Shown: positions 1 through 64,000 of the stretch, piece after piece
How the letters are laid out: every line of letters begins with the position of its first letter
How positions within the stretch are numbered: the stretch's first letter is position 1
Origin: a virus
IMG/VR virus record: IMGVR_UViG_3300025809_000014
Location: 1-64,000 of that record
Direction: 5' to 3' (one strand)
DNA length: 64,000 bases
Notes under the pieces: generated by a model
What the model saw: only the letters and a program-made list of their open reading frames with translations
Told to the model about the DNA's origin: nothing
The model's database searches: none
Made by a program: the position numbers and the translations under genes

Positions 1-108
1 TCAGGAACGTCTGGCACCTCTGGAACAACAGGAACTAGCGGTACCACAGGAACAAGTGGTACTACAGGAACTTCAGGTACAACAGGAACCTCTGGTACTA
101 GTGGATCT
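1..108 (+). repeat. Gly-Thr-Ser/Gly-Thr-Thr triplet repeat (coding)
   Basis: About 12 G-T-S/T triplets with varied synonymous codons. Confidence 0.85.
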
Positions 109-1815
109 TCTGTAACAGTATCAGGAACTACAAATAGACTTGTTAAGTTTACTAGTAGCTCCACTATAGGTAACTCAAATAATGAGGATAACGGAACTAC
201 AACAAGTGTTGGTCAGAATTTTGAAGTTACTGATGGACTTGGTAATGATGAAGTATTTACAGTTTCTTCAAGTGATGGATTATTTAGACTAGGAGATATC
301 GAAGGATTAGGGGATGAAATGTATATTGAAGGTGGATATTCTGGTGCATTCAGTATGTATACAGGAGGTGTTCAAGGATTTCATATGAATAATTCTGGTA
401 GAATTGTTGTAAATGGAACAACTGAACCTATTGGTTCCACAGCAAAACTTAGTGTAAATGGTAATATATATACGAGTACAGTTTATATTGGTAATGGTTT
501 AAATAACTTTATCAGTAGTTATAATGGTGGTATGCTTATATATTCTCAATCAGGAACACAAATTTCTCTTGGTGGCGGTATAGGAAACAGACAAAACGAT
601 GTTGTAGTTGGTAATGGATATTTATATGTAAATAATAATGGTGCAGCAGCAGCATTTACTGTTAATGTTTTTCCATTTACAACAAGTAGTAGTTCTAGTT
701 ATACTCATGATGCAGTAATAGCAGGTAGAAGCAATTTATCTACTCCAGGAACTCTTTTATTACACAATACAGACACTAGTATAAGTGCTGGTGAAGCAGT
801 AGGTGTTCTTCAATTTGGTGGTAGAGATGATAGTAATACTTCATATATTTCTTCTCAAATATCTGCTGAGGTATTTCAAGGTCCAGGTACTGGTGGTACT
901 GGTGGAGGAATATTAAAACTTCAAACAAGTAATACAAGTACTGGTGGACAAGTTATAACACGTATGCTTATTGATAATGATGGTGATGTTGGTATTGGTA
1001 CACAGAATATCACACCTTTAGCTAGATTTCATGTTGATGGTGCCACATACCTTAGAGGAGACTTCTTTAGTGCAAAAACTGGAAGTATAGGAACCTCTAA
1101 TATGATAGAGGCTAAGGCAGGAGGCACTTCAAGTGGTGATGCACAGATTATAATTGGTGATGTTAATGATTATTGGGGTGGTTCAAGCAGTTATAGTGTA
1201 TGGAATACTACTGATCGAACTTTAATACATGGAGTGAATGTTGGTATAAATGTTGACCCACAAAACATGCTCCACTTATTTAAAGGTAACCTTTACCTCC
1301 AAAGCTCAGGACTAAGAGATGCTAATGGAGACTATGGTGCAGCAGGTCAAAATTTAAAATCCGATGGTCAAGGAACTGTAGGATGGAGTTGGGAAAAAAT
1401 GACACTAGTATCTACGTTCTACGCAAGTAGTTATTCGAGTGGTAGCATTATATACATGCCTGTAGGAGGAACGTTAAGTGAAAACACTAGTAATCAATAC
1501 TATAACAACTTCGTTGCTCCATATAATGGAAGAGTTAGACAAATAAGAATAAAAAACGTCAGTGGATCTACTCCAACAGCAACAAGCTTTACATCATTTA
1601 GAGTGTATGTTAATGGATCATTGTCAAGCTCACAAACACCTACAACAACTAATGGTGGAGCTACAGGAATGATGGGCGTGAAAGAGTACTCAGATACTGA
1701 TGCTCAATTTACTGCAGGAGATAGAGTACAATTTGCCTATGTAGCTTCTGGAGGCACAGGACATATTTACGGAGCTACAGCAACATTTATAATAGAATAC
1801 ACAGAAAACAAATAG
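1..1815 (+). CDS. Tail fibre/receptor-binding protein, 5'-truncated; begins with (Gly-Thr-Ser/Thr)n repeats
   Basis: The frame of ORF 319..1815 is open back to base 1 (SGTSGTSGTTGTSG...SVTVSGTTNRLVKFTSSSTIGNS). Gly/Ser/Thr-rich beta-repeats such as GDVGIGT and VGINVDP are typical of phage fibres. Confidence 0.7.
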   Translation, partial: SGTSGTSGTTGTSGTTGTSGTTGTSGTTGTSGTSGSSVTVSGTTNRLVKFTSSSTIGNSNNEDNGTTTSVGQNFEVTDGLGNDEVFTVSSSDGLFRLGDIEGLGDEMYIEGGYSGAFSMYTGGVQGFHMNNSGRIVVNGTTEPIGSTAKLSVNGNIYTSTVYIGNGLNNFISSYNGGMLIYSQSGTQISLGGGIGNRQNDVVVGNGYLYVNNNGAAAAFTVNVFPFTTSSSSSYTHDAVIAGRSNLSTPGTLLLHNTDTSISAGEAVGVLQFGGRDDSNTSYISSQISAEVFQGPGTGGTGGGILKLQTSNTSTGGQVITRMLIDNDGDVGIGTQNITPLARFHVDGATYLRGDFFSAKTGSIGTSNMIEAKAGGTSSGDAQIIIGDVNDYWGGSSSYSVWNTTDRTLIHGVNVGINVDPQNMLHLFKGNLYLQSSGLRDANGDYGAAGQNLKSDGQGTVGWSWEKMTLVSTFYASSYSSGSIIYMPVGGTLSENTSNQYYNNFVAPYNGRVRQIRIKNVSGSTPTATSFTSFRVYVNGSLSSSQTPTTTNGGATGMMGVKEYSDTDAQFTAGDRVQFAYVASGGTGHIYGATATFIIEYTENK

Positions 1816-1817
1816 AT

Positions 1818-3584
1818 ATGGCAGCAAGTAATTTAAATAATGATATACAACTATCACATCCTTTATACAAGAATGATCCTGGAAGAACTAGACCAGGAAA
1901 GGATGCTGATGGTGTAGTAAGAACACCTAGTAGTGAGACAGAAGACATTGCTGCTCATTCAACTATTCTGGATAGCGTTTCAGATAATGGTAAGTTTGAA
2001 TATCTTATACCTATTATAAATAACTTGGAATCTGTAAGAGAGGATTTACAAGATCTTTATACATGGACTGTTTGTGCATTTGGAAAAGATTGTAGTAAAG
2101 CTGCATCTCAGGGACCCAAAGGGGATACTGGAGCACAAGGTCCAAAAGGTGACACAGGTTCACAAGGACCTATAGGTAATACAGGACTAACTGGTGCTCA
2201 AGGTGCCCAAGGTGCTACTGGACTAAGAGGTTTACAAGGAGCAACAGGATCTCAAGGAGCAACAGGTAATAGTGGTACATCTGGTACTTCAGGAAATTCT
2301 GGTACAGCAGGTACTAGCGGTACTAGTGGTGGAAAAGGAGCAACAGGAAATACTGGAGCACAAGGTGTAAAAGGAGACACAGGAGCACAGGGTATACAAG
2401 GTGTAAAGGGTGATAAAGGTGCACAGGGAGATGCTGGATGGGGTATAACCATGAAAGGTGAGGTGGCTACTGAAGCTAACCTACCTTCTACAGGTAATTC
2501 TAACGGTGATGCTTATATTGTTCAAGCAGATGACTCTATTTGGTTATGGACATCAGCTGAGGGGTGGATAAGTGGTGGTTCTATAAAAGGACCTAAAGGA
2601 GATAAAGGTGATACTGGTGCTCAGGGAGCAACAGGTGCTCAGGGCCCACAGGGTGTCAAAGGAAATACTGGAGCAACAGGTTCACAGGGAGTTAAGGGAA
2701 ACACTGGTGCTACTGGAGCTGCTGGAACTAGTGGTGTAGACGGTGCTAAAGGAGATCAAGGAATTCAAGGGGTTAAAGGAAATACTGGATCTGCTGGTTC
2801 AAATGGATCCAATGGAGCACAAGGTATTCAAGGTATTCAGGGTGAAAAAGGAGATACTGGGGCTACTGGATCTCAAGGAATACAAGGAGTAAAAGGTAAT
2901 ACTGGAAATACAGGAGCAGCTGGTGCTAATGGAACTTCTGGTACTTCTGGAGTGAACGGAGCAACTGGACCTAAAGGTGATACTGGGTCTAAAGGTAACA
3001 CTGGGGCAGCTGGAGCAAACGGAACTTCTGGAACTAGTGGTGCTAAAGGTAATACAGGATCTACAGGTAGTCAAGGAGCACAAGGAAACCCAGGTGCCAA
3101 TGGTACATCTGGTACTTCTGGAATCAATGGAGCTAAAGGTAACACTGGTTCTACAGGTGCACAAGGAGTTAAAGGAAATACAGGTAATGCAGGAGCTAAT
3201 GGTACATCTGGCACAAGTGGATCCTCTGGTGTAAATGGAGCTAAAGGTAATACAGGTAATACAGGATCCCCTGGATCAAATGGTACATCAGGTGTTAACG
3301 GAGCAACAGGTTCACAAGGTCCAAAAGGTGATCAAGGTATACAAGGGATACAGGGTGCAACAGGTAATACAGGTGCAACTGGTGGTAAAGGAGATACAGG
3401 AGCTACTGGAGCAACAGGTCCAGCTGGAAGTAATGCAACAATAGCATGGTTTGCTGCATGTGGAGACAAAGAAACAGACCTTTATGTTGCATCAATTTGT
3501 ATAAATGAGAAAGGTGGTTATATAGGCTTTACAAATAACAAAGGTGCAACTGTTTATTGTACAAAAGTTACCCCAAAGCTTTAA
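1818..3584 (+). CDS. Collagen-like (Gly-X-Y) fibre/virion protein
   Basis: Two long G-X-Y tracts (GPKGDTGAQ, GTSGTS, GANGTS) interrupted by a LPSTGNSNGDAYIV...WLWT...W globular insert common in phage collagen proteins. Confidence 0.85.
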   Translation: MAASNLNNDIQLSHPLYKNDPGRTRPGKDADGVVRTPSSETEDIAAHSTILDSVSDNGKFEYLIPIINNLESVREDLQDLYTWTVCAFGKDCSKAASQGPKGDTGAQGPKGDTGSQGPIGNTGLTGAQGAQGATGLRGLQGATGSQGATGNSGTSGTSGNSGTAGTSGTSGGKGATGNTGAQGVKGDTGAQGIQGVKGDKGAQGDAGWGITMKGEVATEANLPSTGNSNGDAYIVQADDSIWLWTSAEGWISGGSIKGPKGDKGDTGAQGATGAQGPQGVKGNTGATGSQGVKGNTGATGAAGTSGVDGAKGDQGIQGVKGNTGSAGSNGSNGAQGIQGIQGEKGDTGATGSQGIQGVKGNTGNTGAAGANGTSGTSGVNGATGPKGDTGSKGNTGAAGANGTSGTSGAKGNTGSTGSQGAQGNPGANGTSGTSGINGAKGNTGSTGAQGVKGNTGNAGANGTSGTSGSSGVNGAKGNTGNTGSPGSNGTSGVNGATGSQGPKGDQGIQGIQGATGNTGATGGKGDTGATGATGPAGSNATIAWFAACGDKETDLYVASICINEKGGYIGFTNNKGATVYCTKVTPKL

Positions 3585-6528
3585 TTATATCAATAACCTT
3601 ATTAGATTTTATACCTCTATGGCATTCAAAGTGTCTAGGGGTATTTTTATGTTCAGGGCACCAATCCCAATCTCCTTTATCAAACTTATGGTTAGGATTA
3701 TTCCAACACCCATGACATAAAGATTCATCAGTAACTCTATAACAACTGAATTCGTGATCAGCTTCTGTAAAGTTTGATATCATCACAACAGGTGTACCTA
3801 TAGCCCAAGCTAACCAACTAAGTCCACTAGATAGCCCTATAAAGAACTCACTCTGTCTTATACAGTCAATAGTGTATTCTAAACTGGTATCAACTATCTT
3901 CTCACAATTATCAAAAGGATTGTTTTCTATAGATGTGTTGATAATAAAGTAACCTTGTTCATGTAAATAGTTTATAACTTCCTGCCACCCTTCTCTTGTC
4001 CAGAACTTACAACCAGCTGTAGAGTTAGTAGCTATAGTTACATACTTGCCTGGAACATTGTAGTTATCTTTCATACCACATTCGTTCCCCCAGTTACTTT
4101 TAACTCTTGGCACTATTTCTTTGTGCGTCAGCCCTAAAATATTGGAGGCGGCCTTTTGTAACGAAATTGTATTTGGCAACTCTGGCTCTCTATTCTTGTC
4201 ATAAAACCAACCTATCTTATACATTGCATATATATTAGGTACTTCTGAACCAGGGTTTACAAATTCTAATTCAGGATACACCTCTTCAAATAAGAAGTTC
4301 TTAAAAGTACTTACAATCACTTTACAATTATGCTTATTCTGAAACTCTAATACATAAGGTATCCATGCTATAGAGTCTCCTAAGGAGCTACTGTCAAAAG
4401 ATATATAGACACGCTTATCTTCTAAGTTTAATGTTTCATTATACACCTCTACACCATCCTTTAACACAACAGTTTTCCACTTTGTATAGTATTCTCTATA
4501 AACAGTTGACCAGTGATTAACCTTCATAACATTATGATATACTAGCTCTTCTCCATCAAGTAGATGAACAGCGAATTCGCTTTCAGATGTACCTGTAATT
4601 TCTATTCTTGGCTTTCCTATAAAGCTTTGATTTATTTGATAATCATCGTGACTTTTTACTTCTAGATTTAAAACATCCTCATATAAATTAACATGCTTTT
4701 TACCAAAGACACTACTAGTGTTATGTGTAGGCACCTCATATTTTAAAGGCTCATTTAACAAGCGCTTTAGTTGGTTCTTCATCTTCATAGGGTTTAGATC
4801 CTCTATGTAAGGTGTGAACATATCTTTATACTGTGCAAGATTACGTGCTAATATAGGTAGGCCATATGAAATAGCTTCTCTAATTGCTAGTGGGTTACAT
4901 TCCCATACAGAGTTAAACATAAATGCATCTGCAGCTAATAAGAATTTATCTACATCATTACGTTCTCCCCACACGGTAACATTACTTGGCAAGTCTGTCA
5001 TTAAAGGTTCCCAATAGTCTTGAAAGTTTCCAGCTTGGTTACCAACAAAATGAAACTGTACATTTGGTAGCTTTCTTGCAATAGCTATACCTTCTCCTTG
5101 GTTCTTACCTTTAGTCCAGAGCCCTACATTGACTACATGTTTTTTATTGATATCTAATCCTAAGTCATATTTAGCATTCATCTTGCTCTGCCAGTCATAT
5201 ATCACTGCGTCTACTGGAAACTCTAGAACTGCTCTGTGAGAAGGCATGTTTTTAAATGTTTCTAAATGATAAGGTGTACAGAATGCATATGCGTCTGGAT
5301 GGTACCTCTTATCCCTATCAGGTCTAAACGATATATTATGACAAGTTTCTATCACCTTCCAAGATCTGTCTTCAGCATATAGTAAAGGTAATACCTCTTC
5401 TGAACCATCCCCTAAATGCTCACTCATCTCATCTATATGTACAATATCAATACTATTGTATTTTATAATGTCTAGCAGTTCTGTTTTATCTTCACCTAAT
5501 GTGTAGAAGTTAGGTACAAGTTGTTTTATCTGGTTTTTTTGTACAACAAAATGATCACTATAATTAGCCCACTCTACTACATATATATTAAAACCTCTCA
5601 AGGCCTTTATTCTCTTTAGTAGAAACTCAGGCATCCCACCTGTAGAAAGATGTGGTGCTAAAAACAATACTTTTTTAGATAACTTGTTTATCATATCTTG
5701 CATTAAGATTGTATTCTTTTCTCCATGTAAGGCCATAAGATGTTCTTCTTTTGCAGGAACCGCTACCCATTCTGCTGTATGATTAATGCTACCAGTGAAT
5801 TCTAATGTCATTAGATCTACATCCTTTGTATAGTTTATATACATTATAGGAAGCCCTTCATGTATATTATACTTCCACAATAATACATTTGCTATTGTTT
5901 CTTCGTGATATGGTGCATATAACTCATGATTAGTTATAACTTTTGGGTGGTTACACATCCATGACCACTCACTTATAAAATCTTTTGATTGCTGTCCTGC
6001 TACAAAATATCCTGTTTGCCTATACTTGTTTCTAACTGACTGGTCTACATTAAATAGATCACATGCTGGATACTCTAAACTAAGATGTAACTCATCTCTA
6101 GTCTCTACACCACCACGTCCATTTATAAATAGGTAGTCATATATACCTTCTACAAAATAAGGATGTGTACAATTATCAGGGTAATGGTCAAATATTTTGT
6201 TTATGTTTGAAGTTACTACTGTATCAGAATCTATATATGCTACAGTTTTTGCATATTTATCTAAAGCATCTAATATAATAGCTGGCCTTTGAATAAGAAG
6301 CTTGTATATGTTAGGATCACTTCTGTCAATGTAATCTTTTTTTGAGGAATCTGCACTATTTAGTGTCCAAGGTATTGTTCTAGATGCATCATGTACAGAC
6401 TTGTTACAGTTCATCATGTATACAATAACTGGTATATTACTAACATTATTTATACTTTTTACTGCCATTGATACAACATCATAATATGCTTCATTAGCAT
6501 AAAGTACAAAGGCTTTATCTACTTTCAT
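3568..6528 (-). CDS. Three-domain glycosyltransferase: GT-A domain (DSD), GT4-like GT-B domain, and Aah/TibC-type autotransporter O-heptosyltransferase domain
   Basis: N-terminal YIDSDTVV. Middle APHLSTGGMP...FNSVWECNPLAIREAISYGLP. C-terminal SLGDSIAW, FFIGLSSGLSWLAWA and the 4-Cys iron-finger CHGCWN...WCP...ECHR. Confidence 0.8.
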   Translation of the reverse strand: MKVDKAFVLYANEAYYDVVSMAVKSINNVSNIPVIVYMMNCNKSVHDASRTIPWTLNSADSSKKDYIDRSDPNIYKLLIQRPAIILDALDKYAKTVAYIDSDTVVTSNINKIFDHYPDNCTHPYFVEGIYDYLFINGRGGVETRDELHLSLEYPACDLFNVDQSVRNKYRQTGYFVAGQQSKDFISEWSWMCNHPKVITNHELYAPYHEETIANVLLWKYNIHEGLPIMYINYTKDVDLMTLEFTGSINHTAEWVAVPAKEEHLMALHGEKNTILMQDMINKLSKKVLFLAPHLSTGGMPEFLLKRIKALRGFNIYVVEWANYSDHFVVQKNQIKQLVPNFYTLGEDKTELLDIIKYNSIDIVHIDEMSEHLGDGSEEVLPLLYAEDRSWKVIETCHNISFRPDRDKRYHPDAYAFCTPYHLETFKNMPSHRAVLEFPVDAVIYDWQSKMNAKYDLGLDINKKHVVNVGLWTKGKNQGEGIAIARKLPNVQFHFVGNQAGNFQDYWEPLMTDLPSNVTVWGERNDVDKFLLAADAFMFNSVWECNPLAIREAISYGLPILARNLAQYKDMFTPYIEDLNPMKMKNQLKRLLNEPLKYEVPTHNTSSVFGKKHVNLYEDVLNLEVKSHDDYQINQSFIGKPRIEITGTSESEFAVHLLDGEELVYHNVMKVNHWSTVYREYYTKWKTVVLKDGVEVYNETLNLEDKRVYISFDSSSLGDSIAWIPYVLEFQNKHNCKVIVSTFKNFLFEEVYPELEFVNPGSEVPNIYAMYKIGWFYDKNREPELPNTISLQKAASNILGLTHKEIVPRVKSNWGNECGMKDNYNVPGKYVTIATNSTAGCKFWTREGWQEVINYLHEQGYFIINTSIENNPFDNCEKIVDTSLEYTIDCIRQSEFFIGLSSGLSWLAWAIGTPVVMISNFTEADHEFSCYRVTDESLCHGCWNNPNHKFDKGDWDWCPEHKNTPRHFECHRGIKSNKVIDIIKALG

Positions 6529-6547
6529 AAAGTTTTATATTTGTAAA

Positions 6548-6555
6548 CAAAGTTA
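6548..6555 (-). promoter_or_regulatory. Bacteroidota-type -7 box (TAACTTTG) for the glycosyltransferase
   Basis: TAnnTTTG about 20 nt upstream of the ATG at 6528. Confidence 0.55.
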
Positions 6556-6608
6556 GTAAAATAAATTAAAAGTTTATGCTATATTATGCAAATAATTTGA
6601 CTAACAGT

Positions 6609-6639
6609 TTTGGTATTCTAAAAAGTTTAGTTATATTTG
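6609..6639 (+). promoter_or_regulatory. Bacteroidota primary-sigma promoter for the lysis cassette
   Basis: TTTG-N19-TATATTTG. Confidence 0.75.
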
Positions 6640-6749
6640 TTCATTACATCGTGTAACTTCTACACAACTACACCTATATCTAGTATAAAACCATCCACTA
6701 CACTTATAGAATAGGTGTGTTACTTTTATATATATATAAAGAATAAATC

Positions 6750-7073
6750 ATGGCTGACCACACTGCTTATCAACAACAAGTAAAACAAGAATTAAAAAAC
6801 ATGGACCATCGTTTAGACGAGATGGAGGAAAAAATGAACTCCATTGATACAAAATTAACACAAGTAGTTGATGCAATATTAGGAAACTCCCTCACTAAAA
6901 CAGGTGGATTTGTTAATGACATTGATGAACTTAAAAAGAAAATAGAGTTATTAGAATCACAAGTTGAAAAACAAGAAGAATTTAAAAAGAAATTCTCTTG
7001 GACTGTTGGACTTGTTACAGCAGGGGCACTAGTTATACAGTATTTAATTAATCTATATTCTAAAATTAAATAA
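6750..7073 (+). CDS. Coiled-coil protein with C-terminal TM helix (holin/antiholin candidate)
   Basis: Heptad-rich N-terminus, hydrophobic C-terminus, first gene of the lysis cassette. Confidence 0.5.
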   Translation: MADHTAYQQQVKQELKNMDHRLDEMEEKMNSIDTKLTQVVDAILGNSLTKTGGFVNDIDELKKKIELLESQVEKQEEFKKKFSWTVGLVTAGALVIQYLINLYSKIK

Positions 7074-7074
7074 T

Positions 7075-7269
7075 ATGAAAAAGTTAAAAAACATTATAAG
7101 CGTTATTAAGAACTGGATTATTTCAAATGGAGTTGAAGGCGCTTTAGGATTAATTCTTGGACTCATTCTTTGGGTTGCAGGATATAAGATATGGGCAGGT
7201 GTGTCTTTTGGCGTATTTGCACATAAGAACTGGGATATTGTAAAGTCTTGGATCAATAAAAATATATGA
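7075..7269 (+). CDS. Small membrane protein, holin candidate
   Basis: 64 aa with hydrophobic segments, upstream of the endolysin. Confidence 0.5.
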   Translation: MKKLKNIISVIKNWIISNGVEGALGLILGLILWVAGYKIWAGVSFGVFAHKNWDIVKSWINKNI

Positions 7270-7505
7270 GTAGAAAAGAGAAGATAGATTATTACTTAAA
7301 GAAATGGATTAGTAGGAAGCTCACTGTGTTTATAGTAGCTTGCTTTGGTCTATTCTCTGATAATATAACATCTTCTGACTGGGTAATAATAGCCACTGTA
7401 TACATATCTATACAAGGTGTTTCTGATCTAGTAGAAAAACTATTCAAAGCAAAGAAATCAGATAGTCCAATATATAATCCTTATTCTAATGAAGAAGGGC
7501 CATGA
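7266..7505 (+). CDS. Holin candidate (2 TM)
   Basis: W-x-SRK motif followed by two hydrophobic helices; ATGA-coupled to the endolysin. Confidence 0.55.
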   Translation: MSRKEKIDYYLKKWISRKLTVFIVACFGLFSDNITSSDWVIIATVYISIQGVSDLVEKLFKAKKSDSPIYNPYSNEEGP

Positions 7506-7951
7506 GAAGAATAGACAAGATCATATTACATTGTAGTGCTACTCCTGCTGGAAAACACTTTGACGTTGATGAAATTAGAAGATGGCATGTTGAAGGAAGA
7601 GGTTGGAGAGATATAGGATATCACTATATAGTTTATTTAGATGGAAGTATACATAACGGAAGACCTGTTGAAATCCCAGGGGCTCACGTCAGGGGAAAAA
7701 ATAAACACAGCATTGGTGTTTGTTACATTGGTGGAGTATCTGCAGTAAAAGATAAAAGAGGTAAGTGGCCTGCTGAAGACACAAGAACACCTGAACAAAA
7801 AGAAACTTTATGGAAATTACTCATGGAGTTGATGGCTTGTTATGATGGTGCAACTCTTCACGGACACAATGAGTTTGCCAGGAAAGCTTGTCCAAGTTTT
7901 TCTGTGGCAAGAGAATATAAAGATATAATAGAATTCTATGAAGATAATTAA
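7502..7951 (+). CDS. Endolysin, N-acetylmuramoyl-L-alanine amidase (T7 lysozyme-like)
   Basis: IILHCSAT, GWRDIGYHY, GAHV, GHNE...KACPSF zinc-amidase motifs. Confidence 0.93.
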   Translation: MRRIDKIILHCSATPAGKHFDVDEIRRWHVEGRGWRDIGYHYIVYLDGSIHNGRPVEIPGAHVRGKNKHSIGVCYIGGVSAVKDKRGKWPAEDTRTPEQKETLWKLLMELMACYDGATLHGHNEFARKACPSFSVAREYKDIIEFYEDN

Positions 7952-8276
7952 CTTTTTCAAAGAACAATGGTTTTTTGTTTTATTTATTATAGTTTTATTA
8001 ATGATGCAATATGAATCAGATAAGACTATAAAGAAGTACGAAGTACAGTTAAAAGAGTTAAACTTACAAATAGAAATCTACGAAAGACAAGATGCACGTA
8101 TGCAAATTCTTGTAGATAGTTTTAGTACTTTAGATACTAGAGTGGTGGAGAAAATAAGAACCATCAAAGAAAAAGAATATGTACAAATTAAAATGGTTGA
8201 TGATATGCCTGTTAGTGACCTTCAAGAGTTTTTCACAGACAGATACTCTGAGGGCTCCAGTAGTAACACTAACTGA
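7938..8276 (+). CDS. Inner-membrane spanin (i-spanin) candidate
   Basis: N-terminal TM helix plus coiled coil, directly after the endolysin and overlapped by the next gene. Confidence 0.6.
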   Translation: MKIINFFKEQWFFVLFIIVLLMMQYESDKTIKKYEVQLKELNLQIEIYERQDARMQILVDSFSTLDTRVVEKIRTIKEKEYVQIKMVDDMPVSDLQEFFTDRYSEGSSSNTN

Positions 8277-8652
8277 GAAGCAAGCTAAGCAGGTAATAAA
8301 AGATCTAATTCAATATGATAATCTTAAACTTATAACAGCAAAGTTAGAGGATAGAATATCATTATTTGAAAAGAAAGAGTTTAGTCTTCTACAGAGATTA
8401 AACTTGAAGGACAGTATTATCTCTACCAAAAATGCTTACATAGACATACAAGAAGATATAATAAACAAGAAAAAACCTCTTAGGTTTAATGGTTTTGTGG
8501 GTGTACAAACTTTTCAAGCATCTTTAATAGATCCTATTCTATATTTTCAAACAGATATGGAACTTAAAAAAATAACTGTAGGAGTTAGAGTATTTGCACA
8601 AGTTAATAATGTTGTAGGATATGGCTTTGTTTTACAATACAAAATATTTTAA
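8179..8652 (+). CDS. Outer-membrane spanin candidate: signal peptide, coiled coil, C-terminal amphipathic beta-strands ending in Phe
   Basis: MYKLKWLMICLLVTFKSFS|Q signal; starts inside the i-spanin gene; ends GFVLQYKIF. Confidence 0.55.
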   Translation: MYKLKWLMICLLVTFKSFSQTDTLRAPVVTLTEKQAKQVIKDLIQYDNLKLITAKLEDRISLFEKKEFSLLQRLNLKDSIISTKNAYIDIQEDIINKKKPLRFNGFVGVQTFQASLIDPILYFQTDMELKKITVGVRVFAQVNNVVGYGFVLQYKIF

Positions 8653-8653
8653 T

Positions 8654-8800
8654 ATGAATGATTGGGAATTAGAAATAGCATTTCACTGGCCACACCAAAG
8701 ATTTGCACTAGGTTGGGAATTTATAGAACCAACAGAAAAGTTTAATTATACAACTATTAAGTTATATCTGTTTGCAATATCAATAACATTAGACTTCTAA
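8654..8800 (+). CDS. Hypothetical 48-aa protein (MNDWELEIAFHWPHQRFALGWEF...)
   Basis: Read from the sequence (below the track cut-off); starts 1 nt after the previous stop. Confidence 0.6.
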   Translation: MNDWELEIAFHWPHQRFALGWEFIEPTEKFNYTTIKLYLFAISITLDF

Positions 8801-8904
8801 TTAAATCAGTTAGAAGTCTTTAACATATTTAATTATTTTAATTTATCACGATACTAAGATAAGTCTAGGAATATTCATATTTTTGTATTATAAAAACATA
8901 CATC

Positions 8905-9042
8905 ATGCCTATACCAAATAAACAAATCGGCTGGAGTGCAACAGAAAACTTGTTGTGGAATATCTCGAAACAGTTAGAAAGACTGATTCAAGTAACAGGT
9001 AAGAATAATCCTACTACCACAACTACTACCACTACTCCGTAA
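8905..9042 (+). CDS. 45-aa microprotein with C-terminal Pro-Thr8-Pro (MPIPNKQIGWSATENLLWNISKQLERLIQVTGKNNPTTTTTTTTP)
   Basis: Read from the sequence; A-rich leader and an upstream TATTTTTG -7 box at 8878-8885. Confidence 0.7.
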   Translation: MPIPNKQIGWSATENLLWNISKQLERLIQVTGKNNPTTTTTTTTP

Positions 9043-9072
9043 CAAGAATTAAAAAACCAATAACTACATATT

Positions 9073-10011
9073 ATGATCAGCATATGTTCACAACCAGATG
9101 AACCATATTTTCACTGGCAAAACTTAGTACAATTCCACAATCTAGAAAAGATGGGATTATTAAAAGACCATCGTGCAGTGTTTTTATACAAAGCTGGGAG
9201 AAAGGCTTCAGAGTTTTTGAATAAGTTTAAAGAAGCATTCCCTGAAAATGTTTTCATTTTTGAAGACACTAGACAGCAAAAACATTACATACCTACATTA
9301 AAAATACATGGAGTTGTTAAGTATTTGCAGGATGACACTAAGGAACAAGATCTATTTTTAATAGATTCAGATGTTATATTTAGAGAACCTATTGATTACA
9401 GTTTGTTTAAACAAGACAACACTGTTTATTGCAGCGATACTAAAGGTTACCTAGGATATCAATACCTTAAAACAAAAGGTGATGAGATTGTAAAAGATAT
9501 GTGTAACTATATTGGTGTTTCTTTTGATACAATTGTTGAGAAGAATGATGACTCTGGAGGAGCTCAGCTATACTATAAAGGAATTCCTCATGACATACTA
9601 TTAGATTACTTCAAAGAAGTTGAGGTGCAATCACCTAAATTATATGATGTTATGAGAAAACATAAAACATATAATGATTATGATCCTCCAATACAAGCTT
9701 GGACTTCAGAAATGTGGTGTGTTCTATGGTTACTATGGAAACGAAACATTAAAACTGAGATTGTCAAAGAACTAAACTTTAGATGGGCCACAGATTCTAT
9801 AGAGATGTGGGAAACCTACAAAATCTTACACATGGCTGGTGTTGTACCAGATCATAAAGATAAGTTTTATAAAGGGCATTTTATAAATAACAACCCTTTT
9901 AATTACAATTACGACTATGTAGATGATAAATCTATAACAAAAATCTACATAGAAGAGATAATAAATACTAAGAACTCAAAAACTTTTGAGAAGCTAGTAT
10001 CTGAATTTTAA
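9073..10011 (+). CDS. GT-A glycosyltransferase resembling peptidyl O-glycosyltransferases (GT96 SERGT1 / GT95 HPAT)
   Basis: Ordered motifs YFHWQ, YIPTLKIHGVVKYL, FLIDSDVIFREPI (DxD) and AWTSEMW. Confidence 0.7.
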   Translation: MISICSQPDEPYFHWQNLVQFHNLEKMGLLKDHRAVFLYKAGRKASEFLNKFKEAFPENVFIFEDTRQQKHYIPTLKIHGVVKYLQDDTKEQDLFLIDSDVIFREPIDYSLFKQDNTVYCSDTKGYLGYQYLKTKGDEIVKDMCNYIGVSFDTIVEKNDDSGGAQLYYKGIPHDILLDYFKEVEVQSPKLYDVMRKHKTYNDYDPPIQAWTSEMWCVLWLLWKRNIKTEIVKELNFRWATDSIEMWETYKILHMAGVVPDHKDKFYKGHFINNNPFNYNYDYVDDKSITKIYIEEIINTKNSKTFEKLVSEF

Positions 10012-10049
10012 TATAACCTTAATTACTAACCCTTTAAAACAAATTAAAA

Positions 10050-10478
10050 ATGGGAAGCATTAACAAAAGACCGTTAAAGGCATACGTGAGATTCGATGGA
10101 TCTGGGCGTGTAGTAGCAGGTTCTCTTGTATTACGCAGGAATAAACCTAAGGTTGGAAATTGGCAGGAGATTGTAGCATATGAATGTTGCAACCCTACAA
10201 CTACAACAACAACAACAGCACCTTTACCAGCAGGTCAGATTTCTTCAACTTCTGACGTAGCTAACGCATGTACTGAAACACTAGACACTACTGTGTATTT
10301 ACAACTAGCAAGTGTACCTTCAATAGCAATAAATGATATAATCTATCTTGATGCTTCAGGAAGCACTCCTTTCGTTGGAGATGGATCTTACCATAGAGTT
10401 GCAAGTACTGATGGCCAAGAATGGAATGTACAAGTAAACGCTACTGGAGTAGTTCTAGCAGCTGCACTGTGTGTATAA
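10050..10478 (+). CDS. Probable virion accessory protein with CCNP-Thr7 linker
   Basis: Basic N-terminal domain, poly-Thr linker, small beta-rich C-terminal domain. Confidence 0.6.
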   Translation: MGSINKRPLKAYVRFDGSGRVVAGSLVLRRNKPKVGNWQEIVAYECCNPTTTTTTTAPLPAGQISSTSDVANACTETLDTTVYLQLASVPSIAINDIIYLDASGSTPFVGDGSYHRVASTDGQEWNVQVNATGVVLAAALCV

Positions 10479-10487
10479 TATAACTAA

Positions 10488-10518
10488 TAGCTAGGGGTGA
10501 AAACCCCTGGCTGTTTTT
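10488..10518 (+). terminator. Intrinsic terminator
   Basis: TAGCTAGGGGT-GAAA-ACCCCTGGCTG followed by T5. Confidence 0.8.
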
Positions 10519-10531
10519 AACTTAAATATTA

Positions 10532-10819
10532 ATGGAGATAAACAAGAAGTTCTTTCCTGAAGTCTTGTTAGAAAACGAAAAAGCCTATTTTGCACATCTT
10601 GAAGGTGTGATAGGTTCTGTTGATGAGTACTCTAATTTGCAGATTACTCATACAAACAATGCCTACATCTTTAGGTTAGCACCTAGTATGCCTAAGTATA
10701 ATGACATGCTGCTAGAAGAGATTCTTAGACTCCATAATATGTTTAGAATAAAGTTAGATATATCAAAAAGTATAAAAACTACAGGTACTATTGTATTTAA
10801 GATAGACTTGGAAAGCTAA
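10532..10819 (+). CDS. Hypothetical protein
   Basis: 95-aa ORF with A-rich leader. Confidence 0.65.
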   Translation: MEINKKFFPEVLLENEKAYFAHLEGVIGSVDEYSNLQITHTNNAYIFRLAPSMPKYNDMLLEEILRLHNMFRIKLDISKSIKTTGTIVFKIDLES

Positions 10820-10838
10820 CAAATGTTTAGTATATTTG
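10807..10838 (+). promoter_or_regulatory. Bacteroidota-type promoter
   Basis: CTTG-N20-TATATTTG. Confidence 0.65.
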
Positions 10839-10871
10839 TTAGAATTATTATAAACCAATAAATTAAAAATT

Positions 10872-11126
10872 ATGGCACAGTACGATCCAAACAAACGTTA
10901 CACATGGGGACCTGACTCTAAATTTGAACTATCAGGACAAGATTTTGGACTAATTCTTAATACAGTTAGAACATTTTTAGCAACTGAAGAGGCTGGTAAA
11001 TATCAGTTAATGATGCGAACTAATGAAATAATTGAAAAGCTTATGAAAGAAGGAGTTACAAATGAAGTAATTGTTGAAGCTCCAGAAACAGAAACACCTG
11101 CTCCTGCATTGGAAGCAGTAAAGTAA
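10872..11126 (+). CDS. Hypothetical protein
   Basis: 84-aa ORF after a promoter and A-rich leader. Confidence 0.65.
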   Translation: MAQYDPNKRYTWGPDSKFELSGQDFGLILNTVRTFLATEEAGKYQLMMRTNEIIEKLMKEGVTNEVIVEAPETETPAPALEAVK

Positions 11127-11150
11127 AAAACAATCAAAACTTAAGAACTT

Positions 11151-11345
11151 ATGCCTGTAAAGAAAGCTAAGGGAGGGAAGAAAATGATTAAACGTAAAGA
11201 TGGATCCTATAGTCGAAGAGGGCTATGGGATAACATCCGTGCGAACAAAGGTAGTGGTAGAAAACCTACTAAGGCTATGTTAAAGCAAGAGAAAAAGATT
11301 AAAGCAAAAACAAAAAAGAAGAGGGCTACAAAGAAAAAGAAGTAG
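11151..11345 (+). CDS. Small Lys/Arg-rich protein
   Basis: 64 aa, strongly basic, with a GLWDNIRA core. Confidence 0.7.
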   Translation: MPVKKAKGGKKMIKRKDGSYSRRGLWDNIRANKGSGRKPTKAMLKQEKKIKAKTKKKRATKKKK

Positions 11346-11347
11346 TA

Positions 11348-11644
11348 ATGGCTAAGAAAGAAAAAGCTATCAGAAAAACCACTAAGGGTAAATCTGCTAA
11401 TTACAGAGCTACCAAGAAAGGTGCTGGGATGACTAAAAAAGGAGTCAAAGCCTACAGAAAAGCTAATCCTGGATCTAAATTAAAAACTGCTGTAACAGGT
11501 AAGGTTAAGAAAGGATCTAAAGCTGCAAAGAGACGTAAGTCTTATTGCGCTCGTAGTTTGGGACAGTTAAAACGCAGTAGTGCAAAAACTAAAAACAATC
11601 CTAATTCTAGAATAAGACAAGCTAGAAGAAGGTGGAAATGTTAA
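11348..11644 (+). CDS. Small Lys/Arg-rich protein (DUF6321-like)
   Basis: RRKSYCARS...NSRI...RRWKC motif. Confidence 0.65.
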   Translation: MAKKEKAIRKTTKGKSANYRATKKGAGMTKKGVKAYRKANPGSKLKTAVTGKVKKGSKAAKRRKSYCARSLGQLKRSSAKTKNNPNSRIRQARRRWKC

Positions 11645-11662
11645 ATCTCAAAATATATAATT

Positions 11663-11902
11663 ATGATGCGTAAGTATAAAGCAGGTGGAGCTAAAAAGAA
11701 AAAAGCTATGTCTGGAACTAAAATGAAAAAAGCTAAGGCTGGATTAAAGACACCTAAACCTTCACAGAAAGGACTTAAGAAACTGCCTACAGCTGTCCGT
11801 AATAAAATGGGATATGCTAAGAAAGGTAAAACAGTAGCTAAGAAAGCTGGATATGGTAAATCCATGAAAGCTAAAGCTGGTTGTAGAACTAGAAAAAAAT
11901 AA
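11663..11902 (+). CDS. Histone H1/Hc-like Lys/Ala-rich protein
   Basis: KAK/KAG repeats; no acidic residues. Confidence 0.65.
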   Translation: MMRKYKAGGAKKKKAMSGTKMKKAKAGLKTPKPSQKGLKKLPTAVRNKMGYAKKGKTVAKKAGYGKSMKAKAGCRTRKK

Positions 11903-11920
11903 AACACTAACTAATCAACA

Positions 11921-11948
11921 AAGAAGCCCCTTAATTGGGGCTTTTTTT
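11921..11948. terminator. Bidirectional intrinsic terminator at the convergence of the + and - blocks
   Basis: AAGCCCC-TTAATT-GGGGCTT with A- and T-tracts on either side. Confidence 0.8.
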
Positions 11949-11949
11949 A

Positions 11950-12219
11950 TTATAAAGAGTTTATGAAGTGAATGGTCCATGCTATCAACCCATTAAGTTG
12001 CAATAGCACCAGGTTCCACTGTCTTCTAACAGCTACCTGTATCATTACACATATAAACCCTGCTATAAAACATGTTGGTATAAGTGTCCACTGTCCCATG
12101 ATTAAAAAACCTACACCCATGTAACCAACTCTTGTAGCTAGTCTTTCTATAGGAGATAGTCTTCTGTCTCTAACCATTGCTCTAAGCAGTGGCATCCATC
12201 TTGCTTTTATCTTTTTCAT
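11950..12219 (-). CDS. Small multi-pass membrane protein
   Basis: About three hydrophobic helices in 89 aa. Confidence 0.6.
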   Translation of the reverse strand: MKKIKARWMPLLRAMVRDRRLSPIERLATRVGYMGVGFLIMGQWTLIPTCFIAGFICVMIQVAVRRQWNLVLLQLNGLIAWTIHFINSL

Positions 12220-12863
12220 TTTGTATAACTGTTATCATATACATTCTTTTCAAAGAATTTATATTTGGTTTTAAATTTATGTAACAGATAGGGTAGACTT
12301 ATTTGATCTTGTATGGACCATAAACAATTATGGTAAAACCATTCTTTCATTAAGTTATACTCTCTATTCTCCACCACACTTTTAGAGTAAATAAATGTAC
12401 CACACTCTACTAAAAAGTTGTCATTCCAATCGTTATCTTTTTGGTAATGACTTAGTTGTTCGTGTAACTTTTCTCCTCTATATCTATCTAAAATGTATTG
12501 ATTGTTACCATTTAGAAGATCTATTACAAATTTAGTCTCTGATTCTACAGAAGATCTTCCAGAATGTTTAAAGAAACATGCATCAGTGTCTCTACAATAG
12601 TCTACCATTCGTTCAATGGCCCTACCATTTAACAAAGAGAAAGAAGAATCTAACCATATATAATAATCATATCCTGGATAGTCTTCCCAAGCTAACATCT
12701 TTGGCATTTTTGCACGCAATCTAGGATGCATTGCTAAAGGCCTAGCACTGTCAGTTTCATCACTTATTCTATTAAGAGTTATGTCATACTTATTAGACTC
12801 TTGAGGTACCCATGTAGAATGTAGAGGGCTACTAAATGATGCTGTAGTTACTAATACTTTCAT
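12216..12863 (-). CDS. GT-A glycosyltransferase (DUF616/TOD1-MUCI70-like)
   Basis: AKMPKML, YYIWLDSS, FFKH..R, QDQISLPYLL. Confidence 0.7.
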   Translation of the reverse strand: MKVLVTTASFSSPLHSTWVPQESNKYDITLNRISDETDSARPLAMHPRLRAKMPKMLAWEDYPGYDYYIWLDSSFSLLNGRAIERMVDYCRDTDACFFKHSGRSSVESETKFVIDLLNGNNQYILDRYRGEKLHEQLSHYQKDNDWNDNFLVECGTFIYSKSVVENREYNLMKEWFYHNCLWSIQDQISLPYLLHKFKTKYKFFEKNVYDNSYTK

Positions 12864-13618
12864 TTTATAAAGTCAGATAACATTTTTGCATAATCTTTAT
12901 TCCATTTGGGACGCAAGTATACTTCACCTGTAGGTATATTACCTTTTATCCTCTCGTTTTCTATGTGAGCTGAGTGTCTTTCTATAATATTAGGTTTAGT
13001 GTCATCATCTGCACCTTGTCCAGATTGATGATATCCTCTACCGCCCCACATGTAAAACCAAGAAGCTTCTTTTTCAGGGAGCTTAACATTATTAACATAC
13101 TGTCTTCCAAAACCATGGATCTTATTTGTTAAAATTGCATCACCACCAGCATTTACTAATGGACTTTTACCTATTCTCTCCCAGACACTCTTACTATATA
13201 CTATTCCTGAGTTACCCACTCCAGTTATAGCTGTAATGTTAGGTTCATTATAAAACACACCTGTTTCCCAGTGTATTATATTAGTATCATGATTCCAGTT
13301 CTGAGCTATGTTTGTTAAATGATTAGTTAGTGCTACATCATCGTCATCCCATACAGCAATAAGATCTCCTTTACATCGCTCAATAGCATAGTTCTCTTTC
13401 TCTCCTATTAAAGGAAATGTTTCATCTAAGTTATAAATGGTAACTTGGGGGTGATCGTATATTAGTTTTTGTTTGGGGTAATCATTAACAATAACTAACT
13501 CACATCTATCTTTTGGATAATCCTGTATAAGAAAGCTATAAAGTGCTTCTTCTAGTGTATCAACTCGTCCGTATGTAATACATTTACAAGATATAAAAGG
13601 AAATCGACTCATTACCAA
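12860..13618 (-). CDS. Glycosyltransferase family 2
   Basis: ITYGR..LEEAL, ELVIVND, GDLIAVWDDDD. Confidence 0.85.
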   Translation of the reverse strand: MVMSRFPFISCKCITYGRVDTLEEALYSFLIQDYPKDRCELVIVNDYPKQKLIYDHPQVTIYNLDETFPLIGEKENYAIERCKGDLIAVWDDDDVALTNHLTNIAQNWNHDTNIIHWETGVFYNEPNITAITGVGNSGIVYSKSVWERIGKSPLVNAGGDAILTNKIHGFGRQYVNNVKLPEKEASWFYMWGGRGYHQSGQGADDDTKPNIIERHSAHIENERIKGNIPTGEVYLRPKWNKDYAKMLSDFIK

Positions 13619-13908
13619 ACATGTAATATATCAAACGGAGATACTAATAGTACATCTTTTTCATCAGTTAGAGGAATAACCATTGCATCTTTTAACTTTC
13701 CTGGATCTACTAATACTATATCACCAGGTTTTACAGTCTTCACTATGTCTCCAACATCATAAACTTTAAGTTTAGACATCTTTTTTAACATCTGACGCTG
13801 TAACTCTTCTTTAGTGTTCTCGTCAACTATAATTTTACTCTCATCTTTTTTAGGAATCTCTACATAAATTCTGTTTCCTAATAATGCTTTGTATAATTTC
13901 TTTGCCAT
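13612..13908 (-). CDS. groES: Co-chaperonin GroES-like
   Basis: LLGNRIYVE...IIV...VYDVGD..KTVKPGDIVLV; 98 aa. Confidence 0.75.
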   Translation of the reverse strand: MAKKLYKALLGNRIYVEIPKKDESKIIVDENTKEELQRQMLKKMSKLKVYDVGDIVKTVKPGDIVLVDPGKLKDAMVIPLTDEKDVLLVSPFDILHVW

Positions 13909-13909
13909 T

Positions 13910-14209
13910 TTATTCTATGTTTGTTAGTTTTCTAAATCTTTCAATATCTTCTCCATGTAAGTAAGCTTCTGTCTGGTAGACTTCCACTTTCTTTTTAGTG
14001 CCAATAACCTTATTGTTCTTATGGTTAATGTTAGGCACCTCTGTGATACGCTCATGCATGTCATCTAGTAAGACAACAATTGAGTCATCGTTCATCTGAA
14101 CGCTACGAATTACTTTGTTAAGGTTAATACTGTCCGTGTACTCTTTGTACTCTACAGGATCTGTATCCTGTATAGCCTCTTTACGTGTGTAAAAAAATTG
14201 GTTTTTCAT
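13910..14209 (-). CDS. Hypothetical protein
   Basis: 99-aa ORF in a tight operon. Confidence 0.65.
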   Translation of the reverse strand: MKNQFFYTRKEAIQDTDPVEYKEYTDSINLNKVIRSVQMNDDSIVVLLDDMHERITEVPNINHKNNKVIGTKKKVEVYQTEAYLHGEDIERFRKLTNIE

Positions 14210-14224
14210 AATTTTGATTTTAAT

Positions 14225-14683
14225 TTAGTTCCATGATCCACTACCACCAAATGCACCTAGGCCTTCACCTATACCTGCAGCTGTAGCATTTCCACTTGTT
14301 CCCCAAGTTACTTGACATACACCACCATCTTCTGCACCAAATGCAACACCAAATGTTGTAGCCTTTAACAATGTGTCCTGATTACCATAGTAGATAACAC
14401 CTTCACATGTAAGATCACCTACACCAACTCCTCCTGATCCACCTTGGAATTCATAAGACTTTGATCCATCATTGAACTCTACAGTTACGTGTGCATAAAA
14501 TAAAAACCCTTCTACAGTGATTGTACAAGGATGACTAACAACACCATCCATATCTTCTGTAAAACTTTGAGCTGGACGTACATCTAATACTCTTTGATTA
14601 CCATCAGAATCTGGTGTGTTAGGATTGATACCATGAGCAGCAAACCATTTTTCTGCTCTCTTTCTTTTTTGTTCTTTGTTCAT
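14225..14683 (-). CDS. VapA/VapB (Rhodococcus equi virulence-associated protein)-like beta-barrel
   Basis: FY..V....F.G.SGG.G.G....G.IY....L....F...GGSGSW C-terminal pattern. Confidence 0.55.
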   Translation of the reverse strand: MNKEQKRKRAEKWFAAHGINPNTPDSDGNQRVLDVRPAQSFTEDMDGVVSHPCTITVEGFLFYAHVTVEFNDGSKSYEFQGGSGGVGVGDLTCEGVIYYGNQDTLLKATTFGVAFGAEDGGVCQVTWGTSGNATAAGIGEGLGAFGGSGSWN

Positions 14684-14692
14684 AATGTTGAT

Positions 14693-15106
14693 TTATATAT
14701 TTAACTTGTATTTATCTATAAGATATTCTCGTATCTCATTTATTTTTTTATACTTGTAGATATCAGATTCTACATTAGCATGTTCATCAGCTGTCAAAAG
14801 TATAATATTTTCTTTAAGATTCCTAAATTGTGGGTATTTACTTTTAGGAAGTATATGATGAAAATACAAACTAAGCGCTTCTTTACCTAGATATGCACCA
14901 CTCACTTCAGATTTATGAGGTCTTTCTTTCCAAATCTCTTTGAATGTTATATGGTCTGTGTTTGGTTTGGATTTACCAACATTAACTTTACTTTTAAGAG
15001 CTAATGTTGGTTTTTTAAATCCCCTGTTGCCAGACAGTTGTTTTCTAGGCTTATGTTGGAAACAATACTCAGAGTCTGAGTTCTTTCCACATACTAAACA
15101 TTTCAC
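14693..15106 (-). CDS. HNH-type endonuclease with N-terminal Zn ribbon
   Basis: CLVC..CFQH; HHILPKS...NIILLTADEH. Confidence 0.7.
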   Translation of the reverse strand: MKCLVCGKNSDSEYCFQHKPRKQLSGNRGFKKPTLALKSKVNVGKSKPNTDHITFKEIWKERPHKSEVSGAYLGKEALSLYFHHILPKSKYPQFRNLKENIILLTADEHANVESDIYKYKKINEIREYLIDKYKLNI

Positions 15107-16260
15107 AGATCAGATGCATCAAATAGGTCAGGTGATAACACTTGAGGAGCAGTCACTTCTATATCTTTTGCTGCTTCATAATGTATACCGTCATTACCAT
15201 TCTGTCCTATAATATTCATCCTTTCATCGTTTTCTACAATTGGTTCTGGTTCTACTTCAGGTTCTTCTTCAATGCCTTTAATTGCAGAAACTAATGTAGA
15301 TTTTATTGTATCAAAGAAGTTTACATCTTCTAACACCATTTGTTTAAATTCTTCTAAGTCATACTTTACACCGTCAAATGTATACGTTTTACCATACTTA
15401 CGACCTAACTCAAAATCATGTAGCATTTGTAACGCTTCTCCCACTCTATCTATACCTATACCATATACAATATCAAATTGATGCTTCTGGTATGGAGGTG
15501 TCATCTTATTTTTTGTACATCTAACCTTAGTAATGTTACCGTACACATCTTGACCATCCTTTGCTAGTGACCTACTAACTTCTATTCTTACATCAGAATA
15601 AAACTTTAGTGCATGACCACCTTGTGTAGTTGTAGGATTTCCAAACATAACACCAATCTTTTCTCTATATTGAGAGATTACTATAAGACATGTGTTTGTA
15701 TTATGTGCAATAGACTTTAGTTTTGGGTAAGCGCTACTATTTAATCTAGCCTTCTTACCTATTGCATGTTCTCCTACTTCTCCATCTAATACAGCTTTAG
15801 GTATTAATGATGAGTCTGAATCTATAATAATAAGATCCACTTCTCCAGATGACATTAACTCTACAGCAATGTTAAAACCTTCTTCTCCAGATGATGGTTG
15901 TGCAATTAACATACTTCCTGTGTCAACACCTAGAGCTTCAAAGTAATTCTTATCAACAGCATGCTCGCCATCAATATAAACTACTTTACCTCCTTTAGCT
16001 TGAGCGCTAGCTACAGCATGTCCACATATAGTAGATTTACCTGTACCTTCCCAGCCCATAAGCTCGTACATTTTACCTTTTGCAAAACCACCTATCCCTA
16101 AGGTGATCCAATCGAAACCTATTGATCCTGTACTAATTAGATCATAGTCCCCTCCTGTTTTACTGTTTAAAGCTAATACAGTACCTTGACCATATTGCTT
16201 GTTTAACTTTTCCAGCGCATCCTGGAATTTATTCCCTGTTTCTTTCAGCTTTTTCGCCAT
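15103..16260 (-). CDS. recA: RecA recombinase
   Basis: ISTGSIGFD, GWEGTGKST (Walker A), YIDGEHA, QYREKIGVMFGNPTTTQGGHALKFY. Confidence 0.95.
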   Translation of the reverse strand: MAKKLKETGNKFQDALEKLNKQYGQGTVLALNSKTGGDYDLISTGSIGFDWITLGIGGFAKGKMYELMGWEGTGKSTICGHAVASAQAKGGKVVYIDGEHAVDKNYFEALGVDTGSMLIAQPSSGEEGFNIAVELMSSGEVDLIIIDSDSSLIPKAVLDGEVGEHAIGKKARLNSSAYPKLKSIAHNTNTCLIVISQYREKIGVMFGNPTTTQGGHALKFYSDVRIEVSRSLAKDGQDVYGNITKVRCTKNKMTPPYQKHQFDIVYGIGIDRVGEALQMLHDFELGRKYGKTYTFDGVKYDLEEFKQMVLEDVNFFDTIKSTLVSAIKGIEEEPEVEPEPIVENDERMNIIGQNGNDGIHYEAAKDIEVTAPQVLSPDLFDASDL

Positions 16261-16283
16261 ATTTAATTGTTTTAAATTATATT

Positions 16284-16315
16284 CAAATATACTAAAATCT
16301 ACTCTATTTTACAAG
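16284..16315 (-). promoter_or_regulatory. Bacteroidota-type promoter for the recA operon
   Basis: CTTG-N20-TATATTTG on the minus strand. Confidence 0.7.
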
Positions 16316-16316
16316 C

Positions 16317-16348
16317 AAAAAAAGGCCTTAGATTTCTCCAAGGCCCCT
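16317..16348 (-). terminator. Intrinsic terminator
   Basis: GGCCTTGGA-GAAA-TCTAAGGCC followed by T7 on the minus strand. Confidence 0.85.
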
Positions 16349-16399
16349 TTCACAATTAAAAACAGAACAGAAATATTTAATTCAAATCTTGTACCCCCA
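16317..16399 (-). ncRNA. Candidate ~83-nt small RNA
   Basis: Lies between a consensus promoter (16405-16436) and a terminator; no ATG-initiated ORF; carries a 16-nt complement of a phage translation-initiation region. Confidence 0.5.
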
Positions 16400-16404
16400 C
16401 AGTT

Positions 16405-16436
16405 CAAAGTTATAAAATGTATTTCAAACTACCAAA
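16405..16436 (-). promoter_or_regulatory. Bacteroidota-type promoter driving the candidate sRNA
   Basis: TTTG-N20-TAACTTTG. Confidence 0.7.
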
Positions 16437-16476
16437 CTAAATTTGTTAGAAGCTTACATTTTTATAATTAACTTAG

Positions 16477-18105
16477 TTAGCCCTCACAACTTGCACACTC
16501 TAAAATATTACGTGCAAATGCTTGTGCAGAACTTTGACTGAACTGATAGTAAAGAGTTTTAACACCCTCATCATGAGCATAAAGATACAATTGATTTATA
16601 TCTTTAGCTGGTACACTAGGATCTATCATAAGGTTCAAGCTCTGTGACTGATCAATAAACTTTTGTCTTTGCGCAGCCTGCAGAACTATTTCCTTAGGAC
16701 TAATCTCTATAAATGATTTGAATACTCCCTTTGTAGGGAATTTTAAGTGTTGGACAGACCCATCTTTCTTTAAGATAGACTCCCAAGTTTCATCGTTATT
16801 AAGATCATACTTCTCAAGCTCAGCCTCTAAGAAAGGATTCTTATAAACTGTCTTACTCTTAGCGAGATCTTTAATAAAGTAGTTAGATTTTATTGGTTCA
16901 ATACCCATAGACACTGCACCGTGTATAAACGAACTAGATTTAGTTGGTGCTATAGCCATTAGTGTAGTGTTAGCATAACCTTCTCTAATTGATGTGTACC
17001 CTTTGGCATCATGTAGCCATTTAGATGCATTTTCTGTACGTTCTTTTAACGTCTTAAAAATCTGATGGTTAAGTTGTTTAGCTTCCAGTGATTCAAACTC
17101 TATAAGTTTAGACTGAAACAAGGAATGATATCCTAATACACCAACTCCAATAGCTCTATGTTCTTTTGCAAATCTATATGCTCTTCGCATACCAGGAAGA
17201 TGTTCTGCTTTCTGAACAAACTCATTCATTACAGCGTTCAGGAACAATACATAGGTTTCTACAGCATCTGTTTCTTTAATCTCATCCCAATGTAAAAGAT
17301 TTATAGATCCTAAGCAACAAACAAAACTATTAAAGCTGTCTGTTGGTAGTTGTATCTCACTACACAAGTTACTTGCTGTAACTTCATACCCAAGCTCCTT
17401 GTAAGGAGATGTCTCGTTGTTTGAATTATCTTTAAACATAATGTATGGAAACCCAAACTCATTACGTCTTTGTATAATCTTAGCCCATATCTTACGCTTT
17501 TCTTTACTACCAGCTTTCATACTCTTCAACCATGCATCACCAACTGTGACACCATATTGAAGATTCTGAATAGGGTTACCCTCTGTACCAATATCTAGAA
17601 ACTCTTCTATATCTGCATGCTCTACAGGTAAATACACTGCACATGCTCCACGTCTAGCTGCAGATTGTTTACACACATCTACAACTGTGTCATACATTCT
17701 AGCATAATGTATAGGGCCATCAGCTTCTCCTCCAGTACTAATTTTAGTACCTCTTGGTCTAATATTACCTAAATAAGCACTGGTTCCTCCACCATATTTA
17801 CTCATCATACCTATCTCACGGCCTGCATTTAATATACTATCTAGTGTGTCATCCACATTAGATCCATAGCAACTGATAGGTAAACCTTTTTGTTTACCAA
17901 AGTTAATCCATACAGGTGTTGATAGTGAATAGTATCCTTTTGCCATGTAGTCTTCAAACTTGCAGGCAAAGTCTTTAATAGCTAAATACTTTTCAGCAAT
18001 ATTAGCTATGTCTCTTACTCTTTGTTCAGGAGATTCATCTAAATACCCCCTGGACAAGAATGTTCTACTGTCTTCATTGAGCCAGTAATATCTTTTATAT
18101 TCCAT
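16477..18105 (-). CDS. nrdA: Class I ribonucleoside-diphosphate reductase alpha subunit (no ATP cone)
   Basis: LSTPVW, PISC, GGGT, ASNLCSEI, AIAPT, DQSQSLN, KTLYY, C-terminal CASC. Confidence 0.95.
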   Translation of the reverse strand: MEYKRYYWLNEDSRTFLSRGYLDESPEQRVRDIANIAEKYLAIKDFACKFEDYMAKGYYSLSTPVWINFGKQKGLPISCYGSNVDDTLDSILNAGREIGMMSKYGGGTSAYLGNIRPRGTKISTGGEADGPIHYARMYDTVVDVCKQSAARRGACAVYLPVEHADIEEFLDIGTEGNPIQNLQYGVTVGDAWLKSMKAGSKEKRKIWAKIIQRRNEFGFPYIMFKDNSNNETSPYKELGYEVTASNLCSEIQLPTDSFNSFVCCLGSINLLHWDEIKETDAVETYVLFLNAVMNEFVQKAEHLPGMRRAYRFAKEHRAIGVGVLGYHSLFQSKLIEFESLEAKQLNHQIFKTLKERTENASKWLHDAKGYTSIREGYANTTLMAIAPTKSSSFIHGAVSMGIEPIKSNYFIKDLAKSKTVYKNPFLEAELEKYDLNNDETWESILKKDGSVQHLKFPTKGVFKSFIEISPKEIVLQAAQRQKFIDQSQSLNLMIDPSVPAKDINQLYLYAHDEGVKTLYYQFSQSSAQAFARNILECASCEG

Positions 18106-18106
18106 A

Positions 18107-19087
18107 TTAAAATAAATCGTCTAAAGTTATACTCTTACTCTTTTTATTATAGTCTACACTCTTCTTATAAAAGAAGTCTCCCTCTTTAGTAGCAGTGATT
18201 TCTATATCAAACCATTTTGTTGATGCAATTAGTTCTTTATTTACATCAAACATTGGCTTCATTCCAATCTTATTCAAAGAATTATTGAATCGATTCATGA
18301 TGAAGTGTTGAATTGTTTCTTTTGGAAGAAAAGTAAGTTCTCCTTTCTCAAAGATCCAATCTAATATATCACACTCAGCGTTATATGCTTTTTTACATGC
18401 TGAATAAATTAAATCTTCAAACTCCTCATCAAACCATTCAGGGTTCTCTTTCTTAATAATGTTGATAATCTCAGCACCAAAGTTACCGTGTATCTCCTCT
18501 TCTTTACTTGTAGCTTCAACAACATTAGATATACCCTTGAGTACATTCCTCTCTTTGTTAAAACTCATCATGATTAAGAATTGACTAAACAAGCTTACAT
18601 GCTCTATAAATAAAGAAAATAATAATACAGACTTAGTATACATTTTGTCATCTCTAGAACGTGTACCATCTAAGTACTTCTTTAAGTACTTAAGTCTACC
18701 TTCTATTGCAGGCACCTCTATAACACTTTGAAACTCTTTCTCAAGGCCAAGTATTCTCAATAGTCTAGCATAAGCATCTTTGTGTCTTACTTCTGACTCA
18801 GCAAACGTCATTCCTACATCTCCAACTTCTGTAATAGGCATACGCTTATACATATCAGCCCAGAATGTTTTTACATTAACTTCTATTTGTGCAATAGCAA
18901 GCATAGTCTTCTTAATAACGTCACGCTCTTCTTCAGAGATGGTTACCTTAAAGTCTTGTATGTCTTCTGTAAAATTAAATTCTGTGTCAATCCAGTAGGA
19001 ATGCCTGATAGCATCTTTGTAGTCTAAAAGTTGTGGATACTCGTAAGGTAGAATATTTACCCTTTGTTTAAAAATGTTTTTGTTCAT
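18107..19087 (-). CDS. nrdB: Class I ribonucleotide reductase beta subunit
   Basis: W..TE...EDI.DF, ESEVRHKDAY, IEHVSLFSQF, KEEEIH, DFF C-terminus. Confidence 0.95.
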   Translation of the reverse strand: MNKNIFKQRVNILPYEYPQLLDYKDAIRHSYWIDTEFNFTEDIQDFKVTISEEERDVIKKTMLAIAQIEVNVKTFWADMYKRMPITEVGDVGMTFAESEVRHKDAYARLLRILGLEKEFQSVIEVPAIEGRLKYLKKYLDGTRSRDDKMYTKSVLLFSLFIEHVSLFSQFLIMMSFNKERNVLKGISNVVEATSKEEEIHGNFGAEIINIIKKENPEWFDEEFEDLIYSACKKAYNAECDILDWIFEKGELTFLPKETIQHFIMNRFNNSLNKIGMKPMFDVNKELIASTKWFDIEITATKEGDFFYKKSVDYNKKSKSITLDDLF

Positions 19088-19413
19088 AGTATTAATGGGT
19101 TACCGTGTTTATCTAAGTTTATTGATCTTAACCTTTCTTCAATCTCAAACTCAACTTTTAACATGAGTGATATCTTCTCTTCTAGCTCTGATTGAATTAC
19201 TCTACCTACATAAGGCATAATGTCTGGAAGATTAGTATCAACTCTAGGTATTCCACGAATTGTTGAGATTTCTTTATATTCAAATCCTTCTATTCTCAAG
19301 AAGTCAATGAATGCTGAGTTTAAGAATTGTACTACAGAGGGAACTTCTATTGTAAGCCCTTCTCCATTACAAATTAACTCATATGTTTGATTAAATTGTT
19401 TTACTGTTCTCAT
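19084..19413 (-). CDS. Hypothetical protein
   Basis: Track ORF; probable start at MRTVKQ (19413), ATGA-coupled to the upstream ORF. Confidence 0.55.
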   Translation of the reverse strand: MRTVKQFNQTYELICNGEGLTIEVPSVVQFLNSAFIDFLRIEGFEYKEISTIRGIPRVDTNLPDIMPYVGRVIQSELEEKISLMLKVEFEIEERLRSINLDKHGNPLIL

Positions 19414-19574
19414 AGTGTGGTTGTTTGATACCAATAGGGACTAGCAGTCCGTTCAGGTTGATAACCTGAAGGTCTTTTACTGTCTGAAAGGTGAGTGATC
19501 ATTAATTCAGCTTCTTCTGCTGAAATTTGATTGTCGGATAGCAAATCTACTATAATTTTTCCAATTGTTCTCAT
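19410..19574 (-). CDS. Hypothetical 54-aa protein (MRTIGKIIVDLLSDNQISAEEA...)
   Basis: Read from the sequence; ATGA overlaps on both sides. Confidence 0.6.
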   Translation of the reverse strand: MRTIGKIIVDLLSDNQISAEEAELMITHLSDSKRPSGYQPERTASPYWYQTTTL

Positions 19575-19984
19575 GATTTATCTTCTTTTTTTTGCTCTTC
19601 TATAACTTCTTCAACATCAGGTGTAATTAAAGCCTCAAGAATACTTACAGCTTTAGACATTGCATCTTTCTCTGCCTCTTTTCTTAAAGAGTATTTACCA
19701 GTTTGTTTTCCATCATTTATACGATAAGAAAACTTCTTTGTCTTCCAGTCATGTATTATGTTTACTACCACATCATTTTCATCAAACATATCTAAACTGG
19801 CTCTACCTCCCTCTTTAAATATTGTTATTATTTGATCATCTGTAATACCAGACTTAATCATAAACTCTTTAAAAGAGTCATCTTGTTCAAATTCATTTGC
19901 TGAAGCCATAAGCCTATCTAAAAACCACTCTTTTAATTTGTTTTTTGTTAAAGGGTTTTCATTCATTAATTTTTCTGCATCCAT
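19571..19984 (-). CDS. Hypothetical protein
   Basis: 137-aa ORF in operon. Confidence 0.65.
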   Translation of the reverse strand: MDAEKLMNENPLTKNKLKEWFLDRLMASANEFEQDDSFKEFMIKSGITDDQIITIFKEGGRASLDMFDENDVVVNIIHDWKTKKFSYRINDGKQTGKYSLRKEAEKDAMSKAVSILEALITPDVEEVIEEQKKEDKS

Positions 19985-19986
19985 AA

Positions 19987-20547
19987 TTATTTTTTTATTA
20001 GTTCAATACTTTTTTTCATCTTATTTATATCAAGAATCTCCTTACCTTCATCAAATCCTTCCCATACCTCAAGACTATCATCCCAATCTATACCAAGTTT
20101 ATTTTCCCAATACTTTATCATGTCATCTGTTTTATTAAACACTCTGTATTGAAGACTAATTTCATCTCTGTGTAAACCGTTCTTTTTAATCTTTATAACT
20201 TTTGGAAATAACTTTTGAAAGTTATCACTTGTCTCAGAATATCTACCTTGTTTGATTAAATCAAAGTCTGTCTCCCATTTCATATTAAGCTTGTATACTA
20301 ATACAACAAAACCACCTTCATAATCGTAATCCTCAACAATTTCTGTGGTACGCTCATATTCATTATCAAGAAACTCTCTAAATTTTGCCAAGTCAGTAGG
20401 TAAGAACAAGACATAAATAACATTATTGTATTTAAAGTCTCGTCCTACATCATCTAAGTAAGCATTTATAAATCCATTATCTTTTAATGAATTCTTTGGC
20501 ACCTTTAAAGAAGGTACCATAAATATACTAGTTATTGTGTTTTTCAT
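19987..20547 (-). CDS. Hypothetical protein of the replication block
   Basis: 186-aa ORF overlapping the exonuclease gene. Confidence 0.65.
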   Translation of the reverse strand: MKNTITSIFMVPSLKVPKNSLKDNGFINAYLDDVGRDFKYNNVIYVLFLPTDLAKFREFLDNEYERTTEIVEDYDYEGGFVVLVYKLNMKWETDFDLIKQGRYSETSDNFQKLFPKVIKIKKNGLHRDEISLQYRVFNKTDDMIKYWENKLGIDWDDSLEVWEGFDEGKEILDINKMKKSIELIKK

Positions 20548-21376
20548 TAGCGTTTTTTAATTCTTTATGTGTATATAATTTTAATACACTATAATATAAC
20601 CTTGCTTGTTCTTTTGCTATTTTAGCATTACCACCACTTGATTTTAAGTAACCTTTAAATATAGCTTTAGTAAATTGATAGTCTGTCATACCTATGTGCA
20701 TATTATCTCTACACCAAGCTTTACCAACTCCATAAGCTCCAGGTATACCATCACCACTATCTCCTATTACAACTTGAGAAGCTATAGCTAGTCTACTTTC
20801 TTCTTTAGAAATCTTCTTAAACTCTCCTAATGTATCACCATAACTTCTATAATTATAAAATGGTACATCAGGACAATTATATAGTACATCTTTATCTATA
20901 GCTGCTACAACACAATTACCCTCGCTCAATACATAACTATCATATACATAGTCATCAGCCTCTGCTCCTTGAGAAGGTATACACTGTAATTCATCTAACA
21001 TATACTCTGCAATGATTGGAATTAGTGGATTCTTCTCTTTTCGATTTGATTTATAGTCAGGATAAAGTTTGTATCTAAAGTTACCACGACCTCCTATAAA
21101 TATAAAGGTTTCTTGTATATTGTAAAACTCTTCTATATTATTATGAATCTCTTCTAACTTAGTTCTAGTTCTATATTTAGCTTCTTCTATTCTTTCTTCT
21201 TCTGTTGGAAACTCCATCAGAGAGTCTTCAGGAAAGTGTGTAGCAAAATACATAATACTATCAGCATCTATTAGTAACACTCTTTGCGTATTGTCATATT
21301 TAAGAGGACAGTTCTTAACTTCTTTTACAACTATGTCAACTTCTTGAATAGTTTCTGATTTAACTCCTTTTATCAT
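20528..21376 (-). CDS. 5'-3' exonuclease / flap endonuclease (PolA N-terminal, T7 gp6-like)
   Basis: LLIDADS, NFRY..YPDYKSNR, EADD, IDKD, GDSGDGIPG. Confidence 0.9.
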   Translation of the reverse strand: MIKGVKSETIQEVDIVVKEVKNCPLKYDNTQRVLLIDADSIMYFATHFPEDSLMEFPTEEERIEEAKYRTRTKLEEIHNNIEEFYNIQETFIFIGGRGNFRYKLYPDYKSNRKEKNPLIPIIAEYMLDELQCIPSQGAEADDYVYDSYVLSEGNCVVAAIDKDVLYNCPDVPFYNYRSYGDTLGEFKKISKEESRLAIASQVVIGDSGDGIPGAYGVGKAWCRDNMHIGMTDYQFTKAIFKGYLKSSGGNAKIAKEQARLYYSVLKLYTHKELKNANEKHNN

Positions 21377-21612
21377 AACTTCCCTCTTGATTTAACGTAC
21401 TCAATTTCTCTCTGTAAATAATCTAAAGCTTTATGTAAATCCTTTAGCTCGTTCTCTTTCTTTCCTGCTCTAGCTATATATTTTAGAACATTACCCCTGT
21501 TAAACGAAAGAGAGTAATCATTACACACGTCTATAATATCATACTCTTTTCCATTTTCATAATGTTCAGGTGTTTTAAAATACTCAATAGTATTATTTAT
21601 AAAATGTTTCAT
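21373..21612 (-). CDS. DUF3310-type protein (T7 gp1.7-like nucleotide kinase candidate)
   Basis: PEHY, F.RGNVLKYIARAGKK, DL.KA..YL.REI. Confidence 0.85.
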   Translation of the reverse strand: MKHFINNTIEYFKTPEHYENGKEYDIIDVCNDYSLSFNRGNVLKYIARAGKKENELKDLHKALDYLQREIEYVKSRGKL

Positions 21613-22010
21613 TTTTTAAATTGTTTTAATTGTTTTTCTAATTGTGTTTTTTGATCATGGCATGTTTTACAGAGCACTTGTAAGTTTTCCTGTTCACAAA
21701 ATAGAGTATCTACAAAGGCTGGAAGATCGTTTGAGCAATTTAAACTACCTGCAGGTTCAATGTGGTCAACGTTAACTTGATCACTTTTAAACCAACTCTT
21801 ACACTTATTGCAATGGTATTCCCACTTCTGTCTTTTGTTTTTTCCTTTGTAAGCTCTTCTTGCTAACTTCTTACATTCAGCAATTGGTTTCCACCATCTG
21901 CTTTTCTGTCTTAATGCACTTCTAATCATAGACCAAAACATTGATTCTGTCATTGTTCCAGCGTTTCTAGTACGAGCTACTCTTGGTTTTCTTATTGGTT
22001 TTTTTGCCAT
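21609..22010 (-). CDS. HNH endonuclease
   Basis: CNKC, VNVDHIEP, NLQVLCKTCHDQKT; likely start MAKK at 22010, below the promoter at 22033. Confidence 0.85.
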   Translation of the reverse strand: MAKKPIRKPRVARTRNAGTMTESMFWSMIRSALRQKSRWWKPIAECKKLARRAYKGKNKRQKWEYHCNKCKSWFKSDQVNVDHIEPAGSLNCSNDLPAFVDTLFCEQENLQVLCKTCHDQKTQLEKQLKQFKK

Positions 22011-22025
22011 AATTTTAAAATTAAA

Positions 22026-22060
22026 GGGATAACAAATATAATTCAAATAAATGTTATCCC
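22026..22060 (-). promoter_or_regulatory. -7 box (TATATTTG) overlapped and bracketed by a 9-bp inverted repeat
   Basis: GGGATAACA...TGTTATCCC around CAAATATA (22033-22040). Confidence 0.5.
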
Positions 22061-22068
22061 CTAATTTA

Positions 22069-23592
22069 TTAATCTACCATCCTAACTCTTGCAGTAATTT
22101 CAGCTTTCATCTCTTCAAGACTTCCAATGATATTACGTACATCTACAGAGGATATGTTTGGTAAGCTAAATTCATACTTATTAGATTCCTTAGCAAAACC
22201 TTCTTTCACTTTGGTTTGTAAGTCATCAAGCTCACGTACAGCATATACCTCATCTAACTGAAGAGTGTCAAACTGATTATCATGAAGAATAGTAGTAGCC
22301 TCTTCTCTTGGTACAGTCATAATTGGAAGATACTCATAGCATCTACCTTTGTGTGCACCAATACCAACAACCTTCATAGGGTTGATAAGAACAAGAACAG
22401 ATTGATCACCACATCCTACATAATGTATCTGGTCAGAAGTAAAATGTAAACCAGCTGCAGCACAATCTTGTGTTGACCAGTTACACTCTTCTTGTGGCAT
22501 ATTAACCACCTTACCAATACGTATGTCAAATGTTTTAGTCCAATCATCTGTAAAGCGATTCTCATGTCTGTTAGGAAGGTCTAAGTATAGATCTGTAAGC
22601 TTACCTATCTCTTTTCCGTGATCTATCTTATGTGTAACGGTATATTCATACTCTTCTACCTCACCTGTACCATCACATGTTTCACAGTGTATCCAATCTC
22701 CTTCATTCCATTCATCTTCATCATCATAGTAATCACCTTCATCATAGTAACCACCCTCACCACCACAATCTGGACAAACTGTACTAGTAACAATCTCTTC
22801 CTTATACAGTTTATCTGTATGTACAATCTTGTAATCACCATCTTGTAAGAATATAGTATAGTCATCTGGACTCTTTTTCCATACAGCTTTCACCTTGTTA
22901 TATGTATTAGATATAAAGTGTACAAGCTCTGGAGATCCATGCAATGTAACAACATTACGTAGCGCTACAAAGAACCCTTGCTTAGTAATACGAAAGCTAT
23001 TCTCTTTTAAGAATCTGTATAACTCATGTGCCACTTCAGCTCTTGGATTAAGAGCACACCACATAAAGAAACGTTTAAGAGATTGATACTCTGCATGCTC
23101 ACTAAGAGGCATGTTAAGTGATTTAGCATCTGATACAGCCTCAATAAGTTCTTCAACTAATAGCTGTGGTAAAGACCTAGATATACCTTTAAAGTACACT
23201 GAGTCTCCATCAAGTACAAATTCACCACTCTCTTCTAGAATAACAAGGCCCTTTCTAAGAGCCTTTAGTCTTCTTTCTGATCTATCTCTTTCTGCAATTT
23301 CAGAAACTACATTAGAATCACTAACGATTGTATAAAGATCTCCAATAGTAACAGCTGACTCTGCACTATGATAATCATCTTCAGTAGCATTTACTTTAGA
23401 TATTATAGAATCATCATGTAGTACAATAGTAAGCACATCGTTTACCAGTTTTATAGTTTTGTACGGATTTTCTTGAGGAGAACTATCGTTGTCTACCTCT
23501 TCAACTAGCTTATCAAGTTTCTTCTCGATAACTTTTTCAATTGAGTGGTCCACTTTATTTTTGAACCACTCTAAACTTAGAAATTTACTCAT
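22069..23592 (-). CDS. rIIB: RIIB-like protein with inserted DnaJ-type Zn finger
   Basis: LNP....ELYRFL....IT..G.FVA, G.VV.MP, C.AGLH, LVLINPMKVV, KGRCYEY; follows rIIA. Confidence 0.8.
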   Translation of the reverse strand: MSKFLSLEWFKNKVDHSIEKVIEKKLDKLVEEVDNDSSPQENPYKTIKLVNDVLTIVLHDDSIISKVNATEDDYHSAESAVTIGDLYTIVSDSNVVSEIAERDRSERRLKALRKGLVILEESGEFVLDGDSVYFKGISRSLPQLLVEELIEAVSDAKSLNMPLSEHAEYQSLKRFFMWCALNPRAEVAHELYRFLKENSFRITKQGFFVALRNVVTLHGSPELVHFISNTYNKVKAVWKKSPDDYTIFLQDGDYKIVHTDKLYKEEIVTSTVCPDCGGEGGYYDEGDYYDDEDEWNEGDWIHCETCDGTGEVEEYEYTVTHKIDHGKEIGKLTDLYLDLPNRHENRFTDDWTKTFDIRIGKVVNMPQEECNWSTQDCAAAGLHFTSDQIHYVGCGDQSVLVLINPMKVVGIGAHKGRCYEYLPIMTVPREEATTILHDNQFDTLQLDEVYAVRELDDLQTKVKEGFAKESNKYEFSLPNISSVDVRNIIGSLEEMKAEITARVRMVD

Positions 23593-23613
23593 TTTTAATT
23601 GTTTTTAATTGTT

Positions 23614-25932
23614 TTAATTATTCTCTTGTTCTTCTATTTCTTTTCTATCTTTAATAAACTCATAGTGAGCATTTATAGGAATACCATTACACTTAAACAG
23701 TTGAGCTAAACAGTCTAAAATACCATCCTGTTTATAACTACCACCACTTAAACAACTTGCCATAGTATTCACATAAGTATGCTCTCTAAAGAATGCATCT
23801 AATTCTTCTATCAAATCATAAATCTCAGCATTATATAGATTATTAGCCTCAGCATCTTCAAGTAATTTAAGCCCATCTGTATATGACTGATATCTACCAC
23901 CTGAAATATATAGTTTTTGGTATTCCGATATCTTTGTCAATTTATCTGATAGTGTAGGTTTAACTTTACTAATTAAATAACTTTTATCAAATATATCAGA
24001 AATATGATCTTTCCGTATAAATCTCCAGCAACATAATGCAGTCATGTATTTAATAAACATATTATCACCCTTTATGAAGTCATCATAAGAAACTAGATTA
24101 TCAATCTTAGGAGACTTTTCTAACGCATCTAACTCTCTCTGTGAAAAGGTAAGATATTTTATAGGCATACGTTTAGTTTCTTCATACAAGTTGTCAAGCT
24201 TCATGTAATCATCATGATGAGTGTATACATAAGTAGCATTCCCTTCTTCCACAGATTCAATATTAATTCGATGTGATACAAACTTACAGTTTCTACCATC
24301 ATTATATCTGAGAAGATCTTCAGCTACTTTACAATTAAAGTCTCCTGCAACTTTTTCACCTTTAGCAGCTTTAGTAGCTCGCATCTTAGATACAGTGTTA
24401 GCTTTTCTATCATCTATCCACTCTTGAGGAACCTCAATAGTATCAGCATCTTTAATAGATTCTAAAAGTAATGATGCAACACGCTGAAAGTCCTCGATTA
24501 CACCTCTCCACTGATGCTTAGGGTAATTAGTTAACTTTAGAATATCATAATAGTTATCAACAGAGCTACTACCAGTTAAAGGAGACCTTAATGGATATTC
24601 CTTTTTTTTACGAATAAATGTAACTCTTCTAAGATTATTATTCTTATCATTATCAATTAAGTCTTGAGCTATTTCTCTAAGATATGCCTTTTTATGACCT
24701 CTCATTGGATCTTGCATTCTGAATTGATAATTGCTCATATCACTCCAATTTACATTTTTACCCCAATGACTATCTTTTACCTTATACATTCTACCATTCT
24801 CATATCTGTGACTACACGTATATTCTCCTAAGATATAATGAAACTCATGTTTACCAAATGTAGAAATGTCCCAAGTGTCCACTCCTTCAAGTTTTGGTTT
24901 AGCAAAAGGAATTGTTATATAATCTTTTAGAGAGTTAAGATTAAACTTTTTTCCAAATAAGTCTATATTTCTTGTATCAGCATAATAATAGTTTAGAAAA
25001 CCATGAACGTCATCACTATCTATAACACTACTATTATATTTTTCTACATAATAATTAGAAAACTCACTTAACTTCTTAAGAATCTTTGACTTTGTTTCTT
25101 TTGTATAAATTAAAGACTCTCTATTAGGAGTTGGAAATAAACCATCTGTTAAACTAAATCTTAAACCTACAGGCATGTATATAGTTTCTACACCTAGCTT
25201 GTCAAAATCAAGAGGATAATAAACATTATCAAGACAAATATGTAACTTGTCATCTTCAGCTAGTTCAGAAAACTGAAATAGTTTAGATCTATGAATAGTA
25301 AAATTATTATCAACATCATCTACATTAAAGTATACATCCTCAAAGTATGCAAGCTGTTGCTTAATCTTTCTAAGAAAATCAGATTTATCACCCCACTTTA
25401 TAGGTACAGTAACTTTTACACCATTACACTCTGTTGTAGGAGTTTCATTAATTAAATCAATAGTGTTTGTTTCCTCACCCTCATACATCATATACTTACG
25501 TTCCATACCATCTTTTCTACATGTAAAATAGAAACTACTAGCATAAGCTAAAGGAGCCTTGAAACCAAGACCCATCATACCAAGTTCTGTATCACTATTA
25601 CGTTTAGTAGACTTACCATACTTACTAATAATATTTTCTACATCACCATGATCTAAGCCTGTACCAAAATCCTCAACAGAGAATTCCCAATTATTAGAAT
25701 TATTCATAACTAATGATACAACTATAGGTTTATTCACCCCAGCTCGTCTATGACTATCAAGTGCATTACTTGCACATTCTCTAACAGTTGAACCTATTGC
25801 ATCTGAATAAAGGTTCTTACTTAACATCTGCATCAAAACTTGTGCAGAATCCATGTCTAATGACATGCCTATACTCTCATTTTTCTGTCCTGAGTATAGA
25901 ACATGTGCTTGTTTTTGTTTTTCTAATCGCAT
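23614..25932 (-). CDS. rIIA: RIIA-like protein (N-terminal GHKL ATPase)
   Basis: LYSD...VRECASNALDSH, VEDFGTG, YGKSTK, GMMGLGFKAP, PNRESL. Confidence 0.85.
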   Translation of the reverse strand: MRLEKQKQAHVLYSGQKNESIGMSLDMDSAQVLMQMLSKNLYSDAIGSTVRECASNALDSHRRAGVNKPIVVSLVMNNSNNWEFSVEDFGTGLDHGDVENIISKYGKSTKRNSDTELGMMGLGFKAPLAYASSFYFTCRKDGMERKYMMYEGEETNTIDLINETPTTECNGVKVTVPIKWGDKSDFLRKIKQQLAYFEDVYFNVDDVDNNFTIHRSKLFQFSELAEDDKLHICLDNVYYPLDFDKLGVETIYMPVGLRFSLTDGLFPTPNRESLIYTKETKSKILKKLSEFSNYYVEKYNSSVIDSDDVHGFLNYYYADTRNIDLFGKKFNLNSLKDYITIPFAKPKLEGVDTWDISTFGKHEFHYILGEYTCSHRYENGRMYKVKDSHWGKNVNWSDMSNYQFRMQDPMRGHKKAYLREIAQDLIDNDKNNNLRRVTFIRKKKEYPLRSPLTGSSSVDNYYDILKLTNYPKHQWRGVIEDFQRVASLLLESIKDADTIEVPQEWIDDRKANTVSKMRATKAAKGEKVAGDFNCKVAEDLLRYNDGRNCKFVSHRINIESVEEGNATYVYTHHDDYMKLDNLYEETKRMPIKYLTFSQRELDALEKSPKIDNLVSYDDFIKGDNMFIKYMTALCCWRFIRKDHISDIFDKSYLISKVKPTLSDKLTKISEYQKLYISGGRYQSYTDGLKLLEDAEANNLYNAEIYDLIEELDAFFREHTYVNTMASCLSGGSYKQDGILDCLAQLFKCNGIPINAHYEFIKDRKEIEEQENN

Positions 25933-25940
25933 TTTACTAT

Positions 25941-26237
25941 TTATTTATTTATTAATTCTTGTTCTCTTTTTACTAACCAGATTGATTTCCATACAAAATC
26001 AAATCTCACCTTTTCTTTATCATCTGCATGCTTAACTCCAAACCTACTGTTAATTCTATTACATATAGCTGATGTCCATACCATACAAGGATTACCCTGC
26101 CAATCTTTAGATTGTTTTTGTTTTGGAGGTCTTACAATTTGCATGTAGTTGAGGTCTACACCTCGTACAATCACTTCATCTCCTACTTGGAGATCTTCCA
26201 TTTTAATGGGCCTATTTACTTCTTTAGTCATTTCCAT
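25941..26237 (-). CDS. Hypothetical SH3-like protein
   Basis: DLQVGDEVIV; loosely similar to the neighbouring ORF (LEPGDEII, FVWKSIWLV vs LNWKQIYIT). Confidence 0.6.
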   Translation of the reverse strand: MEMTKEVNRPIKMEDLQVGDEVIVRGVDLNYMQIVRPPKQKQSKDWQGNPCMVWTSAICNRINSRFGVKHADDKEKVRFDFVWKSIWLVKREQELINK

Positions 26238-26565
26238 ATTTATTAGTTATATATATTTGTTTCCAGTTTAAATCCACTTTTTTTATTGGATCGTTTTCAT
26301 TAGGTACTCTGAACTCATACGTTTTGTAAGTATTAGTCCAAGGTTTATTAGTCCAAGTATTCATACCTGAAGCTGTCTTCTCTACCATAGCAACTCTACA
26401 CTTTACAGCTATGTATCGTGTTTTACCGTTATGCCATGTTTTTAATTTACTAACTCGTGGAATCTCCTCCACTACGTAATATCTCATCTCTGAGCCTTGG
26501 TTAGTAATAATTTCATCTCCTGGTTCTAATACACCAGGATCGTCTGTTAATGTTCCTCTAATCAT
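26224..26565 (-). CDS. Hypothetical SH3-like protein
   Basis: Track ORF; probable start MIRGTL at 26565 after an A-rich leader. Confidence 0.6.
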   Translation of the reverse strand: MIRGTLTDDPGVLEPGDEIITNQGSEMRYYVVEEIPRVSKLKTWHNGKTRYIAVKCRVAMVEKTASGMNTWTNKPWTNTYKTYEFRVPNENDPIKKVDLNWKQIYITNKYGND

Positions 26566-26585
26566 TTTTCTGTTTTTAATTGTTT

Positions 26586-27308
26586 TTAAAATGGATCTTC
26601 TGCATCTTTTAGCCAATTGATGCTATATCCGTTATTTTCATAAATTAATGTATCCACTTTTGTGAACACACCTTCACTGTCCCAATCAACTCCTTTATAA
26701 GAAGCACTAGCTGGGTGACTTACAACAAATGTGTGAGCAAATATTCCTGCATACCTTTTGTATCGTCCAGCATCTTTACCAAGAAAGACATATGGTACAC
26801 CTAGTGGGTTGAGAACTTCTTCAAACAAATACTTTGTGAAAGGTTCCCAATTAGCTATATGACTACCAGCTTTGTTCTTCTCAGTAGTCAGTGCTACATT
26901 AAGCATTAGTATTCCTTGCTCTGCTAGATAGGCCACGTTAGGAGATGGATCATAGCTTAGATTAAGCCCTCTGTGAAACTCAGTCTCAAGTGCATTGTAA
27001 AATTGCTTTAGAGAAGGTTGTACATATTCTGTCACTGAGCACCCCATAAGCAAACCATCTGCCACAGGTAGTCCGTTCTTAAATGTGTGATATGGACACA
27101 TGCCCACAATCACTGCCTTCACTTCATCTAGTGGTGTTTCTTTAAAACATCTATAGACTTGAGATGACAAAGGAGCAATCTGTTTGCCCCTCTTACTCTC
27201 TTTCTTTAAGAATGCATATATATCATCGCACTCATTACTTTCTATAAATGTTTTCATTTTTCCATGCCACGATGGATGAAAGTGTTCTTTAAAATTATCC
27301 CATTTCAT
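26586..27308 (-). CDS. ung: Family-1 uracil-DNA glycosylase with atypical catalytic motifs
   Basis: VKAVIVGMCPYH, A.GL, PSL, LAEQGILMLN.ALT, AGSH...WE.FT, SHPAS. Confidence 0.85.
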   Translation of the reverse strand: MKWDNFKEHFHPSWHGKMKTFIESNECDDIYAFLKKESKRGKQIAPLSSQVYRCFKETPLDEVKAVIVGMCPYHTFKNGLPVADGLLMGCSVTEYVQPSLKQFYNALETEFHRGLNLSYDPSPNVAYLAEQGILMLNVALTTEKNKAGSHIANWEPFTKYLFEEVLNPLGVPYVFLGKDAGRYKRYAGIFAHTFVVSHPASASYKGVDWDSEGVFTKVDTLIYENNGYSINWLKDAEDPF

Positions 27309-27309
27309 A

Positions 27310-27711
27310 TTAATATTTTTTATAAGATTTCTCTTCAGTTAAATTAGAATTAGTTAATTGATTAATTTGCTTTTTAATTAAAGCTCGTTTGTCATTAGTA
27401 ACATAAACAGATCTAGCTAAGTCTATAAACTTTTGACTAAAGTCTTTGTCTCTTTCACAATCACGAATGTCATCCTCTATATTCCATAATAAGGAATTTA
27501 CTTCAGTAAGTTCATCATAGAGTTTTCTTAGTGGTGCCTGATGAAGATCTAAGAGCATTAAAACATAAGGATAGAGTGTTTGATGTTCATTTTTAACATT
27601 AACAAGTTTATCCTCATTATCCATTTTTAACAGTTTGATATCTAGAATTGACAATTTATCTACTAGTTCACCGTGTGATATTTCTATTTTCATTTTATTG
27701 ATTTTATCCAA
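27310..27711 (-). CDS. DUF6165-like protein
   Basis: ISHGELVDKLSILDIK, LWNIEDDIR, F..LARSVY.TND.RA.IK..IN, EEKSY. Confidence 0.75.
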   Translation of the reverse strand: MDKINKMKIEISHGELVDKLSILDIKLLKMDNEDKLVNVKNEHQTLYPYVLMLLDLHQAPLRKLYDELTEVNSLLWNIEDDIRDCERDKDFSQKFIDLARSVYVTNDKRALIKKQINQLTNSNLTEEKSYKKY

Positions 27712-28568
27712 TTAATTAAACTTACCTGTGGTGTCCAACCCAAGTCTTTCTTTATCTTACTTATGTCACTAAGAGATCGTTTAGCTTCTTCTCTAGCAGG
27801 TATAAATTCTATTTTGTTACTAAAAGCTTTAGCTACATCTATAATCTTTACCTCCTGACCAGAACCAACGTTCCAAGTGCCTTCAGTTCCTATTGCAGCT
27901 ATGATAGCATCAACTACATCTTTAACATATACAAAGTCTCTGGTTTGTTGACCATCTCCTGTAACTGTTAGCTTCTTGTGACTTAAGTATTGCTTTAAAA
28001 ATATGGGTACAGCTGAAAGGTAACCACCTTCAGTAAGCTGTCTTTCTCCAAAAACATTAAAGAATCTTAATACTGCCACAGAAACATGATCTGGTACTGC
28101 TTTACAGAGCGCTTCCATCATGTATTTAGACATTGCATATGGATTCAGTGGATCTAAATCACTATTTTCTGATAGAGGAAAGCTTCTTGAATTACCATAC
28201 ACAGCAGCTGTAGAAGCTACAACTATCTCTTTACAACCACATTGTCTAACAGCCCATTCAAATAAAAGAGCTGAACCATCAACAATCTGATCATGATACT
28301 TCTGTTTATTATTTAAACTTTCTTCTACAGATACAGGTGCTGCTAAATGAATGAGTGTATTAAACTGCATATCAGGTAAATGTCCCCACATAGTATTACC
28401 TACCTCGTAGATTATCACTAAAGGTTGAGGTTTTAATGGAAATAAGTTCTTAACCTTTCCAGTGCTAAAGTTATCAAGAATTACTATCTCTTGCCCTAAC
28501 TTCTGTAGTTGTTCAGATAAATGACTTCCAATAAAACCTGCTCCCCCTGTTATTAATACCCTATTCAT
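27690..28568 (-). CDS. NAD-dependent nucleotide-sugar epimerase/dehydratase (GalE/HldD-like SDR)
   Basis: ITGGAGFIGSH, STAAVYG, YAMSK, RFFNVFG, GDGQQTRDFVYV. Confidence 0.9.
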   Translation of the reverse strand: MNRVLITGGAGFIGSHLSEQLQKLGQEIVILDNFSTGKVKNLFPLKPQPLVIIYEVGNTMWGHLPDMQFNTLIHLAAPVSVEESLNNKQKYHDQIVDGSALLFEWAVRQCGCKEIVVASTAAVYGNSRSFPLSENSDLDPLNPYAMSKYMMEALCKAVPDHVSVAVLRFFNVFGERQLTEGGYLSAVPIFLKQYLSHKKLTVTGDGQQTRDFVYVKDVVDAIIAAIGTEGTWNVGSGQEVKIIDVAKAFSNKIEFIPAREEAKRSLSDISKIKKDLGWTPQVSLINWIKSIK

Positions 28569-28792
28569 CAGTTAACACATAAAACATTACCGTCATCATC
28601 AATGTTCATTATTGACTGCACTTCTATATAGGCATTATCTAGACCATCAGCTATCATCACTGTTGGTGTAAAGTTTACCTTTTGAAATGTATTACCTTCA
28701 TCATCTGCAGAATAGATAACTTCATAGTGTTCTATCTCAGGATTCTTTTTTACCATCTCTACGAGAGTATTTATATAATTTCTAACTGTCAT
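28568..28792 (-). CDS. Hypothetical protein
   Basis: DDEGN motif seen in small phage proteins. Confidence 0.6.
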   Translation of the reverse strand: MTVRNYINTLVEMVKKNPEIEHYEVIYSADDEGNTFQKVNFTPTVMIADGLDNAYIEVQSIMNIDDDGNVLCVN

Positions 28793-28794
28793 AA

Positions 28795-29583
28795 TTAAAA
28801 CATTTCTAATTGGTTATCTGTATATCCTAAAATCTCATGCATAGCTAAAGGTTCATCCTTAATAGGCGTACCCTCTATTCCTAGAAAGAAATCATGAATG
28901 TTTACATGGTCTTGCATCCACCTTTGTGGGTGAGCATCTTTCATTGCAAATGTAACGTGATTATAAAGTTCCCACATACTTCCTTCAGCCCCATAATCAT
29001 GAGTTGGTTTTCTAAGCTCTCTTTTAATCGTAGATAGTTGTGTAGCACTAATTATGCTCTCTTGAACAAACAACCTACCTAAAAGCTCTGCTTGTGTCTT
29101 CTCTGTGGCTTCATATGTTTTTAACTTATCACGATCTAACTGTAAGTTTCTAAACGTATCTCCACCACCTTTAATATACTCTGATATAGCTGATGGTGTA
29201 AAAGTTTGTATATCTCCTTGATGCTTTTTTCTAAATGCACCGTGATCACCTTTTACCATACCATTAGAACATATAATAATACTAGTTCCAAGAGCAAATT
29301 TAAGTGATAAACTTCTGTCATAACTGTTCTGCCATCCAATTTGTAATTTCATCTCAGTATCAGCAACGTTAGCTATTGTATAACGCCCATTTGCTATTTC
29401 TCCATCTTTTGCAGTAGAGTAACTTTGACTCTCTAGTGTATACCCTGATTGATATATACTTTCAAGTGTTAAATCTATTAACTGTTGATGACTTACAGGT
29501 TTGTAAGTTCTTGTTAGTTTTGGTACTGGCGCTGTTAACATTATGTCTCTTGCTGTACCACTGTCTTTAGTTCTTGCTTTCAT
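28795..29583 (-). CDS. DUF932/DUF945-like protein
   Basis: YKPVSH, NSYDRS, ICSNG, WELYNHVT. Confidence 0.75.
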   Translation of the reverse strand: MKARTKDSGTARDIMLTAPVPKLTRTYKPVSHQQLIDLTLESIYQSGYTLESQSYSTAKDGEIANGRYTIANVADTEMKLQIGWQNSYDRSLSLKFALGTSIIICSNGMVKGDHGAFRKKHQGDIQTFTPSAISEYIKGGGDTFRNLQLDRDKLKTYEATEKTQAELLGRLFVQESIISATQLSTIKRELRKPTHDYGAEGSMWELYNHVTFAMKDAHPQRWMQDHVNIHDFFLGIEGTPIKDEPLAMHEILGYTDNQLEMF

Positions 29584-30590
29584 TATTTTAAAATTTGTTT
29601 ATTTATTAAATATTCTTCTATTATTTTAAGGCCATGAACTCTTGCAAGGTCTGCCCAGTCTTTAATTCCATCTTTTAGGAACTGTCTAGGAACATTACAA
29701 TAGTCAAATCCAAACATCTCAGTAATCTTCTTACTGTTAGATACACCTGTTTCATCGCTATCAAATGACAGTATTTGTCTGCTTGAGTTATCAAGTAAGA
29801 ATTGTACATTCTCATCAGAGAAACAACCCATACCTTCATTCTGAACAGCACAACAACATGGGTATAATTTCTTCATAACCATATAGTCTTTCTTACTCTT
29901 GTTGATAAATGCAACATTACAATTTGTAATATCATCTTTACCATCCATAGCGGTGATTGGCACGTTATTAGGCATCCATTTCCATCTTCTATCAGAGAAT
30001 GGTCTATATATTTTCCAGTGACCATCATAGAGGTATCCAAACCTAAGCTCATTATCTGGTATAACAATACGCTTCTTGTTTAGATAAACCTCAGCGATTG
30101 AAAATACATTGTTAGCTTTAAGATCTTCAATATCTTGATAGTATTCATTCCAGTAAGCTAATTCTTCATGTGTGAAGCTTCTTGTCTTCACTTGAATAAA
30201 AGAATAATCTTTTGCTACCATCTCTGGTTGAGAGTAAGACTTAATTATCTTCTTATATTCTTTTGAATCAGATCCTGAACTTATTCCTAGATTAAAATCA
30301 TTATCAATTTTAATTAGTACTTCATTGAATGTAGGAATGTTGTAAAGCTTCTTTACAAACTCAAAACAATCTCCCTTCATACTTGTATCACCAAAATCAA
30401 TAAACATTATAGTATCTCCTCTAACTCCAATTAGGAACGATGGATTCTTCTCATCTCTAAATGGAGAATATGTTGCCTGTCCTAACTTCCAACCATTATT
30501 AGGCATATAAAACCTGAAGATATCATACTCTGATATTTTAGATAGTATTAGCTCTGCACTTATACGTACATACTTCTTTCCTTTTATCAT
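29583..30590 (-). CDS. DNA primase (DnaG-type, crAss-like)
   Basis: SPFRDEKNPSF, DFG...GDCF.FV, TOPRIM KS.KD and FDSDETG, KDWAD. Confidence 0.8.
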   Translation of the reverse strand: MIKGKKYVRISAELILSKISEYDIFRFYMPNNGWKLGQATYSPFRDEKNPSFLIGVRGDTIMFIDFGDTSMKGDCFEFVKKLYNIPTFNEVLIKIDNDFNLGISSGSDSKEYKKIIKSYSQPEMVAKDYSFIQVKTRSFTHEELAYWNEYYQDIEDLKANNVFSIAEVYLNKKRIVIPDNELRFGYLYDGHWKIYRPFSDRRWKWMPNNVPITAMDGKDDITNCNVAFINKSKKDYMVMKKLYPCCCAVQNEGMGCFSDENVQFLLDNSSRQILSFDSDETGVSNSKKITEMFGFDYCNVPRQFLKDGIKDWADLARVHGLKIIEEYLINKQILK

Positions 30591-30602
30591 AAGTTTTATA
30601 TT

Positions 30603-30635
30603 AAAAAAGCCCTCAACATTTCTGAAGAGGGCTCT
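30603..30635 (-). terminator. Intrinsic terminator after the SSB gene
   Basis: AGCCCTC...GAGGGCT stem followed by T6 on the minus strand. Confidence 0.65.
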
Positions 30636-30653
30636 TATTATAGATTAGTTTGG

Positions 30654-31535
30654 TTAGTAGTCTGACCCTTCATCTGATATGTAACTATCAGAGGCGACAA
30701 GATTATCACCAGGGTTATACTCTTCTATTTCTTTAAGAATATAGTAGTCTTTACAACCGTACTCACCACTTACACGAACTGCAAAACGTTCATGTGGTTT
30801 AAGTTCACGAGGTTTTCTAGATCTCAAACTATCTAATGTTCTCTTATCTGTGTAGTCTACTAGTCTAAACTGTTTCATAGTATAACCACCTAAGAATCCT
30901 TTGTTATAGATACCCTGATACTCTTTAGTCTCACCATCACGCTCTTTAACAACAACAGTTGCTAATGCTACAACAGTATTACACCACTCACCATCTACTT
31001 CACCTTTAAGATCACTAATGTTACCACGCATAAGTTTCTTCCAGTCTAGCTGTAGAACTGTATCTGCATGACGGTAATCTAACTTACCTAACCATGTGCG
31101 AACAAAATCATACAAGTCTTCCTCACCAACATATGCAACACGATAGTCACGTCCTTTAGTAAACCAGTCCCATAAGTCATTCTCATCAGCAGCCCAAGCT
31201 GTCATACCTACACTGTTTATATATTGCTTTTTAGTTCCATCACGGTTCTCTCTTTCTTTATCTTCCAAGAAGAAACTTACTTTGTATTGATTCTCTGTTT
31301 TGACTTGTTTTAACCACACATCTACACGAAGATATGTATTACCGTCTTTAGTAGTTCCTAAATACTCAGTAGCTTTGCTATCTGGGTTTAGTTCCATTCC
31401 AAGTTTTGTACTATACTCTTCTATAGTTGGATTAATTGCAATTATGTTTGCTTCAAACAGCCCTACTTTCTTTGGGTAAGCTGTGTTTTCACTGTTGATT
31501 GCGGATTCTCTTTTTACTCCTCCAATTGTACTCAT
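30654..31535 (-). CDS. Single-stranded DNA-binding protein candidate
   Basis: Between AAA ATPase and primase; beta-rich with an acidic tail ending in an aromatic residue. Confidence 0.55.
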   Translation of the reverse strand: MSTIGGVKRESAINSENTAYPKKVGLFEANIIAINPTIEEYSTKLGMELNPDSKATEYLGTTKDGNTYLRVDVWLKQVKTENQYKVSFFLEDKERENRDGTKKQYINSVGMTAWAADENDLWDWFTKGRDYRVAYVGEEDLYDFVRTWLGKLDYRHADTVLQLDWKKLMRGNISDLKGEVDGEWCNTVVALATVVVKERDGETKEYQGIYNKGFLGGYTMKQFRLVDYTDKRTLDSLRSRKPRELKPHERFAVRVSGEYGCKDYYILKEIEEYNPGDNLVASDSYISDEGSDY

Positions 31536-31564
31536 AAATTTTAATTTTAATTGTTATTTATTTA

Positions 31565-32233
31565 TTAATTATAATAGTCTACTATACTATCTCTTACTGT
31601 TTGTAGATTGTTAGGTATTCTTGTTGTTTCAAACATACCATCTGGACTCTTTGCAGGCTTCTTACGAAATCTATTTGTTAGAAATTCATAAGTAGCACCA
31701 CTCTTAGTTTCTTCTACATGAGTATACAAACATACAGTTAATAAACCTTCTAACAATACTTGATTGTCAATAAGTTTACCAGCTGTTTTAATTTTGTATC
31801 CCACTATCTCTCCTGCGTCTTCAATAGTCTCAGGGTGAGAGAAGTAAAAGATAACTAGGTCATCACGTAGTGCTCTAGCTGTTCTAAACATGTCAACCAT
31901 GTCCTTAGCCATTACACTAAACTTTGTAAATCCAGTTTCCATAGCTTTTTCTACCATTCTGAAACCCATTAAGTAATTACTGTCTTCTATGACAATAGTT
32001 TTGATGTGTGGGGCTTTCTCCGAGATAGTTCTAAGCAACCTTGTAATGTCAGTTGGATCATCTACTTCTTTGTAATTTTTGTTTTCTGTGTTGTAAAGTT
32101 TCTGAGAACCTTTAAAGGGTAACTCTTTTTTTGCAACATTAATAATGTAAGTTTCTTCAGGGTTTAAGTGCTTTACTGCTGTTGACTTACCTGTCCCTGT
32201 TTCGCCAACAACTCCAATTAATTTTGAACTCAT
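31565..32233 (-). CDS. AAA_24/Sak4-like P-loop ATPase
   Basis: GETGTGKST, IVIEDS, KIKTAGKL, PAKSPDGMF. Confidence 0.85.
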   Translation of the reverse strand: MSSKLIGVVGETGTGKSTAVKHLNPEETYIINVAKKELPFKGSQKLYNTENKNYKEVDDPTDITRLLRTISEKAPHIKTIVIEDSNYLMGFRMVEKAMETGFTKFSVMAKDMVDMFRTARALRDDLVIFYFSHPETIEDAGEIVGYKIKTAGKLIDNQVLLEGLLTVCLYTHVEETKSGATYEFLTNRFRKKPAKSPDGMFETTRIPNNLQTVRDSIVDYYN

Positions 32234-32264
32234 TTTATTTATTTATTTATTAATATTAGGTTTA

Positions 32265-32272
32265 CAAATATA
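32265..32272 (-). promoter_or_regulatory. -7 box (TATATTTG)
   Basis: Intergenic TAnnTTTG about 30 nt upstream of the ATPase start. Confidence 0.55.
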
Positions 32273-32278
32273 CGATTT

Positions 32279-33364
32279 TTATACGTATTTAATCTTACTT
32301 TTGTCAAAGAATTCAAGTGCTTTGTTAAGCCATTTGTCTTCAACTTTCTCATCAGAAGATATAATATATATCTGTGCTTTCTTATCTGGAGTATCATATT
32401 CCATAGCCATACATCTATTAATCTTCTGTGCTAGATTCTCACCATTACTGTCAAAGTAATTAATGATAACCTTGTTTAGTGGTTTATACGTAACTCCTGT
32501 GTTACCTATCTTTACAACAGCCATGTGTGTACCTTTTCCTTCTGCGAAGTTTTTGAGTGCATCTTTGTCTTTAGACTTGCTGTGATAAGATGGTATACCA
32601 AGGCTATCAGCTATTGCTGTTACACCACAAAACACTAGTATTCTCTGATCCTTGTTATCATTAAGAATCTGTTTAGTCTTTTGTTTCTTAGCTAAGCTAC
32701 TTTGTATAAGTCTCATACGTGCTAAACGCATGAACATACTATTACCACCAGAGTACATCATCTTGTTTATAACACCACTAAGGTATTTAAACTGTTGAAG
32801 CTCTGTTTTCTTTATTTTCTTTTTACCATACTCATTACGAGTTATGTTATCCAAAGGCACCTTGACTACTGTTATCTGGTAGTCAGCTATAACACCTTCC
32901 TCAATAGCTTTATGTATTGGGTAGTCAGCAATCACAGATATACCAAGTTCTTCGCTTAAAGTTCTTTTGGTCCATCTAGATAATGTACCTGTTAAGCCTA
33001 GTATGTTATCGTTCTGAGAGAATAAATCTACACAAACACCTATCTGGGCCTCTGATAATAAATGTATCTCATCAATAACAACAATATCAAATTCAGTACC
33101 TGAGTGCTTGTGTAGAGATCTATGAGTTGTGTAGGTTATATTGTCATTAATATACTCCATCTCTTCAAACTCTTCTATCCAAGACTGTTTAATCTTGTTA
33201 TCAGGATATGCAATCAGCATAGTACAATTGTCATTCATCTGGTTTAAGATGTTGATGGTCGTTCTAATCTTACCAAACCTAGGACATAAGTTTAGGATCC
33301 CAAACTTACCATGGTTTAGCCAAGTGTCTGCAAACTCTGCCTGTCTTTTATCTCTTAATGTCAT
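32279..33364 (-). CDS. Superfamily 2 helicase-like protein
   Basis: PRFGK (motif I), IDEIH (motif II), GLTGT (motif III). Confidence 0.8.
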   Translation of the reverse strand: MTLRDKRQAEFADTWLNHGKFGILNLCPRFGKIRTTINILNQMNDNCTMLIAYPDNKIKQSWIEEFEEMEYINDNITYTTHRSLHKHSGTEFDIVVIDEIHLLSEAQIGVCVDLFSQNDNILGLTGTLSRWTKRTLSEELGISVIADYPIHKAIEEGVIADYQITVVKVPLDNITRNEYGKKKIKKTELQQFKYLSGVINKMMYSGGNSMFMRLARMRLIQSSLAKKQKTKQILNDNKDQRILVFCGVTAIADSLGIPSYHSKSKDKDALKNFAEGKGTHMAVVKIGNTGVTYKPLNKVIINYFDSNGENLAQKINRCMAMEYDTPDKKAQIYIISSDEKVEDKWLNKALEFFDKSKIKYV

Positions 33365-34425
33365 GATATAAAAAATGATTTATTTACTACAGATTCATAA
33401 TCTGCATCAGTTATATTTCTACGTTTAGGTAACTCTTTGAACATACCTATCTGACCAAGAAACGCAAGACCAATTCTGATATCATCTTCGCCATAACTAT
33501 TCTTGATTAACCTTAAGCTTCTAAAATATTTACCACCAAAGTCATCTCTAAGTTTGCCTAGATTATACCCAGATGGATCTTCAACATTATAACGCATAGG
33601 GTCAAACAAGGCCATACATATATCAGAATCATTCTGTGTAGTAGAACTATCAGCAAAGTCTTCCAGCTGTGGTTCAACATCACCATTCTTTATCCTGATA
33701 GGATTAGAAATAGATCGATTGAACTGACTAACTACTACTGGTGAGTGACCATAGAAGTCACGTGCATAACGTAACTCATCACTCATCTTGTCAATAGCTG
33801 CTTTCTTTGTTGGTTGGTCCCTAGTAGTCTTTAATAAACCAATATGATCTAACACTACAATAGTTATCTCACTAGGGTCATTAGGTATGTATACCTTATT
33901 GTATTTGTCTTGCTGTATTATCTCACCACGCTCTAGTGCATAAGCTTTTAGCTCTTTAGCAATACCTACAGGATTCTCTGGCCCATCAATGATTGTAACC
34001 ACATCTTCAAGCTTTGTCATATAGTCTTCATACATAAGAAACAGATCATGCTCATCCTTAGTCATCTTCTCTGTCCAACCAAGTAATTTGTTAACAGGTA
34101 TAATTATACCCTGATCTAAAAATATCTTACGAGATGTCCACTTTGCAAGCTTGTAGGTTCTACTACGCTCCATAGATCTGTACCACACTTTAATCTTTAT
34201 ACCAGACTTCTGTCCTTCTTCAGACATGGCCCAGTCTACAGGATTAAGTACAAATGCATCATCAATGAAGCTAGTCTTACCTGAACCAGTCAATCCACCA
34301 ATTAAATAGTACATTGACTTTCTAATGCCAACATACCTATTGAGCCTGTCAAAGCCCATAGGTATACCACCATTTCTTCCGTCAAGGCCCTTCTGGACCT
34401 CTTCTTTTAGTAACTTAAAACTCAT
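33361..34425 (-). CDS. DnaB-like replicative helicase
   Basis: GGLTGSGKTS, SME, VLDHIGLL, SQFNR, P.LEDF.DS, IKNSYG. Confidence 0.85.
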   Translation of the reverse strand: MSFKLLKEEVQKGLDGRNGGIPMGFDRLNRYVGIRKSMYYLIGGLTGSGKTSFIDDAFVLNPVDWAMSEEGQKSGIKIKVWYRSMERSRTYKLAKWTSRKIFLDQGIIIPVNKLLGWTEKMTKDEHDLFLMYEDYMTKLEDVVTIIDGPENPVGIAKELKAYALERGEIIQQDKYNKVYIPNDPSEITIVVLDHIGLLKTTRDQPTKKAAIDKMSDELRYARDFYGHSPVVVSQFNRSISNPIRIKNGDVEPQLEDFADSSTTQNDSDICMALFDPMRYNVEDPSGYNLGKLRDDFGGKYFRSLRLIKNSYGEDDIRIGLAFLGQIGMFKELPKRRNITDADYESVVNKSFFIS

Positions 34426-34541
34426 TAGTATCTTAAATCGTTATCAAAGTCATCTTTATCTTCTGGCCAGATGAATCCACCTATCCACATCATTAATCTA
34501 GCTACTACTATCCATAGTATTACACTTAATATTATTTTCAT
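34425..34541 (-). CDS. 38-aa membrane microprotein (MKIILSVILWIVVARLMMWIGGFIWPEDKDD...)
   Basis: Read from the sequence; TAATG-coupled to the helicase gene. Confidence 0.5.
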   Translation of the reverse strand: MKIILSVILWIVVARLMMWIGGFIWPEDKDDFDNDLRY

Positions 34542-34668
34542 CTTTATAGTTTTTATTGTTTGCTAATTCTTTTAGTTTATCAAAAGCGTTGGTCATTCTT
34601 TTATCATCTGAATAATAATTGCTTTTAATCTTTTTCATCCACTCGTTAAATTCTGCTGTGTTTTCCAT
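34498..34668 (-). CDS. Hypothetical 56-aa protein (MENTAEFNEWMKKI...)
   Basis: Read from the sequence. Confidence 0.45.
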   Translation of the reverse strand: MENTAEFNEWMKKIKSNYYSDDKRMTNAFDKLKELANNKNYKDENNIKCNTMDSSS

Positions 34669-34671
34669 AAT

Positions 34672-35301
34672 TTAAATATCTGTTGGACCTCCTGAATTTA
34701 CATCTACATCATCCTGATCTTTATTTTGCTCCATGAGCTCTATAAAACTTTCAAATGTACGTTGATTCAAATAGGGAATAGAACCCTGCATAAAACTCAT
34801 TATATTTTTTCTCTCACGTATTGAGCGTTCAGCTTTTTGTTTTACCTCATACTTTAGAGCATCTGTTAGTTGTTTTGCAGTGAATTCTCCTTCTTCTATA
34901 ATAGTTTTAAACTTCCTTCTACATTCTTCTTTACCTCTACGTAATGATCTAGTTCCTTTGAACTGCTTACCATTAATAGTAAATGAATCTGTAGGAGGGT
35001 ATTGTTTCCACCACTCTTCAAAGTCCGTTGTTATTGGTTTACGTTTTATTATCTTTTTAGCATTCTCATCAGTAACAAACTTTAGTAAATCTTTACCAAT
35101 AGCTGTTATCTTTTCTTCATCCTTAGTTATTAATCCCTTTCTTATTAAGCTTTGATACAGAGCAGCAATTTTCATACTATCCTCATATAAAGGTTGTACG
35201 TCATACTGCTCTTCTATCAATTTAAGCAAATAAATCAGATCAAGATTATAACTTTTTTTGATGAGTTCTTTGAATACTTGTGGGCTTATGTGCATTCTCA
35301 T
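34672..35301 (-). CDS. Replication initiator/replisome organiser-like protein
   Basis: N-terminal winged-helix-like part, FEEWWKQYP...YLNQ C-terminal domain; upstream of the helicase. Confidence 0.55.
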   Translation of the reverse strand: MRMHISPQVFKELIKKSYNLDLIYLLKLIEEQYDVQPLYEDSMKIAALYQSLIRKGLITKDEEKITAIGKDLLKFVTDENAKKIIKRKPITTDFEEWWKQYPPTDSFTINGKQFKGTRSLRRGKEECRRKFKTIIEEGEFTAKQLTDALKYEVKQKAERSIRERKNIMSFMQGSIPYLNQRTFESFIELMEQNKDQDDVDVNSGGPTDI

Positions 35302-35473
35302 CTTTTACTGGTTTTTCTACTACTATAGTAGCAGGTTTCTTTCTCTTTTTCTGTTGTTCGTATTCCCACTCTTGCCATTCTGCTTCCATTATATACTGCT
35401 TATGCAGTGTATCAAACCCTTCTTCAGCAAAACGTGATGCATGTTCCCAGTCTTCATTGATTAACTTAGACAT
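35246..35473 (-). CDS. Hypothetical protein (C-terminal part of track ORF 35246..35704; probable start MSKLINE)
   Basis: Internal ATG overlaps the stop of 35466..35732. Confidence 0.5.
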   Translation of the reverse strand: MSKLINEDWEHASRFAEEGFDTLHKQYIMEAEWQEWEYEQQKKRKKPATIVVEKPVKDENAHKPTSIQRTHQKKL

Positions 35474-35732
35474 TCTTCTTAGTTTTTGGCTTGTTCTTAG
35501 AACCTTTTGGTCTACCTCTACCTCTTTTAGGTTTCTTACCACCTTCCCAGGCTTCATTAACTTTAGGTGTGCTCTTATCATCACCCACATACTCACCTTT
35601 CTTATTACGAGCTCTCTTTGGCTCTTCAAAAGGATCTGGTTCTGCTTTAAAGATTTGATAAACTGTGAATAAGATACCCACGATAATAACTGTTGCCCAT
35701 ACATAGGCTGATGTACTTAAATTTAACTCCAT
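35466..35732 (-). CDS. Membrane-anchored protein with AT-hook-like motif
   Basis: N-terminal TM helix; RARNKKGEYVGDD...NEAW; KRGRGRPKGSKNK. Confidence 0.65.
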   Translation of the reverse strand: MELNLSTSAYVWATVIIVGILFTVYQIFKAEPDPFEEPKRARNKKGEYVGDDKSTPKVNEAWEGGKKPKRGRGRPKGSKNKPKTKKNV

Positions 35733-35756
35733 TTTTCTGGTTTTTAATTATTAATA

Positions 35757-36020
35757 TTAATTTTTGATTCTAAGGCCAAATTGACTGTGAAACCAATTTA
35801 GATTTTCTATTGCTTTATTTGTATTAAACTTGAAGACTTTCTTCATAGTTTTAATTGCATATTTATTAAACTCTTCACGTTGTTTAGATGTCATGGTCCA
35901 GTTAAAGTACCACTTATCATCATCTAACGTGTCTACTAGTCGCTTACCAACTATATCTAGTTGATATTCAATAAGGTGCTTCATGACATTACCTCTATTG
36001 ATAGTTGCTTTTTTTTTCAT
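35757..36020 (-). CDS. Hypothetical protein
   Basis: 87-aa ORF after PolB. Confidence 0.6.
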   Translation of the reverse strand: MKKKATINRGNVMKHLIEYQLDIVGKRLVDTLDDDKWYFNWTMTSKQREEFNKYAIKTMKKVFKFNTNKAIENLNWFHSQFGLRIKN

Positions 36021-36024
36021 TTAC

Positions 36025-37983
36025 TTAAAATAGATTTAATTGATTAGGCACTACTGTATTTTTCTTGCGCTTTCCCTTAGTAAGAATCTTTACTATCATA
36101 CTTTCTGCTTGATCTATATAGTATTTGTAGTTTATATTATCTACTGAAGAACCTTTCTCTAGATAATTACAAACGTGACACACCCATTCACCAGCTTCCA
36201 CCTGACTTCTCTTAGCAGCCTTGCTATCAGAGTTGTGCTTCTTTACCTTGTAAACCTTCTCACCAACTTTAGCTACATAGTACCTAATTAGTTTATTATA
36301 CTTATTTGTAGTATTATTCACCTTATCAATACCTTCGTAATGAAAGTCTCTAGATGCTTTCTTCCTGATACAGAAATCATACAAATTCTTATGATTCATA
36401 ATAGTATCTTTAACAGGAGTACCGTGCACATAGTACTGCTCAAGAGCAATGGGAACTATTCTAGCAGACTTGTTCTTGTGTAGTTCAAAGTCTGTAAGAA
36501 AGTCCCCCTTTTTCTTGACATAACCATCAGGCATGATGGCCAGGTAGTCATTAACAGTGGAAAACAAGATCTTTGTATAGTCTGTACGTTCTAGTACATA
36601 CTGTGTGGTCTTACACCACCAGTCATTGATCTCATGCATCTTAGGAATCAAGTCTTTTCTCACTTTAACTGTTACACCGTCTGTGTTAGCAGATATAATC
36701 TTGATATCATTAAGCTCATACTTCTCAATAAGCATCATTAGACTAAACTCACCAGTTATAGTGGTGAACATAGTTAACTGCCTATCATATATCCATGAGT
36801 TCATGTCAGATGATTTACCGTACACAGAATTGACTGCAAGTTTAAGTGCTCCTACAATTCCTTTAATCCTCCTGTCACCCTTAGCTTGTGGTTTAAGCTC
36901 TAGTCGTTTCTCAAACATACGTTTGTATCCATTCAAGAACTCTTTACCCAGGTGAGCAGGATATTTCTCATTGTTAATTATTATAGCAGGATAATAGCTA
37001 GCTACATCCCAATCTATAATCTCATGATCTTCATCTTCTTCAAACACTTCTGGTTTGTTTTCTGTATGAAGACCGCCTTTCATAAAAGAATACACATTAT
37101 CATAGAAATGCACGTGCTCTTTGAAGTTATCCATGAGTCCTAGCTTACGCTTCTTAACACTGCTTAACAGGTCTTGTAGCTGCTTGGTCTCAAACTTAAC
37201 GTAGTGAGCAATACAATTCTTCATATTGATACTCTTCCTAAAATATCCTTTACGTGGAAGCTCACGTATATCTATACCCCTTTCTTGACAGTAATACTTC
37301 TTGATGATCTCATCACCAATCTTACTATCAGAGTAATTAAGACAGCTTATACCAAACTCCTCTTCTATATCTCTACGAAGCTGCACTTGATTGTTACCCT
37401 TGTATAATGGGTGCTCTGTCTCACCTATGGTAATCTTATAGAACTCATAAGTTGCATCAACATCATTAAAACAATACTGCAATGACAAGAACACTTCATC
37501 CTTGGTCATGTTTGTCTTAGTGTGATGTATAGGCATCTCTTCAATGTTCTCAAGATCCATTTCAAACTCTAACCTCTTCAGGCTAACACGTCTGTTCTTA
37601 TTGTCATAGTGGTGTATCTTAAACAAATCCATTTGCTTTAGAGAAAGCTCGTGCTCTCTGTACTCTGCAAACACATCATAATTAGCATCATGTATGACAT
37701 CTTGGGCCTTCTGTGCAATCTTAGCACATATCTCTAGTCCAGTTAAATCATGCCAATGCTCATAGTTTCTAAGAATCCACTCAACAACCTGACTGTCAAA
37801 GCGTAGATTATTATAACCTACCCAATACACATCCTTGTTATCTTCAGTGTACTTAACAAATGCATCAAGCTGATTCTGCCACTTACTAACTGTAAAGCTC
37901 TTAGGTGTGCTCTCAGGCTTCATGCATACAACTATAAAGCATTCCTGCATAGTTTCTATGTCATATATAATTACATCATTCAT
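36025..37983 (-). CDS. DNA polymerase family B (crAss-like) with 3'-5' exonuclease
   Basis: YDIET, GYNNLRFD, YCFNDV, DWDVASYYP, KLAVNSVYGK, ANTDGV, VNDY. Confidence 0.92.
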   Translation of the reverse strand: MNDVIIYDIETMQECFIVVCMKPESTPKSFTVSKWQNQLDAFVKYTEDNKDVYWVGYNNLRFDSQVVEWILRNYEHWHDLTGLEICAKIAQKAQDVIHDANYDVFAEYREHELSLKQMDLFKIHHYDNKNRRVSLKRLEFEMDLENIEEMPIHHTKTNMTKDEVFLSLQYCFNDVDATYEFYKITIGETEHPLYKGNNQVQLRRDIEEEFGISCLNYSDSKIGDEIIKKYYCQERGIDIRELPRKGYFRKSINMKNCIAHYVKFETKQLQDLLSSVKKRKLGLMDNFKEHVHFYDNVYSFMKGGLHTENKPEVFEEDEDHEIIDWDVASYYPAIIINNEKYPAHLGKEFLNGYKRMFEKRLELKPQAKGDRRIKGIVGALKLAVNSVYGKSSDMNSWIYDRQLTMFTTITGEFSLMMLIEKYELNDIKIISANTDGVTVKVRKDLIPKMHEINDWWCKTTQYVLERTDYTKILFSTVNDYLAIMPDGYVKKKGDFLTDFELHKNKSARIVPIALEQYYVHGTPVKDTIMNHKNLYDFCIRKKASRDFHYEGIDKVNNTTNKYNKLIRYYVAKVGEKVYKVKKHNSDSKAAKRSQVEAGEWVCHVCNYLEKGSSVDNINYKYYIDQAESMIVKILTKGKRKKNTVVPNQLNLF

Positions 37984-38173
37984 TCTCTGTCTTTTTTAAA
38001 TCTTTCCACTCTAAATAAAATCCAATTGCTACAATAACATTCATGCCTACACTACTGAGTATTTCGTATAGGTCATGAAAGTTATGTATAGACAAATGCA
38101 CATGTCCAACCACCCAGAAAGGTATAGCCAAGTTGCCTGCTACCCATCTAATTAAAAAGGTTATAAACTTCAT
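37976..38173 (-). CDS. Small membrane protein
   Basis: Two hydrophobic segments; -7 box TACTTTTG at 38195-38202. Confidence 0.6.
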   Translation of the reverse strand: MKFITFLIRWVAGNLAIPFWVVGHVHLSIHNFHDLYEILSSVGMNVIVAIGFYLEWKDLKKTENE

Positions 38174-38217
38174 ACTAAGTTATTGGTGAGCTTACAAAAG
38201 TAATCAATTTAATGAGA

Positions 38218-38793
38218 TTACCAAATAGAAAATCCACCAGAATTTCTAAGAAAGTTAATAAACTCCTTAATCATCCACAATGGTGTACCGTGTGAAGGAT
38301 AGTAGACATTACCATCATTACTAACAACACTAGTAAACATAATTGTACCATAAGGATAATCTTCGTTAAGTTTATCTGTTAAGTCATCATCAAGTAAACC
38401 TTGACTTCCTGATTGACTCCAAGAATTCATGTTACAATAGATTTGATCGTCAGGATCTTTTAAATTATCTTCTTCATCAACAACTTTTTCTAGTGCATCT
38501 GCCATAGCATTACACTCTTGCCAGTTTTCTAACCCCAATCCATCATTACCCATCCATGAATCAAAGTCAAAATTGAGTTCATATTGTTCTGCTGCATGTT
38601 TACATAACATAACTATTGGTCTCCAAGACCACCAATTACTTCTAAAGTAATAACCAGGATTCTTATCTTCCCACTTTTCTAGTGCATCCCAGTACTCTTT
38701 CTTTTGATCTTCAGTAATACTATCATCACTGTAATCAATCTCAGGCCTTTTACCTGTTAACTTTGGCGATTTGCCATAAATATCTACTCCCAT
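38218..38793 (-). CDS. Conserved-type hypothetical phage protein
   Basis: MG.DIY...GYYFRSNWWSWRP...EFINFLRNSGGFSIW. Confidence 0.7.
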   Translation of the reverse strand: MGVDIYGKSPKLTGKRPEIDYSDDSITEDQKKEYWDALEKWEDKNPGYYFRSNWWSWRPIVMLCKHAAEQYELNFDFDSWMGNDGLGLENWQECNAMADALEKVVDEEDNLKDPDDQIYCNMNSWSQSGSQGLLDDDLTDKLNEDYPYGTIMFTSVVSNDGNVYYPSHGTPLWMIKEFINFLRNSGGFSIW

Positions 38794-38795
38794 AA

Positions 38796-38900
38796 TTATT
38801 CTTCGTTTTCTTCGTTAAACTCTGCATGCTCTTTACAATCAGAGCATCTGTCTGTGTCATACCACCTTGATGCGCCACAGCAATTACTTAATTCTTCCAT
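38796..38900 (-). CDS. 34-aa Cys microprotein (MEELSNCCGASRWYDTDRCSDCKEHAEF...)
   Basis: Read from the sequence; SNCCGA...CSDCKEH Zn-binding pattern; fills the intergenic gap. Confidence 0.65.
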   Translation of the reverse strand: MEELSNCCGASRWYDTDRCSDCKEHAEFNEENEE

Positions 38901-38902
38901 AA

Positions 38903-39364
38903 TTATTCTTCTTCTAAATATAATTCATCATCGTTATCATCTAAAAACTTCATTATAACCTTACCATCATCTAGTACAGGTACAGTGAGTCCTTGTTCGT
39001 ATTCATCTTCATCAACAAATACTTCAAGTAATCCATCAAACTCTCTCATTATAAAGTTCATCTCTTTGACACCAAAGTCTATAAGATTAACTGATACATC
39101 ACCTGGATCAAACAGACCTATCTCTTCAGGTGTTGATACAACTTTACCGTCTAAGTCTAATAAATATGGATAAACAGGAAATCCGTTCTCCATGTACATT
39201 ATTTCTGGTGTAACTTGCTCGTGTATTGATTCTTCAGTAAGCTCAAATACTTCTACGTGCTCTCTTTCTTCACTACCAGGATACAAATGATTCATGAACA
39301 GCATACCTGCTCTTAACTCTTCTGCATCATAGTGACGAAAGTGTAGTTCTACAGCCACAAACAT
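38903..39364 (-). CDS. Acidic hypothetical protein
   Basis: 153-aa D/E-rich ORF. Confidence 0.65.
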   Translation of the reverse strand: MFVAVELHFRHYDAEELRAGMLFMNHLYPGSEEREHVEVFELTEESIHEQVTPEIMYMENGFPVYPYLLDLDGKVVSTPEEIGLFDPGDVSVNLIDFGVKEMNFIMREFDGLLEVFVDEDEYEQGLTVPVLDDGKVIMKFLDDNDDELYLEEE

Positions 39365-39537
39365 TAGACAAATCTTACACTACTACCATGTTTAGTGAAC
39401 TTTGTGCCACAATTGTCACATGATCCCTCATTAGTAATAAAATTAAACTTAATACCCCCTTTAAAACACGCTGGGCACATAACGTGAGGCTGCTTGTTGC
39501 TAGCCATTTCATCTGGTAATCTTTTTTGTCCTTCCAT
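39364..39537 (-). CDS. 57-aa Zn-ribbon protein (CPAC...CDNC)
   Basis: Read from the sequence; TAATG-coupled. Confidence 0.6.
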   Translation of the reverse strand: MEGQKRLPDEMASNKQPHVMCPACFKGGIKFNFITNEGSCDNCGTKFTKHGSSVRFV

Positions 39538-39539
39538 TT

Positions 39540-39908
39540 TTATCTATTTAATAGTTCTTTTCTCTTTATTAATTCACTCTCAACACACTTTGGACATCTG
39601 CTTACATTATCATATGCCCATTTTAAGTATTGTAGTGGTATATCTCTCATTGGTACATTCTTATGTTTACCAAAGTTTAATGTTTTACCATCTTCTGTTT
39701 TAGATTTGTGTACAACAGATCTATATCTTTTTGATCCACCTAATGTAAATTTAAGCTTCTTACCTCTTTCAGTAATCACTTCTTCTTTTTTCCTAATACT
39801 TCTAGTAACTAAAGAATAAGGTATATTGAAGTAACTAGCTGCTAGATTCTTAGAATGAAATGACTGTCCAGTGTTCCATTCTATTACACTTATATTTAAA
39901 GGAGACAT
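39540..39908 (-). CDS. NUMOD1-like HTH plus DUF3820-like domain protein
   Basis: F.S..LAA.YFNI; LNFGKHKNVPMRDIPLQYLKW. Confidence 0.65.
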   Translation of the reverse strand: MSPLNISVIEWNTGQSFHSKNLAASYFNIPYSLVTRSIRKKEEVITERGKKLKFTLGGSKRYRSVVHKSKTEDGKTLNFGKHKNVPMRDIPLQYLKWAYDNVSRCPKCVESELIKRKELLNR

Positions 39909-40129
39909 ACCTCAACCCATCCTTTCTCAGAGTGGTTTGCATCTGCAACATAACCATCATCTTTTAGTTGTTGTTCTAATTCTAAAGCTGCTTTCCATAG
40001 CCCTGGTTCAGGTATCTCATCATGTTCATCATCATAATAAACATCACCACGACACTGATAGAATCTATCATCTGGTCCTTGATCTATAAATTCAAACTCA
40101 TAACCTTTTACTCTTCTGTAACTTTCCAT
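39896..40129 (-). CDS. Hypothetical protein
   Basis: 77-aa ORF. Confidence 0.6.
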   Translation of the reverse strand: MESYRRVKGYEFEFIDQGPDDRFYQCRGDVYYDDEHDEIPEPGLWKAALELEQQLKDDGYVADANHSEKGWVEVCLL

Positions 40130-40136
40130 TTTTTAT

Positions 40137-40286
40137 CTATGTTTTTAATATTTCATAAGTTATCATACCAAGCATGAGGATTAGCATAAATATAATAATA
40201 TATAAACACCCACTTGCATTACGTTGGTAATGTTCTCTTGTTCTTCCTTGACTTTCCATGAAGTCCCATTCTTTATGTCTACTCAT
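40137..40286 (-). CDS. 49-aa membrane microprotein (MSRHKEWDFMESQGRT...)
   Basis: Read from the sequence; C-terminal TM helix; ATGA-coupled. Confidence 0.55.
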   Translation of the reverse strand: MSRHKEWDFMESQGRTREHYQRNASGCLYIIIFMLILMLGMITYEILKT

Positions 40287-40426
40287 CTCTTAAAAAGTTT
40301 ACGTTTAACTCTGCTCCACCACGTAATGTGTAAGTATTCAGCTTCTGTGAATACATGTACATGGTTCTTTTTGTCTATAATACAGTGTAATCCTGTTGGA
40401 AGTACTATATGTCTTTTAATAATCAT
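40283..40426 (-). CDS. 47-aa hypothetical protein (MIIKRHIVLPTGLHC...)
   Basis: Read from the sequence; overlaps both neighbours. Confidence 0.55.
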   Translation of the reverse strand: MIIKRHIVLPTGLHCIIDKKNHVHVFTEAEYLHITWWSRVKRKLFKR

Positions 40427-40664
40427 GCTCGTAGTATTTATTTAAGATTAATCTTTCTATCTCTCCTATTGTATCATAATGTAGAATGCCAATGATATCT
40501 TGGCCTCCACATGATATAATATGTGATTCAAACTCTGCAGGTGCTCCTGGATAACCAGCCATATCTGCGTCATACATCACTTGCTTCTCCTCTGGTGCAT
40601 AAAAACCAGTGACATTGAGTACAACATTGTCATACTCAATCTCATGTGTGGTTCCATTAGCCAT
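40416..40664 (-). CDS. Hypothetical protein
   Basis: 82 aa with a GYPGAPAEFE motif. Confidence 0.65.
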   Translation of the reverse strand: MANGTTHEIEYDNVVLNVTGFYAPEEKQVMYDADMAGYPGAPAEFESHIISCGGQDIIGILHYDTIGEIERLILNKYYEHDY

Positions 40665-40665
40665 A

Positions 40666-40812
40666 TCAATAGCCTATTTGTTCTAGCGCTTCATCTTCTG
40701 CTTCTACTGTATACATAGTATTAGCAATGTTGCACATAAATAGCACTCCAAACATGAATGCTGCTTTTCTAAATCTGTAAAACTCCGTGGGTGTTAATTT
40801 AATTTTTCTCAT
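40666..40812 (-). CDS. 48-aa hypothetical protein (MRKIKLTPTEFYRFRK...)
   Basis: Read from the sequence; A-rich leader. Confidence 0.55.
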   Translation of the reverse strand: MRKIKLTPTEFYRFRKAAFMFGVLFMCNIANTMYTVEAEDEALEQIGY

Positions 40813-40847
40813 TTTGTATTTATTAATGGTTCAACTTATTTATTAAT

Positions 40848-41121
40848 TAATAACAATCATTCAGGTTTTAACGCATAACCTTATTCCCCTGATATACTTT
40901 GCTCACTCAACCTCATACTTCGTGAGGTATCTACCCTTGTTCTACAAGTGAGTTTATCATTGTTATTATAATATACTTAGAGTGCTTATCCATTGTTGGC
41001 TGACACTATTTCAGAATAGTCAGTGGTATTGCTTGACTCATTTCTCTAAGTATAAGAACTATCATCTGCTCTCCTGCAGCGTTGAGGTTATCTAGAAACC
41101 AAGATTGTTAGTCTAGTTCTT
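40848..41121 (-). ncRNA. Candidate structured RNA of three abutting domains (strand assumed from flanking genes)
   Basis: Perfect closing inverted repeats of 10, 11 and 7-8 bp, each enclosing further hairpins; fills the intergenic space. Confidence 0.5.
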
Positions 41122-41247
41122 TTTCTCTTTCTCTTTCTTTGCTTCTTCATAACACTGTTGACAAGTATGAACCTCGTCACAAGTGCATGTTAGCTCAGGA
41201 GATATCTTATAGAGCTCCCAAGCAAACTGTGCATCTTCAAAGAACAT
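41113..41247 (-). CDS. 44-aa Cys microprotein (MFFEDAQ...CTCDEVHTCQQC...)
   Basis: Read from the sequence; TAATG-coupled. Confidence 0.55.
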   Translation of the reverse strand: MFFEDAQFAWELYKISPELTCTCDEVHTCQQCYEEAKKEKEKKN

Positions 41248-41534
41248 TAGCACCAGTCTTTATAAGTGCAAAGAGTTCTCATTGATATATTTGGATACAT
41301 TAGTTTGATTTCATCTAATGTTCTATCATCAACGTTAACTAATTCAATTTCATAACTATCATTAGTACTAATATCATTAAAGGTTATAGAACCTAACTTA
41401 TTAGTCAAGAAGTTCATAATTCCCTGATGAATAAGATCAGCTATATGAAAAGCTTTGAAGTGATCTCCTTCTGCTCTATCCATGTATGTATGTGGATATA
41501 CTTTAATTGTATTTATCATAATGTTGTAGTACAA
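41247..41534 (-). CDS. Hypothetical protein
   Basis: 95-aa ORF; true start possibly at the second Met. Confidence 0.55.
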   Translation of the reverse strand: MYYNIMINTIKVYPHTYMDRAEGDHFKAFHIADLIHQGIMNFLTNKLGSITFNDISTNDSYEIELVNVDDRTLDEIKLMYPNISMRTLCTYKDWC

Positions 41535-41772
41535 TGCTCTTCAGCTTTAGAGCTCCCTAACTTAATATAAGCATAGAGAGAAAGTTATTAGGTGTTAGTA
41601 TAAGTGTAGCATGTTAATGCTATATTTATTTATTATACTATGAGGATTATAAGAGGTGGTAAAAAGTGGATAAAAGTGGATACTGTGTACACGTCCGTTC
41701 TGTTACATACACAAAACACACGTAAGTTTACGTTTTTTAAGGCCCACCCTTGCTTATTCCCACCCTATATAT

Positions 41773-41803
41773 AAAAGAGAGAGCTGTTACACTCTCTCCT
41801 TTT
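41773..41803 (-). terminator. Intrinsic terminator, possibly bidirectional
   Basis: GAGAGAG/CTCTCTC stem flanked by A4 and T4, just after the stop of 41816..42226. Confidence 0.7.
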
Positions 41804-41815
41804 AAGGATTGTTGC

Positions 41816-42226
41816 TTAGAAAGCAACCAAATCAGATGGTTCAAATGTTTCAGGCACGTACTCAGCAACTTCAGTGATTGCACCTGCATTGATTAAGCCT
41901 TGACCATCAGGCATTGCTATCATTGCTAATACTAATCCTGCATTAGCGTACTCTTCTCCAACAACATGCTCAATGATTGGAAAGCCTGCAAGTTGTGACA
42001 TTGTAATGGTCTTGTTTCTTACACCACTACCAACTGCAGGTGAGCAGTTAATACCAAAGCTTGTACCATCAGGTCTTTCTAATACAACGTGCAAACGCTT
42101 AGTCGGATGGTTAAAGTTGTTCTTCGTAAAGTTAATTGTTGCACCAGGCCCTGCAATCTTTGCTACTGTTCCTAATACTTTTCTTTCTACAGCAGTTCTC
42201 TGCTCAAATTTAATTAAGTTTTCCAT
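41816..42226 (-). CDS. Hypothetical protein; first gene of the leftward (early) block
   Basis: 136-aa ORF with a strong A-rich leader and its own terminator. Confidence 0.7.
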   Translation of the reverse strand: MENLIKFEQRTAVERKVLGTVAKIAGPGATINFTKNNFNHPTKRLHVVLERPDGTSFGINCSPAVGSGVRNKTITMSQLAGFPIIEHVVGEEYANAGLVLAMIAMPDGQGLINAGAITEVAEYVPETFEPSDLVAF

Positions 42227-42372
42227 TTTGTTTCTGTTTTTAATGGATTAATATTTGTCATAGGGGGCTACCCCAATGCTCCAATTTTTACGTGGGGTCT
42301 CTGAGGGGGAGGGGTCTCCTATGTTACACACACGATGGGGTGGGGCGTTTTTAAAAAAAAGTTTTCAGAAAA

Positions 42373-42405
42373 TTTGGTTGGCATCACAAAAATGTTATAC
42401 CTTTG
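42373..42405 (+). promoter_or_regulatory. Bacteroidota-type promoter at the strand switch
   Basis: TTTG-N21-TACCTTTG. Confidence 0.6.
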
Positions 42406-42523
42406 GAGGGTGGGTGGGTTTAGTTAATACCACTTATAAAGTTCCAAGAAAGGAAAAAAAGAAATGTTAGACATAATATAGCATTGAAAAACAAAGAGAT
42501 GTAGAACATTAAAATATTTATTG

Positions 42524-42531
42524 TATATTTG
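42524..42531 (+). promoter_or_regulatory. -7 box (TATATTTG) for the packaging/structural block
   Basis: About 35 nt upstream of ATG 42566. Confidence 0.55.
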
Positions 42532-42565
42532 TGATGTACATATGTATAATAAGAATAACTAAATC

Positions 42566-43024
42566 ATGGAAGAAAGAAAGATAGTCATACAAAAGCTACA
42601 GAAAAGCTTAAGTGATGAATATGCTATAGCTCAAAAGTATTATTCTATACTATCAGCTATAAACAATCTTGGTCTTACTAAACGTGAGATTGAGTTAGTA
42701 GCATTTACAGCTGTCAAGGGTACAATATCTTATGCTAATGCAAGAACACAATTTTGTGATAAGTACAAAACAACAACAGCAACAATCAATAACATTGTAT
42801 CTAAGCTCAAGAAGATAGGTATATTTGTAAAGGAGTCAGGTAAGGTGAAGGTTAATCCCATCATCGTTTTAGACTTCAAAAAAAATTTAAACTTAGTAGT
42901 AAAGATAGTGCACTATGAAGAAACCGAAAGACATGACACTCAGAGAGTGGATAGTAAGGAAGATGTCAACAAAGGTGGTGATATCAGAAAGAGTGATAAA
43001 CCAAGTGATAACACACCAATTTGA
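42566..43024 (+). CDS. Winged-helix DNA-binding protein
   Basis: LTKREIELV...TINNIVSKLKKIGIF.K...VNP. Confidence 0.65.
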   Translation: MEERKIVIQKLQKSLSDEYAIAQKYYSILSAINNLGLTKREIELVAFTAVKGTISYANARTQFCDKYKTTTATINNIVSKLKKIGIFVKESGKVKVNPIIVLDFKKNLNLVVKIVHYEETERHDTQRVDSKEDVNKGGDIRKSDKPSDNTPI

Positions 43025-43280
43025 TGGTCTTCATGATGCTTTAAAAACAAACAATAGTGTAGAACTTTCTGGGTTTGGTAAGTTTTTATTCAATAAGAAG
43101 AAAGCAAAGAAACATGTAAGTAAACTTGAAAAGATTAAACTTGGATACGAAAAGGTGATAGCAGATGAGAGCACCCCAGAAAAAAAATTAAATTTTATAA
43201 AGAGTAAACTAAGTAGACTAAACCTAACATTGATGTCATTAAAACCAAAACTAGATGATCAAGATAAAGGAAATATATGA
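42915..43280 (+). CDS. HU/IHF-like DNA-binding protein
   Basis: IN.VI...F...AL.....VELSGFGKF. Confidence 0.7.
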   Translation: MKKPKDMTLREWIVRKMSTKVVISERVINQVITHQFDGLHDALKTNNSVELSGFGKFLFNKKKAKKHVSKLEKIKLGYEKVIADESTPEKKLNFIKSKLSRLNLTLMSLKPKLDDQDKGNI

Positions 43281-43554
43281 AGGTTGGAGAAATAACCTTT
43301 TACCTCCAGAGAAACTAAAGGAGCAGATAGCTGTGGTGAGTGCAGATCGCCTAGCAATATGTAATGAATGCGAAAATCATTCTAAGAATCACTCCAATAT
43401 ACGACCAGATGCACACTGTATGGCTTGTGGTTGTACACTCTCTGCAAAGAGTAAATGTTTATCATGCTCTTGCCCTATCGAAAAATGGAAAGCTGTATTA
43501 ACAGAGAATGAAGAACACGAATATAACAAACATGAAGCATCTAAAGTTAAATAA
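43255..43554 (+). CDS. Cys-rich Zn-binding protein
   Basis: R.AICNEC, CMACGC.L.AK, C..CSCP..KW. Confidence 0.7.
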   Translation: MIKIKEIYEGWRNNLLPPEKLKEQIAVVSADRLAICNECENHSKNHSNIRPDAHCMACGCTLSAKSKCLSCSCPIEKWKAVLTENEEHEYNKHEASKVK

Positions 43555-43804
43555 AATACCAGTGACATCACTTATTCATGTACTAACTAAGTTATATGAA
43601 GAAGGAGCAGACTTTATTGATATAGAAGGAGAACCAAGAGAGGATTCAGAAAATGATGTAATAAAAGTTACAGTTAGACCTGAATATTATGATGGTGAAT
43701 CAAAAACAGAAGAAACAGATCCAGAATATTTATTTACAGAAGTTAAACCACCTGAGGAAGATATAAACCCTATATCTGATGAAGACATAAATGATCTGAT
43801 ATAA
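43508..43804 (+). CDS. Acidic hypothetical protein
   Basis: Track ORF; true start probably MKHLKL. Confidence 0.6.
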   Translation: MKNTNITNMKHLKLNKIPVTSLIHVLTKLYEEGADFIDIEGEPREDSENDVIKVTVRPEYYDGESKTEETDPEYLFTEVKPPEEDINPISDEDINDLI

Positions 43805-43806
43805 AC

Positions 43807-44088
43807 ATGAGTGCAACATATTACCACAAAATAACTAAATTACTAGCAGAACTTAAAAGAGATCATCCCTCTCTAAGTCTAGGAAAACACTTAGCTACAT
43901 CATTCGATGGTCTAGAAACTAAGTATTTATGGGGATTAACAGATAAGAACCTATATCACACATTACAAAAATATCAAATTAGTATAGATATGGATGTACC
44001 TCATGATGAGTCTGAGATAGATAAGATACTACGAGATGGTATGAGAATCAGTAACATTCATGAATTAAATGACGATGATGGATACTAA
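43807..44088 (+). CDS. Hypothetical protein
   Basis: 93-aa ORF. Confidence 0.6.
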   Translation: MSATYYHKITKLLAELKRDHPSLSLGKHLATSFDGLETKYLWGLTDKNLYHTLQKYQISIDMDVPHDESEIDKILRDGMRISNIHELNDDDGY

Positions 44089-44117
44089 TAGTAATCTCAT
44101 CTTCATATATTGGGAAG

Positions 44118-44474
44118 ATGGGTGGAATGAACAAAATACAAATGGCAAAGAAAACTACATACATAAACGCTGAGCTTGATTGGGCAGAACAACAACTACT
44201 TTCTTGGAAAGAGTATGTTGATGCTAATCCATTACATAAGCTTGAAGATAGGGTGAAATACAAAGAAACATCAAATGGAGGACAAATTCCAATGGTTGTT
44301 GCAAGTATTGAGTCCCAAGGTAAATTTGTTCAAGATACAATGAAAAACTACCTATCTCTATTAGAACAAGTTGATAAACTACGTGAGAAAGAAGAAAAGA
44401 AGAAAATAGAAACAAGAGGTGGTCAAGAATTAGGATCTATGGCTGAAGAGTTTATCAAGAGTAGAAAAGAATGA
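44118..44474 (+). CDS. Terminase small subunit candidate
   Basis: Helical protein ATGA-coupled to TerL; start probably MAKK. Confidence 0.45.
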   Translation: MGGMNKIQMAKKTTYINAELDWAEQQLLSWKEYVDANPLHKLEDRVKYKETSNGGQIPMVVASIESQGKFVQDTMKNYLSLLEQVDKLREKEEKKKIETRGGQELGSMAEEFIKSRKE

Positions 44475-46492
44475 AACTAAAAAGCATAGACTATAAGGAT
44501 TGGATGATTAATCAGAAAAGAATTCCTGATAAAGATTCTGAAGAATACAAACCTTTCTATGACTTTCATAAAGAGTTATGTATGAACGGATGTATGATGG
44601 ATGGTACATATATAAACCCATTCCTATACTGGCACTTAAATGCTTGGCATACAGAAGTTGATATTATAGATGAATATGGTAGAATCAATCAGAAGTATGC
44701 TAACCCACTACTTAGAGATAATGAATGGTTAGTAACTAATGAAATAGATAGAGCCCATAAAGAAAAGAAAGGATTAGTAATACTAGGAATTAGACGTTTT
44801 GCTAAATCTGTAATAGAAGCAAGTTATATTGCTCAAGGTGCAACCTTTGATGAAAACTCTCAGAATATTATTGCAGGACTAAACGCACCTGATATTAAAC
44901 TTATTACTGATAAGATTGATAAAGGTTTAAACTTTTTACCTAAAGCTTGGAGGTGGCAGAGAGTAGAAGATAACTGGAAAAATCAAGTTACCTTAGGAAT
45001 TAAAACTAGAGGTGGTGAAAGAATTCCATTTTCACAAATACTTGTTCGTAACTTAGATGATGGTAACAATGAAGAGGCTATTGCAGGTACAAAACCTAGA
45101 AGACTAATCATTGATGAAATAGGTAAAGGATCTTTTCTTCGTGGACTACAAGCTGCAATACCTGGATTTACAACACCATTTGGATGGGGATGTAGTCCTA
45201 TACTTACAGGAACAGGTGGAGATATGAAAAAGTTCATGGATGCAAAATCTTTAATGTTTGATGTAGATAACTTTAACTTTCTTACATACAATAATGCAAA
45301 AGATAATAAACGTATACACGGATTATTCATCTCACATAAATATAGAATGGAAGCTAAAGAGGATTCAACTCTTGGAGCTTTTTTAGATAAGCCTAAATCA
45401 TCTGAACTGCACAATGTAGAGATGATGGTATCTAATGAAGAACTAGCTAATAAAGTTACTAATGAAAACTTAGAAAGATTAAAAAAGGCTGGAGATAGAC
45501 TAGCTTATCTAAAAGAAAAGATGTACTATCCACAAGAGGTAGATGATATATTCTTAAATGAAGACACAAACATCTTTGATATAGAAGCAGCTAAACGTCA
45601 GAAGCATAGATTAATAGAAGGTGAAAGAACAGGAACTCCTGTTATATTATATGATGATGGTGAAGGTGTAAAGCATGATTTTACAGATAAGCGCCCTATT
45701 CTTAACTTTCCATTGAAGCATACAGATTTAAAAGATGCTCCTGTAATTATTTATGAATTTCCTGTAGATGATCCACCTTATGGCCTATATGTTGCAGGTA
45801 TTGACCCTTATAGACAGGGTAAATCAGCATATAGTTCATCATTAGGATCAGTATACATATATAAACGTATGCATGCTATATCTGGTGAGAAATACCAAGA
45901 TATGTTTGTAGCTAGTTATTGTGCACGTCCAGATAAGAAAGAAACCTGGGAAAATCAAGCACGATACTTAATAAAATATTACAATGCAAGAGCATTGTGT
46001 GAAAATGATGAAATATCATTTATAGATCACATGATAAGTAAAGGAGATGCTCAATATTTGGAAAGACAACCTACATGGTTAAAAGAAATAGTACCAAACA
46101 CTACCGTAAGACGTGATTATGGTATACATAGATCATCTGAAAAGATTAGAGACTTCTTACATGGTTGTCTCAAGAAGTACACAGAAGAAATTGTACACTC
46201 TGAGACTAACGAAGATGGTGAGGTTGTTTCTCAAATTAAAGGTATGGCTAAAGTGTTAGATCCTGTACTACTAGAAGAAATGATACAGTATAATGAATCA
46301 GGTAACTTTGACCGAATCATTGCAGCTGAGTTAGCAATTGCGCTAGCTATGAAACTAGATCCCATTCTTGGAAAAGCAGGGGAACAACAGGATGTAAGAT
46401 TAACATCTATGGTCAACCGAAACAAAAAAAATAAACTATTTACACAATCCAGAGGGTTGTTTAATAGAAAGAAAAATAAACTTTTTTCATAA
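44471..46492 (+). CDS. terL: Terminase large subunit
   Basis: GIRRFAKS (Walker A variant), LIIDEIG (Walker B), TGTGG, AGIDPY nuclease motif, GNFDRI. Confidence 0.92.
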   Translation: MKLKSIDYKDWMINQKRIPDKDSEEYKPFYDFHKELCMNGCMMDGTYINPFLYWHLNAWHTEVDIIDEYGRINQKYANPLLRDNEWLVTNEIDRAHKEKKGLVILGIRRFAKSVIEASYIAQGATFDENSQNIIAGLNAPDIKLITDKIDKGLNFLPKAWRWQRVEDNWKNQVTLGIKTRGGERIPFSQILVRNLDDGNNEEAIAGTKPRRLIIDEIGKGSFLRGLQAAIPGFTTPFGWGCSPILTGTGGDMKKFMDAKSLMFDVDNFNFLTYNNAKDNKRIHGLFISHKYRMEAKEDSTLGAFLDKPKSSELHNVEMMVSNEELANKVTNENLERLKKAGDRLAYLKEKMYYPQEVDDIFLNEDTNIFDIEAAKRQKHRLIEGERTGTPVILYDDGEGVKHDFTDKRPILNFPLKHTDLKDAPVIIYEFPVDDPPYGLYVAGIDPYRQGKSAYSSSLGSVYIYKRMHAISGEKYQDMFVASYCARPDKKETWENQARYLIKYYNARALCENDEISFIDHMISKGDAQYLERQPTWLKEIVPNTTVRRDYGIHRSSEKIRDFLHGCLKKYTEEIVHSETNEDGEVVSQIKGMAKVLDPVLLEEMIQYNESGNFDRIIAAELAIALAMKLDPILGKAGEQQDVRLTSMVNRNKKNKLFTQSRGLFNRKKNKLFS

Positions 46493-49077
46493 TGGCAATT
46501 ATAAGATATACAAAAGAAGACAATGTCAAGTATGCTTACCTAAACATCTTTCCTGACCAGTTTAAAACTGAGAAGCAGAAGAAAGATGATAGTTGGGTAA
46601 AGAATACTATGGATTACTTTGCAAATAAGGCATATTCAGAATATGTAAAAAATAGAGACACATTTGTAAAGAACTATGATCTCATGAAAGGAATATTAAG
46701 AAAAGAAGATTTCTTAATTGATGAGCCAGAGGTTAAAAGTTTTACAGATATGTTAGAGAAAGATATAGATCTTCCTGCATATGTAAAACATTATTCAATC
46801 ATTACTACTCCTGTAAACGAACTAGTGGGTGAGATATCAAAACGCCCTGATTCATTTAGAGTGAAAGCATTTGATGATGACAGTCAAGCCCAAGAGTTAC
46901 AGTTTAAAACAGATACATTACAAGCTTATATAATCAATCAAGTTAAACAGCAAGTGATGGCAAAAGCTTCCATAAGTGGTCAAGAAGTATCTATGGAAGA
47001 TATTGAGGCAATCACTATGGAGCAAGTAAAAGATCAGCTAGATAGTTACACATCTGTTGCTGAAAAGTGGGCTAATCACACACTTACATCAAATAAAGCA
47101 GACTTTAACGTAAAAGAAATGTCAGAGGATGCTTTTAGAGATTTACTAATATCTGCAAGAGAGTTTTATCACATATATGAAGATAACTCTAAACTTGGAT
47201 TTAACATAGAAGTGGCTAACCCAAAGAACACTTGGTTTCTTACAACACCAGATAAAAAATATATATCAGATCCAACAGGAAGATCACAAGGAGCATATGC
47301 TGCAGGTACTGTTGAGGTTATGGAAATCTCAGAAATCATTGAAGCTTTTCCAGATCTAACTAAAGAAGAGATTGATCATTTAAGAAGTTCATTACAAGAC
47401 TATGGACTAATTGATGTACAAGAGTCAAACCTTGGTAATCCAAGTGTTGATCCTGGAATAGATTCTATAAACTATGATACATATGATCCATTAATCTTAC
47501 AGACACGTATGATTATTGAGTCAGAGATGAAAGAGAACAACGATGGATTGCAGGACTTTTTAGGTCTTACATCTAATGTGTCTTCATTTGGATACAAGTA
47601 TGTTGTTGTAAGAAGCTATTGGATATCTAAAAGAAAAATAGGTAAACTTATTTATATAGACGAATTAGGTAATGAACAATCAACTCTTGTAGATGAAACA
47701 TACAAGTCAGGTGATATGCCTACACAAATATCTCTAGAATGGGGATGGGTTAACCAATGGTATCAAGGAACTAAGATTGGTCCAGATATTTATCATGTTA
47801 AACCATATAAACTTCTAAACTATTGCCCAATTATAGGTACTACGTATGAAGTAAAGAACACAGAGGCACGATCTCTAGTAGATCTAATGAAACCCTTCCA
47901 AGTTATTTATAACGTCTGTATGAATCAATTATACAAGCTTCTAGAAAAAGAAGTTGGTAAGGTTCAATTAATGTCACTTAGACATATCCCTGTTCCTAAA
48001 GATGGAGATGCACAAGATGCACTTGATATTTGGGAAATGGAAGCTCGTGAACGTGGTGTTGTATTTGTTGATGACAGTCCAGAGAATCTTAAGAGTCCAA
48101 GTTCATTTAATCAATTTACATCTTTAGATCTTACAAGAACACAAGAGATACAAGCTCGTTATACACTAGCACAACAAATGAAGGTAGAATGCTGGGAACT
48201 GATTGGTATGTCTAAACAACGTATGGGATCAGTGGCTGCATCAGAAACAGCTACAGGTACAAGAACAGCAATGCAACAAAGTTATTCTCAGACAGAGCCT
48301 CTATTTATTGCTCATGAGTATGTGTTGGGTCAACTATACCAATCTATTATTGATGCATCTTTATATGTTGAAAGTTCTAAACCAGAATCTACCCTGTCAT
48401 ATATAACAAACGAAGGAGAATCTGCATTTGTTCAAGTGAATGGATCAGAGTTAAAACTTCGTGACTTAAAAGTGTTCTTAACTAATAGACCTGAGGATAC
48501 TCAAATGTTTAATGAACTTAGACAACTATCTCAAGCTATTATTCAGAACGGTGGCACACTTTATGATGTAATCGAGCTTTACAGTACTAAGTCTATGAGA
48601 GATATGAAGAAAACTTTCAAGGATCTTAGAGATAGACAAGTACAACAGCAGCAACAACAGATGGAGTTGCAACAAAAACAACAAGAGCAACAAGGTCAAA
48701 TTGCACAAGCTCAAATGCAAGAAGCTGCTAGAATGACTCAAGAGAAACAAGCTAATGAAAACTTACAAAACGAACTAGATCGTGTGAACAAAAAAGAGAT
48801 TGCAATGATAAATGCAATGTCTAAAGAAGGTGGAGCAAGTGCTGATCTTGATGACTCAGGTACACCAGATTCACTAGAGATAGAGAAATTAGCATCTCAA
48901 CAATCTAAAGCTCAAAAAGATTATGAAAGTAAAATGGCTGATATAAATTCAAAAAATACTTTAGCTCAGCAAAAGTTACAGATTGAAAGAGAGAAAATAA
49001 AATTAGCTCGTGACAATCAAGCAAATGATCTTGCTGTAGCAAAAGAAAATGCAAAAGGTAGAAATAAGAAAAACTAA
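46492..49077 (+). CDS. Portal protein (crAss-like)
   Basis: 861 aa, TAATG-coupled to TerL; SLVDLMKPFQ..YN, IG...QRMG, Gln-rich C-terminal coiled coil. Confidence 0.88.
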   Translation: MAIIRYTKEDNVKYAYLNIFPDQFKTEKQKKDDSWVKNTMDYFANKAYSEYVKNRDTFVKNYDLMKGILRKEDFLIDEPEVKSFTDMLEKDIDLPAYVKHYSIITTPVNELVGEISKRPDSFRVKAFDDDSQAQELQFKTDTLQAYIINQVKQQVMAKASISGQEVSMEDIEAITMEQVKDQLDSYTSVAEKWANHTLTSNKADFNVKEMSEDAFRDLLISAREFYHIYEDNSKLGFNIEVANPKNTWFLTTPDKKYISDPTGRSQGAYAAGTVEVMEISEIIEAFPDLTKEEIDHLRSSLQDYGLIDVQESNLGNPSVDPGIDSINYDTYDPLILQTRMIIESEMKENNDGLQDFLGLTSNVSSFGYKYVVVRSYWISKRKIGKLIYIDELGNEQSTLVDETYKSGDMPTQISLEWGWVNQWYQGTKIGPDIYHVKPYKLLNYCPIIGTTYEVKNTEARSLVDLMKPFQVIYNVCMNQLYKLLEKEVGKVQLMSLRHIPVPKDGDAQDALDIWEMEARERGVVFVDDSPENLKSPSSFNQFTSLDLTRTQEIQARYTLAQQMKVECWELIGMSKQRMGSVAASETATGTRTAMQQSYSQTEPLFIAHEYVLGQLYQSIIDASLYVESSKPESTLSYITNEGESAFVQVNGSELKLRDLKVFLTNRPEDTQMFNELRQLSQAIIQNGGTLYDVIELYSTKSMRDMKKTFKDLRDRQVQQQQQQMELQQKQQEQQGQIAQAQMQEAARMTQEKQANENLQNELDRVNKKEIAMINAMSKEGGASADLDDSGTPDSLEIEKLASQQSKAQKDYESKMADINSKNTLAQQKLQIEREKIKLARDNQANDLAVAKENAKGRNKKN

Positions 49078-49151
49078 TTAATTAAATTAGGAGAGTAGAA
49101 AATATTAATGCTATATTATCTAGAAAAGTTGTAAGAAAGGATAAAATATAC

Positions 49152-49182
49152 TTTGATATTAGATACTCTTAGCTTAGTTTTA
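49152..49182 (+). promoter_or_regulatory. Promoter candidate for the scaffold/capsid operon
   Basis: TTTG-N19-TAGTTTTA (one mismatch to TAnnTTTG). Confidence 0.45.
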
Positions 49183-49220
49183 CATAAGTAAACCAAATAC
49201 ATAACAAAATACAACTACAT

Positions 49221-50507
49221 ATGTCTGATAATTTAGATAAACTCGGTGATTTCGGTATTCAAGATACTGTTGAAGCTGGTGCAGGAGATACTCAATTATT
49301 GAATGATCTACTTGCTCCAGAAACTGCTTCAGGTGACCCTGATGATGTTGAACCTATAGTGAATGAAATAGATTCTCCAAAACAGGAAGTAAACAATGAT
49401 CCCCCAAGAGGTAAAGATATCACACCACCAAAAAGTGCGGATGGTAAAACTGATGAAGAAAAACAAACAGGAGAATCTTTAATAGCTGACTTTTTAAGTG
49501 ATGTTCCAGAAGAGGAAGAGGCTGAGAAAGAAGTTACTTCTAAAAAAGAAACAAAAGCAAAAGATACACCTGTTGAGGAAGATGTTGAAGAAGATCTTGA
49601 AGAAGAGGAACCTAAAGAAGGAAATCAATTCACTGCATTAGCTAATGATTTATTTAACTTGGGAGTCTTTACAAAAGAGAACGAGGAAGAAGTATCAATA
49701 AATACTCCAGAAGAATTTCTAGAAAGATTTACTGCTGAAAAGAAAAAAGGAGCATCTGAGATAGTTCAAAACTTCATTGGTCAATTTGGAGAAGATTACC
49801 AACAAGCCTTTGAATCTATCTTTGTAAAAGGTGTAGATCCTAAAGAGTATTTCGGAACATACAATCAAATTGTAAGTTTTACTGAAATGGATTTATCTAA
49901 AGAAAATAATCAAGTATCAATAATGAAACAAGCATTAGCTGATCAAGGATTTGAACCAGAAGACATAGGTAAAGAAATTGAAAGATTACAAAATTACGGT
50001 GATTTAGAAGCCGTATCTACAAGACATCATAAGGTGTTAGTAAAGAAAGAAGCTAAAAAGCTTCAACAACTAGATAAAGAAGCTGAACAGGTTGAGCAAC
50101 AAAAAGTTGCTATTAAGAGCCAATATGTAAATAATGTTCAGACTATTTTAAATGATAAGCTAAAAGAAAAAGAGTTTGATGGTATTCCAATCAACCCTAA
50201 CTTAGCAAACGAACTACAAGACTTCCTATTAGTAGACAAGTGGAAAACTCCTGCTGGAGAAAATCTCACTGACTTTGATCGTGCTATCTTAGATTTGAAA
50301 AGACCTGAGAATCATGAAATGAAAGTAAAGGTGGGGCTTTTGATGAAGATTTTAGAAAAAGATCCTACCCTAACTACTATACAGAGAACTGGTGTGACTA
50401 AAAAGTCCAATCAGTTATTTGGGGAAGTAGCTAGGCAAGTAACTAGGAGCAAGTCAGCTTCTAAGACTTCAAACAAAAAGACCAAACCTAATTCATGGTT
50501 TTTATAA
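49221..50507 (+). CDS. Capsid scaffolding protein candidate
   Basis: Acidic disordered N-terminus plus coiled coil, between portal and capsid genes. Confidence 0.65.
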   Translation: MSDNLDKLGDFGIQDTVEAGAGDTQLLNDLLAPETASGDPDDVEPIVNEIDSPKQEVNNDPPRGKDITPPKSADGKTDEEKQTGESLIADFLSDVPEEEEAEKEVTSKKETKAKDTPVEEDVEEDLEEEEPKEGNQFTALANDLFNLGVFTKENEEEVSINTPEEFLERFTAEKKKGASEIVQNFIGQFGEDYQQAFESIFVKGVDPKEYFGTYNQIVSFTEMDLSKENNQVSIMKQALADQGFEPEDIGKEIERLQNYGDLEAVSTRHHKVLVKKEAKKLQQLDKEAEQVEQQKVAIKSQYVNNVQTILNDKLKEKEFDGIPINPNLANELQDFLLVDKWKTPAGENLTDFDRAILDLKRPENHEMKVKVGLLMKILEKDPTLTTIQRTGVTKKSNQLFGEVARQVTRSKSASKTSNKKTKPNSWFL

Positions 50508-50533
50508 TAATTTAATAATTTAAAACGAATAAA

Positions 50534-52087
50534 ATGGCAATTCAAACAATCCCAGGTCTAACTGGTTTTACTTATGCACGAGTAGCTTCTATGGATAAGC
50601 GTGCTGTAGGAAAACTAACAGACGCAAATCACTTAGAGTCTTTCCACTCTACTGAGCCTGCGGACTATGATAAAAAGATTATCAGTCTGTATACTCAATC
50701 TTCATTGTATAGCAATGATTTCCTTGACATGATCAACAAAAGCACTCCTTATTATATTGATAATAATAGTGATGCTTGGAAATGGAAAATCGCTGTACCT
50801 TACAAATTCCCAAAAATCATTGATATTCCTGATTCAACAGCTGCTATGGCTAAACCAGGTATTGATGGTCAAGAGTTTCAGTTAATACTTGATACTAACG
50901 AATTCTCTAAAAATGCTATTATATCTGTAGGAACACGTCAGTATGGACCACGTTTCTACGTAATTAAAGATCCACAGCCTTGGAATGCTGGATTTATTTA
51001 CACATTTACTTTAGTAAGTGACAACCCAACTGTAGATTTTGTAAGCTCTACTTTCTTATCTACTGGTATCGAATTAGAATTAGTTGATGCTGCAATTGGA
51101 GAGTTTGACCAAGATTTATTAGGACTTCCAAGATTGGGCGAAGAGATCACTATGTTTGAATCATTAGGTTCTGCATATGGATACGAGCACAAAATTACTG
51201 AATGGGCTGATGACAAAATGTTACGTGATTCTTCAGGTAAAGCATTAGACATCTTAGTATATGCTCCACAAAGACGTAATCAACTACCTTTAACAAGAAA
51301 TGATGTTAAATGGGAGCCTTTCGTTGAGTTCTGGATGCGTAAGTCTATGATAGAGTTGAAAGTTAAGAGAATGATCTGGGCTAAGCCTGGAACAGTTAAG
51401 ACTAACGGTTCTAAACAAGAATTAAAAAGAACTTCTGCTGGTGTATACCACAGAATGAGAAATAACGGAAACTTAGTACAATATAATAGAGGTGAGTTCT
51501 CTGCAAACTTGATTCGTTCAGTATTTGGAGACTTATTCTATAGAAGAGTAGACGTTAAAGATCGTAGAGTTAAAATGTATACTAATGAGGCTGGATTCGA
51601 TGTATTCCAACAAGCTCTTAAAGATGATGCACTTAACTCTGGATTAACATTTATGGCTGATTCTGGAAACAGATACATGCAAGGAGAAGGACAGTCTATT
51701 ACTTATAACTTTGCATTTGATGCAATGGTTACTCGTGAGACTGGACGTGTAGAACTTGTTCACTTAAAAGAACTAGATTTGCCACAAACTAATCTAGAAT
51801 TCGGACAAAACAAGAAGTCTACTCCTGTATTCATGGTATTTGATGTTTCTCCTCAGTCTGATGGATCAATGATCAACAACATCCGTGAGGTACGTATGAA
51901 GGGTGCACCTTCTATGACTTGGGGTTATATTGATGGAACTCGTCACCACTTAGGTTTTGCTAAGTCTCAAGGTATGAGCTCTGCTAATAAATTCCCAGGA
52001 TACGAAATCTGGATGAAAGATCGTTGTGATGTATTCATCGAGGATTTATCTAGAACTGTACTTATCGAAGAGATTCCACAGTTCTAA
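50534..52087 (+). CDS. Major capsid protein (crAss-like)
   Basis: 517 aa in the TerL-portal-scaffold-MCP order; MYTNEAG..VF and H..ELD motifs; followed by strong hairpins. Confidence 0.85.
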   Translation: MAIQTIPGLTGFTYARVASMDKRAVGKLTDANHLESFHSTEPADYDKKIISLYTQSSLYSNDFLDMINKSTPYYIDNNSDAWKWKIAVPYKFPKIIDIPDSTAAMAKPGIDGQEFQLILDTNEFSKNAIISVGTRQYGPRFYVIKDPQPWNAGFIYTFTLVSDNPTVDFVSSTFLSTGIELELVDAAIGEFDQDLLGLPRLGEEITMFESLGSAYGYEHKITEWADDKMLRDSSGKALDILVYAPQRRNQLPLTRNDVKWEPFVEFWMRKSMIELKVKRMIWAKPGTVKTNGSKQELKRTSAGVYHRMRNNGNLVQYNRGEFSANLIRSVFGDLFYRRVDVKDRRVKMYTNEAGFDVFQQALKDDALNSGLTFMADSGNRYMQGEGQSITYNFAFDAMVTRETGRVELVHLKELDLPQTNLEFGQNKKSTPVFMVFDVSPQSDGSMINNIREVRMKGAPSMTWGYIDGTRHHLGFAKSQGMSSANKFPGYEIWMKDRCDVFIEDLSRTVLIEEIPQF

Positions 52088-52100
52088 AAAAAGAGATATA

Positions 52101-52232
52101 AAGTTGACTGTCCCTAGTCAACTTTTCTCAGAGAAGAGTCCCCTCATCCCACACTGTCCCTCCTCAGAGGGGATATTCTTCTCGATATAAGAATGCTGAA
52201 TTAAGTTTCTACCTGTTCAATCAGAGCATTCT
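52101..52232 (+). other. Three-hairpin structured intergenic element after the capsid gene
   Basis: Stems 52101-52124, 52131-52183 (21-nt C-rich loop) and 52190-52232. Confidence 0.6.
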
Positions 52233-52268
52233 ACAAATAAATAAACCAAAAACTAATTAAACTACATT

Positions 52269-53237
52269 ATGGGTAAAATAGGAAAAGTTTCTACTATCAA
52301 GAAACAATACAATAGTTCTCAATTGCAAACTATGGATAGTAATCTTGCTCAACAAGGTATGACAAGAATTCCTGGAACAGGAGTTTTTAAGTATCCTTAT
52401 AAAGAGTTAGACGGTAAATACAGAACAGGGCTAGACCCTACTGCTGGATACATTAAACGTATTCAAGATCCTACTGAACAAGAACTAGAAATTGAGCGTG
52501 TTACAGAACTTAGAGATAAATTACAAGCAGTTTTAGGAGATATTGACTTAGGACCAAGAGCTAAATTCTGGAACTATGCATTATCTACAGGAGTAAATGA
52601 TACAATACATGTACAACCTGTAAAACTTTTAGATGGAGATAACTTCTACGATCTAACACAACCTCTTCAAGAGCTAGCTTTTGCATGGTTGAGAGTGCAT
52701 CCAACGGTTGCATCTTCTTATCAAGCATGGGAAAGAGGTGAGTTTCCTGCAGACACACAATTCTATATTGTTAATGATGATATTGAAAATGCAATTGTCT
52801 ACAAGAAAAAACAGCTTATTAACAAAGCTATTATCAAGTTTGACTCAATGAGTCCTGAAAAGAAAAAGAAAGTTTCAAGACTACTTGGGCTTCCTGTAAC
52901 TGATGAGACAAAAGAAGAAGTTGTATATAACCAAGTTGATAACATGTTGAAACAATCTGAAGTTAAGTCTGGAAGCTTTAAAGGGTTAAATCCTGTAGAA
53001 GTATTTAACAGATTTGCTGATATGAAAGAAAATTTACTCCATATTAAAGATTTAATTAAACAAGCTATTCAACATTCAATTTACAGAGTTAAACCGAGTG
53101 GAAAAATCTATGAAGGTGAATACGAAGTAGCAATGGATGAAGAAGAATTATTAAAATATTTGGTAGATGAAGATCACCAAGAAGACTTAATAGTTCTAGA
53201 AAAAAAGTTGAAAACAAAGAAACTAGCTTCTGTATAA
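52269..53237 (+). CDS. Conserved crAss-like protein following the capsid gene
   Basis: Synteny; 322 aa, helical. Confidence 0.6.
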   Translation: MGKIGKVSTIKKQYNSSQLQTMDSNLAQQGMTRIPGTGVFKYPYKELDGKYRTGLDPTAGYIKRIQDPTEQELEIERVTELRDKLQAVLGDIDLGPRAKFWNYALSTGVNDTIHVQPVKLLDGDNFYDLTQPLQELAFAWLRVHPTVASSYQAWERGEFPADTQFYIVNDDIENAIVYKKKQLINKAIIKFDSMSPEKKKKVSRLLGLPVTDETKEEVVYNQVDNMLKQSEVKSGSFKGLNPVEVFNRFADMKENLLHIKDLIKQAIQHSIYRVKPSGKIYEGEYEVAMDEEELLKYLVDEDHQEDLIVLEKKLKTKKLASV

Positions 53238-53249
53238 GAGGCTAGTTTT
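53221..53249 (+). terminator. Intrinsic terminator overlapping the stop codon
   Basis: AACTAGCTTCT/AGAGGCTAGTT stem followed by T's. Confidence 0.65.
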
Positions 53250-53264
53250 AAAACTCTTTTATAA

Positions 53265-53996
53265 ATGATACCAGTAGATAGTTTATTATACAAAATAGAC
53301 CAAAAACTAAATAAACTATCAACTAACGAGCATCAGCAAATTCAACTTGAAGATAAGATCTTAGCTTTGAATGAGGCTCAGATTAAGTTGATAAAACAAA
53401 AAGTTGATGGTTTTGCAATCCCTAACAAACTAGGGTTTGATGCTTTTAAAAAAAGGTACGAAGATTTACAAAATTTAGTTATAGATTTTACAAATCAACC
53501 GCTATCTTTAACAGAAACTAATACCGAACTACATCAATGGGATGCTGATTTAACTTCACTAAAACCTGAATACATGTTTTATGTTGATAGTTATGTATTG
53601 GCTGATAAAGGTAAATGCAAAGATCGTAAGATATGGATTAACAAGGACTTAAGTAAACATGGAGACTTATCTCTCTTACTTAATAATGATCACTACAAGC
53701 CTAGCTTTGAGTATCAAGAAACGTTAAATGCAATATCATCTAACACTATTAGTATATATACTGATGGTACATTTACTCCCAATGATATTTACATAATGTA
53801 TATGAGATATCCTGTGTATATTAACAAAACAGGTTATGTCATGATGGATGGAAATCCATCTACTAATCAAGATTGTGAGCTTGCCTCATATCTAGAAGAC
53901 GAGCTTTTAGATTTGACAGTTCAAAATCTTGCAATGTATACTGAAAACGCTAGTGCGGTGCAAAGTGCACAATTCAGAATACAAACTAATGAATAA
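53265..53996 (+). CDS. Neck/ring (head-tail adaptor) protein candidate
   Basis: LNEAQ...Y.RYP...CEL...L.DE..DL.V pattern; synteny. Confidence 0.6.
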   Translation: MIPVDSLLYKIDQKLNKLSTNEHQQIQLEDKILALNEAQIKLIKQKVDGFAIPNKLGFDAFKKRYEDLQNLVIDFTNQPLSLTETNTELHQWDADLTSLKPEYMFYVDSYVLADKGKCKDRKIWINKDLSKHGDLSLLLNNDHYKPSFEYQETLNAISSNTISIYTDGTFTPNDIYIMYMRYPVYINKTGYVMMDGNPSTNQDCELASYLEDELLDLTVQNLAMYTENASAVQSAQFRIQTNE

Positions 53997-54026
53997 AAAT
54001 TAATTATTAACCTTAAATCATAAACA

Positions 54027-55169
54027 ATGGCTGATTTTTCATTAACCACGTTATTCGTGGTGCCAGTAGGGCAAACTGCTGTCCCTAGCTCTGGTTCGAC
54101 TCAAGATTTAACTGCAGGAACTGTAGGAATCTTTGATCAAAATTATGCAACTGTAACTGCTGCTGCTGGAGCAAATCCTGCTAGTGATGCAAAGTACATT
54201 TACATCGCTCAAGGTAGAGCAAACACTTATTTACAAGGATCTAAAAGATCTGACAAGATTAAAGGATGCCCAACAGCTGGTGCTTCCTGCAATTCAAATG
54301 TAACAGAATGGTACAAAGTATCAGGTTGTGCTACTGCTGCTAATCAAATTACTGATGTAACAGACTTCAAAGTACAATGTGGTGAAATCGTAACTTTAAC
54401 ATTACGTGCTCACTCTTCTTACATTGATACACTATACTTCAATGGATTTACACGTTCTGTAACTGTAAATGCTCCATGTTGTGAATGTGGTGGTGATGTA
54501 TGTACTGATGTAGATGTTAACGCATTAATCAACTCTCTAATTGTTAAATTACAACAAGAGGCTCCTGGAGATAATCCAGACAACGTTTCTTTCAACTCTT
54601 TCTTTACTTTTGAAAATGTTGGTGGAACTAAACTTAGAATCGAAGGTAAACCATTAACTAAATATGGTCAACCTTGTGATGTTGCTGCATTCCCATTCGA
54701 GTATGACAGAATGTACTTCAGTACTTTTGTATACGATGGACCAGCTACAACTGCTGATTTTATTGTTGCTGACGCTTGTAATATCGTTGCTAACTCTGCT
54801 GTAGTCCAAAAAGCATCTTATGCTTCTGGAGGATCTGAAGAATTCAAGCAATTAGAAAAGAACTTCTACAGCTACCAAGCTGGATATTTAAAGTCACTAT
54901 ATAGAATGGGTGGCTACAATGAGAACTTTGAATCTTATGTGACTGATGGAGTTGTTTACGATAGCTACTACATTAGATTTAACCAATTAGATAAGGCAGC
55001 TTATCAATGGGGAGATTACATCATGCAAGACTCAACTGTAATCATTGCTGTACCTAATGCTGACACAAGTGGAATTGCTGCTCTTATTGAGCCAATCCTA
55101 GAAGATGCTTTAGGACTTGTTGATGATGACAACACTTGTATTACAACTACGACTACTGCTGCTGCTTAA
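54027..55169 (+). CDS. Structural protein (auxiliary capsid/decoration candidate) with C-terminal Thr5
   Basis: 380 aa, beta-rich, Cys pairs, own terminator; ends CITTTTTAAA. Confidence 0.6.
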   Translation: MADFSLTTLFVVPVGQTAVPSSGSTQDLTAGTVGIFDQNYATVTAAAGANPASDAKYIYIAQGRANTYLQGSKRSDKIKGCPTAGASCNSNVTEWYKVSGCATAANQITDVTDFKVQCGEIVTLTLRAHSSYIDTLYFNGFTRSVTVNAPCCECGGDVCTDVDVNALINSLIVKLQQEAPGDNPDNVSFNSFFTFENVGGTKLRIEGKPLTKYGQPCDVAAFPFEYDRMYFSTFVYDGPATTADFIVADACNIVANSAVVQKASYASGGSEEFKQLEKNFYSYQAGYLKSLYRMGGYNENFESYVTDGVVYDSYYIRFNQLDKAAYQWGDYIMQDSTVIIAVPNADTSGIAALIEPILEDALGLVDDDNTCITTTTTAAA

Positions 55170-55208
55170 ACAGCGTCAGAAGTAGGGATAGAACATTAAC
55201 ATAAACCT

Positions 55209-55254
55209 ATGCCAGAGGTGAGAGGATTATCTCATATCCTCTGGCATTTTTTTT
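55209..55254 (+). terminator. Intrinsic terminator
   Basis: ATGCCAGAGG...CCTCTGGCAT followed by a T-tract. Confidence 0.85.
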
Positions 55255-55265
55255 AAAACAATAGT

Positions 55266-55838
55266 ATGGCAGCCACATTACAATTAGATATTATAGTACC
55301 TCCTACCTATAGTACTTCATTGCTTGCTGTTACAGATGCATCTGTCTATCCAGACAGCCCACCAATTGTATCAGCTCCAACAATTGAGATAGAAATACCA
55401 AATTTTGGTAAACAGATATTACCTTTTCTACCATTAGAAACTAATATCTTTGGATCAGACACTTTAGGAATAACTGAAGATGGCTGCAAACAAGCATTAC
55501 CTGATGGTATATATAAATTAAAATATTCAATAGCTCCAGCATATGTAAACTATGTTGAGAAGACTATTATGCGTGTTGACAAATTACAGGAGAAATTTGA
55601 CAGTGCATTTTTAAAACTTGATATGATGGAGTGCGATAGTGCTCTTAAAACTCAAGCTAGTGTAAATTTAAACACAATAAACTTTTTTATTCAAGGAGCA
55701 ATTTCTTTAGCAAATAATTGTGCTGAGCAAGATGCTCTTAAGTTATATACAAAAGCAAGCAACATGCTTGATCAATTTATAAAAACCAATTGTGGTTGTA
55801 CTGGTAACGGTAACAATTACATAATAAACTTTAGATAA
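55266..55838 (+). CDS. Virion structural protein
   Basis: D.S.YP and LPDGIY.LKYS motifs; structural block. Confidence 0.6.
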   Translation: MAATLQLDIIVPPTYSTSLLAVTDASVYPDSPPIVSAPTIEIEIPNFGKQILPFLPLETNIFGSDTLGITEDGCKQALPDGIYKLKYSIAPAYVNYVEKTIMRVDKLQEKFDSAFLKLDMMECDSALKTQASVNLNTINFFIQGAISLANNCAEQDALKLYTKASNMLDQFIKTNCGCTGNGNNYIINFR

Positions 55839-55840
55839 AA

Positions 55841-56002
55841 ATGGCCCAGTGTGCAAATTGTGGTGCAAAGGTAGGATGTGGATGTCAGTTAACTAACGGT
55901 CTATGTGCTCATTGTAATGGTAATTCTAAAAAGGAAGTAACAACATCAACTTATGTTAACACCCAGATTAACAAACTGTCAGGACTGTCACAAGATACCT
56001 GA
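55841..56002 (+). CDS. 53-aa Cys-rich microprotein (MAQCANCGAKVGCGCQLTNGLCAHC...)
   Basis: Read from the sequence; ATG 2 nt after the previous stop; overlaps the next gene. Confidence 0.6.
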   Translation: MAQCANCGAKVGCGCQLTNGLCAHCNGNSKKEVTTSTYVNTQINKLSGLSQDT

Positions 56003-57872
56003 TTTACTTAGACAGATAGACTGTAAGATAGCAGAGCTTGCTAACGGTGCATACAATAATGTTGTATTCATGTTAGGTGATTGTGTTCCTGCTACTACAA
56101 TTGTTCAGTTACTAGCATATAAACGTATATTAACGTTTAAATACTGCAATCCTCATTATGGAGGATGTTCGTCTGTCAATGATATTGCTGGTAAAGTTAT
56201 TCGTTTAACATCTGGATGTGTTGCTAAATGTAACGAACCTACAGTATGTGAAATAACAACATGCCCTATACCTATAGTACCAAACCCAACAACTACAACA
56301 ACTACTACTTCTCCAATAATTTGTGAGTTTAGTGGAAATATAATTTGTATTCCACCAACAACCACTACAACTACTACTACTATATTACCAGATTGTAGAG
56401 TTGAAGGATGTTTCCAAATTAGAGAGATCCCACCTCCACCTCAATGTGATGCACCTTTTAATACAAATTTACCAGAAGGTTTCCCTGATGGTATAACAGG
56501 TAACGGTACAAAAGTATTATCTAATGGTGTTCAATTAACTACAACTTATACAGGACCAACAATTTCACCTTTTTTATTAACAGATCCTGGAACAGAGGAG
56601 TTATGTGATGGAGTATTGATTAATACATATAATGATACTGACAAGACTCAGCTACCTCTAATAATAGGAGGATCTATAGTTTTAGAATTTGACCCACCTG
56701 TAGTTTCTGTAGCACTTGTTAGTACTGGATACGGATACAGTAGTTTATTAGGTGAGGTAGAAACTATAACTGTAGAGTCTTTAGATCCTATTATAGGTGA
56801 AACATTACTTAGCTGTAGCTTAAATGAAGCTAATGCTACATACGAAACAACTCAAGTTAATGAAAATCAAATTAACTTAACAGGTGTACAAATTAGCCCA
56901 AGTTTACAAACTGGTATTACTGTTATTACACCAGAAGCAGGAGGTATATCTAGATTAGTATTAACTAACACTACAAGTCTTCCATTAGCTGGTGTAGCAT
57001 TTGATTTATATGCATGTGGTGGAGTAGCTCCAACAACTACAACCACTACAACTGTTATTCCACCAGGTCCTGAGTGTACAGAGGGGCTGGATGTAGCATT
57101 TGTAATTGATTATACTGCATCTATGACTAGTGTAATTGAAAATGTAAAATCAGGAGTAGCAGGTATTGTAAATGCTATTTATACTCAGTCAGGTGCTGGT
57201 GGGTATAGATTAGCTCTAACTACTAGTGATCAATATTTTGATACAATAGATCCATATTATGGAAATTGTTTTGATTATTTACAATTACCATTATCTCAAA
57301 GATTAATAGAAGGACCTTTTCCAACAGCAGCACCAAATTCTATTGACACAAACATAGTAAGTACTGCTTGGGAAAAATTTAGTGATAATAATCAAGCAAC
57401 ATTTAATGCACAACTTCAAAAATTAAATGAAGGTGTAGATGGTAATTGTATACAAATAGGAGAGGGTGCAGCTGGTCCAGAACCTTGTGATTATGTTTCC
57501 AAATTAATTATAGAATCAGATTTTGTAGGAGCATTTAGACCAACTGCTGCAAAGCGTATTATTATATTAACTGATCAATTTCCAGGAAGCACTAGAGATT
57601 ATTTTGACGTAGTTACTTGGCAAGGTATACAAGATCTAATTACACATGCTAATGCAAATGGAATTAAATATTTTGTTTTAGGTATGGGTGTTAATTTGGT
57701 TGGTGGTCCATATCCAAATACTAATCAAAGTGTTGCTGGTATATATCCATGGAGAGAGTTAGCAGAACAAACTGGTGGAGATTGGAGCTTTGATGCAACT
57801 TCAGAAGAAATACAACAGCAAATAGTAGCTGGATGTGAGACAACTACAACTACAACCACAAATCAAAACTAA
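55953..57872 (+). CDS. Modular virion protein: Cys-rich N-terminus, poly-Thr linkers, beta-sandwich module, vWA domain
   Basis: LDVAFVIDYTASM (MIDAS-like), IIILTD, ELAEQTGG; four Thr7-8 tracts. Confidence 0.75.
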   Translation: MLTPRLTNCQDCHKIPDLLRQIDCKIAELANGAYNNVVFMLGDCVPATTIVQLLAYKRILTFKYCNPHYGGCSSVNDIAGKVIRLTSGCVAKCNEPTVCEITTCPIPIVPNPTTTTTTTSPIICEFSGNIICIPPTTTTTTTTILPDCRVEGCFQIREIPPPPQCDAPFNTNLPEGFPDGITGNGTKVLSNGVQLTTTYTGPTISPFLLTDPGTEELCDGVLINTYNDTDKTQLPLIIGGSIVLEFDPPVVSVALVSTGYGYSSLLGEVETITVESLDPIIGETLLSCSLNEANATYETTQVNENQINLTGVQISPSLQTGITVITPEAGGISRLVLTNTTSLPLAGVAFDLYACGGVAPTTTTTTTVIPPGPECTEGLDVAFVIDYTASMTSVIENVKSGVAGIVNAIYTQSGAGGYRLALTTSDQYFDTIDPYYGNCFDYLQLPLSQRLIEGPFPTAAPNSIDTNIVSTAWEKFSDNNQATFNAQLQKLNEGVDGNCIQIGEGAAGPEPCDYVSKLIIESDFVGAFRPTAAKRIIILTDQFPGSTRDYFDVVTWQGIQDLITHANANGIKYFVLGMGVNLVGGPYPNTNQSVAGIYPWRELAEQTGGDWSFDATSEEIQQQIVAGCETTTTTTTNQN

Positions 57873-57881
57873 GTAAAGAAA

Positions 57882-60800
57882 ATGATAATATTTATAACAT
57901 TAAGTTTCGCAGGTGCAGAGTCAGGTCCTTTTGATCTGTACTCTGATGTTGATGGTTTTACTACACCATTTGCACAAAATGTAAGCAAGGCTGACCTTTT
58001 ATTAGGTTATGAAGCCGTAGCTCCTGATGGAACAACAACTGTTAGATTGTTAGATTTAGGTGCAGACTGTGCACCCTTTACAACAGATATATACAACTGT
58101 GCTACACCAAATTGTGATTTCTCTGGAGAGATTAATTGTATAATACCAGACTGTAACTTTAGTGGAACAATTGTTTGCCCTGCGCCAGAAACTACAACCA
58201 CCACTACTACTGGATATCCAGGATTCTCACCATGTACTTGGTCAACTTATGGAGGTAACCCTGGAGAAATAGCTGTATACGACTTTAATACTGGTTCATC
58301 AACCGTGGTGTTAGTACCTAATGATTTTACAACCACTTCAGGAATAAACAGACCTATCTGTTCTACATCAAGTAAGTTATGGTTAGCTGGCTATCCTGCA
58401 TCTTCTACAACTTGTGGTAATATTAATATAACTAAACCAGAAGGTTTCCCTAATGCTGTAACAGGAAATGGAACAAAAACATTATCTAATGGTGTAGTGT
58501 TAACTACAACATATACTGGTCCTGCTCCAATATATGATTCACAACCAGGAAATTGGGAGGTATGTGATGGATTTTACCTAAATCGGACAAATACTAGTAC
58601 AAGTGCAAGTTTCTCATTAAAAGTTAATGGAGAATTGACTATGGAGTTTGATCCTCCTATAAACTGTATTCAATTTATATCTAGTGCATGGGGTTATAGT
58701 GGAGATCCAAAAACAGAAGGTGATATGGAGATTGTATCTGTAACCAGTGCGTCTTCTATTATAGGTGAGCAGATTATGCAATGTACTAGAGGTAATGATC
58801 CTGAAGACATTCCTACATACCAAACAATACAGATAAGTCCAAATCAAGTTAACATGCAAGGTTATCAGGAGTTTGAAAATTCGTCTTTTCAAGTTGGATC
58901 AACTAGAATTATATCAGAAGAGAACGGTATTTCAAAATTAGTACTTACTAATATATCTCCAACAAATGTGAGGGGAGTAATTATTGATTTCTATGTAGAC
59001 GATATTTCGGTTACAAATAATCCTACTGGACTTCAATATATTAGAGAATGGGATATAGATACATCTGGTGCTACACCAACTCTATCTTTTGTTAGAGAAA
59101 TATCTATTGACGTAGATAATCTATCTAACCAAGGTATATGGGGAAGTGAAATAACTGCAATAGCTACAACTACTGACAATAATACATTACTTGCAGGATT
59201 TGGTGCAAGAGATAATGGCGAAACTAGTATGGGTGTTTACTCATGGGATATTTCTACATCTGGTAATATTTTACTAAATGAAAGTAATAAAATAGATAAA
59301 GCATCTGTAAGTTTTGGTAATACGTTTGGAATTATAACAGAGCTTACAGGAATGTTTATCACTAATGATGACAATGTTATTCTTTCTGCTAGATACTACG
59401 AAGATGAAAGTCCTAATAATGCAGCAAACCGTGTAAGACAATATGAAGGACTAGACTTAAGTTCTTGGACATCATCATCACCTGTTATTAATTTACAACA
59501 GCGTGGTGTTCCTGAATTTACCACTGCGTGGACTAGTACAAGTAAAGCTATGCCTGTATGGGGCGTAAATGGATTATTACAGGTAATTCAACCAGAAACA
59601 CTTCAAGTATATAACATTGATCAAATAGGACCATACAATGCTACACTGTCAGGTACAGTGGCTGATGATACTGTTTGGATACACACATCAACTGGTTGTG
59701 CAAATGTTAATATTCAGTATGATGATTGTGAAGGAGCTACGTGGATACCTGCATTAACTGAACAAATTGAAGATGAGTGGGTATATACAGGACCTGCTAC
59801 TTTTACATATGCAGGAGTTGAGGTTACAGCTAGTGCCACTCAAGATAATATGAGATTACAATCAGGTGATACTATAGGAGGTATACCACAAGAAGGATGT
59901 AGTGGAATATCTAACCCATCTGCAAATAATGTATTAACAACTCTTAAAGGTTTTGATTTTACTATTACGTTAAGTTTTTCACAGCCTGTTAATAATATTC
60001 CTATTAGAGCTGCTGTACTTAATAGTCAACCTGACTTAAGTTCTGGAGATGTTTATACATTTGACACAAACACAGGAACACCTACTGTATCAATTAGTAC
60101 TGGATGTAATGTTCAAGTGCAAGGAAATAAAATAGGTGGAGGTGTACCAGATTACAATACTGAAGGTGACGGAGAGTTTATTGTATCGTCTGATGAAAAC
60201 TATACAATTTTAACTATATCTGGTGATGCACCAACTGGAGGACCATTATTATTAGGTTGTTTAGAAGTTGAAAAAAACTGTACATGGGCAACACCTTTTA
60301 GAGGAAGTGCTGGAGCTGATACAGTGTTTATATATAACCCACTAGCTAATACATATTTACCACAATCTCTTTCAAATGGGTTTGGTAGTGTATTTGACTA
60401 TCTCAGAGGAAATTTTAGCTCAGAGAATATTTTGTTTTTTGCAAAAAAAGATGGATCTGATCTTCGTATAAAAAGATATAATATAGGACAAGGTTTAACA
60501 TACATTGATGAGATAGTAGTAACTGCTCCTTCTGGTGAACAATTTTCAGCACCAGTTACATGTGCGATAGATGATAATACTCTTTTATTAAATACAACCC
60601 AAGGAACTCTAGGGTACGTTGGTAAAATATATAAACTAGTAATAAATTCAGACGGTACAACTACACTAACATTCTTATTTACTTTAGAAAGTGAGAGACC
60701 TTATTGGACATCTCCGATATTTTCAAATAATAAAATAATATATCAGAGACTAGATACTCAAGATATTGGCGATCCACGTTATATAGTTCAAAGGGATTAC

Positions 60801-61190
60801 GCTACCTTAGATATAGAACTTGAAATAAATGTAACATACTTAGACATTGGTGGATCATCACCAGATGGGTATCTTATTCAGAACACTACCCAGTCTATGT
60901 TTTTCTATGAGGATAAAATGTACATACTTGTAAGTGGTATTAAATTATATGAAATAGATACAACTTTCCCTTACAATACTACATTAATAAATGAAAACAC
61001 AGAATTCTTTGGTCCAGGAGAATTTAATAATCAATATTTAAGAGCTTGGAGTAATTCAGGTGAATGTAGTTCAAACCTATCTTTCATTCCAACAAATGAA
61101 ACTACAACAACTACCACTAGTGTAACAACGCTACCACCAAATGCTCCAAATACAATATGGATAAAGTTTAACCCTGTAACTCCAGCATAG
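57882..61190 (+). CDS. Large modular virion/spike protein with poly-Thr linkers
   Basis: GPFDLYSD N-terminus, module shared with the previous gene, propeller-like segments. Confidence 0.65.
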   Translation: MIIFITLSFAGAESGPFDLYSDVDGFTTPFAQNVSKADLLLGYEAVAPDGTTTVRLLDLGADCAPFTTDIYNCATPNCDFSGEINCIIPDCNFSGTIVCPAPETTTTTTTGYPGFSPCTWSTYGGNPGEIAVYDFNTGSSTVVLVPNDFTTTSGINRPICSTSSKLWLAGYPASSTTCGNINITKPEGFPNAVTGNGTKTLSNGVVLTTTYTGPAPIYDSQPGNWEVCDGFYLNRTNTSTSASFSLKVNGELTMEFDPPINCIQFISSAWGYSGDPKTEGDMEIVSVTSASSIIGEQIMQCTRGNDPEDIPTYQTIQISPNQVNMQGYQEFENSSFQVGSTRIISEENGISKLVLTNISPTNVRGVIIDFYVDDISVTNNPTGLQYIREWDIDTSGATPTLSFVREISIDVDNLSNQGIWGSEITAIATTTDNNTLLAGFGARDNGETSMGVYSWDISTSGNILLNESNKIDKASVSFGNTFGIITELTGMFITNDDNVILSARYYEDESPNNAANRVRQYEGLDLSSWTSSSPVINLQQRGVPEFTTAWTSTSKAMPVWGVNGLLQVIQPETLQVYNIDQIGPYNATLSGTVADDTVWIHTSTGCANVNIQYDDCEGATWIPALTEQIEDEWVYTGPATFTYAGVEVTASATQDNMRLQSGDTIGGIPQEGCSGISNPSANNVLTTLKGFDFTITLSFSQPVNNIPIRAAVLNSQPDLSSGDVYTFDTNTGTPTVSISTGCNVQVQGNKIGGGVPDYNTEGDGEFIVSSDENYTILTISGDAPTGGPLLLGCLEVEKNCTWATPFRGSAGADTVFIYNPLANTYLPQSLSNGFGSVFDYLRGNFSSENILFFAKKDGSDLRIKRYNIGQGLTYIDEIVVTAPSGEQFSAPVTCAIDDNTLLLNTTQGTLGYVGKIYKLVINSDGTTTLTFLFTLESERPYWTSPIFSNNKIIYQRLDTQDIGDPRYIVQRDYATLDIELEINVTYLDIGGSSPDGYLIQNTTQSMFFYEDKMYILVSGIKLYEIDTTFPYNTTLINENTEFFGPGEFNNQYLRAWSNSGECSSNLSFIPTNETTTTTTSVTTLPPNAPNTIWIKFNPVTPA

Positions 61191-61197
61191 ATAATTT

Positions 61198-62520
61198 ATG
61201 AAAGCAACACAAAAAATAAAAGATAAGTTAAGGGAGATTCGTAGATCAAATCCAGGTCTTACTTCTGTCTGGTATGGTTATAAATCATCTAATGGAATTA
61301 ACACAGGAGAGTTAAGTGTTGTATGTGGTGTTGAAAAGAAAAAACCTCTTTCAGAATTATCTGACGATGAGATTATTCCAACTGAAGTTAAAGTTGGAAG
61401 TCAGTCTATTAAAACAGATATTGTGGAAATAGGTAAACCAGAGCTACTAGGTACTTGTAATTCTGCATGTGGTGAAAACGCAGGATCAGCATCAATACCT
61501 AACAGATCATATACAAGACCTGTTAAAGGTGGTTTATCTATAAGTAGTAATAACACTAACACAAGTGTAGGTACATTTGGATTAGTTGTAAAAGATGTTG
61601 CTACAGGAGCCATATTAGGACTTAGTAATAATCATGTTACAATTGCAGATGCATTTTATACAGACTCTAGAGATTTATCTGGAGTGATACAAAATGATTA
61701 TGACCCAACAAATAACATATACCAAGGAACTGAAGGAACTGTTGCTGGAGGTAGTTGGGCAGAATACTTTACCTCAGCAAATATAATTGGAAGAGGTGTA
61801 AGATATGTTCCTGTACACCCAAAGAGTTCAGGATTAGTAAATAATGTAGATGCTGCATTATTTTCATTAACCGAAAATTCTATAGATCTTAATGAAAGCT
61901 TCAAACAAGTAGGATTAGATTCAGTTATAACAAGTAATCTTGCTTTTGCTACAACTTCGGAGATAGACAATGCTCTTGCAAGTAATCCAGAATTATATAG
62001 TTCAGGAAGAACAACAGGTCCTAAAGGTGGAGCTAGTTGTCCCATGAGAATTTTTACAACAACAGGAGGATTCCCTATTTCATATAAAAGACAAGGAGTA
62101 AACACTCAGATTGAAATGGAAGATATTATAGGATATTTTAAACCTCCTTTAGAAGATCCTACATCACAAGATCCAAGTGAACTTTGTTGTAATCCAGTAA
62201 GGGGTGGAGATTCAGGATCTGCTTTAATTGCTAATATAGGAGGAACTATAAAAGTGATTGGACTAGTTTTTGCTGGAGGTGGATCAGGATGTGATGGTGG
62301 ACCAAATTCATATCAAGTTGGATGGGCTTGTAGAATAGATGAAGTAGCTAACCAATTAGGAATCACTAGTCTTGATGCAGGTGACAAACTTACTATTGTA
62401 AATAACGCCTCAATAGAGTATGTAACTCAAATTGGAGGAAGTGATCAAATAAATAAAGAATGTGACGGAGCAACTTATTGGCAAGTTGGTCTAACGGACA
62501 CATTAAATAACCCTTGTTAA
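61198..62520 (+). CDS. Trypsin-like (S1, Nal1-like) serine protease
   Basis: GTFG, SNNHV (His), VDAA (Asp), GRTTG, GGDSGS (Ser), IGLVFAG. Confidence 0.85.
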   Translation: MKATQKIKDKLREIRRSNPGLTSVWYGYKSSNGINTGELSVVCGVEKKKPLSELSDDEIIPTEVKVGSQSIKTDIVEIGKPELLGTCNSACGENAGSASIPNRSYTRPVKGGLSISSNNTNTSVGTFGLVVKDVATGAILGLSNNHVTIADAFYTDSRDLSGVIQNDYDPTNNIYQGTEGTVAGGSWAEYFTSANIIGRGVRYVPVHPKSSGLVNNVDAALFSLTENSIDLNESFKQVGLDSVITSNLAFATTSEIDNALASNPELYSSGRTTGPKGGASCPMRIFTTTGGFPISYKRQGVNTQIEMEDIIGYFKPPLEDPTSQDPSELCCNPVRGGDSGSALIANIGGTIKVIGLVFAGGGSGCDGGPNSYQVGWACRIDEVANQLGITSLDAGDKLTIVNNASIEYVTQIGGSDQINKECDGATYWQVGLTDTLNNPC

Positions 62521-62533
62521 AATATAAAATATC

Positions 62534-63634
62534 ATGTCAAATAATTGCTCAAATTGCTATAACGGATGTACTCAGATATGCTCAGATAAATGCGTTAAAT
62601 ATACAGGGGTAGATGTCCCTGTTCTAGGAATAAAAAATGGAGACTCTCTGTCTTATGTGGAGCAGTCAATAATAGGTTTTCTAACTTCAACACTTGATGG
62701 TACAGGAATATTTCCTGTAGTACCACAGACAGATATATGTCCAAGTTTACAAGCAGAACTAGACGATTGTAATCCCCTTTCATTAAATAATTACTTAACA
62801 GGAATCGTAAAGTTTTTATGTAGTTTAGAAGAACAAATTTCAGGAGAAGGAGGAGAAACACCCTTACCAGCCTATGACCTAGATTGTATAACTATACCAA
62901 CCACAGATACAAGTGACACGTTTGCAGTATTACAAAGTGTGATATATAAGGTGTGTACAGTGGCTGAGCAACTTAATGATTTTATAACTTTTGTTGAAAA
63001 CACTTATGTTAGAATTTCAGATATAAATACGTATATTGAAAACTATATACAAAATGATCCAGGTCAACAACTTATTGCTAATAGGATGGTTCCATTTTCA
63101 ATTGTTGCTGCTACTGGAGGTGCTGCATTTCTTAACAACTTTAATGCTTCTGGTGCTGGTATAGGTGAATGGGAAAGTATATATTTGTGTAATGGTGAAA
63201 ATGGAACTCCTGATTTAAGAGGTAGAGTACTAGTTGGAACTAGTGATGGAAGCATGGGTGGTGCAGCAATGGATGTAACTGTAGATCCTGCTCAACCTGA
63301 TAACCCAACTTATACAATATCAACTGCAATAGGTAATAATGGTATAGTTTTGACTCAAGGACAAATTCCTTCACACATACACGATGTTACTCTTGGACAA
63401 TCAACACCTACAATAACCCCTACAGGATGGGCAGCAGGACCTTACCTTGGTGATAGTATACCAGGTGGTGGAGGATTTGATGGTGGAAATAATGCCTTTA
63501 GACAAAGACAGTTTAATGCAAATCCCCTTCCTCCACATACACATAGTGTTACTCTTGATCCTACAGGTGGTGGACAATCACATAGTAACTATCAACCTGG
63601 ACGTGGAGTATATTATATAATTTACATACCTTAA
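62534..63634 (+). CDS. Tail collar/short fibre protein with Cys-rich N-terminus
   Basis: CVKYTG; W..YLCNGENGTPDLRGRVLVG; LT..QIPSHIH, HTH, H.N.QP. Confidence 0.8.
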   Translation: MSNNCSNCYNGCTQICSDKCVKYTGVDVPVLGIKNGDSLSYVEQSIIGFLTSTLDGTGIFPVVPQTDICPSLQAELDDCNPLSLNNYLTGIVKFLCSLEEQISGEGGETPLPAYDLDCITIPTTDTSDTFAVLQSVIYKVCTVAEQLNDFITFVENTYVRISDINTYIENYIQNDPGQQLIANRMVPFSIVAATGGAAFLNNFNASGAGIGEWESIYLCNGENGTPDLRGRVLVGTSDGSMGGAAMDVTVDPAQPDNPTYTISTAIGNNGIVLTQGQIPSHIHDVTLGQSTPTITPTGWAAGPYLGDSIPGGGGFDGGNNAFRQRQFNANPLPPHTHSVTLDPTGGGQSHSNYQPGRGVYYIIYIP

Positions 63635-63645
63635 AACAAAATAAA

Positions 63646-63972
63646 ATGGCATATCTACCTGTAAACCCTTGCTGCACTGATGTAGTTTTAAATAACCCTT
63701 GTGGATGCACAAGTACATGTAATCAATGTACTAACTCCTGTGGAACAAATGGTACTGTATCGAGCACAGTTGTGTACGATGGTCCAACTCTTCCAGGATC
63801 TGGTGTAGAAGCTTGTGACACAATCAATGTAGCATTATCAAAAATAGACTCTGTTCTTGTCGAGTTAAAGAGTCAAGTTGCAACTAACACTAGTGACATT
63901 GCTTCTATTAAAGAACAGATAATAAACATTAACTCACAAATAACAAACATTAATAACAACTGTTGTTCATAA
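63646..63972 (+). CDS. Cys-rich coiled-coil virion protein
   Basis: PCC/PCGC N-terminus, VVYDGP, heptad repeats. Confidence 0.65.
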   Translation: MAYLPVNPCCTDVVLNNPCGCTSTCNQCTNSCGTNGTVSSTVVYDGPTLPGSGVEACDTINVALSKIDSVLVELKSQVATNTSDIASIKEQIININSQITNINNNCCS

Positions 63973-64000
63973 TGATGACCGTACTACTAACCATATCCCA
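63972..64000 (+). CDS. Start of the next gene (MMTVLLTIS...), truncated by the window
   Basis: TAATG coupling. Confidence 0.4.

Follow-up and report, generated by a model that had tools for sequence, protein, structure and literature searches.

A probable small regulatory RNA, complementary to A-rich translation start regions, between nrdA and recA of an uncultured Bacteroidota-type phage

In an uncultured phage of the Bacteroidota type, nrdA and recA, both on the - strand, are separated by a gap of 216 nt (nrdA ends at 16477 and recA starts at 16260) in which a promoter is followed by a terminator without a gene between them. What is selected in such a unit, if not a protein, and on what might its transcript act? 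We analysed the locus in a window comprising the whole stretch of DNA under study, the initial 64 kb of an IMG/VR virus record of 97.7 kb, and in its relatives among viral contigs. Judging from these comparisons of sequence, the unit is probably a small regulatory RNA.

Anatomy and ancestry of the unit

The original prediction had described a promoter, an ORF-free stretch, a GAAA-loop terminator about 80 nt away and a separate promoter for recA, and all of these sequence claims hold. In the direction of transcription, the features between nrdA and recA are:

16405..16436, - strand: promoter of the Bacteroidetes type, with TTTG at 16436-16433, a 20-nt spacer and the -7 box TAACTTTG at 16412-16405
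16374..16404, - strand: remnant of a DUF5522 gene, with bits of the CCGG codons, the last codons and the stop, and no ATG
16352..16373, - strand: U-rich block (the putative seed) of 22 nt, single-stranded and conserved, with its most invariant core at 16367-16352
16317..16350, - strand: intrinsic terminator, with a 9-bp stem (16345-16337/16332-16324), a GAAA loop (16336-16333) and U7 (16323-16317)
16298..16310, - strand: post-terminator stretch within the spacer of the recA promoter, with 10 Watson-Crick and 3 G-U pairs possible with 16371-16359, in read-through RNA only
16261..16291, - strand: -7 box (TATATTTG, 16291-16284) and leader of recA, with the leader motif ACAATTAAA at 16270-16262

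The promoter corresponds to the -33/-7 motif described for Bacteroidetes (PMC7366714), and the RNA would start near 16400. The full pattern TTTG-N20-TAACTTTG is found 11 times in the 97.7-kb genome, four times in intergenic positions. No ATG lies between the promoter and the hairpin, and the ORF list yields there only a 32-aa frame with a TTG start inside the -7 box. The arms of the hairpin (GGCCTTGGA and TCTAAGGCC) enclose the GAAA loop and are followed by T7; the block is unpaired in both the single-sequence fold and the consensus fold, the former of which also forms the terminator. A sigma-70 promoter scan is inapplicable to a Bacteroidetes-type promoter, and its terminator scan missed the hairpin; both were replaced by our own pattern scans. 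Under a strict definition, the genome has seven intrinsic terminators, and only the one at 16345-16317 has an upstream -7 box without a gene, no further unit of the same kind being detected in the 97.7 kb by this strict terminator scan. A search against all Rfam families gave no match at the gathering threshold (BjrC68 with 20.2 bits versus 39, MIR1514 with 22.2 versus 90).

The relatives of this locus indicate where the unit came from. A search with RecA retrieved 80 related loci, with RecA identities from 99% down to ~68%, most of which have the same block, then a hairpin and a T-run, 5' of recA. The exact block occurs in 72 of 2.9 million viral (IMG/VR) contigs, as a single copy in each, and every copy precedes a terminator-type T-run. 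In half of these contigs (36 of 72), an ORF of 54-61 aa ends directly before the block, and it is gone in the other 36. The 55-aa ORF L002:2715-2882, taken as the intact reference, belongs to Pfam DUF5522 (PF17653, E 1.8e-13), and the ORF carries a CCGG-x-CRHCPY motif in the relatives. Its ATG lies 4 nt past the -7 box (L002:2680-2882, also L005 and L029), so that the DUF5522 mRNA would be leaderless or nearly so.

An intact DUF5522 ORF with the Cys-rich motif is absent from the window, which retains fragments of it only at 16404-16374. This remnant is one of at least seven structurally different ORF-less alleles among the relatives, which comprise remnants of 29-34 nt without ATG, a 9-aa stub, a 13-aa stub, and a decayed frame of 92-96 nt with or without ATG. 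In all of them, the -7 box and the terminator have been preserved together with the block and the final codons of the former gene, and the distance from the -7 box to the block is either 29-50 nt or 92-96 nt. Such repeated loss of the ORF with retention of promoter, block and terminator points to selection on the transcription of the block rather than on the protein, and constitutes in our opinion the strongest argument for the RNA as the putative selected product.

Conservation of the block and its linkage to recA

We assessed conservation on an alignment of 31 distinct variants of the locus, in which the mean pairwise identity is 0.90 for the block, 0.67 for the stems, 0.52 for the spacer and 0.38 for the 3' flank. 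For comparison, recA reaches 0.86 at codon positions 1 and 2 and 0.60 at position 3. RNAalifold identified 14 stem pairs, eight of which show compensatory double changes, and the distance from block to hairpin is constant at 3-8 nt. The block is thus kept as letters and the hairpin by compensatory changes, which shows that selection maintains the structure of the stem and the sequence of the block. Judged by this alignment, purifying selection on the block is strong, exceeding that on recA codon positions 1 and 2, and the promoter, the seed and the terminator are all three kept in relatives, as expected from the original prediction. That prediction had missed the decayed DUF5522 tail, the linkage to recA in relatives, and the cis partners that the block has in some of them (see below).

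The distribution of the block is restricted. No DNA match was found in the GenBank phage collection, in which the RecA relatives are all below 60% identity. The 21-23-nt target sense of the block gave three chance matches only in 185,579 reference genomes (596 Gb), in unrelated contexts and with no hairpin. Given only these three unrelated matches, we rejected an attachment core, a prophage copy and a host target that is both long and conserved.

Within the clade, recA lies downstream of the block in 69-70 of the 72 contigs, despite mosaic surroundings. The locus of the window (15103-16476) is itself mosaic: its recA DNA is 96% identical to that of L003 (L002 being an identical row in the tree), loci that combine a T6 block with an intact DUF5522, and its intergenic unit is of the L019/L026 type, with a T5 block and a decayed ORF. 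The recA gene and the intergenic unit thus have different ancestry, which places a recombination joint near the recA start. A subgroup of loci (L048, L055, L060, L064 and L073) has an additional 150-300 nt of non-coding sequence separating the terminator from recA, with more hairpins and promoter-like boxes, as well as a CCTCAAC stretch past the T-run that is complementary to the end of the block region.

Complementarity to leaders, and its rival explanations

The antisense segment and its targets were at the centre of the original prediction, which listed a 16-nt complement at ATG 26565, a 13-nt complement at 42232-42244, 13 nt in the rIIB leader and an imperfect match at 35735-35750; we found all four in the sequence. 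The leaders concerned are:

26566..26585, - strand: leader of orf113, the best predicted target, a 20-nt spacer between the stop of a UDG-like gene and ATG 26565
23593..23612, - strand: leader of rIIB (assigned by PHROG 609), with two overlapping matches of 13 nt (23612-23600) and 11 nt
35733..35749, - strand: leader of orf88 (ATG 35732), with 10 contiguous nt (35749-35740) and flanking pairs
42227..42244, - strand: leader of the first gene of the leftward block, with 13 complementary nt (42244-42232), 5 nt before ATG 42226

The 16-mer 16367-16352 is the exact reverse complement of 26568-26583, ending 2 nt before ATG 26565, and a match of 12-16 nt is kept in the orthologous orf113 leaders of 24 loci. 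Upon cofolding, the orf113 leader gains -16.1 kcal/mol, compared with -6 to -9 for background leaders, the orf88 leader -13.0 kcal/mol and the rIIB leader -12.5 kcal/mol. Matches of 10 nt precede ATG 31535, 21612 and 40129, as one does ATG 35732 of orf88, and the matches other than that of orf113 lie 0-11 nt from start codons. The 13-nt complement in the leader of the first leftward gene is also present in G002. The head gene of the leftward block at the same position has 19 complementary nt in G005 and 18 nt in its relative G016, a link that is positional; the 19-nt match in G005, whose RecA is ~71% identical, is perfect and lies 2 nt before the start of that gene.

Several features of these leaders and genes may be added. 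The orf113 spacer (26566-26588) in the window and in L158 holds an extra 10 nt relative to most relatives, which looks like a tandem duplication and extends the complementarity with the block from 12 to 16 nt. The orf113 protein itself (26224-26565, 113 aa) has a mean column identity of 82% among relatives, belongs to no family in Pfam or PHROG, and yields an all-beta AlphaFold model of low confidence (pLDDT 59.5). In the 5' UTR of the first leftward gene (42245-42330, - strand), the A-rich leader is preceded by C-rich tracts and a GC-rich hairpin, and these are kept in L160-L167, with proteins that are only ~60% identical; the contigs behind L160 and L164-L167 are fragments without recA.

Whether such complementarity exceeds what AT-rich DNA offers by chance depends on how it is counted. 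Contiguous matches do exceed it. With up to three mismatches allowed, the 16-mer has 11 matches versus 3.1 expected; 13 leaders have at least nine contiguous complementary bases, versus 1.8 +/- 1.7 in 500 block shuffles; and the longest contiguous run is 16, versus 9.3 in shuffles. When the number of matched leaders is compared with that of all genomic 23-mers, the block ranks in the top 0.03% in G000, G002 and G004, and in the top 0.5-8% in G001, G003, G005 and G008. Duplex energies with G-U pairs allowed do not exceed it: averaged over the best 5 or 10 leaders, they do not improve on those of shuffled U-rich blocks (p 0.16 and 0.36, respectively). In cofolding, only orf113, orf88 and rIIB stand above the background, and most other listed targets gain -8 to -10 kcal/mol. 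Since contiguous matches are enriched but energies are not, only the top few targets stand out, rather than the whole list. The discrepancy arises because motifs of the ACAATTAA type are common to leaders throughout the ten genomes examined, two of which lack the block, so that any antisense copy of a typical leader would match many leaders. The block may be regarded as being, in effect, just such an antisense copy of a typical leader.

These counts also bear on an explanation of the locus by which the hairpin would only be the terminator of nrdAB (formerly of DUF5522) beside a leftover promoter, and the complementarity a chance product of AT-rich sequence. The hairpin does end the nrdA transcription unit in the window, and A-rich leaders facing a U-rich block, with energy statistics that are not significant, are what this explanation predicts. 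A plain terminator, however, needs no conserved 22-nt block upstream, let alone one that outdoes the coding positions of recA while the stem drifts. Neither does it call for a -7 box kept in at least seven independent ORF-less alleles, nor for contiguous matches far beyond shuffles and genomic 23-mers. We therefore consider this explanation disfavoured and very unlikely.

We then ranked start regions in seven genomes and combined the ranks by orthogroup. The orf113 leader came first (geometric mean percentile 0.077, family-wise p 0.03), followed by rIIB (family-wise p 0.08) and rIIA. This signal comes mainly from G000, G001 and G002. G003, G004 and G008 have an unaltered block, but in them the leaders of orf113 and rIIB come no higher than 20-30% in the ranking, and the complete genomes G018 and G019 hold no 17-mer target with two or fewer mismatches. 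The near-invariance of the block in genomes with such weak targets implies that phage targets alone do not explain it.

This invariance would fit a reading in which the block serves a protein or nuclease as an RNA signal instead of being a pairing seed, as a binding site for an RNA-binding protein of host or phage or as a determinant of 3'-end stability or processing before the DUF5522/nrdAB terminator, with the antisense likeness as a by-product of U-rich facing A-rich sequence. The constant gap of 3-8 nt to the hairpin would suit a composite protein site, and an energy-based complementarity no better than that of shuffled U-rich blocks would be expected. Such a signal leaves unexplained, however, the perfect matches of 16 and 19 nt located 2 nt before starts in two distant phages, the equal lengths of T-run and A-run described below, and the fact that joining the two most frequent leader motifs gives the exact antisense of the block; moreover, no candidate protein is known. 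On this evidence, we find it fairly unlikely.

The run lengths concern the orf113 leader. In 15 of 17 contigs, the T-run of the block and the A-run of the leader have the same length (5/5 or 6/6). On the trees, this covariation amounts to two or three independent changes, all concordant, which are too few for significance, and the sign test, with two independent pairs, was not significant. The two loci may also have moved jointly in one recombination block. In L036, the block carries an A-to-G substitution at which pairing with its leader is preserved as a G-U pair, which fits RNA-RNA pairing and not a shared DNA site.

The latter observation is relevant to a further explanation, in which the block would be a DNA site (an operator, a replication origin, a packaging site or an attachment core) present in both orientations. 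As a double-stranded site has no strand, its inverted copies would resemble antisense matches, and compensatory changes in flanking inverted repeats would suit a palindrome as well as a hairpin. All leader copies nevertheless share one orientation relative to the genes, several of them lie between cistrons and far from promoters, and G-U-compatible differences (three in the flanking helix of the window, and others in L036, L076 and L015) keep the pairing in the sense RNA only. The host copy that an attachment core requires is lacking from the reference genomes scanned, and genome ends with terminal repeats lie elsewhere. A DNA site thus seems most improbable. A packaging or end site in particular was rejected, the relatives with terminal repeats having their ends elsewhere.

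The constant position next to recA raises the question of whether the block might act on its own transcript. In the lambda phage, sib/tI provides a case of retroregulation, and in T4 hairpins hide the start regions of genes e, soc and 49. On read-through RNA, the block could likewise mask the recA start as in the T4 genes, so that recA would be translated only from its own promoter between the two arms, or it could form a long stem of the sib/tI type that marks the RNA for cleavage. The likeness to these systems lies in the order of the elements, one arm preceding a terminator and/or promoter and its complement following, which is clear in L011, L071 and the L065 type. Next to the linkage itself, several observations favour such a role in cis. 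The recA leaders of block-bearing phages hold a 9-12-nt complement (in the window, the 9 nt of ACAATTAAA are complementary to the block's 3' part), and the block of each lineage fits its own recA leader better than permuted ones (p ~0.001, uncorrected for relatedness). Matched lineage-specific changes of block and recA leader are seen in L071, L081 and L079, and the helix between the two forms in the folds of L015, L070 and L081. Beyond the terminator, the pairing of the downstream stretch with the block far exceeds that of shuffled sequences in L011 (z -7.6), L071 (z -4.2) and L065/L076 (z -2.6/-2.1), with a compensatory change between L065 and L081.

The window itself shows little of this. 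The T4-type layout, with a promoter between the block and the arm at the recA start, is present, but the recA-leader match of 9 nt has 1.8 expected pairs in the ensemble and its helix is not formed in the fold; in the sib/tI-type layout, in which the terminator lies within a longer read-through stem, the post-terminator helix has a z of -0.94, no better than shuffles. In contrast to the lambda and T4 systems, in which it would find its models, this pairing is thus not significant in the window, and its arms are not conserved as a pair, the upstream arm being constant and the partners varying. A strong terminator should moreover leave little read-through. Partners that vary from lineage to lineage, and that pair now with one part of the unchanging block and now with another, cannot account for the conservation of all 22 nt. 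We therefore treat pairing in cis as a possible second layer and deem it unlikely as the main function.

An extreme form of the arrangement is seen at L011:2860-3000 (genome G003), where ~26 nt after the terminator form an almost perfect inverted copy of the block that overlaps the recA promoter. In read-through RNA, this copy would give a long stem around the terminator (duplex of -21 kcal/mol). L071 has the same design with a different sequence.

Proposed function and nearest known systems

We propose that the unit 16436-16317 (- strand) encodes a trans-acting anti-leader sRNA, a reading to which we give about an even chance on present sequence evidence; the signal for a protein and the fold-back in cis are its live rivals. 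The existence of a selected RNA element is well supported by the comparisons above, and we infer from them its production as a discrete species, its pairing in the cell and the resulting repression. Leaders of Bacteroidetes are A-rich, and translation is sensitive to their structure (PMC6847099). A non-coding RNA of ~85 nt would be made from a host-type Bacteroidetes promoter and ended by the intrinsic terminator, with the unstructured 22-nt U-rich block adjoining the hairpin as its working part. The block would pair with a small number of mRNAs of the phage itself, at start regions that are A-rich and lack a Shine-Dalgarno sequence: first of all at the orf113 spacer, then at the leaders of rIIB, orf88 and the gene heading the leftward block, and probably at that of recA. 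By masking the region needed by the ribosome, this pairing would lower the translation of the target genes. The RNA would have arisen as the 3' untranslated tail of the small leaderless DUF5522 gene, whose coding part has decayed here, leaving the RNA function.

Seen against this proposal, the parts of the original prediction fared differently. The idea of a self-contained, non-coding RNA unit whose single-stranded segment is functional receives strong support from the conservation of the block, the covariation of the hairpin and the loss of the ORF in relatives. As for the complementarity, claimed to be better than chance, this stands for contiguous matches against shuffles and 23-mers, and fails for duplex energies against shuffled U-rich blocks. 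Pairing with A-rich initiation regions is moderately supported for orf113, rIIB, the first leftward gene and orf88. A timed shut-off of early genes finds no support: the promoter has a host-type consensus and would be active together with the targets. An RNA made alongside its targets suggests tuning rather than a switch.

More broadly, the unit may represent a clade-confined family of phage sRNAs derived from the DUF5522 tail that acts as a general anti-leader, reading many phage and possibly host leaders and tuning or shutting their translation, an RNA counterpart of T4 RegA/RegB in an Hfq-less phylum. This wider reading is tentative and, to our mind, rather doubtful. In T4, RegA is a repressor protein and RegB a nuclease, and both act on the start regions of the phage's own early and middle mRNAs. 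The likeness consists in a phage product acting on the translation starts of a set of its own mRNAs; the proposed agent here is an RNA, however, and the recognised element an A-rich leader instead of a Shine-Dalgarno region. Another parallel is offered by the enterobacterial 3'UTR-derived or dual-function sRNAs, such as CpxQ and SgrS, in which the seed lies in the 3' end of an mRNA and the terminator is shared. Similarly, the RNA would be both mRNA of a small protein and carrier of the seed in 36 contigs. What sets the present unit apart is a natural series, in which the coding part was lost at least seven times and the seed unit persists.

Among phage RNAs, the c4 RNA of P1 and P7 is cut from the same transcript as its target and controls one operon (icd/ant) for immunity. 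It resembles the proposed RNA in being a phage RNA that uses short single-stranded segments against the ribosome-binding region of a phage mRNA and thereby blocks translation. The present unit differs in having its own promoter, several predicted targets 5-26 kb away and no match to the C4 family of Rfam. The c4 antisense RNA is cited in a recent review (PMC12197685; Citron and Schuster, 1990). On the side of the hosts, the closest parallel is GibS with the trans-encoded sRNAs of Bacteroides thetaiotaomicron (PMC7366714). These share with our unit the Bacteroidetes-type promoter, the intrinsic terminator and the low GC content, as well as a long, conserved and unstructured seed laid across Shine-Dalgarno-less initiation regions in a phylum without Hfq or ProQ (PMC7366714). 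In contrast to GibS, the present unit is phage-encoded, has no sequence or Rfam relation to it and descends from the 3' tail of a small-protein gene; its seed is directly before the terminator, rather than at the 5' end as in the GibS type, and its predicted targets are mRNAs of the phage itself. Although the GibS-type and c4 RNAs are its nearest known systems, the unit belongs to neither family.

Post-transcriptional control in Bacteroidota is poorly known. We found no description of a phage-encoded regulatory RNA in phages of this phylum, and none is given in a 2025 review (PMC12197685). If the block proved to act in cis or as a site for a protein, the element would still be a strongly selected RNA signal tied to recA expression in ~70 phage genomes. 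If the trans-acting reading is true, this RNA would show how, in hosts whose ribosomes ignore the Shine-Dalgarno sequence, translation can come under viral control through occlusion of the A-rich leader itself. It would also provide a natural series leading from the tail of an mRNA to a free-standing sRNA, with a coding part that decayed at least seven times, as well as a compact and portable pair of repressor and leader for genetic tools in Flavobacteria.
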